Positions 1 to 64,000 of a DNA stretch of 64,000 nucleotides are shown here, in pieces. Every line of letters begins with the position of its first letter. Positions within the stretch are counted from its first letter, which is position 1. The position numbers and the translations under genes are program-made. This DNA is from Mustelus asterias (taxonomy: Eukaryota): the NCBI RefSeq assembly GCF_964213995.1, contig NC_135802.1, positions 137,764,001 through 137,828,000 on the forward strand. The letters are read 5' to 3'. The notes under the pieces are model-generated. The model was not told where the DNA came from and did no database searches. It saw nothing but the letters and a program-made list of their open reading frames with translations.

Positions 1-328
1 CCCGCTAGAATAGCATTAGTAATAGTAGTAATAGTAGTAGTTTTCTTAATATCAAGCTCACACATTAAAGTCTAATTCTTCAATAGTTGCAAGAAGTCCC
101 TCTGTATGTGAGTTACATCAGTATTAGTCTCACAGATACTGCATGTGAAAAATTGTGTTTTATCATTGATTTGATAAGTAAAGATTATGAAAGAGAGATC
201 TTGATATCTCCTGGTCCTTGCATTTTGTATTTGGCATACAGGGTAAAAGACCATTCTAGAATACCTCAACATAAAGGCACAAAATAAATGACCATCCTAA
301 AATATATTAATAGATGGACATTAGGTAA

Positions 329-890
329 ATGCAGGTACAGCAGGCACTAAAGAAGGCAAATGGTATGTTGGCCTTCATAGCAAGAGGATTTGAATATAGG
401 GATAAGGACGTTTTGCTGCAATTGTACAGGGCACTGGTGAGGCCACACCTGGAGTATTGTGTGCAGTTTTGGTGTCTTTATCTGTGGAAGGGTGTCCTTG
501 CTATTGAGGGTGTACAGCGAAGGTTTATCAGGCTGATTCCTGGTATGGCAGGTTTGTCATATGTGGAGAGACTAAGTCGGTTAGGATTATATTCAGTGGA
601 GTTTAGAAGAGTGAGAGGGGATCTCATAGAAACTTACAAAATTCTAACAGGCTTAGACTGGGTAGAGTCAGAAAGAATGTTCCCAATGGTGGGGGAGTCC
701 AGAACTAGGAGTCATAGTTTGCCAAACGTCTGATTTCAAGAAGCAATTAGATATAGCTCTTGGGGCTAAAGGGATCAAGGGATATGGGGGAAAGGGGGAT
801 CAGGATATTGAATTCAATGATCAGCCATGATCAAAATGAATGGCGGAGCAGGCTCGAAGGGTCTAATTGCCTATTCCTGCTCCAGTTTCT
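329..890 (+). mobile_element. CR1 LINE 3' fragment (internally deleted)
   Basis: LLQLYRALVRPHLEYCVQFW...RRVRGDLIETYKIL CR1 ORF2 C-terminal motifs plus 3' tail. Confidence 0.9.
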
Positions 891-1643
891 AAATGATTAT
901 CCTATGATACTTTAAATTTAAGGACATGCGATTATATGACAATCTTAAAAGAACTCTGAACAATTAATGGCCCAATTCTATCATTGCTGAGGTATTGTTT
1001 TGAAATCTTTCTCTTTGTTAGACCTAGGTCTGACCTGGATCGAGATGTTCATTCATCAGATTTGCTGTGCAGCTACAACATGGAGCACAGTTTTGTTATC
1101 GATGGTAACTTCATTGCAGTGTTAATGTAAGCCTACTTGTGGCACTAACAAATAAACTTAAACTTAAACTTGGAAAGTCCTTAAGAAAAAAAATAAGACT
1201 TTCTTTTTCAATTTTCCTCACCATTCCAACTCCCTTGAAGAGGTATGAATGGTGAGATCAGAGCTTGATACCGATGAATCATCTGTTTTCCCTAGCATCA
1301 CCTCCCTTTATATTTACACCTACTTCTTCACTACAGTTATCAAGGAGATCAATACCAACTTCCATATTTTGAAGAGATTGTTCAATTTATTTTTCAAGGT
1401 CGGGTGAAAGGGATGGTAAAAATGTAGGTTTCAACTGATGAGCAACAATGTACGACCGCTTATTGTCAGGGATTATTAGCTGCTGGAGACACCAATATTT
1501 GTAGGTCTATCAATCAGTCTATCAACCTGCTTTTCAACCTTTACTCTGACTTTTTGTGGCCTCATGCCCCATTGATGTACACCTAATGGATATTGAAAAG
1601 TGACGTAATTATAATAAATCTGCTCCAGATTTTATTTAATGAA

Positions 1644-1890
1644 AATATAGGGAAGATGCATTTAAGGTGAGAGGGGGAAAGCTCAAAGGAGATGTGAGGG
1701 GCAAGTTTTTTACACAGTTGGTGCACGCAGATATGATTGGGGCGCTTAAGGGGCTTTTGGATAAGCACATGAGTATGCAAGGAATGGAGGGATACAGACC
1801 AAGGGCAGACAGAAGGGATTAGTTTAATTTGGCGTCATGTTTGGCACATCACTGTGGGGTGAAGGGCCTGTTCTTGTGCTGTACTGTTCG
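1644..1890 (+). mobile_element. CR1 LINE extreme 3' end
   Basis: Degenerate FKVRG...FFTQ-coding stretch and tail gaagggcctgttcttgtgctgtactgttc. Confidence 0.75.
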
Positions 1891-2688
1891 AGATAAAGAT
1901 TCAATTAATTTAGGTGGAAGGATAAATTAAGCTGTGCTAGGCTCCTAGAATATGCGGTTACCCATAGCCAACATTGCGTCTTTACTCCATTAAGTCAAGC
2001 AGGTGTCTGGCCATGATTCTGGAACTTGCTCTCTACACAAGAAACGATCAGAACCACATTACCATACTTTATATTGTTGGTGGCGATGGTCAGGGCTTGC
2101 TGAATCAAAATGAATACCAGCGTGACTTTTCAGACTCATTTTTCATAGCTGGAGCAGTTGCCCACATTTCCTTTAAATATAAGCCATTGTGCAGTAAATT
2201 TACTGCACATTATATACTAATATTCATATTGCAAAACCTCTAGCCTAGAATACAATTGACACCACTGAGGACCCATGTTGCAAAATTGCCAGAAGAGTTC
2301 ATCTGTTTCTCAGGGTTGCTTGGAGTTGTGTTGTCTTTATTGTCGCTTAAAGTCATACATCACTGAACATTTAATCCGATTGCTTCCTCATTTTAAATCA
2401 AATAATGATTTTGGAAATTAGAACTCATCGCAGGCTCTCCGACAGCTCTTTCCCTCCTTCAGTTTTCCTTCATGTAGCAGACAAGTGGTTTTTGTGAGCA
2501 ATATTTACGTCACATCCCTGATACAAAACTAACACAATCCAAATGACCGTGATGTCATGATGCGCGATTAATTCACTCGAGAGGCTAGATCGTACTCGGG
2601 AAATAAAGGCTTTTATTCGCAACAAGAATGGAGCACACTGCTTAACAATACTATCCCAGACTAAAGGGTCACTAGGAAGTGCAGTGAC

Positions 2689-3928
2689 GGGCGGCACGGT
2701 AGCACAGTGGTTAGCACTGCTGCTTCACAGCTCCAGGGTCCCGGGTTCGATTCCCGGCTCGGGTCACTGTCTGTGTGGAGCTTGCACATTCTCCTTGTGT
2801 CTGTGTGGGTTTCCTCCGTGTGCTCCGGTTTCCTCCCACAGTCCAAAGATGTGCGGGTTAGGTTGATTGGCCAGGTTAAAAATTGCCCCTTAGAGTCCTG
2901 AGGTGCGTAGGTTAGAGGGATTAGCGGGTAAATAGAACCATAGAACCATAGAAAATTTACAGCTCAGAAACAGGCCTTTTGGCCCTTCTTGTCTGTGCCG
3001 AACCATTTTATGCCTAGTCCCACTGACCTGCACTTGGACCATATCCCTCCACACCCCTCTCATCCATGAACCCGTCCAAGCTTTTCTTAAATATTAAAAG
3101 TGACCCCGCATTTACCACTTTATCCGGCAGCTCATTCCACACTCCCACCACTCTCTGCGTGAAGAAGCCCCCCCTAATATTCCCTTTAAACTTTTCTCCT
3201 TTCACCCTTAACCCATGCCCTCTGGTTTTTTTCTCCCCTAGCCTCAGCGGAAAAAGCCTGCTTGCCTTCACTCTATCTATACCCATCAAAATCTTATACA
3301 CCTCTATCAAATCTCCCCTCAATCTTCTACGCTCCAGGGAATAAAGTCCCAACCTATTCAATCTCTCTCTGTAACTCAGCTTCTCAAGTCCCGGCAACAT
3401 CCTTGTGAACCTTCTCTGCACTCTTTCAATCTTATTTACATCCTTCCTGTAACTAGGTGACCAAAACTGTACACAATACTCCAAATTCGGCCTCACCAAT
3501 GCCTTATATAACCTTACCATAACACTCCAACTTTTATACTCGATACTCCGATTTATAAAGGCCAATGTACCAAAGGCACTCTTTACGACCCTATCCACCT
3601 GTGACGTCACTTTTAGGGAACTCTGTACCTGTATTCCCAGATCCCTCTGTTCAACTGCACTCTTCAGAGTCCTACCATTTACCCTGTACGTTCTACTTTG
3701 ATTTGTCCTTCCAAAGTGCAATATCTCACACTTTTCTGCGTTAAATTCCATTTGCCATTTTTCAGCCCATTTTTCTAGTTGGTCCAAACCCCTCTGCAAG
3801 CTTTGAAAACCTTCCTGTATATGTAGGGATATGGGGGTAGGGCCTGGGTGGGATTGTGGTCGGTGCAGACTCGATGGGCCGAATGGCCTCCTTCTGCACT
3901 GTAGGGTTTCTATGATTTCTATGATTTC
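2689..3928 (+). mobile_element. tRNA-derived HE1/V-type SINE split by a CR1 insertion
   Basis: Head gggcggcacggtagcacagtggttagcac...gggttcgattccc with A/B boxes to about 2933; tail resumes about 3818 and ends (tttctatga)n. Nearly identical to the intact copy at 42552-42897. Confidence 0.9.
2933..3817 (-). mobile_element. Young 5'-truncated CR1 LINE
   Basis: Uninterrupted 261-aa ORF (WAEKWQMEFNAEKC, LYKALVRPNLEYCVQFWSP, RRRLRGDLIEVYKI) with a (tatggttc)n tail on -. Confidence 0.95.
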
Positions 3929-4599
3929 TTTATACTCCTATAGGAAGGCGGAGCCAAACGGAGTGTACCACAGTACAATGCTAACAGGTGGAACACCCCA
4001 ACAGTAACAAGAGTAACATATGTACAAGTACCCATAGTGATAACCATCTATGGTTCAGTACTCATAGTGGTAACCATCTATGGTTCACCACATGTCAGTG
4101 AGAAATTAAATCGGGCATGTAAGCCTGACAACAGATAGAATTTAGTGCCCTCTCCCCAGGTGAGTTCGGTGGCCATGGTGGTGGTTGGGGGCGGGGGGGG
4201 ATATTTAATCAGATGGGAAGGGTGATGCATCAGGACCCCGTTACCTTTGACCTCTGCTCCAGTTAGGTCCAAGTGAGAAAGATTTGTGGATGGCCTTCCT
4301 GTCCCACCACCAATTGAAACCCTTAAGAGGGCAATTAATGCTTATTTAAGGACCTCATCCCAACGCCACTGGTATTCACACCGCATTTGGAACAGTGGGA
4401 ATGAGGAAGGGGTGGGGCAGTGGGCTGACACCCAGGAAGAACAGAGGAGGATGCTGGGTGTGAGGAGGTGGGCTGGGTGGAAGACCTACCTCGGGGCTCT
4501 GATACTGTGTCCAAAGTTTAGAAATAAAGATTATTACATCAATCATCCCTCCAACCCTTGCTCCACATATGCCTCATTCCCTCACTCACTCAAAGGACC

Positions 4600-5165
4600 T
4601 TAGTTAGGCCACACTTGGAATATAATGTTCAATTCTGGTCGCCACACTACCAGAAGGATATGGAGGCTTTGGAGGGAGAACAGAAAAGATTTACCAGGAT
4701 GTTGCCTGGTACGGAGGGCATTAGCTATGAGGAGAGGTTGGAGAAACTTGGTTTGTTCTCACTGGAAGGACGGAGGTTGAGGGGTGACCTGATAGAAGTC
4801 TACAAGATTATGAGGGACATGGACAGAGTGGATAGTCAGAAGCTTTTTCCCAGGGTGGAAGAGTCAATTACTAGGGGGCATAAATTTAAGGTGCGAGGGG
4901 CAAGGTTTAATGGAGATTTACAAGGCAAGTTTTTTACACAGAGGGTGGTGGGTGCCCAGAACTCGCTACCGGGGGAGGTAGTGGAAGCAGATACAACAGT
5001 GTCTTTTAAGGGGCATCTTGACAAATACATGAATAGGATGGGAATAGAGGGATACGGTCCCAGGAAGGGTAGGGGGTTTCAGTTCAGACGGGCAGCAAGG
5101 TCGGTGCAGGCTTGGAGGGCAGAAGGGCCTGTTCCTGTGCTGTAATTTTCTTTGTTCTTTGTTCT
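4600..5165 (+). mobile_element. CR1 LINE 3' fragment
   Basis: LVRPHLEYNVQFWSPHYQKD...RGDLIEVYKIM...FFTQRVVG with a (ttctttg)n tail. Confidence 0.92.
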
Positions 5166-5832
5166 AAAGGTGATAAAGAATATTTGCATTTTACGGGAGA
5201 TACATGAGCAAATAGGGGTAAGTATCGAAGAGATATTTGAAAAGAATGAAGAACGAAGATGAAAGGGCTGAAAAAGATATTTGTGACAGGGCTTTAGCTG
5301 TTATGATTTGCTTTGGGGAAAGTCCTGCTGAAAGCACCTCCTCTGTCTGAAGTGTGTTGAAAAAGCTTTCGTAGCCTTTTACCTGAAGAAAACATTACCT
5401 GAAGAAAAGCAACTCAGGTTTGGGTGACGAAACAGTCGGTTTTGAGTCTCACTTTAGAAAACCACATCAGTGTAAATTTACTCTGGGAAGTCATGGATTA
5501 CACTGATGTTTAAAATGAAAACAATTTCTTGGTCTGAGTAATATTTCCTGGATTTTATAGTTAATAATCTATAAGGGGTGTTTTACTATGTACATTTGAT
5601 AAAAACAGGGAGTTGTTTTGTAAGATTTTTCTAACGGTGTATCTTTTTACCTTGTGTGCTTAAATTTTATCTTTTGTATCAATAAACGTTCTAATTCTTT
5701 GAATTTTAAAGGTTATCACTGGAGTCCTGTGCTTTTGTGTTCAGTAGCTATCCCTCCTTGGTTTTTACAATACAAAAACAATTACTATCAACTGATTCAG
5801 ATTTCAGTCTGAGATGTGGCTTGTTCAACATT

Positions 5833-7075
5833 GTAAGAAGTCTCACAACACCAGGTTAAAGTCCAACAGGTTTATTTGATAGCACAACCTTTCGGAGTGT
5901 TGCTCCTTCCTTAGGTGAGTGAAGAGTTCTGTTCACAAACAGGGCATACATAGACACAGACTCAATTTACAAGATAATGGTTGGAATGCGAGTCTTTGCA
6001 GGTACAGACAATGTAAGTGGAGAGCGGGTTAAGCACAGGTTAAAGAGATGTGTATTGTCTCAAGCCAGGACAGTTGGTGAGATTTTGAAAGCCTAGGCAA
6101 GTCATGGGGGTTACAGATAGTATGACATGAACCCAAGATCCCCTTTGAGGCCGTCCTCATGTGTGCGGAACTTGGCTATCAGTTTCTGCTCAGCGATTCT
6201 GCGTTGTCGTGTGTCGTGAAGGCCACCTTAGAGAATGCTTACCCAAAGATCAGAGGCTGAATGCCCTTGACTGCTGAAGTGTCCCCCAACAGTTGCGTTG
6301 TGCTTGGGTGACTTTCGGGGCTGTCTTGTGAGTGTGGCTGATGAATCTGGCATTGACGCACATCCTGACAGCTTGGGCATACATGTCGAGTTGAGGGCAG
6401 CGGCCTTCCGGAGGAGTCCAATTCGACTCTTTCCTCTTCTGTTGCTGCACCGCGGATCCCTCTGTCAGCTGTTCCGGTTCATTGGCTGTCTCATTGGGTT
6501 CACTGTTGGCCTCTTGGGGTTTGTGGTAGAACCCATATGAGAACACCATCCACCAGGTACACGGTACATACTCTTGTCTACCTGATACGCTGCGGGAAAG
6601 GATGTCCTGAAGCATGGTACGTTGGGGAGACCATGCAGACGCTACGACAACGGATGAATGAACACGCTCAACAATCACCAGGCAGGAGTGTTCCCTTCCA
6701 GTCGGGGAGCACTTCAGCAGTCAAGGGCATTCTGATCTTCGGGTAAGCGTTCTCCAAGGTGGCCTCCACGATACATAACAACGCAGAATCGCCGAGCAGA
6801 AACTGATAGCCAAATTCCACATGCATGAGGACAGCCTCAACTGGGATGTTGGGTTCATGTCACACTACCTGTAACCCCCATAACTTGCTTGGGTTTGCAA
6901 AATCTCACTAACTGTCCTGGCTGGAGACAATTCCCACCTCTTTAACCTGTGCTTAACACTCTCTCCACTCGCATTGTCTATACTTGTAAAGACTTGATTA
7001 CCTGTAAAGACTCGCATTCCAACCATTATCTTGTAAATTGAGTCTGTGTCTATGTATGCCCTGTTTGTGAACACA
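5833..7075. mobile_element. Penelope-like element remnant with inverted pLTR arms and GIY-YIG endonuclease fragment
   Basis: The + frame 6537-6746 gives LVYLIRCGKGCPEAWYVGETMQTLRQRMNEH (GIY-YIG). About 5930-6285 is an inverted copy of about 6710-7075. Decayed hammerhead on - near 5883-5918. Confidence 0.85.
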
Positions 7076-7079
7076 CAAA

Positions 7080-7700
7080 TCTTGTTGACCTTGCCTGATT
7101 GCATTGATATTTTCTCGGCACACCATTTTAACCTCTTTAGTAATATATTCCAGCAATTTTCCTTTGACAGACAAATTCAATTTCCCGATGACAGATTCCA
7201 GGAATTCATCCTCCACAGCATTAGGGCTAATTACGTTTACCCGGTCTGTATGTGGATTGAAGCCCTCCATAATTACTATATTACCCTTGTAACATACATC
7301 TCTAATATCCTGATTAAACCATGGCCTACATTACCACTGCTGTTTGGTGGTCTATGAACAACTCCTACCAATGCTTGTTGCCCTTTAGCTCTGCCCAAAC
7401 TGATTCCAAGCCTTCATCTTCCGATCTAAGATCCTCTCTTGCCAATGCACTGATCTTATCTGTATTAACAGCGCTACCCCACCTCCTTTCCACTTTTGCT
7501 TATTCTTCCTAAATGTTGAATACCGTTGACCAAGGTCATCCTGCAACCATGTTTCTGTAATGGCATTTCAATCATACCCGTTTACTTCCATTTGTGCCAT
7601 CAATTCACCTACCTTGCTGCGAAATCTGTGTGCATTCAGATAGTGTGCCTTTAAATTTTCTATTTTCACAATCTCTATCCGCTGGCACACTCTTAGGCTT
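7080..7700 (-). mobile_element. Degenerate CR1 endonuclease (APE) region
   Basis: LKAHYLNAHRFRSKVGELMAQMEVNGYD and MEGFNPHTD (GDFN-like) on -. Confidence 0.7.
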
Positions 7701-7704
7701 ATAT

Positions 7705-8100
7705 AAAAGCAAATTACTGCGGCTGCTGGAATCTGAAACCAAAAGAGAAAACGTTGGGAGATCTCAGCACGTCTGGCAGCATCTGTAAGGAGAGAAAAGA
7801 GCTGATGTTTTGAGTCCAGATGACTCTTTGTCAAAGCTAAAAGGCATAGAAAGTGGGAGATGTTTATACTGTGGGGTGAGGGAAAGGAAGATGAATCATA
7901 GCCACAAAAACAAGGGGAAAGGCTGCTAATGGCAGCCCATAGAGAGAGTAGAAGGTGTGAAAGGCCTTTTCCATTTGGTCCTTCACACCTTCTATTCTCT
8001 CTATGCACTCCATTAACAGCCTTTCCCCTTGTTTTTGTGGCTATGACTCATCTTTCATTCCCTCACCCTGCAGTATAAATATCTCCCACTTTCTGTGCTT
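7705..8100. mobile_element. Penelope-derived end (UUGACAA hammerhead family) with internal inversion
   Basis: aaagcaaattactgcggctgctggaatctgaaacc...cagatgactctttgtcaaagc; about 7845-7930 is inverted relative to about 8015-8100. Confidence 0.7.
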
Positions 8101-8559
8101 AAGTTTGTATGCTCTGTTCCTTCCTATCACACTCGATCATCAATTCCCTTATTGCTATCTTGCTCTCTTCCCTTGTCTTCTCTCTTCAATTTATCACATT
8201 ATCCTTCGCCTAATCCCTTGTCACCGCTATTTAGTTTGAAGCTCTCTACAACCTGCCACCTCCATTAAATGCTGCCCAGCAAATCAGTTTCCCACAGAGC
8301 AACTTAAATTAAATTTATACTCCTGCTATGTTTAATGTCACCTAGCTTCTCGATTTATCTTCCAGGTTATTCTCACTTCATTTCACTACAATCCTGGAAA
8401 CATCTTTGATCTCGGTTTCTCAATTTGAAAAAAAAAGCAATTCTTTGCAGGATCTTGGTCAATGCTAACATTCCTGATGCAACAGGATTAATTCAAGATG
8501 ATATCTAAGTGTTTGTTCAGTGTCCTGGATTCTGCCAGATCTTTGTCTTTCATTGTAAG

Positions 8560-8885
8560 TTCATAAGTTCATAGGATATAGGAGCAGAATTAGGCTATTC
8601 GGCCCATCAAGTCCACTCCGCCATTTGATCATGGCTGATGTGCTCCTTGTCCTTATTTTCCTACCTTCTCCCCATAACCCTTCAACCCATTACCAATTAA
8701 AAATCTGTTTAACTCTTCCTTAAATTTACTCACTGTCTCAGCATCCACCGCACTTCGAGGTAGCAAATTCCACAGATTCACAACCCTTTGGGAGAAGTAG
8801 TTTCTCTTCAGCTCTGTTTTAAATTTGCTTGTTCTAAGACTATGACCTCTCATTCTAGAATGCCTCACAAGAGGAAGAACCCTCA
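8560..8885 (-). mobile_element. CR1 LINE 3' end
   Basis: RGHSL...RNYFSQRVVNLWNLLP on -, plus tail. Confidence 0.85.
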
Positions 8886-8924
8886 TTCATTATAATTGAT
8901 TTTGCAGCAATGTGTACCCTCTAC

Positions 8925-9250
8925 ACGATTCACTGCAGGGACTCATCAATCCTCCTAAGACAGGACCTTCCAAACCCATGACCGCTACCATCTCAAAGGG
9001 TAACGGCAGCAGAGGTATGGGAACACCAACACCCGGAGGTTCCCCTCCAAGCCACTCACCATCCTGACTTGGAAATATATATATCCTCTACTGTCGCTGG
9101 GTCAAAATCCTGGAACTTTCTCTCGAGCAGCACTGTGAGTGTGCCTACACCACATGGTCTGCGGCAGCTCACCACCACCTTCTCATGGGCAATTAGGGTT
9201 GGGCAGCGAATGCTGGCTTAGCCAGCAAAGCCCACATCCCTTGAATGAAC
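8925..9250 (+). mobile_element. 3' end of a second LINE family (CR1/L2 group); relatives at about 12630-12885, 30680-31020 (-), 45020-45510 and 48277-48830
   Basis: Shared tail gggcaattaggg..gggca.....tgctggc..agccagc...gcccacatccc; relatives encode QSLSTIYKAQVRSLMEYSPL. Confidence 0.65.
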
Positions 9251-10744
9251 AAGTACAGTGAGGAGAGATTTCAGACAAGGGAACAGCTCCCGATTCCAAA
9301 TCTGTGAAGCTAATCTTGTGGAATTGTCTGAATATTGCTTCAGCCTTAGACCTAATATTTTAAAACACACATAGGGAGACAGATTTACGGTAATTGGCAA
9401 AAGGGAAGTTGAGAAGATTATTTGAATGCAGCTAGTTGTTTTCATCTGGAATGCGCTGTGTGAAGGGATAATGGAAACAGATTCAACAATAACTAGCTGA
9501 GGGAATAGGATCAATGGTTGAAGGAGAAAGATCTGCCGGACTGTAGAGCAAATGTACAATGTGGAACTAATTGTATAACACTTTCAAAGAGCGAGCACGG
9601 GCACGATGGATAGAATAGCCTCCTCTGTGCTGTAAAAGTCTATGATTTTATGTAAAGAAGGACTTGCATTTATATAACCTCAGGAAATGCCATACTTTCA
9701 TAGCCAATGAAGTACATTTGGAGTTTAGTCACTGTTGTGATGCAGGAACTGTAGGCTGTACTAGCCTCAATATGCTCTCTCTGTATTATAACATAGATTT
9801 TGCTCCACTGGAAGGTGTGATTTGGCCAATTATTTTCTCTCATGCCTAATGCTACATGGTTTGATTCCATAGGCAGACCAGGCTCTGGGCTGCCGCAGGG
9901 ATTCTCCTAGTCTCCTGCCCAGCATGTTTTTAATGCATGATAATCATGCTGTCCCTTCCAACCCCAACTGACCCAGTAAGATGGACCTGGGTCTCCACAT
10001 GGCTGGGAAATCAGTCAGAAGTCTCATACCAAGCCTGCAGGGACAAACAAAAGATAATTAGCTCTTATTCACCGGAGTAAAGAGATAAAATGTTCAAAAT
10101 GCTTATCAGGTGTATCAGCTGCTGAGAGAGTAAGATGGGTTAATCGTCACGAGGACTGTTACGGTCAGGTGAAAAATCTTTCATGGTACTTCCCAATGCA
10201 AAGAGGGAAGAAAATCTGAAATTGTTAGCAAAAAACTATTATAAATAATATCCTGCAAATAGCAGTCAGAAATATTTTGTTGCACGTTGTCCTTGGTGCT
10301 ATGAAGCTATTTCTTCTGTGATAGTTCTTGAAGGATCCCACTCAAAGCATACCTTTCTCTTGCAGCCACTGTTGGGTGGGTTCTGTGTAAAACACCAGTG
10401 TTTTCAACATTCAGCTCAGATTTCCAGGAATCAGAGTTTTCTTTTTCACTCACTTTCAAGGTCTGATCTTCCGAAATCAAAAGCCCGTTCATTCTTGATG
10501 TCTAACAATATCAAAATCTTATAGCAGAATTATAGCCTTGGAATTTACTCCCAGCTGATGCATTCTCTGTTCCTAACATTCCCAAGCAATGTGATACCTC
10601 GTTGATAACTAAGGTAAAAGCCATGTGTCAATATTCCGAAAGACATTCCTTTGCATGTTATTGACTTTCATGAGAAAAATAACTGGCCTTCACTCCCAGG
10701 AAAGTGTAGTTACTTTAGCATTGCTTAAAAAGAAGATTCATGTA

Positions 10745-11770
10745 GTCAAAGCTTTTTGTCTTCCATTCATCAGGACAATCCGTAAGAATCATTGAATCGT
10801 GCCTGCACTGACAACAATCCCACCCTATCCCCGTAACCCCATATATTTACCCTGCTAATCCCCCTAAAACTAGAGTCAATTTAACATGGCCAATCAACCT
10901 AACCTGCACATCTTTGGAGTGTGGGAGGAAACCGGAGCACCCGGAGGAAACCCACGCAGACAACGTTCAAACTCCAGTCAGGCAGTGACCCCAAGCCGGG
11001 AATCGAACCCGGGTCCCTGGCGCTGTGAGGCAGCAGTGCTAACCACTGTGCCACCGTGCCGCCCCACCAAAAATGCCAAACGTAAAGCGAACAACAATTT
11101 ATACTGCATGAGAAAAGTATTTTGATTGTTTGGCAAGTGGACCCTGATTGGTAGAGGTGCTGCCATGGAGACTGCACCAGTTAACCGATGACTGACAATT
11201 AATTGCCAAGCTTTGTTTAAATTCAAACCAAAGAAGTTGACTCTGATTGGTCAAGGCATTGCCCTGGGGAATAAAGGGGAGAATAGCTGTCACCTATTTT
11301 GTTGTGCTGGAACAGGCACAATGTGTGTACATAGGATAATTAATTTATATTAAGGTCTAACTTCCTCTGGCAATATTTGGATTAACATGCTTGTGTAAAA
11401 GTCCTTTGTGCTCTGTCTTAATACAGTTCATTTCTTTTGAACAGGTTAATGACTGTGTTAAGAGAGAGCACAAAGATCTTTTACACAAGCATGTTAATCC
11501 AAACACTGACAGAGGAAGCTAAACTTTAATATAAATTAATTGTCCTTTGCACACATTGTGCCTGTATCAGCTAAACAAAATAGGTGACAGCTATTCTCTC
11601 TGTCTGCCAAGATCAGGGCCCTGTGTATTAATATATGTGGCTTTTAGCATGTGTAACTGAGCCACACTCCAAGCCTGACTGATATCCCTAAATTGGTTGT
11701 CAGTGTTATTCTCAGCGCAATCAGGATTGTTTAGCAAATGCTGTCCAATTGCGGAATCACATCTAAAGCA
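10745..11770 (-). mobile_element. Probable Penelope-like 3' region (third hammerhead family) interrupted by a SINE and a fold-back insertion
   Basis: On -: gtc-CTGATGA-atggaagac-AAAA-agct-TT-gac, a decayed hammerhead at 10745-10776. The sequence resumes after the SINE at about 11066. Extent is estimated from a remembered shark repeat. Confidence 0.5.
10790..11065 (-). mobile_element. HE1/V-type SINE
   Basis: Reverse complement of the SINE head (ggggcggcacggtggcacagtggttagcactgc) and body. Confidence 0.9.
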
Positions 11771-12109
11771 TCCAGTTAGTCCCCTCCTTGCTTACAGCAG
11801 CATCTGTGCTTTGCAATTCTTCTCTCAATCGCTGACCATGCAACCTGCCATCTCAATCTGCAAACCTATAAAAGCACAACTGCAAATCCTGCTTATCGAT
11901 ACTCTGCAACTAATAACATTAAACTGAAACAGATCAGTACTAGGTTATTTAAGCAATAAGCCAGGAACTCAGAATATATGGGACATTAAATGACTTCTGA
12001 TTGCTAAACAGCCGCACGGTTGCATCTAGGGGCTGTTTAATAGTGAGGGATTGGCAAATGTACTATTATAATTATCCTTTAATATGAAAAGACAGATGAC
12101 AAGGCTTTC

Positions 12110-12290
12110 GTAAGGAGAGAAAAGAACTGATGTTTCCAGATGACCCTTTGTCAAAGCTTTGACAAAGGGTCATCTGGACTCGAAACGTCAGCTCTTTTCT
12201 CTCCTTACAGATGCTGCCTAGACCTGCTGAGATTTTCCAGCATTTTCTCTTTTGGTTTCAGATTCCAGCACCGCAGTAATTTGCTTTTAT
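12110..12290. mobile_element. Penelope-derived fold-back end with a perfect 44-bp palindrome (12135-12178)
   Basis: tccagatgaccctttgtcaaag|ctttgacaaagggtcatctgga, followed by the tail cagatgctgcc.agacctgctgagattttccagcattttctc. Confidence 0.8.
12155..12193 (+). ncRNA. Minimal type-I hammerhead ribozyme motif, U3-A8 variant core
   Basis: AGCU-UUGACAA-A-GGGUC(AUCUG)GACUC-GAAA-CG-UC^AGCU: 4-bp stem I, 5-bp stem II, palindromic ACGU at stem III and a GUC cleavage triplet. Confidence 0.7.
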
Positions 12291-12886
12291 ATTATTGAAA
12301 AGGCTTTGCGCTGTTTATCACTGGGAAATTTATCCTGCCACATTGGACTATATTTTAGAGAATGACTTATTTGACCTGGGCCTAATATGAAGGTTGCTAT
12401 CAGCCCAGGCCTACACCCTCCCCAAACCTGTCTCTCCCCACCACAGGGGCTAGCAGGAATTTCCACTGGCACCCCAGCTGGACAACAACCCTATGTCGCA
12501 AAACTAGCCTCAGGATGTCAAGGTGCAAATTACCTCATAGTAGTTTGCCACCATGGCTTTATCCAATCAGAACAAAGGAGAAATGAATGACTTGTGTTCT
12601 GAGTGTACCTATCACTAGTTTAGACATTCAATGGCATTACCATTGTTGAATTTCTGGATGCCTCCCACCCTGCATCAACTTTCTGGGGGTCACCATTGAC
12701 CAGAAACTGAACTGGACAGCCACATAAATACTGTGGCTACAAGAGCAAGTCAGAGGTTGGGGATTCTGTGGAGGGTAACTCACGTCCTGACTCCCCAAAG
12801 CCTGTCCACTATCTACAAGGCACAAGTCAGGAGTTTGATGGAATACTCTCCACTTACTTGGTTGAGTGCAGTTCCAACAACACTTC

Positions 12887-13210
12887 ATAGAATAGAATCC
12901 CTACAGTGCAGAAGGAGGCCATCTGGCCCATTGAGCCTACACTAGCCAGTTCCACCCAGGCTCTATCCCCGTAACCTCACTTATTTACCTTGCGAATCCC
13001 TCTGACACTAAGGGATAATTTAGCATGGCCAATCCACCTAACCTTCACATCTTTGGACTGAGGGAGGAAACCAGAGCACCCAGAGGAAACTCACACAAAC
13101 ACGGAGAGAATGTGCAAACTCCATACAGACAGTTACCCAAGGCCGGAATTGAACCTGTGACCAAGGGCGCTATGAAAATGTAGTGCTAACCATTGTGCCA
13201 ACGTGCCGCC
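12887..13210 (-). mobile_element. HE1/V-type SINE
   Basis: Full reverse-strand SINE from tail catagaatagaatccctacagtgcagaagg to head gtgccgcc. Confidence 0.88.
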
Positions 13211-14196
13211 GTTTGTGTCCTTTCTTTGATTTATAGACTATATTATTTAAGTCATCGGCCCAGATATTCGGCCGTGGGGTGGGAGTGTGGAATCGGGGGA
13301 ATGGAAAAAGTCCAAAACTTGGAGCTCCTTTCGCTTCGCCCACTGGATGTTTGGCAGAAACCTGTTTGGAGTCCCGTTGGGGTTCAATCACCTGTCCATT
13401 CTTGACACACTTCTTAGGTTGAAGAACAATAAGAAGCGAATATAGAGGAGACTTCAAGCTTTACTCTGGCTGTGCACTTGGAAAGGTCCACATAAAATTC
13501 CTTTCTGTCCAAGATTAACATGGTCATTAACCTGTTCAAAAGAAATGAACTGTATTAAGGCAGAGCACAAAGGACTTTTCCACAGCATGTTAATCCCAGA
13601 GGAAGTTAAACTTTAGTATAAATTAATTGTCCTATAAGCAGTATTGGGACTGCCTGATTTTTCATTAGTTTCTGTCCCAAAACCCACATGAACAATAATC
13701 TTCCCCTGTATGGGTGGATTATTTTAATTGGAAAAAATAAAAATTGTTTTCATGTTTTCATTTGGAATCTGGTGCTGTATTAACTGCCCAAAATCAAACC
13801 ATTAATATCACATCAATCAATATGGACATTATAATAAATATGTTATCCCAATTTAAAAATATGCCTTAAATGCTTATAACTACATTCTCAGAGGTGATCT
13901 TCATATCTCCCAATTTCTACTCATCGTGGCCTTAGGATTCCAATCCAGTTTCACATGGTTAAATCTACAGTTTCCCATTAATGAAACAAAAACAATTTAA
14001 ATTTCAATCGCTCCTTTAATAGAATAAAACATTCCAATGTGCTTCAAAGGACGATTATGAAATAAACGATGACACTAAATCATGAAGGAGATATTAGGGA
14101 AGATGACAGACAGCTTGGTCAAGGTGATAGGCACTAAGGAGTATCTTAAATGAGGAAAGCAAGCAGGACAGGCATAGAGGTGTAGAGAGAGTTCCA

Positions 14197-14500
14197 GTGC
14201 TGTTGGTGTTGGTTCTACTGGTGTTGGTGTTGCTGGCGTTGGTGCTGCTGGTGTTGGTTCTACTGGTGTTGGTATTGCTGGGGTTGGTGCTGCTGGTGTT
14301 GGTGCTGCTGGTGTTGGTTCTACTTGTGTTGGTGTTGCTGGCGTTGGTGTTGCTGGTGTTGGTTCTACTGGTGTTGGTGTTGCTGGCGTTGGTGCTGCTG
14401 GTGTTGGTGCTGCTGGTGTTGGTTCTACTGGTGTTGCTGTCACTGATGTTTCTGCTGCTGGTCCTGCTGCTGCGGCTGCTGCTGATGTTTCTGCTGCAGG
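14197..14500. repeat. 15-bp-unit minisatellite (ggtgttggtgctgct and variants)
   Basis: About 16 imperfect units plus flanking gct-rich repeats; stop-free in several frames (PTPAA, NTSST, LVLL). Confidence 0.9.
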
Positions 14501-14783
14501 CCATATTGCTACTCGTTCTTTTGCAATCCAAGGCACCAAGGCACCAGCCGTCCTGCTGTATCTCAGGAAAAGTACTTTCCCACTTGTAGGTGAGAAAGTA
14601 GCTGTAAGTGCTGAGTATTTATTGCAGTACTTTCATGGGGTCTAATCACATGTCGATGTTCTCACTCTGCTTTCACTGATGCCTTTCAGCAAGTCTGGGA
14701 AACCCATGGATGAAAAATTAACCTTAAAATTGTGTTAAAATATCACTCTGTTTGAGTGATCGCTGTATGTTAATAGGTAGTCA

Positions 14784-15258
14784 TGATGTGGAGATGCCGG
14801 TGTTGGACTGGGGTGAACACAGTAAGAGTTTTAACAACACCAGGTTAAAGGCCAACAGGTTTATTTGGTAGCAAACACCATTAGCTTTTGGAGCGCTGCT
14901 CCTTCATCAGATGGAGTGGAAATGTGGAAATGTGCATCTCTAAAGGTGATGGGACAAGTTGTGAAGGCTTTTATGAAAACACACAGGATTCTGGGCTTCA
15001 TAACTAGAAATATAGAAGACTAAAGCAAGGAACCTTTATAACACGCTGGTGAGGCCCTAGTTAGACTGTTGTGTTCAATTCTGGGTACCAAGCTTCAGGA
15101 AGAATGGCATGGGCATTGAGGGCACAGAGGAGATTTACTAGAATGATCCCACATTTCCACTCCATCTGACGAAGGAGCAGCACTCCGAAAGCTAATGGTG
15201 TTTGCTACCAAATAAACCTGTTGGACTTTAACCTGGTGTTGTTAAAACTCTTACTGTG
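14784..15258. mobile_element. Head-to-head Penelope-derived ends enclosing a 217-bp copy of nearby CR1 DNA
   Basis: About 14819-14927 is the reverse complement of about 15149-15258; the interior 14937-15153 matches 16238-16558 minus a SINE insert. Confidence 0.85.
15162..15198 (+). ncRNA. Minimal type-I hammerhead ribozyme motif, canonical core
   Basis: CCAU-CUGACGA-A-GGAG(CAGCA)CUCC-GAAA-GC-UA^AUGG: all core positions present, palindromic AGCU at stem III, AATAAA 12 nt downstream. Confidence 0.75.
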
Positions 15259-15959
15259 TTAATAGATAATGCATACCTTCCCGGGGAGCATGTGCATAAA
15301 CAGTCCAATGTGCTTGACTTAAACATGCAAGTCGGGTGTTTGGAGCCAGTATCACAATGTGGTCACATTTTTGTTGGATTGAATTCGCCGCCCATACCTC
15401 CCAAAGCTAAATTCCCACCTCCTTTATCTCCAGTGTGAAGTTCAGTTGATTAACAGAGTAATTTCTAGTTAGCATGGCTGAAAGTGAAGCGTGCAGGCCT
15501 CAGATCACAAGGGATATCTTATGGACATTTCTAACCTATCACTTGCTCATGAAATTATTCATGAATGCCCACTCCTTGTGTGAAGTCTTGTCCTTTGGGA
15601 CAATATCGGGGTGCCATTGTTTTGTTCCCCGTGATTCTATCCCCAAATTCAGAGGGTCATTTTCTACCTTCTGCACCAAGCAGGTTGTCTCCCCTTACTG
15701 GATGCTCATGTTGGGAGTTCAAGTCTGCACTGCACCCTATTTGCTGGCCGTTCAAAGTAAATTATGCACATAACCAAGTTGGCACAATATATTGTATCCA
15801 TCATTGAACAGGTATTGGTGGTTCTCTGAAGCCTCCAAGCTCCAGAGGCCCCAGTATCCTCTATTCTCCTTTCCCACCAAAAAACATCAGAGGTTGTGCT
15901 TGAATAGATCCACTGATTGGGGCTGGACACAGAAAGCCAATAGTTGACATGATCTGGAT

Positions 15960-17230
15960 CTTTAAATGATTGATTGGAATATAGCAGCTTATGGGACTTG
16001 AGTATACGGGGATAATTGCAAAGTTTGTGGATGACACAAAACTCAGAAATACTATAAAGAGTGAGAAGGATCGTAAAAGGAGGACATGGACTGCTGAAAT
16101 TGGCTGTCGCATGTCAGCTAGAATTTAATGGAGAGAAGTGTGACGTGATTTATTTTGGTACAGGGAACGAGAAGAGGCAATATAAATGAAATAGAGAGGG
16201 TGCAGGAAGAGAGCGACTCGGGGTACACGCATACATGTCTCTAAAGGTGATGGGACAAGTTGTGAAGGCTTTTACGAAAACACACAGGATCCTGGGCTTC
16301 ATAACTAGAAATATAGAAGACTAAAGCAAGGAACCTTTATAACACGCTGGTGAGGCCCTAGTTAGACTGTTGTGTTCAATTCTGGGTACCAAGCTTCAGG
16401 AAGAATGGTATGGGCATTGAGGGCACAGATGTGGGGGTAGGGCCTGGATGGGATTGTGGTCGGTGCAGACTCGATGGGCCGAATGGCCTCCTTCTGCACT
16501 GTAGGGTTTCTGTGATTCTGTGATTCTGTGAGAGGAGATTTACTAGAATGATCCCACACATGAAACAATCAGTTATGTGCAGAGACTAGGGAAGCATGGA
16601 TTTTTCTCTTTAGGATAGCAAAGTTTAAGGGAAAATTTGACAGAGATGTTTAAAGTCATGAGTGGCCTTGATCCAGTAAACAAGGAAACTTTTTACAGTG
16701 GCAGAATGGTCAGTTACTGTATGACACCTGGGTTTCCTCTGGGTACTCCAGTTTCTTTCAACACTCCAAGGATGTGTGGGTTTCATTGATTGGCTGTGCT
16801 AAATTGTCCCTTCGTGTCAGGGGGATTAGCAGGGTAAATACATGGGATTGCGGGGATAGGGCCTGGGGTGGGATTGTTGTCGGTGCAGACTCGATGGGCC
16901 AAAATGGCCTCCTTCTGCACTGCAGGGATTCTATTGTTCTATGATTCTGTGACACAGATTTGAGATAATTGACAAAAGAACCAGAGACTGTGTGAAGAAA
17001 AATAAATTACACAAGTGAGTGGATTGTTAAGATCAAGAGTGCATCACCTTGGCATGGCAATTGAAGCAGATTCAAAAGGAACTTTCAAAAAGCAATCGAA
17101 TAAATGCATGAAGGGGGAAGGCTCACAGGTCTATGGGGAAAGAGCAAGGGAGTGTGGCTAACTGTATAACTCTTTCAGAGCAACAGTATGATGTGCCGAA
17201 AGGCCTTCTCCAGCTGTGTCCTTCTATGAT
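15960..17230 (+). mobile_element. Old CR1 LINE RT/3' region with two SINE fragments inserted (about 16430-16530 and 16726-16950)
   Basis: aagtttgtggatgacacaaaa (KF[A/V]DDTK), acgctggtgaggccc...tgtgttcaattctgg and a CR1 tail. Confidence 0.8.
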
Positions 17231-17379
17231 TGGATGCTTCATTTTACCTGTACTCACAGAACTGAAGGGATAAGCAAAAAATTAATTCAGTTGTGGTTAG
17301 ACACGAGGAGGATTTGGATACATAAAATAGGCCCTGATCAAAATATAATTGAAGTTGTATGTTCGACGTTTATGTACAT

Positions 17380-17675
17380 AGTTTAGTTTGTTTATTAGTG
17401 TCACAAGTAAGCTTACATTAACACTGCAATGAAGTTACTGTGAAAATCCTCTAGTCGCCACACTCCGGCGCCTGTTCAGATACACTGAGGGAGAATTTAG
17501 CATGGCCAATGCACCCAACCAGCACGTCTTTCGGCCTGTTGGAGGAAACCGGGACACGCGGAGGAAACGCACACAGAATGTGCAGACTCCACACAGGCAG
17601 TGACCCAAGCCAGGAATGGGACCCATGTCCCTGGCGCTGTGAGGCAGCAATGCTGACCACTGTGCCACCGTGCCA
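17380..17675 (-). mobile_element. SINE, second tail type (…cagtaacttcattgcagtgttaatgtaagcctacttgtgacactaataaa). Further copies: 21795-22068(-), 25320-25607(-), 40555-40848(-), 46876-47140(+), 51816-52108(+), 62308-62605(-); tail-only fragments at about 1103-1170, 26700-26760 and 57100-57220
   Basis: Same tRNA-like head and central domain as the HE1-type SINE, with a distinct 3' tail. Confidence 0.88.
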
Positions 17676-17718
17676 CTCTCATAGATCGCCCGAGGCGGCA
17701 GCCACCTTTAAAGTTGTT

Positions 17719-18190
17719 TGAAGGGGCTGCTCCTCAATTGTTGGTTGCACTTCAGCTCCACCTTCTTAGTCTTTGGTCACCCGGTGGGAAGGAATGAGGG
17801 CGAGGAAGGAGGAGGAGGGAGTTGGGCCTGCTCCTGGGCCTGGCCATAAACTGGTTCTGGCAGTGGGCAGTCGAGGGAGGTAATCCGACCCGATTGTCTG
17901 CCCCACTACCATGGCTGCGTCCATGGCTGGGTGGCCTTGGAGAGGGAGCATGATGTGTCCACTGGCACGCTTCAGGCCTTCCGCAACCAGTGGGCTCCAC
18001 AGGGGTTGGGGAGCATCAACACCCCAGGAATGACATTTTGATTTAATTTATTAAGTTTCCTTTTGATGTTTTAATTTAGTTAGTGCCCCACCAAGGCTGC
18101 CACCCCTGTAATTTTTTGTTTCATTTATTGATTATTGTTTTGATAGAGTATAAATAGGAGAAAATGATATTTTAATTTGATTTTGTAAGT
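17719..18190 (+). mobile_element. Tx1/L1-clade LINE ORF2 C-terminus and T-rich 3' UTR (degenerate)
   Basis: With frameshifts reads LKGLLLNCWLHFSSTFLVFGHPV...GLLLGLA...DCLP...WVALEREHDVSTGTLQAFRNQWAPQG, resembling remembered shark Tx1-type ORF2 ends. Confidence 0.65.
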
Positions 18191-19539
18191 TTCCTTTGAA
18201 GTGTCAATCCTTTGTTGCAATGTCCCACTGGGTGCTGTCACCTCCCTCTCATTAATCTGGTTTATTGATTTCTGTTTTATCAAACGAGAATACAACACAA
18301 TACAATGAATATTGCATTGCTAACCTGTTTGAAAATAGATTTATGTTGAAGAATGAGATTGAAGTTTAGCACAGGGTCAAGCCGTGCACTTCCCCACCAC
18401 CCCTCCGCACCCCCCGCCCTCCACCCCCCCGCCCCCCCCCCCCCCCCCAACCCCAGCAGTGAAAAATGAAAGATCCTGCATTGAGCAGAATGCACCAGGT
18501 CAGAGTCAAATCAAGTGAATTGCAGAATTCCATAGGTATTGCAGGAAATATCCCAGGAAATCACAGTCTGAGGCTTTTTAAATTATGAAGGGGTTTGATC
18601 GAGTAGACGTAGAGAAAATGCTGCTAATTCTGGGAGTTCAAATTTACAGGTCATAAATATTAGATAGTCACTAATAATTCCAATTCAGGAGAAACTTCTT
18701 TACCCAGAGAATGGTTAGAATGGGGAACTTGCTACCATATGCAGAAATTGAGATGACTAGGATAGATACACTTAAGTGGAAGTGGAGAAAGAAATTGAAG
18801 CATATGTTGATAGGGTAAGATGAAGCAGGTGGCTTATGTGGAATATAAATATGGGCATGGACCTGTTGGGCCAAATGGCCTGTTTTTATGCTGTAAATTT
18901 AATGGACCATAGCTTGATTACCTTCAGGAATCAGGAAGAGACTTCACAGGGTTTTAATTTCTTGGTGATTTTACTTATGAAGAGCCATCTTCTTCAGGAG
19001 ATAGAGCGTAAACCCTGTAATGGACAGATTTCATGCATGACATTACATGAAATATATGACAGACATCAGTGTACAATGAGGATTAAAATAGCCTCTTTCT
19101 TTTTGTAATCAAATGAATTTCACTGTAGCTTAGCCCTGTCTTAACAGTCACCCATTTCATGAATCATACCCAAATCCTTTTCTTTATCCACTCCTACTGT
19201 CGTTAATGCGCACCCACTCGTTGAGTATAGGTTTCATGTTTCTTGTTCCAATGTGTTTTACTCTGCATTTATCCACATTAAAATTCATCAGACCTTTATA
19301 TCAGCACAATGCTTGTCAGTAAATCTGAGTATTCTCCCATTTATTTACATTGAGTCACTAATGTAAAAGATAATGCACCATGTTTGTTACTCACTGCTGG
19401 ATCTCTTTATTTCAGACAAAAATGGCCCAGTGAAATTAACAATGAATCCCTACTTATGGAACTTCGATGACAAAACTATCATCAGTGAAAAGAATTGAAG
19501 AGACACATGACATGAACTCATAGAGGATATTGAAGACAT

Positions 19540-19662
19540 CCCCGGAACGCTATCACCTTGCTTGCCACGGAATTGACGCGAGGGTCCGACAACGGAAATC
19601 TCCGTTGAACTTGGGCAGGAGTTTCCGGCCTTGCCCAAGTGTGGCCGTAAAATCCCACCCAA
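19540..19662. mobile_element. Short MITE-like inverted-repeat element (probable PIF/Harbinger derivative); relatives at about 30458-30600, 53278-53400, 56720-56858 and 59117-59215
   Basis: Shared ends ggg(t/c)gg(g/a)atttt...aaa(a/t)cccaccc and the internal gtcaatgga motif in several copies. Confidence 0.5.
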
Positions 19663-19969
19663 ACTTCTCTGCATTTTCCCAAAGAAGGGAACAAGGCGAA
19701 CACCACAGACAAGTTACCGATGAGACAACTTGTTCTTGCTCAGCTCTTTCTCGTCTGATGCAAAAAATATCTCAACTATCTTTTTGGATGTTATTCCCAT
19801 CTTCAAACTGGACAGAAAAACCTTTAAAAAGAAAGAAGGAAATAAAGATTTGTATTTATGTTGTGACTCACATACCTGCAGAACATCCCAAAACACTCCA
19901 CAGACAATAAAGTACTTTTGAAGTTATAGTGAGGCACTTCCAGACTTGTTAAACACGAACTTCACACCA

Positions 19970-20285
19970 CAGAATCCCTACAATACAGAAGGAGGCCATT
20001 CGGCCCATCGAGTCTGCACTGACCACAATCCCACCCAGGCCCTATTCCCGTAACCCCACACATTTACCCTGCTAATCCCCCTGACACTAGAGTCAATTGA
20101 GCATGGCCAATCAACCTAACCTGCACACCTTTGGACTGTGGGAGGAAACCGGAGCACCCGGAGGAAACCCATGCAGACACAGGGAAAATATGCAAACTCC
20201 ACACAGACAGTTACCCGAGGCCGGAATTAAACCTGGGTCCCTGGCACTGTGAGGCAGCAGTGCTAACCACTATGCCACCATGCCA
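19970..20285 (-). mobile_element. HE1/V-type SINE
   Basis: Complete reverse-strand copy. Confidence 0.9.
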
Positions 20286-20287
20286 TC

Positions 20288-21120
20288 ATGTCTTCATTCA
20301 GAAGGAGGATGTAGGTACAGAATTTGGAGAGAAAGAGTGTGAGATTCTTGAACAGTTTGACATAGGGAGTGAGGAGGTATTGAAAGTTTTGGCAGGCTTA
20401 AAAGTGGACAAATCTCCAGGTCAGGATGAGTTGTATCCCAAGCTGCTGTGGGAAGTAAGGGAGGAAATTACAAAGGTTCTGACCCAGTTTTTTAATTCCT
20501 CTCTGGCCACAGGGGAGGTGCCAGAGGATTGGAAGATAGCTAATGTGGTTCCACTTTTCAAGGAGGGTGTTAGAGGTAAACCAGGGAATTACAGACCAAT
20601 GAGTCTCACATCAGTGGTAGGGAAACTAATGGAGAAAATTCTGAAGCAGAGAACTAATCTCCACTTAGAGAGGCAAGGTTTGATCAGGGGTAGTCAGTAT
20701 GGCTACAAATTTGATTGAAGCTTCCAAGGGGGTGATCGGGTGTGTAGATGAGGGTAGGTGAATAAGATTACGAGGGTATGGACAGGGTGGATAGGAAGAA
20801 GCTGTTCCCCTTAGTTCAAGGGCCAATAATGAGTCAGCATAATTTTAAGGTAAGGGGCAGGAGGTTTAGAAGGGATTTGAGGAAAGCATTTTTCACCCAG
20901 TAGGTGGTGGGAGTCTGGAATGTTGCTGGCTGGGAGGGTAATAGAGGCAGGAAACCTCAGACCCTTTAAAGTGTATGTGAATGAGCATTTGAAATGTCAT
21001 AACATTCAAGGCTAATGTGCCAAGTGCTGGAAAGTGGGATTAGTGTAGATTTAGTGTAGTTTTGTTGGTGCAGGCTTGATGGGCTGAAGGGCCTCTCCTG
21101 TACTATATGACTCTATGACT
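20288..21120 (+). mobile_element. CR1 LINE, RT N-terminal part joined to the 3' end (internal deletion)
   Basis: KSPGQDELYPKLL...PEDWKIANVVPLFK...PGNYRPMSLTSVVGKLMEKIL; tail (tatgactc)n. Confidence 0.9.
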
Positions 21121-22374
21121 TCGTTAGAAGCACAAAAAGTTATTTATTTATAAGAGAAACTGTACAGAGGCCAGCAGTCATGGCCTTACATGTCTTCTAC
21201 CTAGGGGAGGACCCCCCGCCCCTCGCCCCAGTGATTACCCACTCTGCTTCACAATTGGCCCCCCCAAGCCAGGTGACCCTTTGCAGCTGTGTTACCCTTA
21301 AACGGACAATGCCCACAAATCAGCACAGATGTGTAGTCACTGTTGTGATGTAGGAATTGCAGCAACCAATCTGTGCACAGTAACGGGCCACAAGCAGCAA
21401 TGATTTAATGACCAAATCATCTGTTTAGGTTATGTTGGTTTTAGTGAGGTAGCTAGGGCATAAAGTGTATATTATTTAAAGCTTTAAGAATATATAGACA
21501 GCTGGTTGAATCTATAAGTGAAAGATTGTTGGACAATGATTAAATGAGAAGAATAAGCTTTACGATAGAAAACACCCTAATTCAACCAATAACATGATCA
21601 GTGTATTTTGGCATCAGACTTACAATCTGAACGAGGGTAATTAGCGACAGGAATTGAAAGCGTTTAAGTTTGTGTACTGGGGGTGTGTTACGTAGGTAGA
21701 GGTTCGATATAGTGTTGGACACACATCTTCTCTTATACCTGACTCTGCAATACTCGATCTGGGTGTTGTTCGGTGATGAGAGTTTTTTAAAATGTACATT
21801 AACACTGCAATGAAGTTATTGTGAAAATCCCCTAGTCGCCACACTCCAGCGCCTGTTCGGGGACACTGAGGAAGAATTTAGCGTGGCCAATGCACCTAAC
21901 CAGCATGTCTTTTGGAGTGTGGGAGGAAACTGAAGCACCTGGACAAAATCCACGCACACAAGAGGAGAACATGCAGACTCCGTACAGACAGTGACCCAAG
22001 CTGGGAATCGAACCTGGGTCCCTGGCGTTGTGAGGCAGCAGTGCTAACCACTGTGCCACCTGTGCCGCTCTTTGGTGCTGTGGAAATTACTGATATTATC
22101 ATGTGGGCATCAATGTCGTGGAAAGAATTATTCTGTCTACCATTTTACTAGAAGCATTAACCTAGATTTTATAAACAGGTTGGCAGCTTTGTAAAAAAAA
22201 CAGAAGAATTTTATATAGATCTATTAAGTGCAATTCCAGGAATAGATAACCAGAGTAGAATTTTTGTGTAAACAATATGATCTGTTTTTCTAAAAAATAC
22301 TTCTAGAATAGAAAAACATCTCATCCTGCTCCTGGAAAACCTCACATCTGTTCACATGGTGCCACTATACTACA

Positions 22375-23790
22375 GCAACTTGCATTTATATAGCACCTTT
22401 AACTGTAAAATATCCCAAGGCATTTCACAAAAGTGTTATTGAACAGAATTGACTCATAAAGAGACAGTAGAACGTGTAACTTAGTCAGAAAGATAAGTTA
22501 TATGAAACGCCTGAAAGAGGAGAGATAGAGTGAGAGACAGAGAGGTTTAGAGAGGGATTTATTGAGCCTAGGGTTTAGGCAGCTGACGTCACAGGTACTA
22601 ATGTTGGCACAATTTAAATCAAATTTTAAGCAAGTGACCAAAACTAGAGAACCATGAAAATCCAGGGCTGTAGGAGGTTTCAGAGATAGAGAGAGAAATC
22701 CAGGGCTGTAGGTTACAGAGATAGGGAGACAAATGCAGGGCTGTAGGAGGTTATAGAGGTAGGGAGAGATGAGGCTATGGAGAGATTGAAAAATAAAGAT
22801 GGGAATTTTAAAATTGAGGCTCTGTCAGACCAGGAACCAGAATAACTCAGTGAGCATAAGCATCATGGGGGAATGTAGTCTGTTGCAAATTAGGATATGG
22901 CTAGCAAAGTTTGGGATGAGCTCATGGTTAGGGAGATTGGAAAGTGAGAGTTGGACAGCTGGCAGGCCAGACAGGAGGGCATTATCAAGCCTAGAGGCTA
23001 AAAGGCATGGATAAGGGTTAAAGCAGCAGGTAAGGGTTAGACATGGGTGACGTTACAAAGGTGGAAATAGATATCTGATTGGGTGCTCATCTTGGGGTGA
23101 CGTAAGATGGCATGATTGTGAGCAGTCTGGTTCAGCTTCAGACTGTGCTCAGCAGGAGCCAGTTAGTGGCGAGTAAATGAAGTTTATGGTTGTGATTGTA
23201 GACAATGGCTTCAGTCTTCTTAGTATTTACTGGGAGGAAATTTCTGCTCCTCCTGTACCGCGTGCTGAGCAAGTAACATTCTTTTCGCTCTAGAAACTAA
23301 ATCTGCCAAAGAGATGATAAAATTGTGAAATGCAGTGAACTTACCGAAACTCAAAAAATAATTAACCATTTTATTGTTCTTCCATTCAAATCAGTTTGTT
23401 AGCATCCCTATTGTCATATCTGACCCCAACATGAGTTTCTGACTGCATATATGCACCATCAATAAAACCACCTATTTTCTAACATCACCCAACTCCACCC
23501 CTGCCGCGGCTCATCAGTTGCTGAAAGCCTCATTCACGTTTTTGTTACCTCAGGACTTGATTATTCCAATGCACTCCTGGTTGGTCTCCTCATTCCACCC
23601 TCAGGAAACTTGAGATGGCTACTTTTCCGCCTGTGTCTTAACTTGTATCAAATCCCATTCCATCAACACCCTTGTGCTCACTGATCTGGTTCTCAACCTT
23701 GTTTCCAAATCCCTCCATAGCCTCACCTTCCCTATCTCTCTAATCACCCCCAGGTCTACCATCTTACAAAGATATCTGTGGTCATTGTAG
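22375..23790. mobile_element. Old L2-like LINE fragments in both orientations, with a short ~33-bp tandem repeat at about 22658-22770
   Basis: acttgcatttatatagcacctttaa tail on -; ctcattcacgtttttgttacctcaggacttgattattccaatgcactcctg (LIH.FVTS.LDYSNALL) on +. Confidence 0.6.
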
Positions 23791-23799
23791 CATCTCAAC

Positions 23800-24237
23800 A
23801 TAAAAACATAGAAACCAGAAGCAGGAGAAAGCCTTTCAGCCCTTCGAGCCTGCTCTGACATTCATTTTGATCATGGCTGATCATCAAATTCAATATCCCC
23901 CTCCTCCACATTTCCCTTGATCCCTTCAGCCCAGAGAGCTTGATCTAATTTCTTCTTGAAATCAGACAATGTTTTGGCCTCAACTTCATTCGGTGGTAGT
24001 GGATTCCACACATTCACCACTCTCTGGGTGAAGAAATTTCTTGTCACCTCAGTTCGAAAAGGTTTACCCCTTATCCTCAAACTATGACCTCTGGTTCTGG
24101 ACTCCCCCACCATTGGGAACATTCTTTCTGAATCTACCCTGTCTAACCCTGTTAGAATTTTATAAGTTTCTATGAAATCCCCTCTCGCTCTTCTAAACTC
24201 CAGTGAATATAATCCTAACCGACTTAGTCTCTCCTCA
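23800..24237 (-). mobile_element. CR1 LINE 3' fragment
   Basis: EERLSRLGLYSLEFRRARGDFIETYKIL...NFFTQRVVNVWN. Confidence 0.9.
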
Positions 24238-24339
24238 AGCCTCACTGCATTCAATCACTCCACCATTGGTGGCCGTACCTTCAGCTGAAAAGGCCCTAGT
24301 CTCTGCAATGCCCTCCATGCATCTCTCTACCTTCCTTTA

Positions 24340-25005
24340 AACATAGAAACATAGAAAATAGGAGCAGGAGAAGGTCATTCAGCCCTTTGAGCCGACTCCA
24401 CCATTCATTATGATCATGGCTGATCATCCAACTCAATAGCCTGATCCCATCTTTCCCCCATATTCTTTGCTTCCTTTTGCCTCAAGTGCTGCATCTAAAT
24501 GCTTCTTGAAAACATTCAATGTTTTGTCCTCAATTACTTTCTGTGGTGGTGAATTCCACAGGCTGACCACTCTCTGAGTGAAGATATTTCTCCTCATCTC
24601 GATACTAAACAGCCTACCCTGTATCCTCAGACTGTGACCCCTGGTTCTGGACACTCCCACCATTAGGAACATCCTTCTCTGCATTTACCCCGTCTAATCC
24701 TGTTGGAATTTCATAAGTTTCTATGAGATCCCCCCATTCTTCTGAACTCCGAATACAATCCTAACCAACTCAATCTCTCCTCATACGTCAGTCCCACTGT
24801 CCCAGGAATCAGTCTGGTAAACTTTTGCTGCAGTCCCTCTATAGCAAGAACATCCTTCTTCATTAAAGGAGACCAAAACTACACATAATATTTCAGGTGT
24901 GATCTAATCAAGGCCCTGTACAATTACAGCAAGACATCCCTGCTCCTGCACTTGAATCCGCTCGCTATGAAGGCCAACATACCATTTTTTTTTACTGCAT
25001 GTTTA
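24340..25005 (-). mobile_element. CR1 LINE 3' fragment
   Basis: SRTRGHSLRI...NIFTQRVVSLWNS plus (tttctatg)n tail. Confidence 0.88.
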
Positions 25006-25094
25006 CCTTTAAGACAGTCCTTAGAGTGAGCTTCTTTGACCCAGGTTTTGGCTACCTGACGTAATATCTCTTATGTGACCTACTGCTATAGAAC

Positions 25095-25268
25095 ACACAG
25101 AAACAGAAAATGATGGAAAATCTCCGCAGGTCTGACAGCATCCGTGGAGAGAGAATAGATCCAATGTTTCAAGTCAGGATGACACTTTGTCAGAGCTCCA
25201 CAGATACTGTCAGACCTGCTGAGATTTTCTGTTTTTGCTCCACAGCATCCACAGTATTTTGCCTTTAT
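25095..25268. mobile_element. Penelope-derived fold-back end with a CUGACAA hammerhead remnant on -
   Basis: On -: gagct-CTGACAA-a-gtgtc atcct gactt-GAAA-ca-TT-ggatc; inverted arm cagacctgctgagattttc follows. Confidence 0.65.
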
Positions 25269-25789
25269 CCTACTGCTGTATAAATATCTTTCATAATACT
25301 CCTGTGAACTTATTGTGATAAGTTTATTTATTACTGTCACAAGTAGGCTTACATTAACACTGCAATGAAGATAATGTGAAAATCCCCGAGTTGCCACACT
25401 CTGACACCTGTTCGGGTTCACTGAGGAGAATTTAGTCAATGCATCTAACCAGCACATCTTTCGGACTGTGGGAGAAAACCAGAGCACCTGGAGTAAACCC
25501 ACGCAGACATGGGGAGACAGACTCCGCACGGATAGTGACCCAAGCCAGGAATCGAACCTGGGTCCCTGGTGCTATGAGGCAGCAATGCACTGTGCCACCA
25601 TGCTGCCCTTGTTAAATGGCACTTTATAATGAAAAGCTGTTCTTGTTTGCAAAGTTTTATTTGCCAGGTGCAGGGGAGAAATGGTCTTACAGCTTGCTGG
25701 GAATGGATATGCAGGTCACAGGCAGGAGGGAGGCAAGGCACATAGTGAACCTCCCACCCCTCCTGTGCTTGTCCATCTGACTGAGCTCA

Positions 25790-26035
25790 GCTCCCTGCTC
25801 AGTGTGGAGGCTGCCTGCTAGCCCGGCCCCTTGCAGAGCTGGCGCAGGCGCTCAGAGCTGGGGTCCGGGTGGCTGGGCACTCGCAGGGGATGGCAATGCA
25901 CTGACAGCGAGCGAGGAAGAAGAAGGAGGACGGCAGCGGACCGGAGAGGCACACGCACACAAGCACACACCAAGCACCCTCCACCAAAACCCCCTCCCCA
26001 CCAGCAGCAGCAGCAAGCCACGTTCAGGGGGGCAG
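25790..26035 (+). promoter_or_regulatory. NRSN1: GC/CpG-enriched promoter and probable non-coding exon 1 of NRSN1
   Basis: GC-rich, CpG-containing non-repeat island with a short (CAG)n run, ending in the donor ggcag|gtaaaa at 26036, about 6.3 kb upstream of the ATG exon. The start site cannot be determined from sequence. Confidence 0.6.
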
Positions 26036-26602
26036 GTAAAAATGCAACAAGAAAAATAAGAAGCAGCACATGGGCGGCGGTGCTAGTGGCTGGCTGGCTG
26101 GGGAAAGGGATTGATTGCTCCTTGTATCCGAGCTCTGTGCGCTCTGGTTGAGGGGCTGGTAACGCCGGCCTGGGTTACAGGAGATCGATGGGCTTTGCCC
26201 CAGCTCTGGCTGGAACCCTCACACACCTAATGGAGTAAATGTTGACAATTGTTTTTGTTTTTATAAAGTTCTCCAGCTACAATGCACACTTGGTTTCAGA
26301 TATGTGTGAGATGCATGGACCTGTATTGCTAACTATTTGTGTTGTATTCTCTTACACTTTGAGCTGTGATCTACATGTATTTATTTTTTTGAGTACAATA
26401 TAGAGATGGCCGAAAGGTGGAGTCTGTGGTGTAGAAATGCTTGCGCTAAAAGGTGAAATAATGGTCATTTTTTGGGTGTTGCTGGGTGGCATTAGATGGA
26501 GGACTGTAGCTGGTTTGGGTTTAAGTGGCGTGTTTGCAGGTCGCTTGTCGAAGTTTCCGGTCCCTTCCAGCCATCACTTTGTTCCCTCGTGTCGAAGGGG
26601 AT

Positions 26603-26619
26603 TTCAGCACCTTGGAGAG
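26603..26619 (+). promoter_or_regulatory. RE1/NRSE (REST-binding) motif in putative NRSN1 intron 1
   Basis: ttcagcaccttggagag matches the RE1 consensus NTYAGMRCCNNRGMSAG at all 17 positions, in a neuron-restricted gene. Confidence 0.7.
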
Positions 26620-26989
26620 TTACATCAGCTATGTTTGAATTCGTTTATAATGCAATCGGCGGTAACAGGAGGCTTCCCATTCCTTAGGACTTTAACGTGC
26701 ATTTATTAGTGTCACAAGTAGGCTTACATTAACACTGCAATGAAGTTACTGTGAAAATCTTGTGTATAAAATGTAGAGCAAAAGTGTAACTGCAATGGGA
26801 AAATAATCACCAGAACATGATTACTGCGGTTGGTCTACCGATCACTTAAGCAGCTATGAAAGTTCAGGCTGACAGCAGATACTTTGGTAATGTCCAAGCT
26901 ATTTATTTATGATCCACAAGGGAGCCGGTTAGGTCTGTTATCTGCAGTTTGATGAAAGTTTATGGTCCTGATATTTGTAATTTAACTTA

Positions 26990-27595
26990 TGATTTTAATT
27001 TGATTTGTCACACGTATTAGTATACAGTGAAAAGCATTGTTTCTTGTGCACGCTACAGACAAGGAAAGGAGAGTGGAGAATGTAGTGTTACAGTCATAGC
27101 TAGGGTGTAGAGAAAGATCAACTTAATGCGAGGTAGGTCCATTCAAAAGTCTGATGGCAGCAGGGAAGAAGCTGTTCTTGAGTCGGTTGGTATGTGACCT
27201 CAGACTTTTGTATCTTTTTCCCGACAGAAGGAGGTGGAAGGGAGAATGACCGGGGCGTGTGGGGTCCTTAATTATGCTGGCTGCTTTTCTGAGGCAGCGG
27301 GAAGTATAGACAGTGTCAATGGATGGGAGACTGGTTTGAGTGATGGACTGGGCTTCATTCACAACCCTTTGTAGTTTCTTGCAGTCTTGGGCAGAGCAGG
27401 AGCCATACCAAGCAGTGATACAACCAGAAAGAATGCTTTCTATTGTGCATCTGTAGAAGTTGATGAGAGTTGTAGCAGACATGCCAAATTTCCTTAGTCT
27501 TCTGAGAAAGTAGAGGCATTGGTGGGTTTTCTAATCATAGTGTCAGCATGGGGGGACCAGGATAGGTTGTTGGTGATCTGGAAACCTAAAAATTT
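26990..27595 (-). mobile_element. Rex1/Babar-type LINE 3' fragment (DUF1891-like C-terminus)
   Basis: TLINFYRCTIESILSGCITAWYGSCSAQDCKKLQRVV...RLKNSFFPAAIRLLN. Confidence 0.85.
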
Positions 27596-28283
27596 GAAGA
27601 TTTTAAAGTTAGTCAAGCTTGAATGTTGCAATACAAATTATCTAATTATTCAAACTATCTAAATTACTACAGTATCCAATTTTTCGTGATGCAGGTAGGC
27701 ATGGTGGAGAAATAGTGCCAGTATTTCTATAAGCATTCTTTACATGTGTATGTTTGAGGAAAATTAGAACTATGTTGTGGCCTGATCGCGACAGGAATAC
27801 CTAATCATATCTCACAACTTTCTCACTAATGAGTTAGCTAGGGAGCAGTTATTTTGAAGAATTTAGTTTTGTATTCTTAACCATGTCATAACTATAACCT
27901 AAGATATTTATTATAAGAGTACAACAATTTTGTGATGAAATTGCAGTTAACAATCTCTGTAACAAAGTGTTACACGCAGTTGACCACCTGTCAATGCTGA
28001 CTGGAAACTTTGGGCAAATGACGTAACGAATAATCCAAAAGACAGGCTTAGAGGAGGTTTTTGAAGGAAGGAAGGGTGAAAATAAGGTGGAAGGTGTTGA
28101 GGGATAATGTTAAAGTATGAAGCAATGATGTCTGAAAGCAAAACAGAGTAAAATTTGCAAAACAGGCCAAAGTCAGAAGAGTCAAGGGTGAAAATGGCTG
28201 CAAGTGCTTGAGCATATTTCAGAATATAGACGAGAATGGAATTTTGAATTCAGTATGTTGGGGTTGAAGAAAGAATGCCACAG

Positions 28284-28636
28284 GGCAGCATGGGGACATA
28301 GTAGTTAGTAGTGCTGCCTCAAAGCTTCAGGGAACCAGGTGCAATTCAGCCTTGGGTGACTGTGTGGAGTTTGCATTTCTCCCCGTGTCTGCTTGAGTTT
28401 CCCCCGGGTGCTCCAGTTTCCTCCCACAGGCCAAAGATGTGCAGGTTAGGTGGATTGACCATGCCAAATTGCCCCTTAGTGTCCCAAGATGTGTAGGTTA
28501 GATGGATTAACCATGGTAAACGTGTGGAGTGACAGGGATACGGTGGGAAAGGGGGAACTGGGTGGGATACTCTGTCAGAGTGTTAGTGCAGACTCGATGG
28601 GCTGAATGGCTTCTTCTGCACTTTCGGGGATTCTAT
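28284..28636 (+). mobile_element. HE1/V-type SINE (older)
   Basis: Diverged head, central domain and tail. Confidence 0.8.
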
Positions 28637-28989
28637 ACGTGCTGGAATGCAGACAAGTAAGCTTTAGAGGTGTCGCTGTTTATAGAGAATAATACTGGAG
28701 AAATTGGTGAAAAAAAAGTGATTAAACTTGGAGGTGAACCAGATGTGATGAGAAACTCATTGGTTGAAAATCTGAAGGAAGGTCCAAGGAATGGGTTACT
28801 GAAGAAGCGGAATGAGCTGATTCTAGTCAGAGGGTTTGAAGATCTGTGAGGTTCAGGTTTGAAGACCTGTGAGGTTCAGCTTGAAGGAAGTGATCAGGAA
28901 TAGGATGAAAACCAGAGCTAGTTTGCAGAGTTTTTCGAAGAAGCCAAACAGAACGCAGTCTCGCTTGCACTAAGCTAAGTAACATGTTT

Positions 28990-29745
28990 GCTTATCCATT
29001 AGAAAATAAAAATTGAGCAGTTCAATATGTGGCTAGGGAAATGGAGTAGGAGGGAGAGCTTTAGATCTCTGAGACAATGGGACCAGTTCTGGGGCAGGTG
29101 CAACCTGTACAAGAAGGACAGGTTACACTTTAACAGGACTGAGACTAATGTCCCTGCAGGGAGGTTTGCTAGTGTTGTTGGGGTGTTGGGGTTGAAGCTC
29201 AGTTGGCAAGCTGTGGGAACCTGAGGGGAAAATCAGAGAGAAGAGGAGAAAAACTACTAGTGAGAAATAGAGAAGTACTGATAAGGAGGATATATCCAAG
29301 AGTAGCATCAAGGTAAATAAAATACTTGGCAGAGTTTCACAGAATTAGAGGAGGCAATAGTAAGTCGTAAGATGGGGTCAGAGTAAAAGAGGGAAGTAAA
29401 ATAGCCTAAATCAGGGTTAATATGTGAATGTATGGAGTGTGGTTATTAAGACTACAGGCACAGGTTGACAAATGAATTATGATATTTTTGCTACAACAGA
29501 GACCTGGCTCAAAGAAGGGCAGGACCGGGTGTAAAATATTCCTGGGCACTAGATGTTTAGGAGAGACAGGAAAGGAAAAAAGGCCAATGGCTGAATAATG
29601 GGCCACTTTCAAAGAAAAGGTTTTGCAGGCAATGTCAAGGTATGTTCGCTTGAAGGGGAGAGGCAGGACAAATAAATCCAGAACGTCCTGGATGACAAGA
29701 GAGACAGAGGTGAAGATGAAAAGGAAGAAGCGTGTATATGACAGA
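28990..29745 (+). mobile_element. CR1 ORF1 (SGNH esterase-like end) and degenerate ORF2 start
   Basis: WLGKWSRRESFRSLRQWDQFWGRCNLYKKDRLHFNRTETNVPAGRF, followed by acagagacctggctc (TETWL). Confidence 0.75.
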
Positions 29746-29746
29746 T

Positions 29747-30330
29747 AGAAGTCTCACAACACCAGGTTAAAGTCCAACAGGTTTATCTGGTAGCGCAAGC
29801 TTTCGGAGTCTCGCTCCTTCCTCAGGTGAGTGAGGAATTGTGTTCACAAACAGGATATATATAGACACAAACTCAATTTACAAGATAATGGTTGGAATGC
29901 GAGTCTTTACAGGTAATCAAGTCTTAAAGGTACAGACAATGTGAGTGGAGAGAGGGTTAAGCACAGGTTAAAGAGATGTGTATTGTCTCCAGCCAGGACA
30001 GTTAGTGAGATTTTGCAAGCCCAGGCAAGTCGTGGGGGTTACAGATAGTGTGACATGAACCCAACATCCCGGTTGAGGCCGTCCTCATGTGTGTGGAACT
30101 TGGCTATCAGTTTCTGCATTGTCGTGTGTCGTGAAGGTCGCCTTGGAGAACACTTACCCGAAGATCAGAAGCTGAATGCCCGTGACTGCTGAAGTATTCC
30201 CTGACAGGAACTGCCTGGTGATTGGCAAGCGGTGTTCATTCATCCGTTGTCGTAGTGTCTGCATGGTCTCCCCAATATACCATGCTTCGGGACAGAATCG
30301 CTGAGCAGAGATTGATAGCCAAGTTCCGTT
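29747..30330 (-). mobile_element. Penelope-like 3' region with hammerhead motif (about 29794-29828)
   Basis: Same family as 5833-6290. On -: cac-CTGAGGA-a-ggag cgaga ctcc-GAAA-gc-TT-gcg (core intact, stem I weakened). Confidence 0.8.
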
Positions 30331-31884
30331 ATAAGGATAGTCTTGAAATTCAGAAGGACATAAACATGTTGGTGGATTGGGTAGACAAATGGCAGATGAA
30401 GTTCAATGCAGGGAAGTGCGAGATGATTAATTTTGGCAGTAAGAATATGGAGACATAGGGTGGGATTTTACATTGGTGGCCTCTGCTGTGCACAGAGTGC
30501 GGGACATTCTTCTCTGAACTCCCACTGAACAAACAGCGTAAATTACTCCAGTTTTCATGCAAATTCGATACTTAGAATTTTTTGGGGAGAATTCCGCCCA
30601 TCATCTCTGAATGGCTTACCTTTAATTTTAAGGTTCAGCTTCAGCCTCTTTTTTCTGAAGTCCTCAGCTTTTTGAAATTTTTCATGGGATATGAGCACCA
30701 CTGGCAAAGCCAGCATATGTTGCCCATCCCTAATTGCCCTTGAACTGAGGGCAGTTAAGTGTCAACCACATTGCTGTTGGTCTGGAGTCACATGTAGGCC
30801 AGACCAAGTAAGGACAGCGGATTTCCTACATTAGTGAAGCAGGTCTTTACAACAATGATAATTTAATGGTCACTATTACTGAGACTAGATTTATATTCCA
30901 GATTTATTAATTGAATTTAAATTCCACCCTGGCGGGATTTGAACTCACATCCCTGCAGCATTAGCCTGGGCCTTTGGATTACTAGTTCAATAGTCATTAC
31001 TAGACATTACCACTATCACCCCAAAGAAAAGAAAGATTATGAAGAGTAACCTAATAATTGAAGTACATTTTAATGATGGTCTTAAAAGGAGGATAGAGAA
31101 GTAGCGAACAAGATAATTTATTTCTTGCTCCATTTGCAATGATGCAGTAAATGTCTTCAGAACTGGGAAATAAATATACCACCTCTATAAGTACCATTTC
31201 TGGTATTCTGTATGTGTTAATTATGTTAGTGTCAAAATGCCCTAATTTCATTCCAGTTGACTGACTGGTCAAAAATTGGCAACTTTACATTTGCGATTCA
31301 GTCACAAGTATAAAGACAATTGATTGCCATCCAGGTCAAATTATTCATACACAGAGAATTATTTCCATCACTAGATTAAAAAGCACATTAAATATGCAAC
31401 ATGGCTTTCACTTTAAAATTAATAGTAGTTGGAATCAAGTTATAGATCTGAATCTTGCTTTCATAATCACCCTTATCTGACCATACATCAAATTAATACT
31501 TTTATTACATGTCCTGATTATGATTGCAAGTCCATTTCATATCGAGCTTTAGGTGCTGCTTCTTTATTGGCAAAAATGACTGGAAAACCTCTGTAAATAA
31601 ACCTCTATCTCCATGAGCAGCAGCAGATCGTCCATGAACTATTTGTTGCTAGGATAGTTTACTTGATCATTTCCTACTAATACAAATTGAATGGTTGAGA
31701 GACAGAGTTAAAACAAATAATTATTAATTCACAAGTCAATAATCTTCTTCACGGTAAATTATGAGTCAAAGTACTCAATGCAAAGTGCAAGTACTTAACT
31801 CTAATTTTCTTATAAACAAGTCTCTGTCATGATTACAATAAGCATAACTGAGATCTACATTGGCCTGTTTTAGAGTCTATTACC

Positions 31885-32187
31885 TGGTTAGCACTGCTGC
31901 CACACAGCGCCAGGGACCCGGGTTCAATTCCAGCCTCGAGTGACTGTCTGTGTGGCGTTTGTACATTCTCCTCGTGTCTACGTGGGTTACCTCAGGGTGC
32001 TCCGGTTTCCTCTCACATTCCAAAGATCTGCGAGTTAGGTTGATTGGCCATGCTAAATTGTCCCTTAGTGTCAGGGGGATTAGCAGGGTAAATATGTGGG
32101 GTTACGGGAGTAGGGCCTGGGTTGGATTGTGGTCAGTGCTCGATAGGACGAATGGCCCCCTTCTGCACTGTTGGGATTCTATGATTC
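31885..32187 (+). mobile_element. HE1/V-type SINE (5'-clipped)
   Basis: tggttagcactgctgcc...gggattctatgattc. Confidence 0.88.
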
Positions 32188-32362
32188 ATGAGCAACAATA
32201 GTATGTGGCTTATCTTCAAGCTTTGTGACACAATCGTAGAATTAGACCAGCCAAATGTAACTTTGGTTTGGTGAACCTTTGGGAATATTTGTATTGGCTC
32301 ACCTATTTGTCGATCAAACTCCAGTTCTTTGTGATTTACAGTTTGGAATGCAGCTGTAAAGG

Positions 32363-32551
32363 ATGAGTTTGTGTGCCGAGATCTGCCAGTCAGAGAACTC
32401 TAACTACAACGCAGAGGGGTTGCACCAACATTATGGAGTCCGATCATATCTGCATCAGTTCTATGAAGACTGTACGGCATCAATCTGGGAGCATGAGGAT
32501 GATTTTCAGATTAAGAGATCCCCAAGCAAGTGGAGCTCTGTTCTCTGGAAG
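32363..32551 (+). CDS. NRSN1: Neurensin-1, first coding exon (63 codons)
   Basis: MSLCAEIC...HQHYGVRSYLHQFYEDCTASIWEHEDDFQIKRSPSKWSSVLWK matches the remembered neurensin-1 N-terminus (YGVRSYLHQFYEDCTASIWEYEDDFQIQRSP). Acceptor tttacag ends at 32341; donor AAG|gtatgc at 32552, phase 0. Confidence 0.96.
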
Positions 32552-34186
32552 GTATGCGCAATATTTTACTCAATATTTCAACAACTTTTAACCTCAATGG
32601 CCCAGAAATTTCTGGAAGATAATTGCAAGTTCGTGTCGCCTGGCATCATCGATGCATTATACTGTGGGGAAGAGATGCGCCAAATGTTCTGATCTGCTGG
32701 CCAATTACCATTGTTAATCCTTCCAAAACTGGAGACAAATAGCTATCAGTCTCCCAATTGTGTGAATTTAAACTGCTAAATGTGTGCTGCTAAAAATAAT
32801 GAATTTTGCTACTGCCATTTAGGGCTGGTAATTCATGTTATAAGGACCTTGTTAATGATGTGATTTAGGGTCCCTGATGTGTCATCCAATCTTGGAGGTC
32901 CCAAAAAGGAACAATGAAAGTATGAAGTCTCAACCCCTGCAGGTTGCAAATTGTTCCTAAACGTCTTTAAAGTTAATAATTTTAATTATTTTCTCACTTT
33001 TGTTTTTTCTCTTGCTACAAATCCAATCTGATTTTCCTAGTCCAGTCCCTTTGTTTTCCATTGCATATCTAATTTGACTGTACTTTACCCTATTTCCACC
33101 TCTATCATTTGTTGTCTAATTTCACTGCTTAAGGGGCTGGACCATTGGACTCAATGTTCAGGGGGTCCTAGATGCCCCATTGGCACCACCGTGTCATTAT
33201 CAATTCGCATTTGCTGCAATTTGTGCTGTACAAATTAAACAACTTGAAGGGTTAAGTAAAAACAAATCTACCATGAGATGTACTGCTCCAGCAATTTCTG
33301 TGCAAAAAGGAACATTTATGCTTTAAAAACATTAAATATATGTATACTTCCTGATTGCAAGCTTTTGGTTCTAATTGTCATCTTTTTCCATTATATATTC
33401 CTCTGCAATGATATACTCTTACCATCAGTGGCTGTGTAATATCTTCATTTCCTATTTCTAAGCTCCGTAGTCTGCACTGCAGAAAACATTCTAAGCTGGA
33501 GCTGACTCTGTTTCTCTGCTTTCTATCATTTAACTACATCGAAACAAGATCAAAACATTGTACAAAATAATGAAGACAGAATGCATGGCATTAATGTGGG
33601 AACCTACTTATGTTGGATCTTGATCAAGAGCTGTCTGGGCAGGCTAACTACCCATTTGGAGGTAGTTTAACAACAACCTAAGTAGCTGTTGCTTGGATTT
33701 TGTGAATGAGCATCTAGCACATTGATAGAGTTGCCAGTGTACAGTGGACCATCTGTAACACTATTAGGACAAAAGCCCAGAGGCGAATGAGCCACAATTC
33801 ATGTGTAATATTGTTCAGAAACAGAAAAATTGCAATGGTTTGTTTTCTTGAACAGGGAAGACAATTTATTTCCAAAGGTACTAATGCGATAAGGCATCAC
33901 ACGTTCCATTAACATTTGAATATACCCAATAAAGATGTAAATTAGCACAATCTCATGAATACAAAAGAGGCCTTGTGGTGTAAAATAGGTCAGTCTGTCC
34001 TTTTAAGACAGACTCAAAATGTTAATTGTCACAGTTATGACAGAAAAGTCCTTCATTTAGTGTGCAGTAGTTTTGTGCTTGAGGCTGTAGAAGTGGCACT
34101 ACTTTTGGCTGTTGTAACTGTGAATGGCCTTGCTGTATTGGTGATGAATCAGAGCTGGACAGTGTTTTGTTATTGTGATTTTGTAG

Positions 34187-34591
34187 GTCGGACTCATGGC
34201 TGGAACCATCGTACTTCTGATAGGAATGGCAGTGATTGCAGCCGGCTACCTGGTACCACCAAAGTTTGAAGCATTTGGAGAGGAGAAGGAGAATTTTCTG
34301 GTAGTGGATGGTCAAGCTGTCCAGTTCAATGTGGCACTGGACATCTGTAAGCTGGCAGGGGCTATTCTCTTTTGCATTGGGGGGATGATGGTGGCCGCAT
34401 GCCTCCTGATGTCCACGTTGGCCACGAGTTACTCCAAGGAAGAAAAATACCTGCAGCAGAAGTTTAAAGAGAGAATTGCGGATGCCCAAGCTTCCTGCGA
34501 GCCAGTCACTAAGGCACCAGCTCCGGGTGAGCGTAAAATCCCCATCACTTTGTCCAAAGTACACAATGTGCAGCCCACATTGGAGAGCTAA
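34187..34591 (+). CDS. NRSN1: Neurensin-1, last coding exon (134 aa + TAA; total protein 197 aa)
   Basis: Acceptor ttttgtag|GTC GGA CTC ATG continues in phase 0 (VGLMAGTIVLLIG...VPPKFEAFGE...CKLAGAILFCIGG...SYSKEEKYLQQKFKERIAD...KIPITLSKVHNVQP). Two hydrophobic segments and the typical NRSN1 tail. Confidence 0.96.
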   Translation, partial: VGLMAGTIVLLIGMAVIAAGYLVPPKFEAFGEEKENFLVVDGQAVQFNVALDICKLAGAILFCIGGMMVAACLLMSTLATSYSKEEKYLQQKFKERIADAQASCEPVTKAPAPGERKIPITLSKVHNVQPTLES

Positions 34592-34931
34592 AGGGCAAAT
34601 ATTAAACATTGCATAGGCCATTGTAAATTAGCTATACCAGAACAAATCTTTTTAAATGTTTTATCAATTTTATATAGAGGTTTAGAGAGACGGGTTAAGT
34701 GTTCAACTGCTGAATTGCAGATTCATGCCTTCATTCCGTGAATTATATAAGAATCTCAGTTGAGATTCAGACTTGCAACTCAGTTGTACATTCACCATGT
34801 TACATGGACTGGATATACTTGTTTACCCAAAATCAGAGTACAGATACAGTCTCCTGAAAGCTCCAATTTGCAAATGATTTTGTCTCCGAGTTTAATGTGA
34901 AATGGCTTTTATGTGTATTTGAAATGAATTA

Positions 34932-34937
34932 AATAAA
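34932..34937 (+). terminator. Candidate NRSN1 polyadenylation signal AATAAA
   Basis: AATAAA about 340 nt after the stop codon; another lies near 35203. Which is used is unknown. Confidence 0.4.
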
Positions 34938-35875
34938 GTATGAGTGAAGACCTAGCTGAAATTCAAAACGGTTAGTCTTGCTTTAACACAAAACAAGAAC
35001 GGTGAGGTGAAAATGGCACACTTATGCAGCAGAGGTGCAACTCACAGGTGAGACTAACCCACACTGTTGAAATGGAGCGGAGGAAGCGACTGGCTGTGCA
35101 GTGCTGTACATGCATGGGCTTGATGCCGACACTGTGCCTAAAATGCAGAAGTGCCACACTGGTACTGAACTCTCTCACCTTGCTGAGCGAGGGCATTCAA
35201 AAATAAATTAATAAGTGCAACATGACATAAAACTCATGATTAAACCAACAACTTTCAAATGAGGGTGAAATGGTCTTCGCACACACACTCAGAATGGCCA
35301 GATTCTGGGCCTATAACAATGACAACTTGTATCAATATGGTACCTTGAACATAATAAAATGTGTCCCAAGGTGCTTCAGAGGAGCATTATAAAGCAGAAT
35401 ACATCATGGAGCATACCAGAACAAAAGCTATAATGCTATGGCATGCTGTGTACGTGCTCATTGAAGTTGGACAATCACTGTGTTTTATCTAGCTCAAGTG
35501 GGATTAATTACATGTAGGGGAGATTTTTTTTAATGCATTAATATGCTCCATAGATTACCTCTTCAATATGCAATTCCAAAGCTTCCCGAGTGTTACGTAA
35601 TGTGAACAGTGACAGTGAACACAATTCCAAACAATACTGTGAAACTGCAACAATGTGCATTATGCACAGAATGAACCTCCTACGCTTACTACATAAGGGA
35701 GGAGGTCATTCGTTACAATGTCAGTTTCTTCCAGCAATCCAAAACTAATTCCACCACCTTGCTCTGTCCCCATACCCTGTACAGCAAATCGTCTGGCAAT
35801 GGAGGGGTAGCTTTTCATTTTGATCAGTTCATGGTCCTCCACAAGAAGAAGAAACTAAAAACAGCATTGATTCAC

Positions 35876-35881
35876 TTTATT
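35876..35881 (-). terminator. Candidate minus-strand polyadenylation signal (possible DCDC2 3' end)
   Basis: tttatt (AATAAA on -) followed on - by a GU/U-rich tract (tgctgtttttagtttcttcttcttgtgg). Confidence 0.4.
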
Positions 35882-37949
35882 TTTAATAAGGAAATTAAAC
35901 CTAAAATATAATACAACATATTAATCATCTTGCCAACAAAATATTGATAAAGTATCAATATTAAAGGATGTATTTTACATAGATATCAGTTTCTAGGACC
36001 ACACTAGAGTGTTATTACAAGATATTGTTATTTACATGATTTAAAAAGTAACAACTTATATATCCTTTCACTCTAACATATATCCAGTATACAAATTAAC
36101 ATCAACAGAATGTGCAAAAGCCATGTAATGGTTTTCCTTTACAACAAGCCAGTCATGACTGACAAAAATCCTTGGACAATGTTTCTCCAACTTCTTGGGG
36201 ACATCGTCCATTTTACAGATTATCAATGACCAAAATCAAGATCTTAAATATGGGCTTAGGAGAAAATACGAGATATTGTACCAATGATGACTTGTTCACT
36301 TCCCTAACTAACGACCCCACACACCAAAGAAAGTCCCATCCTCCGGCCAAAATGTCTGAAATCCGTCCAGTCCAAGGTCTGCTCTTGCTCCGAGAATCAA
36401 AAAGCTGGGTTTTAAATCAAGCCAGGAGGTGACATTTTACATTTTCACCAAATGGAAACATCACCCCAAGTTATGAGGAGAAATACACTGCAGCCAAGGG
36501 GAAAACAAAAAGAATTGAGATAAAAAGTGTGATGGTTTGAAATGAAACCTGAAATACTGGACTGCAACTATCACATGCGTAATGTTTAAGATTTAGAAGC
36601 AAAATTATTCAGATAAACTCAATTAAATTCCTCCTGAATGGGGTATAGGGCAAAGCAGTTTGCGATCCTTTCAGGTCCTGGAGCTGAGCCAAGACTATTG
36701 AAGGCGCATGGAGCATTGCAACCTTGATCCCATTCCCAACGTGCACAGGACAACAATGTAGAACTATGACAGTCTCATTCACTGGGGCCGTGATGATAGC
36801 TGCTGTAGGAAGTAAGTTGAGATTCTCTTCCACTCGTGGTTTGTAGGCATAACGTTAGGGTTGATGTTGTTGCTAGGTGAAGGAGGAACACATTCACAAT
36901 ATGATGAAGAAACACTCTAAAAACACTTCACTTCTCTTCCCACCACCCTTCCCCCATATAGGAGAAGGGAGTTCCTGGAGTTTATACGGTTATGTATTCT
37001 ATTGACCTCTGAGTAGCATAGTTTTAACAAATGCATAAGAAAATATTCTTTTGAATTAAATTCTCTCAAATATTTAGAATGGAACCTTGAGGCCTTGCTC
37101 CACTGAGCAGATCTCACACACAGTGGGTAACATACAGTCAAATAGTACAAAAGGAAGCTCTTCAGCCCAGCACGCATGCACTGTCTCTTTCAAAGAGTTA
37201 TCCAATTACTCATACTCCCCCACTGTTTCACCATTGCCCTGCATTTTTAATCTTTTCAAACATGTGTGTAATTCCCCATTGAAAGTTACTATTGAATCTG
37301 CTTCCACCACTTATTTCAGACACTGTATTCCAGATCATAACAACCTGTCATTTAAAAATGGGAGGTCCTGCGGCACAGTGATAGCGTCCCTACTTCAGGA
37401 CCAGAAGCTTCTGGTTCAGTTCCGATGCCAGGATTTGTAGGCCATGGAAGGAGCTATTCCCCAAAAGTGAAAAACAGTGTGTGTGAGCATATGCTTTAAA
37501 AAAGACTAAAAAAAATTCTCCCCATCTCCCCCATGATTTTCCATCCATTGATAACGTTCCCTAGCTTCATTATACTGTACACTGAGGTTGATTAAGATGC
37601 AACATTCTCTAAATACTCTGCCTCCCGGTCCATAATAACTACCATTACCAATCGTGCCATAGTCCATATGGTGCTGGGATGGTCTGGAATCTATGACCCA
37701 ACAAGAAAGTAGTGCACTGAAGAAAGTAAAGATGGCTGCAAGGAGCAGAATGATGTTTTATGGAAGAGTGTTGATCAAAGACCAATAATTGCTTCAACGT
37801 TTTTGAAATTGGGATCTGAGATACCTGTGTTGATGTAACAGTAAATGTGCTTTAGTTCATATAGAATCACAGAATGATACAGAACAAAAGGAGTCTCAAC
37901 AAAGTTCACCTCTTATACTAAATTTATCTGAACCAAATCATTCAATAGG

Positions 37950-39137
37950 GCCGTGGATGTCGTCTATATGGATTTCAGTAAGGCATTTGACAAAGTCCCA
38001 CATGGCAGGTTGGTTAAGAAGGTTAAGGCTCATGGGATACAAGGAGAAGTGGCTCGATGGGTGGAGAACTGGCTTGGCCATAGGAGACAGAGGGTAGTGG
38101 TCGAAGGGTCTTTTTCCGGCTGGAGGTCTGTGACCAGTGGTGTTCCGCAGGGCTCTGTACTGGGACCTCTGCTATTTGTGATATATATAAATGATTTGGA
38201 AGAAGGTGTAACTGGTGTAATCAGCAAGTTTGCGGATGACACAAAGATGGCTGGAATTGCGGATAGCGAAGAGCATTGTCGGGCAATACAGCAGGATATA
38301 GATAGGCTGGAAAATTGGGCGGAGAGGTGGCAGATGGAATTTAATCCGGATAAATGCGAAGTGATGCATTTTGGAAGAAATAATGTAGGGAGGAGTTATG
38401 CAATAAATGGCAGAGTCATCAGGAGTATAGAAACACAGAGGGACCTAGGTGTGCAAGTCCACAAATCCTTGAAGGTGGCAACACAGGTGGAGAAGGTGGT
38501 GAAGAAGGCATATGGTATGCTTGCCTTTATAGGACGGGGTATAGAGTATAAAAGCTGGAGTCTGATGATGCAGCTGTATAGAACGCTGGTTAGGCCGCAT
38601 TTGGAGTACTGCGTCCAGTTCTGGTCGCCGCACTACCAGAAGGACGTGGAGGCATTGGAGAGAGTGCAGAGAAGGTTTACCAGGATGTTGCCTGGTATGG
38701 AGGGTCTTAGCTATGAGGAGAGATTGGGTAGACTGGGGTTGTTCTCCTTGGAAAGACGGAGAATGAGGGGAGATCTAATAGAGGTATACAAGATTATGAA
38801 GGGTATAGATAGGGTGAACAGTGGGAAGCTTTTTCCCAGGTCGGAGGTGACGATCACGAGGGGTCACGGGCTCAAGCTGAGAGGGGCGAAGTATAACTCA
38901 GACATCAGAGGGACGTTTTTTACACAGAGGGTGGCGGGGGCCTGGAATGCGCTGCCAAGTAGGGTGGTGGAGGCAGGCACGCTGACATCGTTTAAGACTT
39001 ACCTGGATAGTCACATGAGCAGCCTGGGAATGGAGGGATACAAACCATTGGTCTAGTTGGACCAAGGAGCGGCACAGGCTTGGAGGGCCGAAGGGCCTGT
39101 TTCCTGTGCTGTACTGTTCTTTGTTCTTTGTTCTTTG
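37950..39137 (+). mobile_element. Young 5'-truncated CR1 LINE with an intact 367-aa RT C-terminal ORF
   Basis: DFSKAFDKVPH, GVPQGSVLGPLLF, YINDL, KFADDTK motifs with no stops; (ttctttg)n tail. Confidence 0.97.
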
Positions 39138-39858
39138 AAGGGGGGGAGGTTTAACACAGATATCAGAAGGACATATTTCACACAGAGGGTCGTGGGGGCC
39201 TGGAATGTGTTGCCGGGCAAGGTGGTGGAGGCGGACACACTGGGAACGTTTAAGACTTATCTAGACAGCTATATGACCGGAGTGGGAATGGAGGGATACA
39301 AAAGAGTGGTCTAGTTTGGACCAGGGAGCGGCGCGGGCTAATTGTTCCTTGTTTCTCGTTTCAAGGCTTCATTCTATGATCATCTTGCTGGTGCCAGTAC
39401 AGAGCGAGACTGCGGATAGTTGGGAACCTGTCTCGGGGGCAGGGAATTCATATGGTGTTCATGGAAGTGGAAATGACTAGGGTTGGGAAGCATTTTCCGA
39501 TCAGGGCATTGTGATCTCCTGGACTCGTTTCGATCGCCTCAGGGGGTCGGAGAGGAATTTCCCAGATTTTTTTTTTTCCCCATATTGGCCCTGGGGTTTT
39601 TCACTCTGGGTTTTCGCCTCTCCCTGGGAATCACATGGTCTGGAATAGGGGGGTGGGGGTGAGTTAATAGGTTGTAATGAACAAAGCATCGTAGCTGTGA
39701 GGGACAGCTCGGTGGATAGGATATTGGTATGTAGATAGGCTGGAAAATTGGGCGGGGATCCTGGATTCAGGATTCAATCCTGGACCGGGGAGCGGCGCGG
39801 GCTTGGAGGGCCGAAGGGCCTGTTCCTGTGCTGTATTGTTCTTTGTTCTTTGTTCTTT
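39138..39858 (+). mobile_element. Second CR1 3' end with a ~440-bp extra module between duplicated tail segments
   Basis: YFTQRVVGAWN coding end; direct repeat tggacc(a/g)gggagcggcgcgggct at about 39318 and 39781; ends (ttctttg)n. Confidence 0.75.
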
Positions 39859-41171
39859 ATTCCCATTTCAGCCTTTACTTTTCAATCCCCAAGAACTACA
39901 ACCCTTGCAAGTAAAACCCCTCCACAAGGCTATAGCAATTCCACCAGCACTTACCTTTATGCATTCTGATTCCAAAATGTAGAACTATATATTACATGTT
40001 GAATTGTTAAAAATCATCAACTAATTATTCAACGGGGTAACCAATATTGTTATTCTGCATAAGCTTTTGGTTCCTTTCATTTCCTCCTCTGAGTTTTAAT
40101 CGGTGCATGTATGTGGCACAGGGTCATTGAAACAGTGTCACAGGACACCTCACCAGTTGAGAGATTAGACTAAAAAGCCTGCTAAGATATTGCTGGGCAG
40201 CAATCATTAAATCGGGACATCACAAGTCATAATAAATAAGAAATTATGGAGCTGCTGCCACAAACCACAAATTCATACCAATTAATCAATCTTTATAGCC
40301 ACTTCTCAAAGCTGATGATACCTGTAAAAATTCACAGCAGGTCTATCCTATAGCCAAACTGTTCATAAAACCAAACACAAAGCTCCTAATCAAAAAGTAG
40401 AACACCCATAACAAACTTTCTTCTAACTTTCACCATTATAAATGCCAATGTCCACATTTATAATGGAAACTGCCTTTGTAAATCTGCCCCGCAGTCATTA
40501 GGCCCTCCTGCTAGTAGAACAGTAACAGTGTCACTTCTGGTGGGGAGGGTACAATTAAGTTTAAGTTTATTTATTCGTGTCACAAGTAGGCTCACATTAA
40601 CACTGCAATGAACTTACTGTGAGAATCTCCTTGTCACCACACTCCGGTACACTGAGGAAGAATTTAGCATGGCCAATGTACCTAACCAGCACGTCTTTCG
40701 GACTGTGGGAGAAAACTGGAGGACCCGGAGGAAACCCACACAGACACAGGGAGAACATGCAGACTCTACACAGACAGTGACCCAAGCCAGGAATCAAACC
40801 CAGGTCCTGGCACTGTGAGGCAGCGGTGCCATCCACTGTGCCACCATGTCAAGTTACACACGGCAAGTAGTTTCCAATATAAATGTGGCCATCAAATTTG
40901 TAATGGAATTTAGGGCTTTCGAATCAGAACTAAATTATGCCTGTCTGTCCTGGTCAAAATATTCCCCATCATTCACCTAAAAAGTATTAGATTGAATTAT
41001 ATGTAAATCCTTTAGCCAATTATGGAACAACACCAATAGCCACCGAACCATTTTTGCCCAGACTACTGTTGCAGCCAGGGAAGGCACCATAGCGATGACG
41101 CCAAAGGGGATAACAAAATAAAAAGATAAATAAATTGTGCTATATTTGCTAACTTGTAATGGCTTCTAGAT

Positions 41172-41291
41172 TCACTGAGCCAAGACGGCATGTCCAGTGG
41201 CTGATTGAATGGTTTCTTTTCCATCAGTCTCTAGCGGACTGGGTATACTTTCTGCAGGACTTGTTAATATTTCTTCCAGATTGTCAGCATC
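41172..41291 (-). CDS. DCDC2: Probable DCDC2 terminal coding exon (DADNLEEILTSPAESIPSPLETDGKETIQSATGHAVLAQ*)
   Basis: Strong pyrimidine tract and acceptor (tttctctttcatttccatttcatacag|GAT), phase 0 and compatible with the upstream exon. EEILTSPAE and HAVLAQ loosely resemble human EVKITSPEE and YAAVA. Confidence 0.65.
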   Translation of the reverse strand, partial: DADNLEEILTSPAESIPSPLETDGKETIQSATGHAVLAQ

Positions 41292-42551
41292 CTGTATGAA
41301 ATGGAAATGAAAGAGAAACACAAAAATCAATATTAAAAGCCACGTTTTTATTTGCCGTGCCATTATACATGAAATGCAGCACGAATGGTACAATAGGGTA
41401 CATAATGATTGAAGTACAGCACTATTAGGTAAATGTACTAAGTATACATATATGTTACCACACAACTAACAGTCTCTTTCCAAGTTGTGAGCCAGATCGA
41501 ATTGCGAGCAGCCAATGTATTTTAAATTAGAATTGAATACGGTGTGTCCCTCTTGTCTAACCCCCCCTCCACCCCCCACCCCCCTGCCGCCCCCCTGCTA
41601 TGATTCCTGTGGTGGGCAAGACAGGAAATTTCTCCCCAAAGAAATCCACGTTTCATTTTTGGAATTTGAAAGCTGTACTCACAGCAATTTAGCAACAGCA
41701 AAAATAAGGATTTGTTGCTGTGGAAATATTGGGCCAAGTCTTTAGTGAGGAAACAGAGAGATTTTGAATTTTAATAAGAAACATATAAGCCTTGAACTTG
41801 TGCTGTAGGATACACATGAACAGACTTAACAGATTTGTTTGAAATTACATACTCTGCTATTTCAGCCTCAGTTAAACTAATGAATCCATTAAGTATCTGA
41901 TTGCCAGTATCCCACGGCACAATTTCAAGGCCGCAGATTCCTCCAAACATTCCACTTCAACAAAATGGAAAACAATGAATAAAAGAGCAAATACGGAAAA
42001 TAAATACAGAAAATAAATACAGAAGCAAAATACTAAAAATATCACCAAAATCAACCCTTGAATCATTAGATTTAATGTGAAGTTGCCATGGTTCCATCAA
42101 TTCCATTTCCTCCACAATTTAACCCTCCATGCACTATTACTATAAGCAAACACTCTCCTGAGAGAGGTTACCAATGCCCACAGGTAAACGGGGCAGATAA
42201 ATCTCTGTGAAATTTATTCCTGACCCAAGGGTGACTACAAAAAATGAATCCAATCATACAGCCCACGTCATTCAGTTCTGACAAGCTACCTTCTGTACAC
42301 GATTCACCAATGAAGCATCTCATTCTCCACAGAAAATGTGATTATCTGTGAAAATCATTATCTATGTAACCCTCAACCCTGCTCTAATGCATATATTTAT
42401 CCAACGTATTAAGGGTTAATCAATGTAAAATTAATTGCTTTTGGCGAGAGTCTATTTCAGACTTCCATTACTCAGTGAAGGGGAGTATTTCCTCTGAACT
42501 TTAGTTGAGCTTGAGGCTTTTTAATTTTATATATACTCTTAAATCTGCAAA

Positions 42552-42897
42552 GGGGCGGCACGGTAGCACAGTGGCGAGCACTGCTGCTTCACAGCTCCAG
42601 GGTCCCGGGTTCGATTCCCGGCTCGGGTCACTGTCTGTGTGGAGTTTGCACATTCTCCTCGTGTCTGCGTGGGTTTCCTCCAGGTGCTCCAGTTTCCTCC
42701 CACAGTCCAAAGATGTGCGGGTTAGGTTGATTGGCCAGGTTAAAAAAATTGCCCCTTAGAGTCCTGGGATGCGTAGGTTAGAGGGATTAGTGGGTAAAAT
42801 ATGTGGGGGTAGGGCCTGGGTGGGATTGTAGTCGGTGCAGACTCGATGGGCCGAATGGCCTCCTTCTGCACTGTAGGGTTTCTATGGTTTCTATGAT
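42552..42897 (+). mobile_element. Intact young HE1/V-type SINE
   Basis: A box/B box head, central domain and (tttctatg)n tail. Confidence 0.92.
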
Positions 42898-43678
42898 CAC
42901 AGTCCATTTAGGCATTTGATTTCTGGTCTTTTTCTGCTCTTTCTCCTCCTTTCTTTGTCTGGTTAGTACTTTTGAAGAGCTCACCTGCCTGTCCTTTTCT
43001 GTTCCATTAAACGGTTAAAAAATAGTCTCCCTACTTTGCTGTAACCGTGGGCAGGATCTGGGTTCTTGGGTCAAGACCCTGACATCAGGTGGTCACAACG
43101 CCGCATGGGATAGAAAACAGTCAACCAGCAGTGACTGGAGCCCCACTAATTTGGACAGGGGAGCGGCTTGCAGATCAGGTAAGAGAGACTAAGGGCACCT
43201 CCAACTTGAGGCAGCGACTCTCTAACTTTGTAAACCTTTAACTTAAAGCATGCCCTCAGTGGCTGGGCTGCCACGGTGAAGATGGAACCCTTCTGCAGGA
43301 CAGCCTGTGGCAGCAGCTGTGGACAGCCAGGTGGGAGGCCTCAAAGCCTGCCTGGATTGCTACAGTCCCCCCCAGCCCGGATTGCTATCACCCGCAGCTG
43401 ATCTGGTGCCCTCACCTTGAGAGCTCTAGCCTTAATAGACATTTACCTATCCTGAATTGAATACCCAGTCACTGGTGGGCAAGTAGTCCCGCCAATTCTA
43501 ATCTCACCTCCGAGAATATGACTCAGAAGCAGCATGAGTAAGATCACAGGGTAAGATCACAGGACAGGATTTCTCTAGCTGTTTTCCCAAGACTTAAGCT
43601 ACAGGTCATACTTGGGCGAACACTAATATGCATTGTTTGCCAATCCATTGGATACTTTCCATGATCCTCCCCATCATG

Positions 43679-44705
43679 ATATGGAGTTTGCCGGCGTTGG
43701 ACTGGGGTGGGCACAGTAAGTAGTCTCACAACATGGACTTCAACCCAGATAAATGCGTAGTGGTCCATTCTGGCAGGTCACATGGGATGAAGGAGTACAA
43801 TATTAAGGGAAAGACTCTTAGTACTGTAGAGGATCAGAAGGACCTTGGGGTCCAGGTCCATAGGACTCTAAAATCGGCCCCGCAGGTGGAGGAGGTGGTT
43901 ATGAAGGCGTATGGTGTGCTGGCCTTTATCAATCAAGGGATTGAGTTTAGGAGTCCGGGGATAATGATGCAGCTGTATAAGACCCTCGTCAGACCCCACT
44001 TGGAGTACTGTGCTCAGTTCTGGTCACCTCATTACTGGAAGGATGTGGAAATGATTGAAAGGGTGCAGAGGAGATTTACAAGGATGTTGCCTGGATTGAA
44101 TGGCATGCCTTATGAGGATAGGCTGAGGGAGCTTGGTCTTTTCTCCTTGGAGAGACGTAGGATGAGAGGAGACCTAATAGAGGTATATAAGATGTTGAGA
44201 GGCATAGATCGGGTGGACTCTCAGAGGCTTTTTCCCAGGGTGGAAATGGCTGCTACGAGAGGACACAGGTTTAAGGTGCTGGGGGGTAGGTACAGGGGAA
44301 ATGTTAGGGGGAAGTTTTTCACACAGAGGGTGGTAAGCGAGTGGAATCGGCTGCCGTCAGTGGTGGTGGAGGCAAACTCAATAGGGTCTTTTAAGAGACT
44401 CCTGGATGAGTACATGGGACTTAATAAGATGGAGGGTTATAGGTAGGCCTAGAAGGTAGGGATATGTTCTGCACAACTTGTGGGGCCGAAGGGCCTGTTT
44501 TGTGCTGTAGTTTTTCTATGTTTCTATGTTCTATGTTTCTAACACCAGGTTAAAGTCCAACAGGTTTATTTGGTAGCATGAGCTTTCAGAGCGTTGCCCA
44601 TTCATCAGGTGAGCGATGATGAACGGGCAACGCTCCGAAAGCTCATGCTACCAAATAAACCTGTTGGACTTTAACCTGGTGTTGTGAGACTACTTATTGT
44701 GCCCA
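43679..44705. mobile_element. Penelope-derived fold-back cassette with 9-bp TSD, interrupted by a CR1
   Basis: TSD cccatcatg at 43670-43678 and 44706-44714. Arms 44541-44607 and 44617-44683 are reverse complements. Hammerhead motif on - at 44577-44611. Confidence 0.85.
43733..44540 (+). mobile_element. Young 5'-truncated CR1 LINE inserted in the Penelope cassette
   Basis: 237-aa uninterrupted ORF (MDFNPDKC...LYKTLVRPHLEYCAQFWSP); flanked by aaca repeats. Confidence 0.95.
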
Positions 44706-45311
44706 CCCATCATGGTTAGTGGTTCACTGGATACCCTCCTCGCCTGGTGAGAGGTTCAAGGCTTTTCAGTTTTAATATCACTCCCCCACCTTCAAAAAAA
44801 CTCCCCATTGATTCAAGCTTGTCATCTTAGTTCTCTTTGTTACTTTGTTTATTTGATACTAATTTGAGTGAATTTTAACACTTTGTAGTTTTCTGTGGCT
44901 GCTGCTTTAAGGGGTTGAGTGTTGGGTTGATTGAATCCTTTATTTAAAAAAAGGATCTATTCTGTTGCAAACATATGTACAATGTCATTGTATTAAATAT
45001 AATATATTTACATTCATTCAGGGGAGGCAATGACCTAGTGGTAATATTGCTAGAACATTAATCCAGAAACTCAGCTAATGTTCTGGGGTCCCGGCTTCGA
45101 ATCCTGCCACAGCAGATGGTGGAATTTGAAATCAATAAAAAATATCTGGAATTACGAATCTACTGATGACCATGAAACCATTGTTGTCAGAAAAACTCAC
45201 CTGGTTCACTAATGTCCTTTAGGAAATGAAATCTGCCATCCTTATCTGGTCTGGCCTATGTGGTTGACTTTCAACTGCTCTTGGGCAACTAGGGATGGGC
45301 AATAAATGCTG

Positions 45312-45470
45312 ACGTGGAGATGCCGGCGTTGGACTGGGGTAAACACAGTAAGAAGTCTCACAACACCAGGTTAAAGTCCAACAGGTTTATTTGCTAGCAA
45401 AAGCCACTTTGGTAGCTTTTGCTACCAAATAAACCTGTTGGACTTTAACCTGGTGTTGTGAGACTTCTTA
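45312..45470. mobile_element. Penelope-derived fold-back cassette lacking the hammerhead, 12-bp TSD
   Basis: TSD caataaatgctg at 45300-45311 and 45471-45482; near-perfect inverted arms of about 55 bp around cactttggta. Confidence 0.85.
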
Positions 45471-45579
45471 CAATAAATGCTGGCCAGCCAGTGACACCCA
45501 CACCCCACGAGTAAAACCCTAAAATCAACGTCATTTCCAGCCCAGGAGTATATATAATCAGTCACTCGCACCAATGTGT

Positions 45580-45800
45580 CGGCTCTAGTTCAATGGATAG
45601 CCTTTGAGTCAGAAGGTTCTGGGTTCAAATTCCACTTCAGAACTTGAGCACAAAAACCAAGGCTGAAACTCCAGCGCATTTCTGTCAGAGAGCTGCAGAA
45701 GTGCCGTCTTTCAGATGAGATATTAAACCAAGGCCCTTTCAGGTGGATGTAAGAGATCCAATGGCACTAGTTGGAGAATGCTATATAAATGCAAGTCTTT
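45580..45800 (+). mobile_element. Deu-domain SINE (SacSINE1/AmnSINE-like) remnant
   Basis: gtgccgtctttcagatgagatattaaaccaaggccc...caggtggatgtaagagatccaatggcacta matches the remembered Deu domain. Confidence 0.7.
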
Positions 45801-47627
45801 CTTTGATGCCATCAGCCAATTTAATAATGCGGCAAGCAATACTACCTCCACTTTGATCACATTCACTTCAGCCAAAGTCCGAAAAGAAAGAACGCAAGCA
45901 AAGGTCAAGAAGAAAGTGAGGCAAAATTATAGGTATATCAACAAGCTGAAAACTAGCTTCAAACAAAGCAAAACTACACTAAAGCATCAAACAGCAAAAA
46001 TAACATTAGCAGTAAGATGCAGGGCACGATATCCAATCTCAGTGAGCTGAAAAACATTAAAAACTGGAACATAGAGATCAATGAAACAGTTCATTGACTG
46101 ATTGGATTTCTTATTTAAACACATAAAATCTCTCAGTTCTTTTACAGTTCAGCAACCCTTTTCATTTAAAAAAATGAGTTGGTTAACATAATTAAGCCTG
46201 AGGAAAGTACTAACTAATTAAAAAATAATTGAACTCCTGTAGTTAGAATTTTCAAAAATCATATCCCTTAGCTTCCACTGTCGTCTTCTTTTGTGTCGAT
46301 TGTGTTACCAGGACTTTGTAATCTGAGAAAGATCAGTGATCAAACAAACAAATGGAAGGGATGTGAATGAAATATTGATTCAACAAATAATATTGTTGAT
46401 CTCAACTACTTGGTGCTGGGTTGTGGGGCACCTTTAATAATTATGGATCATTCTGGAAGACGGGGCTGAATTCAGGCTCATAAATAGTTTTATTCGGGCA
46501 GGTGACTTGTTCAATTTTGATTGTTTTTCTTTGCAGTTGTCCAGATTCATTAAAGCCATTATCGTATCAACCAGGGCTGAAGGTTTACACACACTCCTGA
46601 TATTTAATGATATACTGCCCCTATCAATCAGAATGGTCTTTCGAGGAATTAATTTGGAGGAGTATCAATTATAACTGAAGGCGCACAATCCATAATGTGC
46701 CATTCTCTGGGGGATTAGGGTGTTAATTGGTTACATTCTGAATCTACAAGAGGTCATCTTGTGATGTCCTGTCAGCCTGGTGGATGTGTTGCTTTTTCCC
46801 CAGTGCATCTGATAATTTCATTTAAAGACCCAGTCAGCATTTTCCTTTTGACCAGCAAGACAGAAAAGCTTAGTCAGCATGGTGGCACTGTGGTTAGCAC
46901 TGCTGCCTCACAGCGCCAGGGACCTGGGTTCAATTCCTGACTTGGGTCACTGTCTGTGTGGAGTCTGCACATTCTCCCCATGTCTGCATGGGTTTCCTCT
47001 GGGTGCTCCGCAGTCTGAAAGACGTGCTGGTTAGGTGCATTGACCCGAACTGGCGCCGGAGTGCGGCGATTGGGGGAATTTCACAGTAACTTCTATGCAG
47101 TGTTAATGTAAGTCTTACTTGCGACTACTAAATAAACTTTAAAAACTCACATGCACCGCATCTGATCATTAATCTTAATCCTTTCCTGCCTGTATTCTGA
47201 ATGGAAAACTAGGTTTAACTGGTAATACCACACTTTAGCAATATCATTAAAAGGTACACTTTAACGCCTGCTTAATAAAATTAATTCTTTTAAAGTGCAT
47301 TACTGGTGATTTAATTTTATTTGTCCTCCCAGACTATTACTGAATGTATTGAGGCAAGAATGAATTACTGCATCTCTTATAATTAACATGAGAGTAGTTA
47401 GGATTGTCAGCTGCCTTGGGTTTTAGAACGTAATAAAAATTGAAGGATCTAATTGCAGAATAATGATTTCACTGCTGCAAACTGCTTATTATACTTGTCC
47501 ATAGACAAAGAAGCATATGAACAAGGGTAGGCCATTCAGCCCCTAGAGCCTGCTACACTTTTTATAGATCAGAGCTGGTCTGTATCTCCATTCTATTTAA
47601 GTGTAACCTTGCACTGCAGGTTACTAG

Positions 47628-47812
47628 TTTGGCTAAGATCAAACGTCATATCAAGCCCAAGATCAGGTGCAATGTCTTTTCTTGTCATCTTGAATTGTGT
47701 TTGTTTCTTTTGTGGGGGACCATAAATTGGATTCAATTTAAATTGGTTTTTGGAGCAAGCATGGAGATGGATTAAGGACTCGCCTGTGCATTCTGCACAT
47801 TGGCTTTGTAAC
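47628..47812 (+). pseudogene. Degenerate U2 snRNA-derived sequence with an internal duplication
   Basis: tttggctaagatcaa and ttaaattggtttttggagcaagcatggagatggattaaggactcgcctgtgcattctgcacattggc align in order with U2 (TTTTGGCTAAGATCAAGTGTAGTATC; TTAAATGGATTTTTGGAGCAGGGAGATGGAATAGGAGCTTGCTCCGTCCACTCCACGCATCGAC). Confidence 0.7.
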
Positions 47813-49371
47813 TTTGAGAATGGAATTTTTTGTTTTTAAATCCCCAAGTGTCCAACCAGATAGACAGTGGCAGGTTATTATCCTAAAATCATTTAAAAAT
47901 TGATTTGGAGAAGCGTCGGCCATGCAGGTCATCGTGCCTGTTCTGTCACTGTGAAAGAGCCATCCATTTAGCCCCACCCTCCGACTCATTCACAATCCTG
48001 CAAACTCTTCCTTTTCAGTTTTACCCAACTGCATTTTGAAGGTTGCTATGAATCTGCTTCCTGGTCTTTTAAAATATATCTTTGGAAAATCTGCAATTTA
48101 GAAATCAACTTTGTCTCAGCTGTCTTGTAATTTTAACTTCTGGTGCCGGAAAAAAAACCAGGTGACAGCGAATTGGCGACCTGTTTTGCAGATTACCCAA
48201 TTTCTTTTGCTGAGAAAGGAAAATGTTGCAAAGTGTAAGATGGGTTATTGATCTTCTTGTGGCTGATTTCCCCAACATCCTGGGGTTACCAATGGCCAGA
48301 AGCTGAGCTGGATAAGCCAAATATGTAGTGTGGATACAAGAGCAGATCAGAAGCTGGGAATTCTGTGGTGAATAACTTACTTCTTGACTTCCCAAAGCCT
48401 GTTGGCCATCTACAAAGCTCAAGTCAGGAATGTGATGGAATACTCTCCACATCCCGGGTTGACTGCGGCTCCTGCGACACTCACGAAGCTCGACACCATC
48501 CAGGTCAAAGTAGATGCTTTGATCAGCACTCCATCTATTAACTGCACTGCAGCAACTCTCCAAGGCTCCTTTGACAGCCTTCCAAACCTATGGCCTTTAC
48601 CACCTAAAAGGACAAGGGTAGCAGACACATGGGAACCTCACCAGCTACAAGTTCCCCTCCAAGTCACTCACCATGCTGGCTTGGAAATATATTGTTGTTC
48701 ATTCATTCATTGTATCGACACTACATGGACTGTAGTGGTTCAAGAAGTGGCTCACCTCATCACCTTCTCAAGGGGCAACTGTGGATAGACAATAAAAACT
48801 GTCCTTGCCTGCACTGCTCGCATCTTGAGAGCGAATTTAAAAACATCTTAACTCCCGTCGTGTCATTGTGGTGGATGGAGGTTCATTAATTTGTTGATTT
48901 GATCATATTATGAGGACAACTGATTTCAATTTTGAAAACTGTACATTCTTTATATTCAAGAGAAGTCCGAGGTATTTAGTTTAGGGTAAGAGATAATTAC
49001 TTTCAGCAGATGCCAGCATACCAGAGTGAACTATTCCAGAGTTGTAAAGCAGGTAGAAAAGCAACAGAGAAATAATTCATATTTTTATGGAGCCATTAGG
49101 CATCCTCAGAATGTGCTAAAACATTTCACAACCAGTGAATTACTGTTGACGTTTGGTCACAGCTTTATAATCAAATTTGTACCCAACACTGCTGCACAAG
49201 CAGCAAATGTTAGATCACCAGTTCATCCAATTTGGTGATTTTGTTTAAGGGCTGAATGTGGCTTTCAGCTTTGAGAAAAATCTCTCATTCTCCTTTGAAT
49301 AGTGCCATGGAATGTTTTATGGACACTTCTGAGGGCAATAGCTCAAAAGATAAAGATCAAAAGCTCATTAC

Positions 49372-50361
49372 CTCGCCATGTTCTTCAGTGGGAGTCACTT
49401 CATTCTCTTTGTCAGTCTCTTCTTCCACAGAACTGTCTTCCAACTCCTGATGTATGTCATCATTTTGGAATTCATCTTCTTGGCGATGAAAATATTTATC
49501 TTCATGATTTTCTTTCATTCGATCAAGGTCTTGCTCCCCTTCTTCTGCAGGGTCAGCAATGTCTTCTTTTACCTGGTGGTGAGTTCCAGTTTCTTCACTC
49601 ATCGTCTCTTCTTTATCAGGAAGATCATTCCGAAGAAAATCGTTTTCTTGATTCTCTACCATTTGATCAATATCTTCCACCTCTTCTTCTGCAGGGTCAG
49701 AAATTTCCTCTTCTATCGGTTGATCAATTCCATTTTCTTCACCCATCATCTCTTTTTTATGAGGAAGATCATTCTGATGAAAATCTTTTTCTTCTTGATT
49801 CTCTTTTGTTTGATCAATATCTTCCACCTCTTCTTCTGCAGGGTCAGAAATTTCTTCTCCTTGATGATCAATTCCAGTTTCTCCATCTACTGTCTCTTCT
49901 TTATCAGGAAGATCATTCTGTTGAAAATGTTTATCTTCTTGATTCTCTTCCGTCTGATCAATATCTTCCACCTCTTCTTCGGCAGGGTCGGAAATTTCTT
50001 CTTCTATTGGTTGATCAATGTCATTTTCTTCACCCATCATCTCTTTTTTATGAGGAAGATCATTCTGATGAATATATTTATCTTCTTGATTCTCTTCCGT
50101 CTGATCAATACCTTCCACCTCTTCTACTTCTTCAGGGTCAGAAATTTCTTCTTCTTCACTGGTCTTCCCTTCTTTATGAGGAAGGTCATGCTGATGAAGA
50201 TCTTCCTCTACGTGACAACTCGTAAAGATTTCTTCGTCATTGAAAACACCATTTCGAAGTCTTCGCTCCATGTTTGGAGAATCTCCATCTCCGCCGTGGC
50301 TACTTTCCTCTCTACAGAGTTCTGGTGGATCCTCCTCCTGATCTACAGTCTCTGCAGGCCT
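49372..50361 (-). CDS. DCDC2: DCDC2 internal exon (990 nt, phase 0-0) with an expanded acidic tandem repeat
   Basis: Branch point/acceptor ctcactaactgctcttctactttgctcag|AGG CCT GCA GAG ACT GTA GAT CAG GAG GAG GAT gives RPAETVDQEED, matching remembered human DCDC2 DQ|RPAEIVDEEED. Open for 330 codons to the donor GAG|gtaatg. Convergent synteny with NRSN1 supports the call. Confidence 0.85.
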
Positions 50362-50473
50362 CTGAGCAAAGTAGAAGAGCAGTTAGTGAGAACAACACAC
50401 AAGAAGCTAAAACATCTCAAGTGCCAAAATGTCACCGATCAGCAATGGGAGAGTCAAATTACTTTCTATTCAA

Positions 50474-50962
50474 GGATGTGGAGGGTAAAAAGGAGATTTA
50501 CAAGGATGCTGCCAGTAATGGAGAATTTTAGATATGAGGAAATATTGGATAGGCTGGGGTTGGTAGGATTGGAACAGAGGAGGCTAGGGCAGGTTTAATC
50601 AAATTATGAGGGGCCTAGCTAGAGTGGTGAGGAAGGGTCTGTTTCTCTTAGTTGACAGATGAATAACCAGTGGGCATAGATTCAAAGTAATTGGTAGAAA
50701 GAATAAAGGGGAGGTGAGGAGAAATATTTTCACCCTGAGGGTGATGCGACACGGACCTCACTGCCTGAAAGGTTAGTAGAGGAGGAAGTCCTCATTTCAT
50801 TTCAAAAATAATTGGATATGCATTTAAAGTGCTGTCATCCACAGGGACCACAGGACCAAGAGCTGAAAGGCAGGATTAGGCTGGGTAGCTCGATTTTGAC
50901 CAGCACTAACATAATGCGCTGAATGGTCTCCTTCTGCTTCATGTGTTTATATTTCTATGTAT
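50474..50962 (+). mobile_element. Old CR1 3' fragment
   Basis: RVKRRFTRMLP...YEEILDRLGL...EQRRL. Confidence 0.8.
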
Positions 50963-51499
50963 GAACAAATACACAAATCTTATAACGAGTGACTTTCGCA
51001 AAAGATTCACAAAACAGATACTAAAAAGTAAGGGCGGGCAAATACCCACAGACAAATGCTTAACACACGCATGTAACACTTTTCTGTTGGCTATTTAAAT
51101 GAAAGGGCTAGTCCACTTCAAAGTAAGCAGGTTAACAATGCGTCTATGAAAATAGTGGATAGAGGAATGGCATACCAACTTAGAAACAGTTCATCCATTA
51201 ATATCATCAACAGCAGCAATAACTGGACTCCCTCTTGGTTGAAGAACGGGTCATCTTATATAGAAGACAAATGGATTAACAGATAATGGAGGCAGGGTCA
51301 AAGTGCTCTCCTGGACAGGTATGAATTGCTTGAAAGCAATTTCCCGGGGATATTTTTCCCCCTCTTCTTGCCCTGTTTTTTTTCCCAGTTGTGTTTCCTC
51401 TCCCAGGAGATTACATCACAGGCAAAGGGAGGAAGGAGGCCAGGAGTGGAGGTGGAGGGCTGGAGATATTAGTGACTAGTAGAGAAATCACTAACGACT

Positions 51500-52430
51500 A
51501 GCTGACAGATACAGTAAATAATTATAAAGGTGAATGGAATGTTGGCCTGTATTTCATAGGTGCCGGAACACAAATGAATGGAAGTTATGTTATAGTTATT
51601 TAACATAACTGGTTAATTGGACACATTTAGAGAACTACATTCAGTTTTCTGCATCACATTTCAGAAAGGATATATTGGCTTCAGATGGGGTGCACTGCAG
51701 GTTCATCAAAATGATACCTGTGCTAAAAGGATAACAAATAGGATTGTATGCCCTTGAATGTAGAAGATGAAGACATGGTAAAGTAATACAATTAAATCGT
51801 TGATAAAGTGAATTGGGCAGCACGGTGGCACAGTGGTTAGCGCTGTTGCCTCACAGTGCCAGGGACCTGGGTTCAATTCTCGGCTGGGTCACTATCTGTG
51901 TGGAGTTTGCACATTCTCCCTGTGTCTGTGTAGATTTCCTCCCACAGTCCAAAAGACCTGCTGGTTAGATGCATTGGCCGTGCTAAATTCTCCCTCAGTG
52001 TACCCGAACAGGCACCGGAGTGTGGCGACTAGGGGATTTTCACAGTAACTTTATTGCAGTGTTAATGTAAACCTACTTGTAACACTAATAAATGAACTTA
52101 AACTTAAAGATTACTTTCTCAAGTGGGGAGTCCAGAATAAGAAGGCATAATCTTAAAATTAGAGCTTGGCTGTTCGGGTTGATGTCATGGAGCACTCCTT
52201 CACACACAGGTTAGTGGAAATCTAGAACCATTTCCTCCAAGCAGGTATTGAGGCTAGGTTCATTTCAAATTCCAAAATTAAGATTAATAGTTTTTTATTC
52301 GGGCAGGTTATTAAGGGTTACAGAACAAAGGTGGGTAGGTAGGCAGAATTAAGATACAGGATGTCCAAGATGCAACTGACTGGTGGAAGTGGTTTATGAG
52401 GTGAATAGCCTACCCCTTGTCCTTATATTC
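51500..52430 (+). mobile_element. Old CR1 3' fragment containing a SINE
   Basis: Degenerate cagttttctgcatcacatttcagaaaggatata and ggggagtccagaataagaaggcataatcttaaaattagagc. Confidence 0.7.
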
Positions 52431-53849
52431 CAGCCACAATGTGTGTGAGGCAGACCTTATCATAAAGCTGCTCTTTTCTTCTCCATCAACTTCGTATGTT
52501 CATATGTAATAGTAATTTCTAGTTTTAAATGCTCAGTAAGAACTGACACATCTTATACTTTAGTAACAAAACTGAGGAATCCTGTACAGTGTCCCAAATC
52601 TGGCTGTCCAAAAACCAGACATTTTTAAATATGCCATGCATATTTTTATTGGCTAGGCACTACACTGGCACAGTGTGGCACTTGACAAGTTATCCCTCTC
52701 GCCACTTGTGAGACGGTCTATTCCGAGTGACCCTTGACCCCACCCGACCCAGCTTGACCCAACCCAAAATCCAGCAAGACCTGAAATCCAGTACAGCTAC
52801 AGTCCAGAGGTTGCCAGCTTTTGAGATATGGGACTAAAATGCATATTCAGGGATATGCATTTTTGGAATGGAGAGAAAAATATCATTATTCATCTGAGAA
52901 GACCAGAACATTAGTAGATGTGTTCTGTATACTAACTACAAGTAAAGTCTTCAATAAAATTTAACGGTGGGAAATTAATTCCCAACTCATTCTGAAAAGG
53001 ATGATGTATTTTATACATAAAGAAATATATGGGAATATTCATTAAAATAGTACATCCTGTGCCCATTTGCTGCACGTCTTACTTCCACTCAAATTTCCTG
53101 GTTACACTTAAAGGTCTACAGAAATAAAGGCTCTTTGGAAATGCAGTCAACCTCTCCAAAATTAGAAACTCCGAGGATCAGAATGTGTGCAGACTCCAAA
53201 TTCAGTTTGCCAATCTTACTTTAGAAAAAGAACAAAGGTAAGTTTTTGACCTGTAGCCTGAACAACATTTCATGAACAGGATTCTCCGATCTTGTCCGGC
53301 TACAAGTGGGGACAGAGAATTTGGCGTCCCAGCCAAAACTCCATTCACTTTCAGTGACACCGGAGAATCCCAGCCGCGGACGAGGACGGAGATTCTCGGC
53401 ACATGTCTCAATGCACTCATCCACGACTTACTTAACAACAACCAGACTTTGGGCCTTTGAAAGGACACAGCTTCATTTTGGCAGTGGGATATATTGTGCA
53501 TAGCGCTTCTTCTTCAATGAGAAAATGAAGTGAGTGTAAAATAAATACTATATTGAACAAATTAATTATTTCTATATTTAAAGTCCTGTATGAACATTCA
53601 TCCCTTGTCCAAAATCCTTATTTCATATTGTCAGAACATTGCCTTCCACACCCTTCCCACTCATACCATCACTGTGACTTGTACTGTTGGCTGAAGCCTC
53701 CTTTATCACTGGTAAGAACCTGCTGTTTTCTGTTTACCTGCTAATTGTAGTTATTACTGTACAATGACAGACCACCGCATCCACTGCCGAGAGTACATAG
53801 TGTATCTACAATGTGCATGAAAGTAGCTATTAACATAGTGACAGTAAAT

Positions 53850-55450
53850 GACACCACTGTGAACCCGTCAATGATCGAGGTGAAGCGGCGTACTGCGTTC
53901 ACACATATTCTCACGTGGTGCTCCCAGTGTTGCCTCAGAGGAAGAGTAACCAGGTTGCGTACCTCTCCAGCTATACGGCATCACAGAGCATGGTGGCCAT
54001 CCTTGTCATGCAGGAACCTACCTGAGAATATGGGCTCTGAATTTCTGCAGGGCTAACAGTTGTCACTGTGAAGGTACTACAGACGAGGGCTCTGGTAGAG
54101 GGACCAATCTCCAGAATCCTGGGGCAGCTTCAGGCAGGTTAGATGGAGCTGGCTGCTGGGGTGTAGCAAGCGTCTTTTCCAGTCACCATCATGCCACCAG
54201 TGTGAACGTCCTGTGTTAGACACACTGCTCCTCACTGCATGGAGAGCAGTGTTCATTCTCTGAATGGCCTGCTCCAGGTTACTGCGTGAGCCTTGAACCT
54301 TTTGAAGGATATCACGCCTGCACTTAATGTGATGTTGCATCTGTCTCACCATGGAACTCACCATTCCCTCACGGATGGAGCTCATGTGAACGCGTCTCAT
54401 CAGCATGTTGGACTCCTCCATGTTAAGCGCATGAGCTCTCATTGCCTCAGGGAACTCCTTCAGAGCTCTGTACACCTGTTACTGCCACTCTAAGTATTCA
54501 CGAGGACCAACTTCAAAGTCTACTGGAGTATCAACGTGACTGCCCTCCATCCTCCAAGATGGATTGTACATTGATGTTTCTGACTTAGTCACCTTCTCCT
54601 GCACTCTTGTGCGGTGCCCTTTACCTTGTGTCGCCAACTCTTAACGTACGCAATATCTCTCTAATCTGCTACTAACTATGTTGGCAGAGGGGGTGGATGC
54701 GACATCGCTTCCTCGCACATCTCTTCCCATTCCTGATGCCCAGAGTCCAGCTAACCCGGGGGGCAGGGACGGGGGTGTAGTGGGACAGTAACAATGGGGT
54801 CTTGCACATCAATGCATCTTGGCACTTGGCACCTGAATCAGTGATTCAACATCCCTAGTAACAAGCTCAGAGGCACCTTCACAATCTCCATTGATGCAGC
54901 TAAGTGCAACATCCTTATCAACATCCAGTATGTGCCATCTCGATGGCATTAGGAGTCCTTTTTCCTGCAACTACAATACGAAAGTAATGTAAGCCCATTC
55001 TGTTCTGGATCCATCCTCATCAATGTACAGATGGACTCCAGTGGGCATTCTCATGTCACCCCATAACTAGTTGGCCCTACATGAGTACCACAACCATCCA
55101 CTCATCCATGTTCTAGGAGAGGTGTGTGCCAAGTGTGCTCCAGAGGGTGCAGGATTTAGCTGTCATCTATCACAGGGATATGCCAAAAAAACTCACCTTG
55201 CCAAAATGCAGCAGGTCATGGAACCAGTTGCACCATTGGATCCACAGACAATAGTATTCCCCTACTGCTCTTACCGAGGATTCACTCTCCTGCAAAGCTC
55301 ACTTCAAAAGCATCCCCCTTTCCTCTGGGAGAGATTACTTCCCTCCCCCACTGCACCTCCTGGATTTGAACCTGGAGGTCCTGCTCACAGAGCTGGGGCG
55401 CAGTACCTCCAGGACCTCTGCTGTCCTCCTCTGCAACATACCACATAGTA
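53850..55450 (-). mobile_element. Degenerate PIF/Harbinger-type Myb/SANT ORF remnant
   Basis: APQLCEQDLQVQIQEVQWGREVISP (55282-55539 ORF) resembles the Myb/SANT-like start; coiled-coil-like 54077-54475 lies downstream. Confidence 0.45.
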
Positions 55451-55599
55451 ATGGGGAAAGCACATGGGCAAGTAAGGTTTCTCACTTCATTTAGCACAAC
55501 ATGTAACCTTTGCCTATTCATAAGCAGGGACCTGATCATCTACTTATGCATAGCTGATGTGGGGGGAGTGTGGATGTGGGGGGAGTGTGAATGTTGGGT

Positions 55600-55775
55600 G
55601 AAAAAAAATTTCTGCAGATGCTAGAATCTGAAACCAAAAGAGAAAATGCTGGAAAATCTCAGCAAGTCTGGCAGCATCTGTAAAGAGAGAAAAGAGCCGA
55701 TGTTTCAAGTCCAGATGACCCTTTGTCAAAGCTCAAAAGAAAGCTTTGACAAAGGATCATTTGGACTCGAAATGG
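55600..55775. mobile_element. Penelope-derived fold-back end with two UUGACAA hammerhead cores head to head
   Basis: On -: gagct-TTGACAA-a-gggtc atctg gactt-GAAA-ca-TC-ggctc (about 55694-55734). On +: aagct-TTGACAA-a-ggatc atttg gactc-GAAA (truncated). Confidence 0.75.
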
Positions 55776-56125
55776 AGGTCAGGGATAAGAGGGACCCTGG
55801 GCATTGGAGGTCAGGGATAAGAGGGACCCTGGGCATTGCCAGTTTGGCAATGCCAGCCTGGCCCCCTGGCACTGCCCAAAGGGCAAAGTGGCAATGCCCA
55901 AGGGAAAACCTTGGCACTGCCCACCAGGCATTGAGCAGTGCCAAGGGGGCAAGACCCAATTGAAGAATGCAGGAACTGTGACCTTTATATCAGGCCCAAG
56001 ACTGGATCCACTCCTAGTCATCAGGGACCACTTCTGCCTCACTTCTGGACTAATGAAAAAACCAGTGGGAGTGACTCCAGTTTTTACACGAATTCGATTC
56101 TTAGAATTTTTGGGGGAGAATCCCA
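55773..56125. repeat. Tandem ~32-bp duplication plus ggcactgcc/ggcattgcc-rich DNA-transposon end
   Basis: tggaggtcagggataagagggaccctgggcat x2; end motif cttagaattttttgggggagaatcccaccca is shared with about 30570-30600. Confidence 0.55.
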
Positions 56126-59100
56126 CCCAAGCACTTTCAAAGCTTGTGTTATTGTGACATCTGAGTCGACATTTCCTGTCGATTATTTTTGGTTGATCAA
56201 TGTATTCCATCTCTTGGTCAGTGGCATAGCCTCAACTAACCTCAAACAGCTTGGAGTGCTTGTGTAGGTTCACAAATCACAGGTCCACGACACCACTTTG
56301 CAGTTGAGTACTTTGGTCCACATGGCTTTACAAATGAAAACCATGGCAACCCCAAGGCAGCCAGAGCAAAAGCTGAAGGTACAGGCAACACACTGCAGAC
56401 TCATTCTTGTGAGAAGGAACAGAATGTTCTTTTAATTCATTAAAACCAGTGAAGCTTGTTGAATGCCGATTTGAAAAACAAACTCCACAAAACAGCTGTA
56501 TTAATTATTAAGCAAAGGTAAGGGAAGGGGGGGAGGGAGTAATTCAAGACCAAAATTTGATATCCAGACTAAGAGTATACTGAAGAAAATGGCTGATTGA
56601 CAAATTGGAAAACAAACAATTAGTGGTTAGTGAAGGGAGATTTTCTTCACATTAAATAATCTTAATTGAAGATTACAACCAAACTAATCCCCAGCAATCC
56701 CACCTATAACCCACACCGAATGTTCAGGATCCTCCCTTCCCCATCTTGGCGCTCACCCCAAGACTGGAAAATCTCACCCAAGGTCAATGGATTTTTGCAT
56801 GGTCTGTGCCCTGCCCTGTACGATTCCCATGGCAGGCGGGATGGGAAAATTCCACCCCCCCTGAGTCTATTGGATTGGTCCATGATTACGCTTGGCAAAT
56901 AGTGCAGTATGGCTGAGCATGAGACTCTCCCACTCGGTATATTGGAAGGGTTTGCAGGCTGATAAGCTACCTCTTTGGCCATGTTATGAACGCCTCTTCT
57001 GTGACCATCAAGTCCCAGAGTGGGACTTGAACCCAGAGCCAAAATCTTCAGAAGACAGTTAGGAAAGTTGGCTGACAAGCAATGCTACAATATATTTTTT
57101 TATTTATTAGTGTCACAGGTAGGCTTACATTAACACTGCAATGAAGTTACTGCGAAAATCCCCTAGTCGTCACACTCCGGCACCTGTTCGGGTACACTGA
57201 GGGAGAATTTTGCATAGCCTCATATAATGAACTATTTATTAATTGTTTTCTGACTCAGAGCAGAAGTAATTCCTTCAATAATAAAAATGGAGCCATGGAT
57301 TTCAAGCTGCGGAAAGATGTCTAAAATGTGGAATTGTGAAATAAAATCATTCCCAGTGCTGTGATGAAGCTGAACATTGAAGAAAACCAAATTGTTCAGC
57401 AGCAAATAACATGGCCCTCACAGTGTTTGGAATGTCATTGCACAGAAATGGTACTGATGGCATGGGGCATCTATCTCGAGCCATTTAATCAGATGAGAAA
57501 TGGTGACTGTGAAGCCGGCAAGCTTCACACAAATGTTCTCATTGGATTGGGAAACTCCCCCCATCCCCCCACCCACACCCACCCCCCCGTGCAGCATGTT
57601 TTGGAGAGAGCCTGCCATTTGTCAGTGGTGAGATCTTGTGGTCCCACCACTGCCAACAGGTTTTCTGTTTCTCACACCCTCCGCTGCTGGAGAAGCCACA
57701 GCGCGGGGTCACCCTGGACTGCCAGTGGGAATGGCCAGAAAATTTTGACCAATGTCTCCCTAGCTGTTTCAATTTGTCTTATTTGTCTATGCTTTTGTCC
57801 TTGTAATTCCTTGTCAAGCTTTGGCGCTCTTTCCTGGAATTCTTGTTCCTCCCGTTCCTGCTTTCTTGCCTGAAACTCGAACTCTAGCCTCTGCTCTTCT
57901 TGGTTAATTGGGTCTGTTTCAGGTTCTGGGCGAAAAGAGAAATGCTCAGCCAGCATTTACAGCAGGTCAGGCTTTTTTGCCCTTTGTTTTATACTTAAAT
58001 TCCACCTGCTTAATTATTGCTTTCGGCTGTTCAACTGTTAAAGAGTTGTTAAGTTATGGCAAGTTAAATCCTCCTGTTCAATTACTGACTCCTCTGGATC
58101 AAGTCAGAGGGAAGCAAATGCGTTGGAACAGAAGCAGCAGGGCTTGATTGCATCTGAGCTCTGGTTAGCAAAGACTTTCCAGATTTAAATAGAGAAAGTG
58201 CCCAAGCATGCAGACCAAAAGTGAGGGGGATGCCTCACCCAGTAGAAGTGCATCAGGGGTATGCAACAGAGGCTGGGCAGCCACCAGTAGTGTCCCAGAA
58301 GACATGGAAAGGGTTGGGGCAAAATCTATCTGCAAGGTGCTAAACCATAAGACAAACAGCACTTGTGGAAACCACAAGGGAATTACGAGTGCAGAATGTG
58401 GGGAACAGCCCACTGAACAACCAGTGGTCGGGATCAATATCTAATCTTCCCAAGTCCAGAAATTCAGCTTCAGAACCCACTGGAGACAAGGTCCTGGAGG
58501 AGACCCCAGATACAGGGGTTCAAGGACAGTTCACCTCCCATTATCACCGTGGAAATAAGAATTGTCAATGGACCTTAACCTGAACTAATCAAGCCGTGGA
58601 TTGTAGAAAAAGCCATCAAAGAATGAGGGCTTTACAGGCAGGGCAACTATGCAGTAACATGAACTTGCACAGTAATAAGCACTGTCCTCCAGCAGCCTGT
58701 GATCTGTTGCAGGATGGCAGAGTCAAACCTGGTGCTCCACTAACTCCACAACTCACCAGAAGTCACATATCTGCAGGTATTAAACTTCCAAAAGTAACAC
58801 ACAAAATGTTAGTGAAAATTCAAAAATGCTTGCTGCCGTTATTTAAAATGACCACACATTCTAGGGTGAGAGCTAAGAAACATATTGATCTTCATCGCCA
58901 AAATCCACACTGTTTACAGACAGTGAGGGAAAGGGTACAAGGGTTTCAGTTCTCTCACAACCCTGTCCGTGACAAACAACACTCAAGAAGCTTGACACTA
59001 TCCAGGATAAAGTAGCCCGCTAGTTTTGCAGTGGAGGTCCAAAGCATATTGTTCTGGCATGGGTTTGGATGTGGGAATACTGACGGGGGATTGAGTTATT

Positions 59101-60316
59101 TGAGCAAAGAAAGAAAGGTGGAATTTTACGGCCCCCATCGTGGCGGAGGCAGGGCTGTAAAATGCAGGAGTTGTGGAAAAGTCCATTGACTTTGGCGGGA
59201 CTGTAAAATCCCACCAGCGTAAAACTCCGCCCATGGGACTTGGGGCAATGATAGGGTCTATGAGCACCATTAAAGTCTGGACACTTTGGAGGATCCAGGA
59301 ATGGGCAGAGTTTTATTTGAAGTATGGGATTTACCTTTTCTACACTGCTCACTATCTTATAAAGCTCCTGCACTCAAATCCTCTCGCCATGAAGGCAAAC
59401 ATGCCATTTGCCATCTTTACCACTTGCTGCACCTGCATGCTTACCTTTAGCGACTGGTGTACGAGGACAACCAGGCTTCGTTGCACATTCCCCTCTCTTA
59501 ATTTACTGCCATTCAGATAAAAGTTTTATATTTGGTGTCAAACCTACTTCCAGCTCTACTAACAACCAGGTTCCACCCTTAAAGACACCAGGCATTAATA
59601 GAAAGAAACAATTAAAAAATGCTATTATTTTTCTTTGCTAGTTTATTGAAGATCATAGAAATCATAGAAATCATAGAAACCCTACAGTGCAGAAGGAGGC
59701 CATTCGGCCCATCGAGTCTGCACCGACCACAAATCCCACCCAGGCACGTTACATTTGTGATTATGTAAAATAATTTTCAGCAGAAAATTATGGCCTCACC
59801 CATCGAGAGCACAAATTCTAAGCGCATTTTAGCCACAATTTCCCAATTAATCCCCATACGTTTTTCCTTCTTCTTGTTCTCTGCAGATCAGTCATTGCTA
59901 AATAAATGAAATTCAGTCCTTGTCCACTCCACTTAGACAGGATTTTACTAATCTGAAAAAAATCCTCATGCACTGTATAAAAAAAAACACAAACACGCAA
60001 TCTACGTTTGTCACCTGTGGGCCATTAGATGAATGAAGTATTTATAATCTGGGCACTGGGGTCTGAGCTGAGAGATGATACTTGGTAACATGCAATGTTG
60101 GCCGAGGTAATATTACCCATATTTGATTTCAATTCCAAATTCAATTTCAAAGAAAATTAAAGCCAGTTCTGCATTACTATCAATTAGATTTTGATTCACA
60201 TTTATCAATTTGACTTACTAACAGATTGGTGTGGAATTGAGGCCCAAAAACAAGATAATTCAGTTTATCTGCAATATTGGCTGTTGCAAATTGTCAATCT
60301 AATGCTTTAAGACAAA

Positions 60317-63052
60317 GGGTGAAGTTTTCTCATCCCGCCCGCAGCGGGTATCATAGTGGGCGGGAGCGGAGAATCTCTTTCAAATCCGGGCAGCAAGAAC
60401 GAGTCCAACATTCACACTTGCAAGTTCCGGCTTTGTGAACCACCAGCCCATGATCTCTACTTTGGTCCTTGGTGCCCTGTGAATGCGTGCTCTCTGAGAA
60501 CTGAGTCCACTGAGAAACAAGAGCGATAGGAGAGAAGACTTGAAGCTTTTTCTTACATCTAATGAAGTACACATTGCAACTGTGATGAGGTCATGCCTAG
60601 GGACCTCTTCCTTGTCTTGTCTTCTGCCACTACCACTGAGGAGACACAAATGTCACTAGAATATCAGTGCCGATGAGCTGCCCTCGCTCAACGGTGTTCC
60701 TTGTGAAAGAAGTGTTAGAAATGCTTACATCACGCACTTCAAATCAAGATCTAAACACATCTCTCTGACATCACTCAAGGGTGCGGAGACTAGTTCAAGT
60801 GAGATTGATGTTAATCTCACAGTGGGATATTATCAATGAGTGGGAGGATGGCTAAACTTTGACATAAGAGGATTCCAATGTACAAAATTGCAATGCCTCC
60901 AGGTGACAAAAACATTCACAAATCATCAAATCTATTCACAAATCATCGGCAGCAGAGGTGGAGGCAGGCTGCTGACTGCTATATCCTGATGTGATTGCCT
61001 TAACAGACATTCTCTGATGGCCCAGGTCCTGTAAAGCCCCAGACTGATAAGGGTCTCCTGCACAAGGGCAGATGTACCCTTGACCATCTGAGCAGCTGGA
61101 GTTGGTGCAGGCACAGGTAAAGGGGACTGTCAGCAACTGCACACCCTTGGAGTGTCCTGAAAGGAGGTCCTCAGGGTGTCCGGCTGACGCTCAAACCCCG
61201 TGGATTCCCAAGGGCCCCGTCCTGACTCCTTGGAGAGGAAGTGCACCTGGAGGATGGTCACGGTGCCTCGTCTCCAGGTCACCTAGATCTTGGTGATGTG
61301 TGCAGCCAAGGTGTGCAGCCATGGAGTAAAATCAGGCTAGACATGCTGGACCAAGGTTGGTTTCCATGGTGACCTCGAGGCACTCACATGCCAGAGTCAT
61401 GACATCAATCCTCCATCACTTGCTCTAATCTGCAGTGTGGCTCTCAAATCTCTACCTGATGTTCTGTTGCCTGTTGCTGCATCTCCAGCATGGTGGCTGT
61501 TTGCAATAGCTCATCAGCGGATTCAAACCGAGCAGTCACTTCTTGCCAGCAGCTGTCCGAGTGCTGGAGACCCAGGTTATCCTTGCCTCTGACTGCTGTG
61601 GGATATGTCAGTGTGGTTCACTACACAAAGTGACCCCAAGTTTAATCTAGAGTTGTGCCCCATCGAGCTGTGCATCTCTGTGCTGCTGGAAGGTGTGGGG
61701 TGAGTGCTGTGATGGTTCTTCGTCATCTTCCTCTTCAGACGTGGTCTGGGGGCTGGGAATTCTGGTGGTGGGCTGCCTTGTGGGCCTTAATATGTTGCTG
61801 TCTGTATGATAGAGAATGGAGTTTCAATAGATGAACATGAGGAATATAAAACTGCATGTGACTCACTGATTGTGATGAACTGATAGAGGTGTGATCCATA
61901 CTAAATTCCTGAGATGACCCAATCTCCCCTTCCCCACAGGAGTAATCCCGGTTCTCCCCAGCAATCTTGACTGTGGCCTCCTCAAATCATGTGAGGGCAA
62001 TGGTATTGGCCGTGCCTTCCCCTGTCTGGGATCTTTCCTGCCTGTTGTGGGCAAGCTTGCCCTGGATGAAGGCACAAGAAAGGCAAGTGATGAGAAGAGA
62101 AGGAGCATGGGTTGGGAAAGAGTCATGCCCCCTGTGTGTGGTGCGCCCTCCCAGCTGGTCTGGGAATGGAGAGCAGCATAATAGATGGGATGGCGGTGAG
62201 CTGAAAGGTTTGTTCATCTATCTATTGTTGATGTAATGTGTCCCCTGCCAATGGTTGTGTGAGGCACCTGAAGAGAGTAGTCCTTAGAATACATTATGCC
62301 AGGATGAGTTAAGTTTATTTATTAGTCACAAGTAGGCTTACATTAACACTGTAATTAAGTTACTGTGAAAATCCCCTGGTCCCCACACTCCGGCGCCTGT
62401 TTGGATACACTGAGGGAGAATTTAGCATGGCCAACGCACCTAACCAGCACATTTTTTGGACTGTGGGAGGAAACCAGAGCACCCGGAGGAAACCCACACA
62501 GACACGGGGAGAACATGCAAACTCCACACAGACAGTGACCCAATCCAGGATTCGAACCCGGGTCCCCGTTGCTGTGAGGCAGCAGTGCTAATCACTGTGC
62601 CACCGAGCCACCCACTTTGATATTAGGGTGATTTGATGGATGACTTACGCTGACAGGGTGAATGAGATAATTCATCATTTTCCTGCAGTGGATATCATTC
62701 CCAGCCGTGGTTGACAGCCAAGGTGGCTTCCTTGGCGATGGCCTTCCAGGCCAGAGAGAGATGAGGCTGGTATGCTGTCTGGAACCGTCCTTGGGGCAAG
62801 GCACATCCTACGTGTCCACACTCCTCTGATCAAGGCCTGGAGGGAATCATATGGAGTCCGGACCTTCGACCCTACTGGGTAACAGCGAGGCAGACTAATC
62901 AGCTCCCGACTTGCCAGGTGATTCGGTCTGATATTCACCTGAGTATAATTAATGAGCTTCCAAGAGAGAGTTCCCACCAATCTGAGCAGTGGGCTGGGTG
63001 ACACCAAAACTGCTCACCACCGCACTTAGGCTCATAAATGAAAAATTCCACC
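60317..63052 (-). mobile_element. Degenerate PIF/Harbinger-like DNA transposon (with a SINE inserted)
   Basis: Inverted ends agggtgaagtttttc (60317) and gaaaaattccaccct (about 63053); PYDSLQALIRGVWTRRMCL resembles the Myb/SANT-like N-terminus. Confidence 0.5.
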
Positions 63053-63637
63053 CTATAAGTTAAAAAGTTAACAATGCGATGTGTTATGTACACAGACTTA
63101 ATAAAATGGAGCAAAAAAATGGTAAGTGTAGTTCATGCTATGAGCTTAGGTTTGGAAAATAGAGTTGTGAAGTTACTTTAAATTCAGCTCTGTAGGCAGA
63201 GCTCAATGGAAAAGTGAAAGTTGATGGGACCCTTGTTTAAAGGAAGTTATCAAAAATATAACCTGAAACCGGTTAGTAATCAAAACGATACACAATTCTA
63301 TCTTTCTTAATTGGAAATTGTTTGATGTTCTCAGGCCCAAGTCAATACTCGAACCTTTTAGGAACTGTTTTACATAGCAACAATATCTGAAAACGCAACG
63401 TTGGCTGTTTGGAGGAATGTGCAGCTGAATCCTTTCCATCTTAAATTATTCTCTTCACAGATTCATATTTGAAGCCCTTCCAATTTGCTGTTTGGAACCC
63501 AGCCTGGCCTGTCATTACAGCAGCACAGTGTGGGATGCTGGAACTCAAGGTGACACTGACATGTTTCTGCTGACATTCCTGCTGGCATGTTGCAGATTGT
63601 GTCCAGCACGGAACTAAAGTCAGCTGACCAAGAGCAG

Positions 63638-63700
63638 TCAGAGAACAGTACAACACAGATTTATAGCTATCTTTGGCCTTGGCTTGCTCTTTGAGGTCGT
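63638..63700 (-). CDS. Speculative alternative terminal exon in DCDC2 intron: TTSKSKPRPKIAINLCCTVL*
   Basis: Acceptor tttttttcatttgtgaaag|ACG in non-repeat DNA; the phase-0 reading ends in CC-T-V-L-stop (CaaX-like). The upstream exon lies outside the window. Confidence 0.3.
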   Translation of the reverse strand, partial: TTSKSKPRPKIAINLCCTVL

Positions 63701-64000
63701 CTTTCACAAATGAAAAAAATGTACAGATGAGCTAGTTCACTCTCTTCCAACTAGCTTAACCTTCCACTGATCTCGACAAACTGCTGTTAATGTGCCCAAC
63801 CGACTCATCAAATGAATCAAGTGCTTTTGCCTCCACTATCCTAACGATTCCAGGTATTCATCATTACAAAGAAGTCTTTCTTGGCATTAGTCCTGGGCTT
63901 GCATCTACCAGTTTCTGCCTGCTTTTCCTGGCCATGCAGTCATAGCTTCACTCAATCAGAATTAATCCCTTCTGTTTAATTTAACATCTGATACCATTGT

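Follow-up and report, generated by a model that had tools for sequence, protein, structure and literature searches.

The 64,000-nt stretch of DNA analysed here (the window) contains a short repeat copy whose first 39 nt resemble a hammerhead ribozyme, with UUGACAA standing where the core CUGANGA is expected. The question raised by this locus is whether the unusual core is the decayed remnant of a canonical one or the state of the element from which the copy derives and, if the latter, whether the ribozyme fold is still selected. The reading considered quite likely on the available sequence evidence is that the copy is a pseudo-LTR (pLTR) fragment of a Neptune-type subfamily of Penelope-like elements (PLEs), that the source of this subfamily carried a minimal hammerhead with a U3-A8 pair, and that the swap from C3-G8 likely kept a weak, dimer- or protein-assisted self-cleavage. 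The subfamily with U3-A8 is termed A, and its C3-G8 sister B.

The hammerhead motif and its copies in the window

All of the hammerhead parts claimed in the preliminary description (stem II, GAAA, the ACGU palindrome, the GUC triplet, stem I and the UUGACAA core) could be located at 12155-12193 (Table 1). The invariant core nucleotides (U4, G5, A6, A9, G12, A13, A14, A15.1, U16.1 and H17) are complete at 12160-12189, and represent the majority state among 75 copies selected by their tail. The motif has no stem III and displays the characters of the type I minimal class, including a stem I of 4-5 bp, G10.1-C11.1, an extra nucleotide after position 9 and a palindromic 15.2-16.2; the stem lengths, extra nucleotide and palindrome are among the features listed for PLE-type minimal hammerheads (PMC4209133). 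The Rfam models returned no hammerhead match at 12155-12193, neither at the gathering cut-off nor at E<=10, while sub-threshold miRNA matches around the motif were rejected as merely reflecting the inverted repeat. Using a structural descriptor with positions 3 and 8 left free, 73 matches (42 C-G, 29 U-A and 2 C-A) were obtained in ~1.45 Mb of fetched loci plus the window, a sample enriched for these repeats, whereas two shuffled versions of these sequences gave two matches in all, and neither match has a C-G or U-A 3-8 pair. Considering this difference, and that an exact 24-mer of the motif occurs 6003 times genome-wide versus no occurrence of the reversed 24-mer, the motif is not a chance match. 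Competing pairings of the motif, at -23.4 kcal/mol, are favoured in stability over its predicted domain-swapped dimer, at -15.1 kcal/mol. The same applies to the canonical subfamily B motif, and nearest-neighbour folding did not separate the subfamily A from the subfamily B motifs.

Table 1. Hammerhead parts and pseudo-LTR copies in the window
Feature	Position	Strand	Evidence or remark
Type I minimal hammerhead motif	12155..12193	+	Sequence, fold and constrained energy, structural descriptor
Stem I	12155-12158 with 12190-12193	+	4 bp
Core U3..A9, UUGACAA in place of CUGANGA	12159-12165	+	
Extra A after position 9	12166	+	
Stem II	12167-12171 with 12177-12181	+	5 bp, one being G-U
GAAA	12182-12185	+	
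Self-complementary ACGU palindrome	12185-12188	+	
C17 of GUC	12189	+	Predicted cut directly 3' of C17
Subfamily A pLTR fragment	12155..12290	+	Runs from the predicted transcription start (AGCT) to the distal end of the tail; lacks promoter and ORF
Inverted head-to-head partner of the 12155 copy	12110..12158	-	UUGACAA at 12148-12154; 5-nt deletion in stem II
Longer pLTR copy of subfamily A, with the TATA-box region	7703..7966	-	Core 7828-7834; G12A, altered palindrome
Inverted partner of the 7703-7966 copy	7974..8098	+	Promoter side only, stops short of the hammerhead
Subfamily A pLTR fragment	55595..55737	-	Core 55723-55729; altered palindrome
Inverted partner of the 55595-55737 copy	55740..55772	+	Core 55746-55752; truncated after GAAA
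Subfamily B copy (C3-G8 source)	25101..25197	-	Subfamily diagnostics; CTGACAA at 25187-25193, A8 via CpG decay
Short inverted partner of the 25101-25197 copy	about 25196-25275	+	

Only pLTR pieces of the PLE are present in the window. The five TTGACAA sites reported earlier all exist to within a base or two, but they make up three insertions, two of these being head-to-head pairs, rather than five separate occurrences. The copy with its core at 12159 is the only one of the five in which every hammerhead part is intact. It lacks a promoter and lies inside a predicted hairpin of -71 kcal/mol formed with its inverted partner, and is thus probably inert. Ribozyme folding at this locus is improbable, and the copy is likely a dead passenger. 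The fragment at 12155-12290 is 96 % identical to positions 1060-1195 of the 5' pLTR at locus L298.

Two further repeats in the window may be mentioned. Positions 55773-55951, which immediately follow the truncated hammerhead copy, hold a GC-rich imperfect inverted repeat along with a 32-nt sequence present as two exact tandem copies. A canonical CUGACGA minimal hammerhead at 15162-15201 (+ strand; core at 15166) belongs to a different and more abundant repeat family (31,326 exact 28-mers genome-wide). Pieces of distantly related RT-endonuclease ORFs occur in the fetched loci, and may be linked to the 15162-15201 motif.

Positions 3 and 8 in two sister subfamilies

Among exact genome-wide 24-mers with the same flanks, the 6003 U3-A8 copies compare with 69 C3-G8, 126 C3-A8 and 98 U3-G8 copies. 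About two C3-G8 24-mers would be expected if positions 3 and 8 were independent, versus the 69 observed, and the C3-G8 copies bear a different tail, by which they are distinguished as sister subfamily B (tail counts: A, 9761; B, 4551). An intermediate source subfamily with U3-G8 or C3-A8 was rejected, as the 98 and 126 exact copies amount to 1.6 % and 2.1 % of the U3-A8 count, near the single-site background. When 100 copies were selected on the basis of the subfamily A tail alone, 75 reached stem I, with U3 in 73/75 and A8 in 69/75 of these, and with decay in 10/75 at each of two real CpG sites. Positions 3 and 8 were further compared with both excluded from the anchor, the classification and the tree (four copies remained unclassified and one was dropped at an edge). 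Subfamily A (n=110) comprises 90 U-A, six C-A, two U-G, no C-G and twelve other copies, and subfamily B (n=85) comprises 51 C-G, 18 C-A, four U-G, no U-A and twelve other copies. A tree of 52 rows has one well-supported branch (SH-aLRT 99), which divides A from B. Since sister subfamily B has C3/G8, as do two older relatives carrying CUGAAGA, U3-A8 represents the derived state, and U3 and A8 are placed by this tree as fixed together on the branch dividing A from B. By divergence from its own majority sequence (median 4.7 % in 52 long A copies; 12.8 % in four long B copies), subfamily A is dated as the younger of the two.

These counts refute the notion that UUGACAA arose by decay of a canonical core after insertion. 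The G8 of the canonical core does sit in a CpG, but A8 is found in 101/110 subfamily A copies as against 15-20 % decay at real CpG sites, and the double mutation has a background of only 30 U3-A8 versus 31,326 canonical copies in the separate abundant hammerhead family. At this background level (30 of about 31,000), a second origin of U3-A8 in the latter family was likewise rejected. The earlier proposal that U3-A8 was already present in the source element is thus upheld by the 6003 exact copies and the 69/75 tail-selected copies with A8. The route CUGACGA to CUGACAA to UUGACAA, which had been drawn from the copy with its core at 25193, does not hold, as this copy carries the subfamily B tail. 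The G8>A change occurs in 19/85 subfamily B copies, a frequency that does not exceed that of G>A at two further CpG sites (30/85 and 27/85), so that the 25193 copy is a decayed B copy and not an intermediate between the subfamilies. Covariation had also been taken to imply selection; while positions 3 and 8 indeed do not vary independently across A and B, the two subfamilies split on one branch, and the covariation therefore reflects a single evolutionary event, which is weaker than was claimed.

Among the rows listed for contigs of eight public runs from eight other organisms, no variant was found at position 3 or 8 (variant thresholds of 4 % in one pass and 10 % in the other); as only contigs resembling the U3-A8 stretch were compared, these show the presence of U3-A8 rather than its exclusivity. 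In one of these organisms (run X7, organism E; L096 2436 and 2452), position 17 seems to be U and one base of the tail to differ, no 3/8 change being listed, which suggests a lineage-specific U3-A8 subfamily.

The motifs of A and B differ at six positions in 39 nt, namely at 3 and 8, at two nucleotides of loop II, at N17 (U to C) and at 1.1 (a G-U to an A-U pair), with a seventh difference attributable to CpG noise in the small B set. All six are compatible with the hammerhead structure. In a simulation designed after these differences had been seen, and with an assumed mutation model, the fold survived six random changes in 0.3-0.6 % of trials; of the trials in which the 3-8 pair was hit, 3-4.5 % kept it Watson-Crick. 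Identity between A and B is 32/39 in the motif, 82/100 in the downstream tail and 58 % in the 100 nt upstream, with the B majority sequence built from four long copies. The tail is about as conserved as the motif, and promoter or RT-binding functions may thus explain part of the conservation. An account in which the element and its source state are the same, while the U3-A8 motif is cleavage-dead, would have both changes reach fixation through drift or hitch-hiking of a single successful master copy, with the region kept for promoter, 5' UTR or RT-binding roles. It is consistent with there having been only one swap event, with the rapid decay of the CpG hot spot at G8 (19/85 in B) and with insertion templates that were uncleaved (see below), as well as with the insertion in vitro of hammerhead mutants of the anole element (PMC11167929) and the proliferation of Naiad elements without canonical hammerheads (PMC8557442). 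This account is nevertheless judged rather unlikely, given that all six differences spare the fold, that no U3-G8 or C3-A8 source subfamily was seen, and that the same swap arose independently in Schistosoma elements (PMC4209133). The last observation lends weight to what would otherwise be a single A/B swap. The presence of an independent U3-A8 swap at high copy number, next to a sister subfamily with the canonical core, speaks for continuing selection on the catalytic fold, to which subfamily A is probably still subject.

Parent element, insertion ends and a possible role of cleavage

The assignment of the hammerhead to a PLE, as made in the preliminary description, is borne out by its occurrence in both pLTRs of a unit encoding RT and GIY-YIG domains, and 12155-12290 is classified as a pLTR fragment of a Neptune-type PLE. 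A whole unit was found at locus L299 in the 3.68-Gb host genome. It consists of an inverted 5' copy, the 5' pLTR, RT and endonuclease, and the 3' pLTR, with the hammerhead motifs of the two pLTRs ~3.25 kb apart. Longer copies run upstream via a TATA-like box and the 3' UTR into the end of the ORF. Thirty loci were selected by endonuclease coding DNA alone, twenty-nine of which could be oriented; in 23/29 the motif lies 450-850 nt downstream of the endonuclease coding DNA, always with U3 and A8 (21 UUGACAA and 2 UUGACAG), and the single unoriented locus carries the motif too. The element ORF, pieces of which were retrieved from fetched loci outside the window, is a single ORF with RT plus a GIY-YIG domain at the C-terminal end. 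Its Pfam matches are weak (GIY-YIG, E 2.5e-4; RVT_1, E 7e-4; both below the curated cut-offs), and a PDB sequence search with the RT piece gave no match. A C-x4-C-x2-C linker precedes the endonuclease, in agreement with the CX2-5CxxC pattern between RT and endonuclease, and such a Cys linker is a mark common to Neptune and Nematis elements (PMC8557442). The architecture of an EN+ PLE is further represented by direct pLTRs with an inverted 5' copy (L299) and a tail of 30-40 bp. Clusters of near-identical RT-region copies on contigs C15 (about 80.5-84.2 Mb) and C20 (about 8.7-9.0 Mb) probably arose by segmental or tandem duplication and not by new insertion.

A likely start codon occurs at +172 in 3/3 of the 5' pLTRs (L298, L299 and L300). 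The 5' UTRs of these loci (L298 1060-1240, L299 1037-1215 and L300 1092-1270) also contain an upstream ORF of 22 codons at +57, as well as ~48 nt (GTAATT ... YAG) that may be an intron and end just before the +172 start codon. The distal cluster of 3' ends described below lies within this possible intron, which recalls the retained intron of the Drosophila Penelope (PMC2377424).

The ends of genomic copies provide information on the insertion template. Among 100 subfamily A copies, 56 have 5' ends within AGCT, the 5' strand of stem I (32 at its first A), 17 reach >75 nt upstream of the anchor and one begins at the cut site. In subfamily B (90 copies), the 5' end is at AGCT or no more than 3 nt from it in 42, at the cut site in none, and within 3 nt of the cut site in three. 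A cut-site peak was thus found in neither A (1/100) nor B (0/90), and the prevalence of stem I ends in A indicates that uncleaved RNA was likely the usual template. The AGCT boundary is also seen in other organisms, as 305 and 311 loose ends of DNA contigs. TATAAAT is located exactly 30 nt upstream of the boundary in 33/34 long copies that keep both box and core, and on the basis of this spacing the boundary, defined from DNA ends, likely corresponds to the transcription start. The extra G before the start that is expected from a cap is weakly enriched (9/20, p=0.04; 6/13, p=0.17). As the boundary follows a pyrimidine run and AG, a spliced-leader reading was considered, and rejected because the upstream bases are unrelated flanks or inverted partners with no shared exon. 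The 3' ends form two clusters separated by 35 nt, one at +97 to +107 (45 of 100 copies) and the other at +133 to +142 (40 copies), and those of short copies continue in register into the 5' UTR of the element.

An inverted partner is present for 53/100 copies. Head-to-head junctions were observed in 40/56 subfamily A copies starting at AGCT versus 8/26 in B. Together, U3 and A8 make the core at 12157-12167 self-complementary (CUUUG-A-CAAAG), and this core with the AGCT palindrome may favour such junctions. An origin of CUUUG-A-CAAAG by single-step palindrome correction was ruled out by reasoning, both arms having changed.

Under the favoured reading, the first base of stem I would be the transcription start, at a distance of 30 nt below the TATA box. 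The 5'-terminal 39 nt of the mRNA would then be the ribozyme, with the start codon following at about +172. Reverse transcription would begin internally, at about +101 or +136, and the reverse transcriptase would usually copy the uncleaved RNA back to its 5' end. Internal initiation together with copying to the 5' end would account for the many copies of 100-140 nt, often in head-to-head pairs. Cleavage may then be a late or regulatory step that is not needed for insertion, and could either remove the capped 35 nt, or trim a tandem transcript to unit length with the motif of the 3' pLTR as dimer partner. The common 5' end and the 100-140-nt length of most copies might also point to a separate non-autonomous retrozyme or SINE-like family spread by self-cleaved circular RNA, rather than to truncated pLTRs, and non-LTR retrozymes do derive from pLTRs (bioRxiv 10.64898/2026.07.22.740005). 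Such an origin is highly improbable, as the copies begin at stem I instead of the cut site and the short copies grade into longer ones and full units with their 3' ends in register with the 5' UTR. Furthermore, the copies examined are single, dispersed or in inverted pairs, with no head-to-tail arrays among them.

A more specific and tentative proposal, on balance doubtful, is that the hammerhead, as the first 39 nt of a capped mRNA, acts as a protein-triggered decapping switch, in which cleavage ends translation and only uncleaved RNA is copied into the genome. If so, the insertion ends of thousands of copies would constitute an in vivo record of the switch, and a comparison of A (U3-A8, younger and more abundant) with B (C3-G8) would test whether a retuned ribozyme raised transposition.

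Relation to known hammerheads and Penelope-like elements

The role of hammerheads in PLEs is an open question in the field (PMC8557442, PMC11167929). The insertion ends described here speak against a part for cleavage in producing the cDNA template, the A and B subfamilies represent a convenient test pair, and searches limited to CUGANGA undercount motifs of this kind. Both the motif class and the core variant are already known, and the most useful additions are a matched sister with the canonical core and the record of uncleaved templates left in the insertion ends. The novelty of the U3-A8 core implied in the preliminary description was overstated, as a U3-A8 descriptor had previously been applied to PLE hammerheads by Cervera and De la Pena in 2014 (PMC4209133). 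A literature search for earlier U3-A8 cores in PLEs recovered only this paper, the supplement of which was partly covered, and none on this particular family.

Cervera and De la Pena described minimal hammerheads in pLTRs, with an extra nucleotide after position 9 and low dimer activity, and reported about 1,300 matches of the U3-A8 variant in the Cercyon PLEs of Schistosoma mansoni, including the supplement rows UUGAUAAA and UUGAAAAA; in the available portions of the paper, no cleavage assay of this variant is reported. The Cercyon motifs resemble those described here in being type I minimal without a stem III, in the short stem I, the extra nucleotide between 9 and 10.1, the palindromic 15.2-16.2 and U3-A8, and in occurring mostly as single truncated copies with some opposite-strand pairs. 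They differ in that the present element belongs to a Neptune-type clade in another host (with a vertebrate-like 3.68-Gb genome), and is represented by at least 6003 exact copies along with a close C3-G8 sister subfamily in the same genome. Natural U3-A8 covariation has also been observed in full hammerheads, where it is cited as active in vitro (Perreault et al. 2011; PMC3088659). These share the swap but have a stem III, while the motif described here is without one and would need a partner. The Neptune clade (PMC8557442) shares with the present element the RT, Cys-rich linker and C-terminal GIY-YIG, the partial-tandem pLTRs, the inverted 5'-truncated copy and the 30-40-bp tail. In PAc, the Poseidon element of Anolis carolinensis, RT initiates at two internal sites bounding the tail, cleavage by the hammerhead requires the protein, and insertion mainly uses RNA that has not been processed (Frangieh et al. 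2024; PMC11167929). As in PAc, the hammerhead is here situated in the pLTR, two 3' end clusters lie ~35 nt apart and uncleaved RNA is the apparent template. PAc is distinguished by C3-G8 and an ORF starting at stem II, as opposed to the U3-A8 pair, likely start codon at +172 and TATA box at -30 of the element described here.

Follow-up and report, generated by a model that had tools for sequence, protein, structure and literature searches.

A 217-bp copy of neighbouring DNA at the centre of an inverted Penelope-like insertion in Mustelus asterias

Insertions of endonuclease-bearing Penelope-like elements (EN+ PLEs) have, in the account of PMC8557442, an inverted 5'-truncated copy and a one-sided tail of 30-40 bp as their standard features. 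The same account still describes the formation of the inverted structure and the joining of the second end as undefined, and the in vitro study in PMC11167929, where purified Poseidon protein cleaves and extends both strands, stops before second-end joining. In Adineta vaga, unrelated sequences are found between solo pLTRs flanked by target-site duplications (TSDs), and an NRPS gene was moved by Pen3a (PMC3846280). Templated insertions at L1 sites are known from 22 cases (bioRxiv 10.1101/2024.08.27.596794) and 3 cases (PMC11702581), the former report describing uptake of nearby genomic templates of <250 bp via an SDSA-like route. As to hammerhead motifs, opposite-strand pairs 100-700 bp apart are reported in PMC4209133, and non-LTR retrozymes are described as head-to-tail tandem units, each with a hammerhead (bioRxiv 10.64898/2026.07.22.740005).

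We analyzed a stretch of 64,000 nucleotides of M. asterias DNA (NC_135802.1, positions 137,764,001 to 137,828,000), hereafter the window. A sequence-only reading had proposed that it contains an inverted cassette between two head-to-head Penelope ends with a near-exact copy of downstream DNA inside. Alignment confirmed the coordinates and the count of substitutions: 14937-15153 (217 bp) corresponds to 16238-16429 joined to 16534-16558 with 3 substitutions (98.6% identity), located at 14974/16275 (a CpG transition, in the copy), 14990/16291, and 15108/16409. The 16.2-kb neighbour is the best match to the copy in the 64-kb window, where the runner-up reaches 69% over 120 bp. For comparison, contigs of four coded public runs (organisms A, E, and H; run X21 is from organism H) were examined over 14540-17360; run X23 yielded short pieces alone among the rows listed. 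The features of the locus are as follows.

14768..14779, + strand: left TSD, 12 bp; at the empty site of organism E, 14777 is followed directly by 15267
14780..14815, - strand: one-sided 36-bp Penelope-like tail, with no counterpart on the right arm; matches the paralogue tails at 45310-45341 and about 43674-43705
14816..14927, - strand: left pLTR arm, 3' end outward; in its hammerhead core an A at 14889 replaces G12
14928..14936, + strand: 9-nt junction filler, in which the final bases of the arm recur together with 2 further nt, as read from the sequence
14937..15153, + strand: 217-bp copy of the downstream LINE fragment, in direct orientation and without the SINE, by alignment
15149..15153, + strand: microhomology common to the copy end and the right arm, 5 bp against the left arm and 4 bp against the 29.7-kb paralogue
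15149..15260, + strand: right pLTR arm, without tail; 15234-16048 lies in one X21 contig with 0 differences
15158..15200, + strand: minimal type I hammerhead motif, core 15166-15194, predicted cut 15194/15195; motif scan, with helices I and II in the fold
15211..15216, + strand: AATAAA, belonging to the pLTR as such; of the 8 aligned copies that cover the site, 7 have it
15257..15268, + strand: right TSD, with one mismatch at 15266 and the first 4 bp common to the arm
16006..16741, + strand: old degenerate LINE RT fragment containing the donor; tblastn to the RVT_1 ORF at 37932-39056, E 3e-17, many stops
16238..16558, + strand: donor of the copy, 970 bp from the insertion site and 1301 bp start to start
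16430..16533, + strand: young 101-bp SINE 3' fragment plus 3-bp duplication, missing in A, E, and one H contig

The two pLTR arms are 112 nt each, 96% complementary, and placed head-to-head with their 3' ends outward, and the cassette has the inverted 5'-truncated arrangement of EN+ PLE insertions. The tail accompanies the left arm only, and its length is within the PLE range. The cassette itself has no ORF and no RT region. The arms are 77-80% like the pLTR ends at 5827-5921 and 29756-29842, and the ORF remnants adjoining these ends match the Pfam GIY-YIG domain with E 6.5e-4 and 0.013, both below the curated cut-off. The LINE RT fragment, which we take to be CR1-type, is orthologous in the public contigs of organisms A and E. 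Of the earlier structural proposals, the inverted cassette between Penelope ends stands, with its start shifted from 14784 to about 14780 (TCATGA at 14781-14786 recurs in the tail of the paralogue near 43.7 kb). The flanking duplication is likewise real and identical at 11 of 12 positions; the longer decayed TSD of 17-18 bp was rejected, the empty site in E fixing its length at 12 bp.

Comparison of this locus with the described systems revealed both common and distinct features: (i) EN+ PLE insertions (PMC8557442; PMC3846280; PMC11167929) likewise show head-to-head pLTR ends, a one-sided tail, an AT-rich site, a pLTR hammerhead motif, and a short TSD (12 bp here versus 8-10 bp in the Adineta examples), whereas the junction here holds 217 bp of traceable host DNA without an ORF and the junctions that these sources describe hold a palindrome or a few bases; (ii) the A. 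vaga captures also have non-element DNA between pLTRs inside one TSD and a demonstrated empty site, but their cargo is read in PMC3846280 as mobilised in trans, with the NRPS gene between direct rather than inverted pLTRs, and the description of these captures gives no local source, in contrast to the source 970 bp away found here; (iii) templated insertions at L1 sites similarly involve a genomic template of <250 bp copied in during integration, but they belong to another element class, represent somatic or cell-culture events, and use templates typically within 15 bp, whereas both ends here are element 3' ends; (iv) templated insertions by polymerase theta (PMC12426944) share the microhomology at the join, the patchwork filler, and the break-flank template, but are usually <25 bp, against an atypical 217 nt here; and (v) the minimal type I PLE hammerheads of PMC4209133 have the same core, extra base before helix II, G10.1-C11.1 pair, palindromic AGCU, and short helix I, whereas here one arm has lost G12 and there is no same-strand partner for a dimer.

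Capture between pLTRs and local templated insertion at L1 junctions are already published. Our literature search, which covered mainly the main texts of openly accessible papers, found no Penelope junction insert traced to neighbouring DNA, and in particular none with a source about 1 kb away.

The two ends of the copy are joined differently. The previously noted microhomology at the right junction is present as CCACA (15149-15153), which is the first CCACA after the start of the copy. The chance of at least 5 bp of microhomology at a random junction is 0.005 and that of at least 4 bp is 0.016; the right junction has 4-5 bp. On the left, exact microhomology with the donor amounts to 0 bp, and 9 added bases (14928-14936) largely repeat the end of the arm. 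Copies of the final 7 nt of this filler lie at 15290, 16575, and 17578, a post hoc observation that was not counted as evidence.

The public contigs establish the direction of copying. Contigs of organism H (run X21) are nearly identical to the corresponding parts of the window. In organism E, which serves as an outgroup with 138 differences in 1465 aligned bases (9.4%) from the window and H, one contig passes directly from 14777 to 15267 and runs on through the donor. Organism E therefore carries the site without the cassette but with the donor; the sequence at 16.2 kb is the older one, and the TSD is 12 bp. Organism A (53 differences in 1180 aligned bases, 4.5%) also has the donor; however, its contig joins 14693 to 15626, and this deletion of 14694-15625 covers the site, making organism A uninformative on the empty site. 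The deletion spans the same site as the cassette, either as an independent event or as the mark of a fragile spot. Within run X21, the contig of record 11 terminates precisely where the left TSD does, at 14779. This might reflect an empty allele in organism H, but record 12 shows no break at the rejoining point.

The event is young. Copy and donor differ at 3 of 217 positions (1.4%), fewer than would be expected of a copy older than the divergence from A (P 0.011) or from E (P 1e-6), and a G at 16276 is common to the copy and to the donor of the window and H, whereas A and E have an A there. The arms differ from each other at 4 of 112 positions, 3 of them at CpG, and the copy from its donor at 3 of 217, 1 of them at CpG. 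Outside CpG, the differences are 1 in about 106 for the arms and 2 in about 213 for copy and donor, about 0.9% each. The totals do not differ (Fisher p 0.23), at the low resolution that 4 and 3 differences allow. Given this similar divergence, the capture probably took place at insertion or soon after. Thus, of the earlier proposal of template switching onto the neighbour during insertion or repair, the local copying, its direction, and its recent date are upheld, its approximate coincidence with insertion is supported within these small counts, and the switching itself is considered below as a mechanism.

The SINE in the donor comprises 101 bp (16430-16530) and a 3-bp duplication (16427-16429 = 16531-16533), and we presume it to be HE1. 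As previously noted, it is missing from the copy, which joins the equivalents of 16429 and 16534. It is equally missing from the donor of A, of E, and of one organism H contig (X21 record 13), which extends 405 bases to the left and 226 to the right of the join with 1 difference. The copy and the SINE-bearing donor have 28 bases in common right of the junction, which is shorter than the 31-mer of the graph behind these contigs (we assume k = 31), and a chimera through the copy is therefore unlikely. The SINE is probably a polymorphic, very young insertion. Since a SINE-less allele exists in H, the missing SINE does not date the capture, and the claim that the capture took place before the SINE arrived is not supported; the SINE was rejected as a clock.

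Among the contigs listed, none spans an arm-interior junction; of the outer junctions only the right one is crossed, with 27 arm bases where 31 are required. The summed contig depth over the interior, which is not a copy number, is 279 in X21 (single-copy about 15), 134 in A (5.4), and 130 in E (15), and this crude measure gives no sign of cargo amplification. The summed depth of the arms, again not a copy number, runs to millions. At the inner end of the arm (14920-15014) it is 21021 in X21, 3162 in A, and 28 in E, with the same restriction on copy number; the pLTR variant there may be young and rare in E.

The explanation toward which we lean, with confidence barely above even, is a twin-primed insertion closed by switching of the top-strand cDNA to nearby chromosomal DNA, followed by microhomology annealing. 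A Penelope-like element would cut both strands of the AT-rich site 12 bp apart, and both 3' ends would prime reverse transcription of the pLTR. Two short cDNAs would result with their free ends facing, head-to-head, with a tail on one side and no ready homology between them. The end of the top-strand (left) cDNA would then slip and prime on the bottom strand about 1 kb to the right, where resection from the right end of the break, or strand invasion, would give access to the donor strand. After copying of 217 nt by a host polymerase or the element's RT, the strand would be released, its new CCACA end would anneal to the right cDNA end, and fill-in would seal the gap. We infer in this scheme the twin priming, the order of the two junctions, and a DNA rather than an RNA template.

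Several observations agree with this scheme. Organism E has the empty site together with the donor, and the 12-bp TSD is preserved. The low divergence between copy and donor and their common G at 16276 also count in its favour, as do the two-strand activity of the Poseidon protein (PMC11167929) and the uptake of nearby templates by L1 (bioRxiv 10.1101/2024.08.27.596794). The direct orientation of the copy and a donor lying to the right of the insertion site fit priming by the top-strand end on a bottom strand exposed by resection. A clean microhomology on the right accompanies a messy filler on the left, and a copy that stops at the first CCACA after its start is expected if the partner end was fixed. 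Against it, the event is single, its inner junctions lie outside the contigs listed, and the age match is of low resolution. The arms end within a few bases of each other, whereas other cassettes end asymmetrically, and near-equal ends fit twin priming only if the 5' end of the RNA lay there. The left junction, where priming should have occurred, has no microhomology. Finally, both the length and the distance far exceed what is described elsewhere, the length for polymerase theta (PMC12426944) and the distance for L1 (bioRxiv 10.1101/2024.08.27.596794).

The near-equal arm ends would also be accommodated if the element landed as a near-perfect unspaced palindrome whose apex broke later, by cruciform or hairpin cleavage, and was patched from a local template that stabilised the inverted repeat. 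Both arms do end at the same element position, and with the copy taken out the ends would form a near-perfect palindrome. Unspaced inverted repeats are reported to be cleaved in cells, with spacing abolishing the cleavage (PMC3300023), and palindromes are described as common at inverted Penelope junctions (PMC3846280). We nevertheless regard such later repair as unlikely: arms and copy look equally old, so the repair would have had to follow soon, the arm ends are kept to the base without resection loss, and cassettes with 4- and 9-nt spacers persist in the window. A single cDNA could also account for both arms: after detaching from the RNA and being extended along the donor, it would have folded to pair with its own TGTGG and served as its own template for the right arm. 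The left arm (14923-14927) offers an exact 5-bp match, the two arms could have been identical when formed (3 of the 4 differences are at CpG), and self-priming has been proposed for head-to-head junctions (PMC3846280). However, 34 of 213 positions of the copy offered a 5-nt snap-back on the left cDNA, and the one used coincides with the inner end of the arm. A fixed partner end, as in the twin-primed scheme, explains this position without coincidence, and folding back appears quite unlikely.

If the template was instead RNA, the RT would have switched from the RNA of the element onto a nascent transcript from the neighbourhood that covered the donor. A Penelope RT was present at the site, template jumps have been proposed for Penelope captures (PMC3846280), and a neurensin gene lies 16-18 kb downstream. 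This jump seems to us distinctly unlikely, as the ORFs give no sign of donor transcription: of the 7 tested between 15232 and 17383, not one has a Pfam match, and the repeat ORF at 14078-14632 has no match. An assembly artefact, a dispersed family of cassettes with this interior, or later gene conversion would agree with the lack of interior junctions among the contigs listed, but each is extremely improbable given the substitutions private to the copy, among them a CpG transition, and the 4 differences between the arms. In addition, the empty site lacks the interior altogether, and relative to single copy the interior depth of X21, which does not measure copy number, is comparable in magnitude to that in A and E, which both lack the cassette. 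Local copying at a Penelope inversion junction, the core claim, is common to the twin-primed scheme, the later repair, the fold-back, and the RT jump.

The sequence-only reading had also described the locus as a hammerhead-bearing cassette for local gene capture, with a self-cleaving motif and AATAAA placed directly 3' of the captured DNA. The first part holds for one arm: the right arm alone has an intact hammerhead core with helices I and II, and the core of the left arm is mutated at G12 (14889). The hammerhead call rests on sequence, as the isolated motif folds no better than shuffles (z -0.37, -0.62, and -1.39, the first for the 15158-15200 fold). Rfam at the gathering score gave 0 matches in the 64 kb, ARAGORN likewise gave 0, and scans with a conserved arm motif found 0 loci in metagenome contigs, viral contigs, and prokaryote genomes. 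If the whole cassette is transcribed, the left arm is computed to pair with 27 of 29 core positions, and the right-arm hammerhead is predicted to be sequestered in the full-cassette RNA. Minimal hammerheads of this kind are thought to need a same-strand partner or the help of a protein.

The other parts of that description do not hold. Both the ribozyme motif and AATAAA are standing parts of the pLTR, and the predicted cut lies between the cargo and AATAAA; cleavage would therefore detach the cargo from the element 3' end. The cargo is a stop-ridden piece of a dead LINE RT without gene sequence, and gene capture or transduction was rejected on this ground together with the lack of an amplification sign in crude depth. 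A non-LTR retrozyme was likewise rejected, the arms being inverted and single rather than head-to-tail tandem. There is thus no evidence here of gene capture or of a working ribozyme, and the duplicated piece of dead LINE DNA is an inert fossil.

Head-to-head cassettes are common. Of the 15 joints listed (from 1815), 12 connect a left arm with a right arm and show depth in all four runs; among the 12 filler rows listed (from 800), 10 are arm-to-arm, their fillers measuring 1-15 nt; the filler table covers at most 40 nt and therefore cannot count long captures. The window has 4 head-to-head pairs, and local capture is seen in this one alone; the spacers of the other three are 4 nt, 9 nt, and 308 bp (6295-6602), the last with no other match in the window. 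The 308-bp spacer is held by a larger Penelope-like pair with a GIY-YIG remnant (5827-7075), and the 9-nt spacer by an asymmetric pair inserted at the tail of a LINE (44541-44708). A small cassette at 45300-45482 has an exact 12-bp TSD. Its two arms extend just as far as the equivalent of the base that follows the predicted hammerhead cut, and in 4 of the 10 listed arm-to-arm fillers the left arm likewise reaches this base. Such stops may be genomic evidence of cleavage in vivo, or may be caused by a short palindrome at that point; in PMC11167929, cleavage in vivo is described as not seen in RNA reads. Two more long inverted repeats (7844-8098 and 11279-11598) are unlike these pLTR arms.

The site itself is a neutral, inert fossil, but it is mechanistically informative, as it records second-end joining with an intact TSD, two facing cDNA ends, and a bridge of known source, orientation, and distance. 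It is doubtful, yet worth considering, that in sharks the centre of head-to-head Penelope insertions is routinely filled with 100-250 bp copied from chromosomal DNA about 1 kb away, perhaps by the RT of the element acting on DNA. If so, the abundant cassettes would form a readable archive of second-end joining and a steady source of short local duplications, occasionally including an exon or a regulatory sequence. Since head-to-head cassettes occur in all four runs, a survey of their interiors could test the polarity of resection, the distance, and RNA versus DNA as the template.

The Pfam scan of the window covered 232 ORFs, drawn from 264 repeat-poor ORFs of at least 55 aa and 3 added by hand, and matched neurensin (2) and ALKBH8_N (1) and no others. 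Two tandem arrays without a Pfam match are open in several frames: an array of 15-bp units just left of the cassette (14137-14526), Pro/Thr-rich on the - strand and overlapped by the ORF 14078-14632, which has no usable ESM Atlas match, and an array of about 147-bp units (49299-50598), acidic on the - strand. The neurensin matches correspond to two coding stretches on the + strand at 32360-34588 (PF14927, E 2e-17 and 2e-31).
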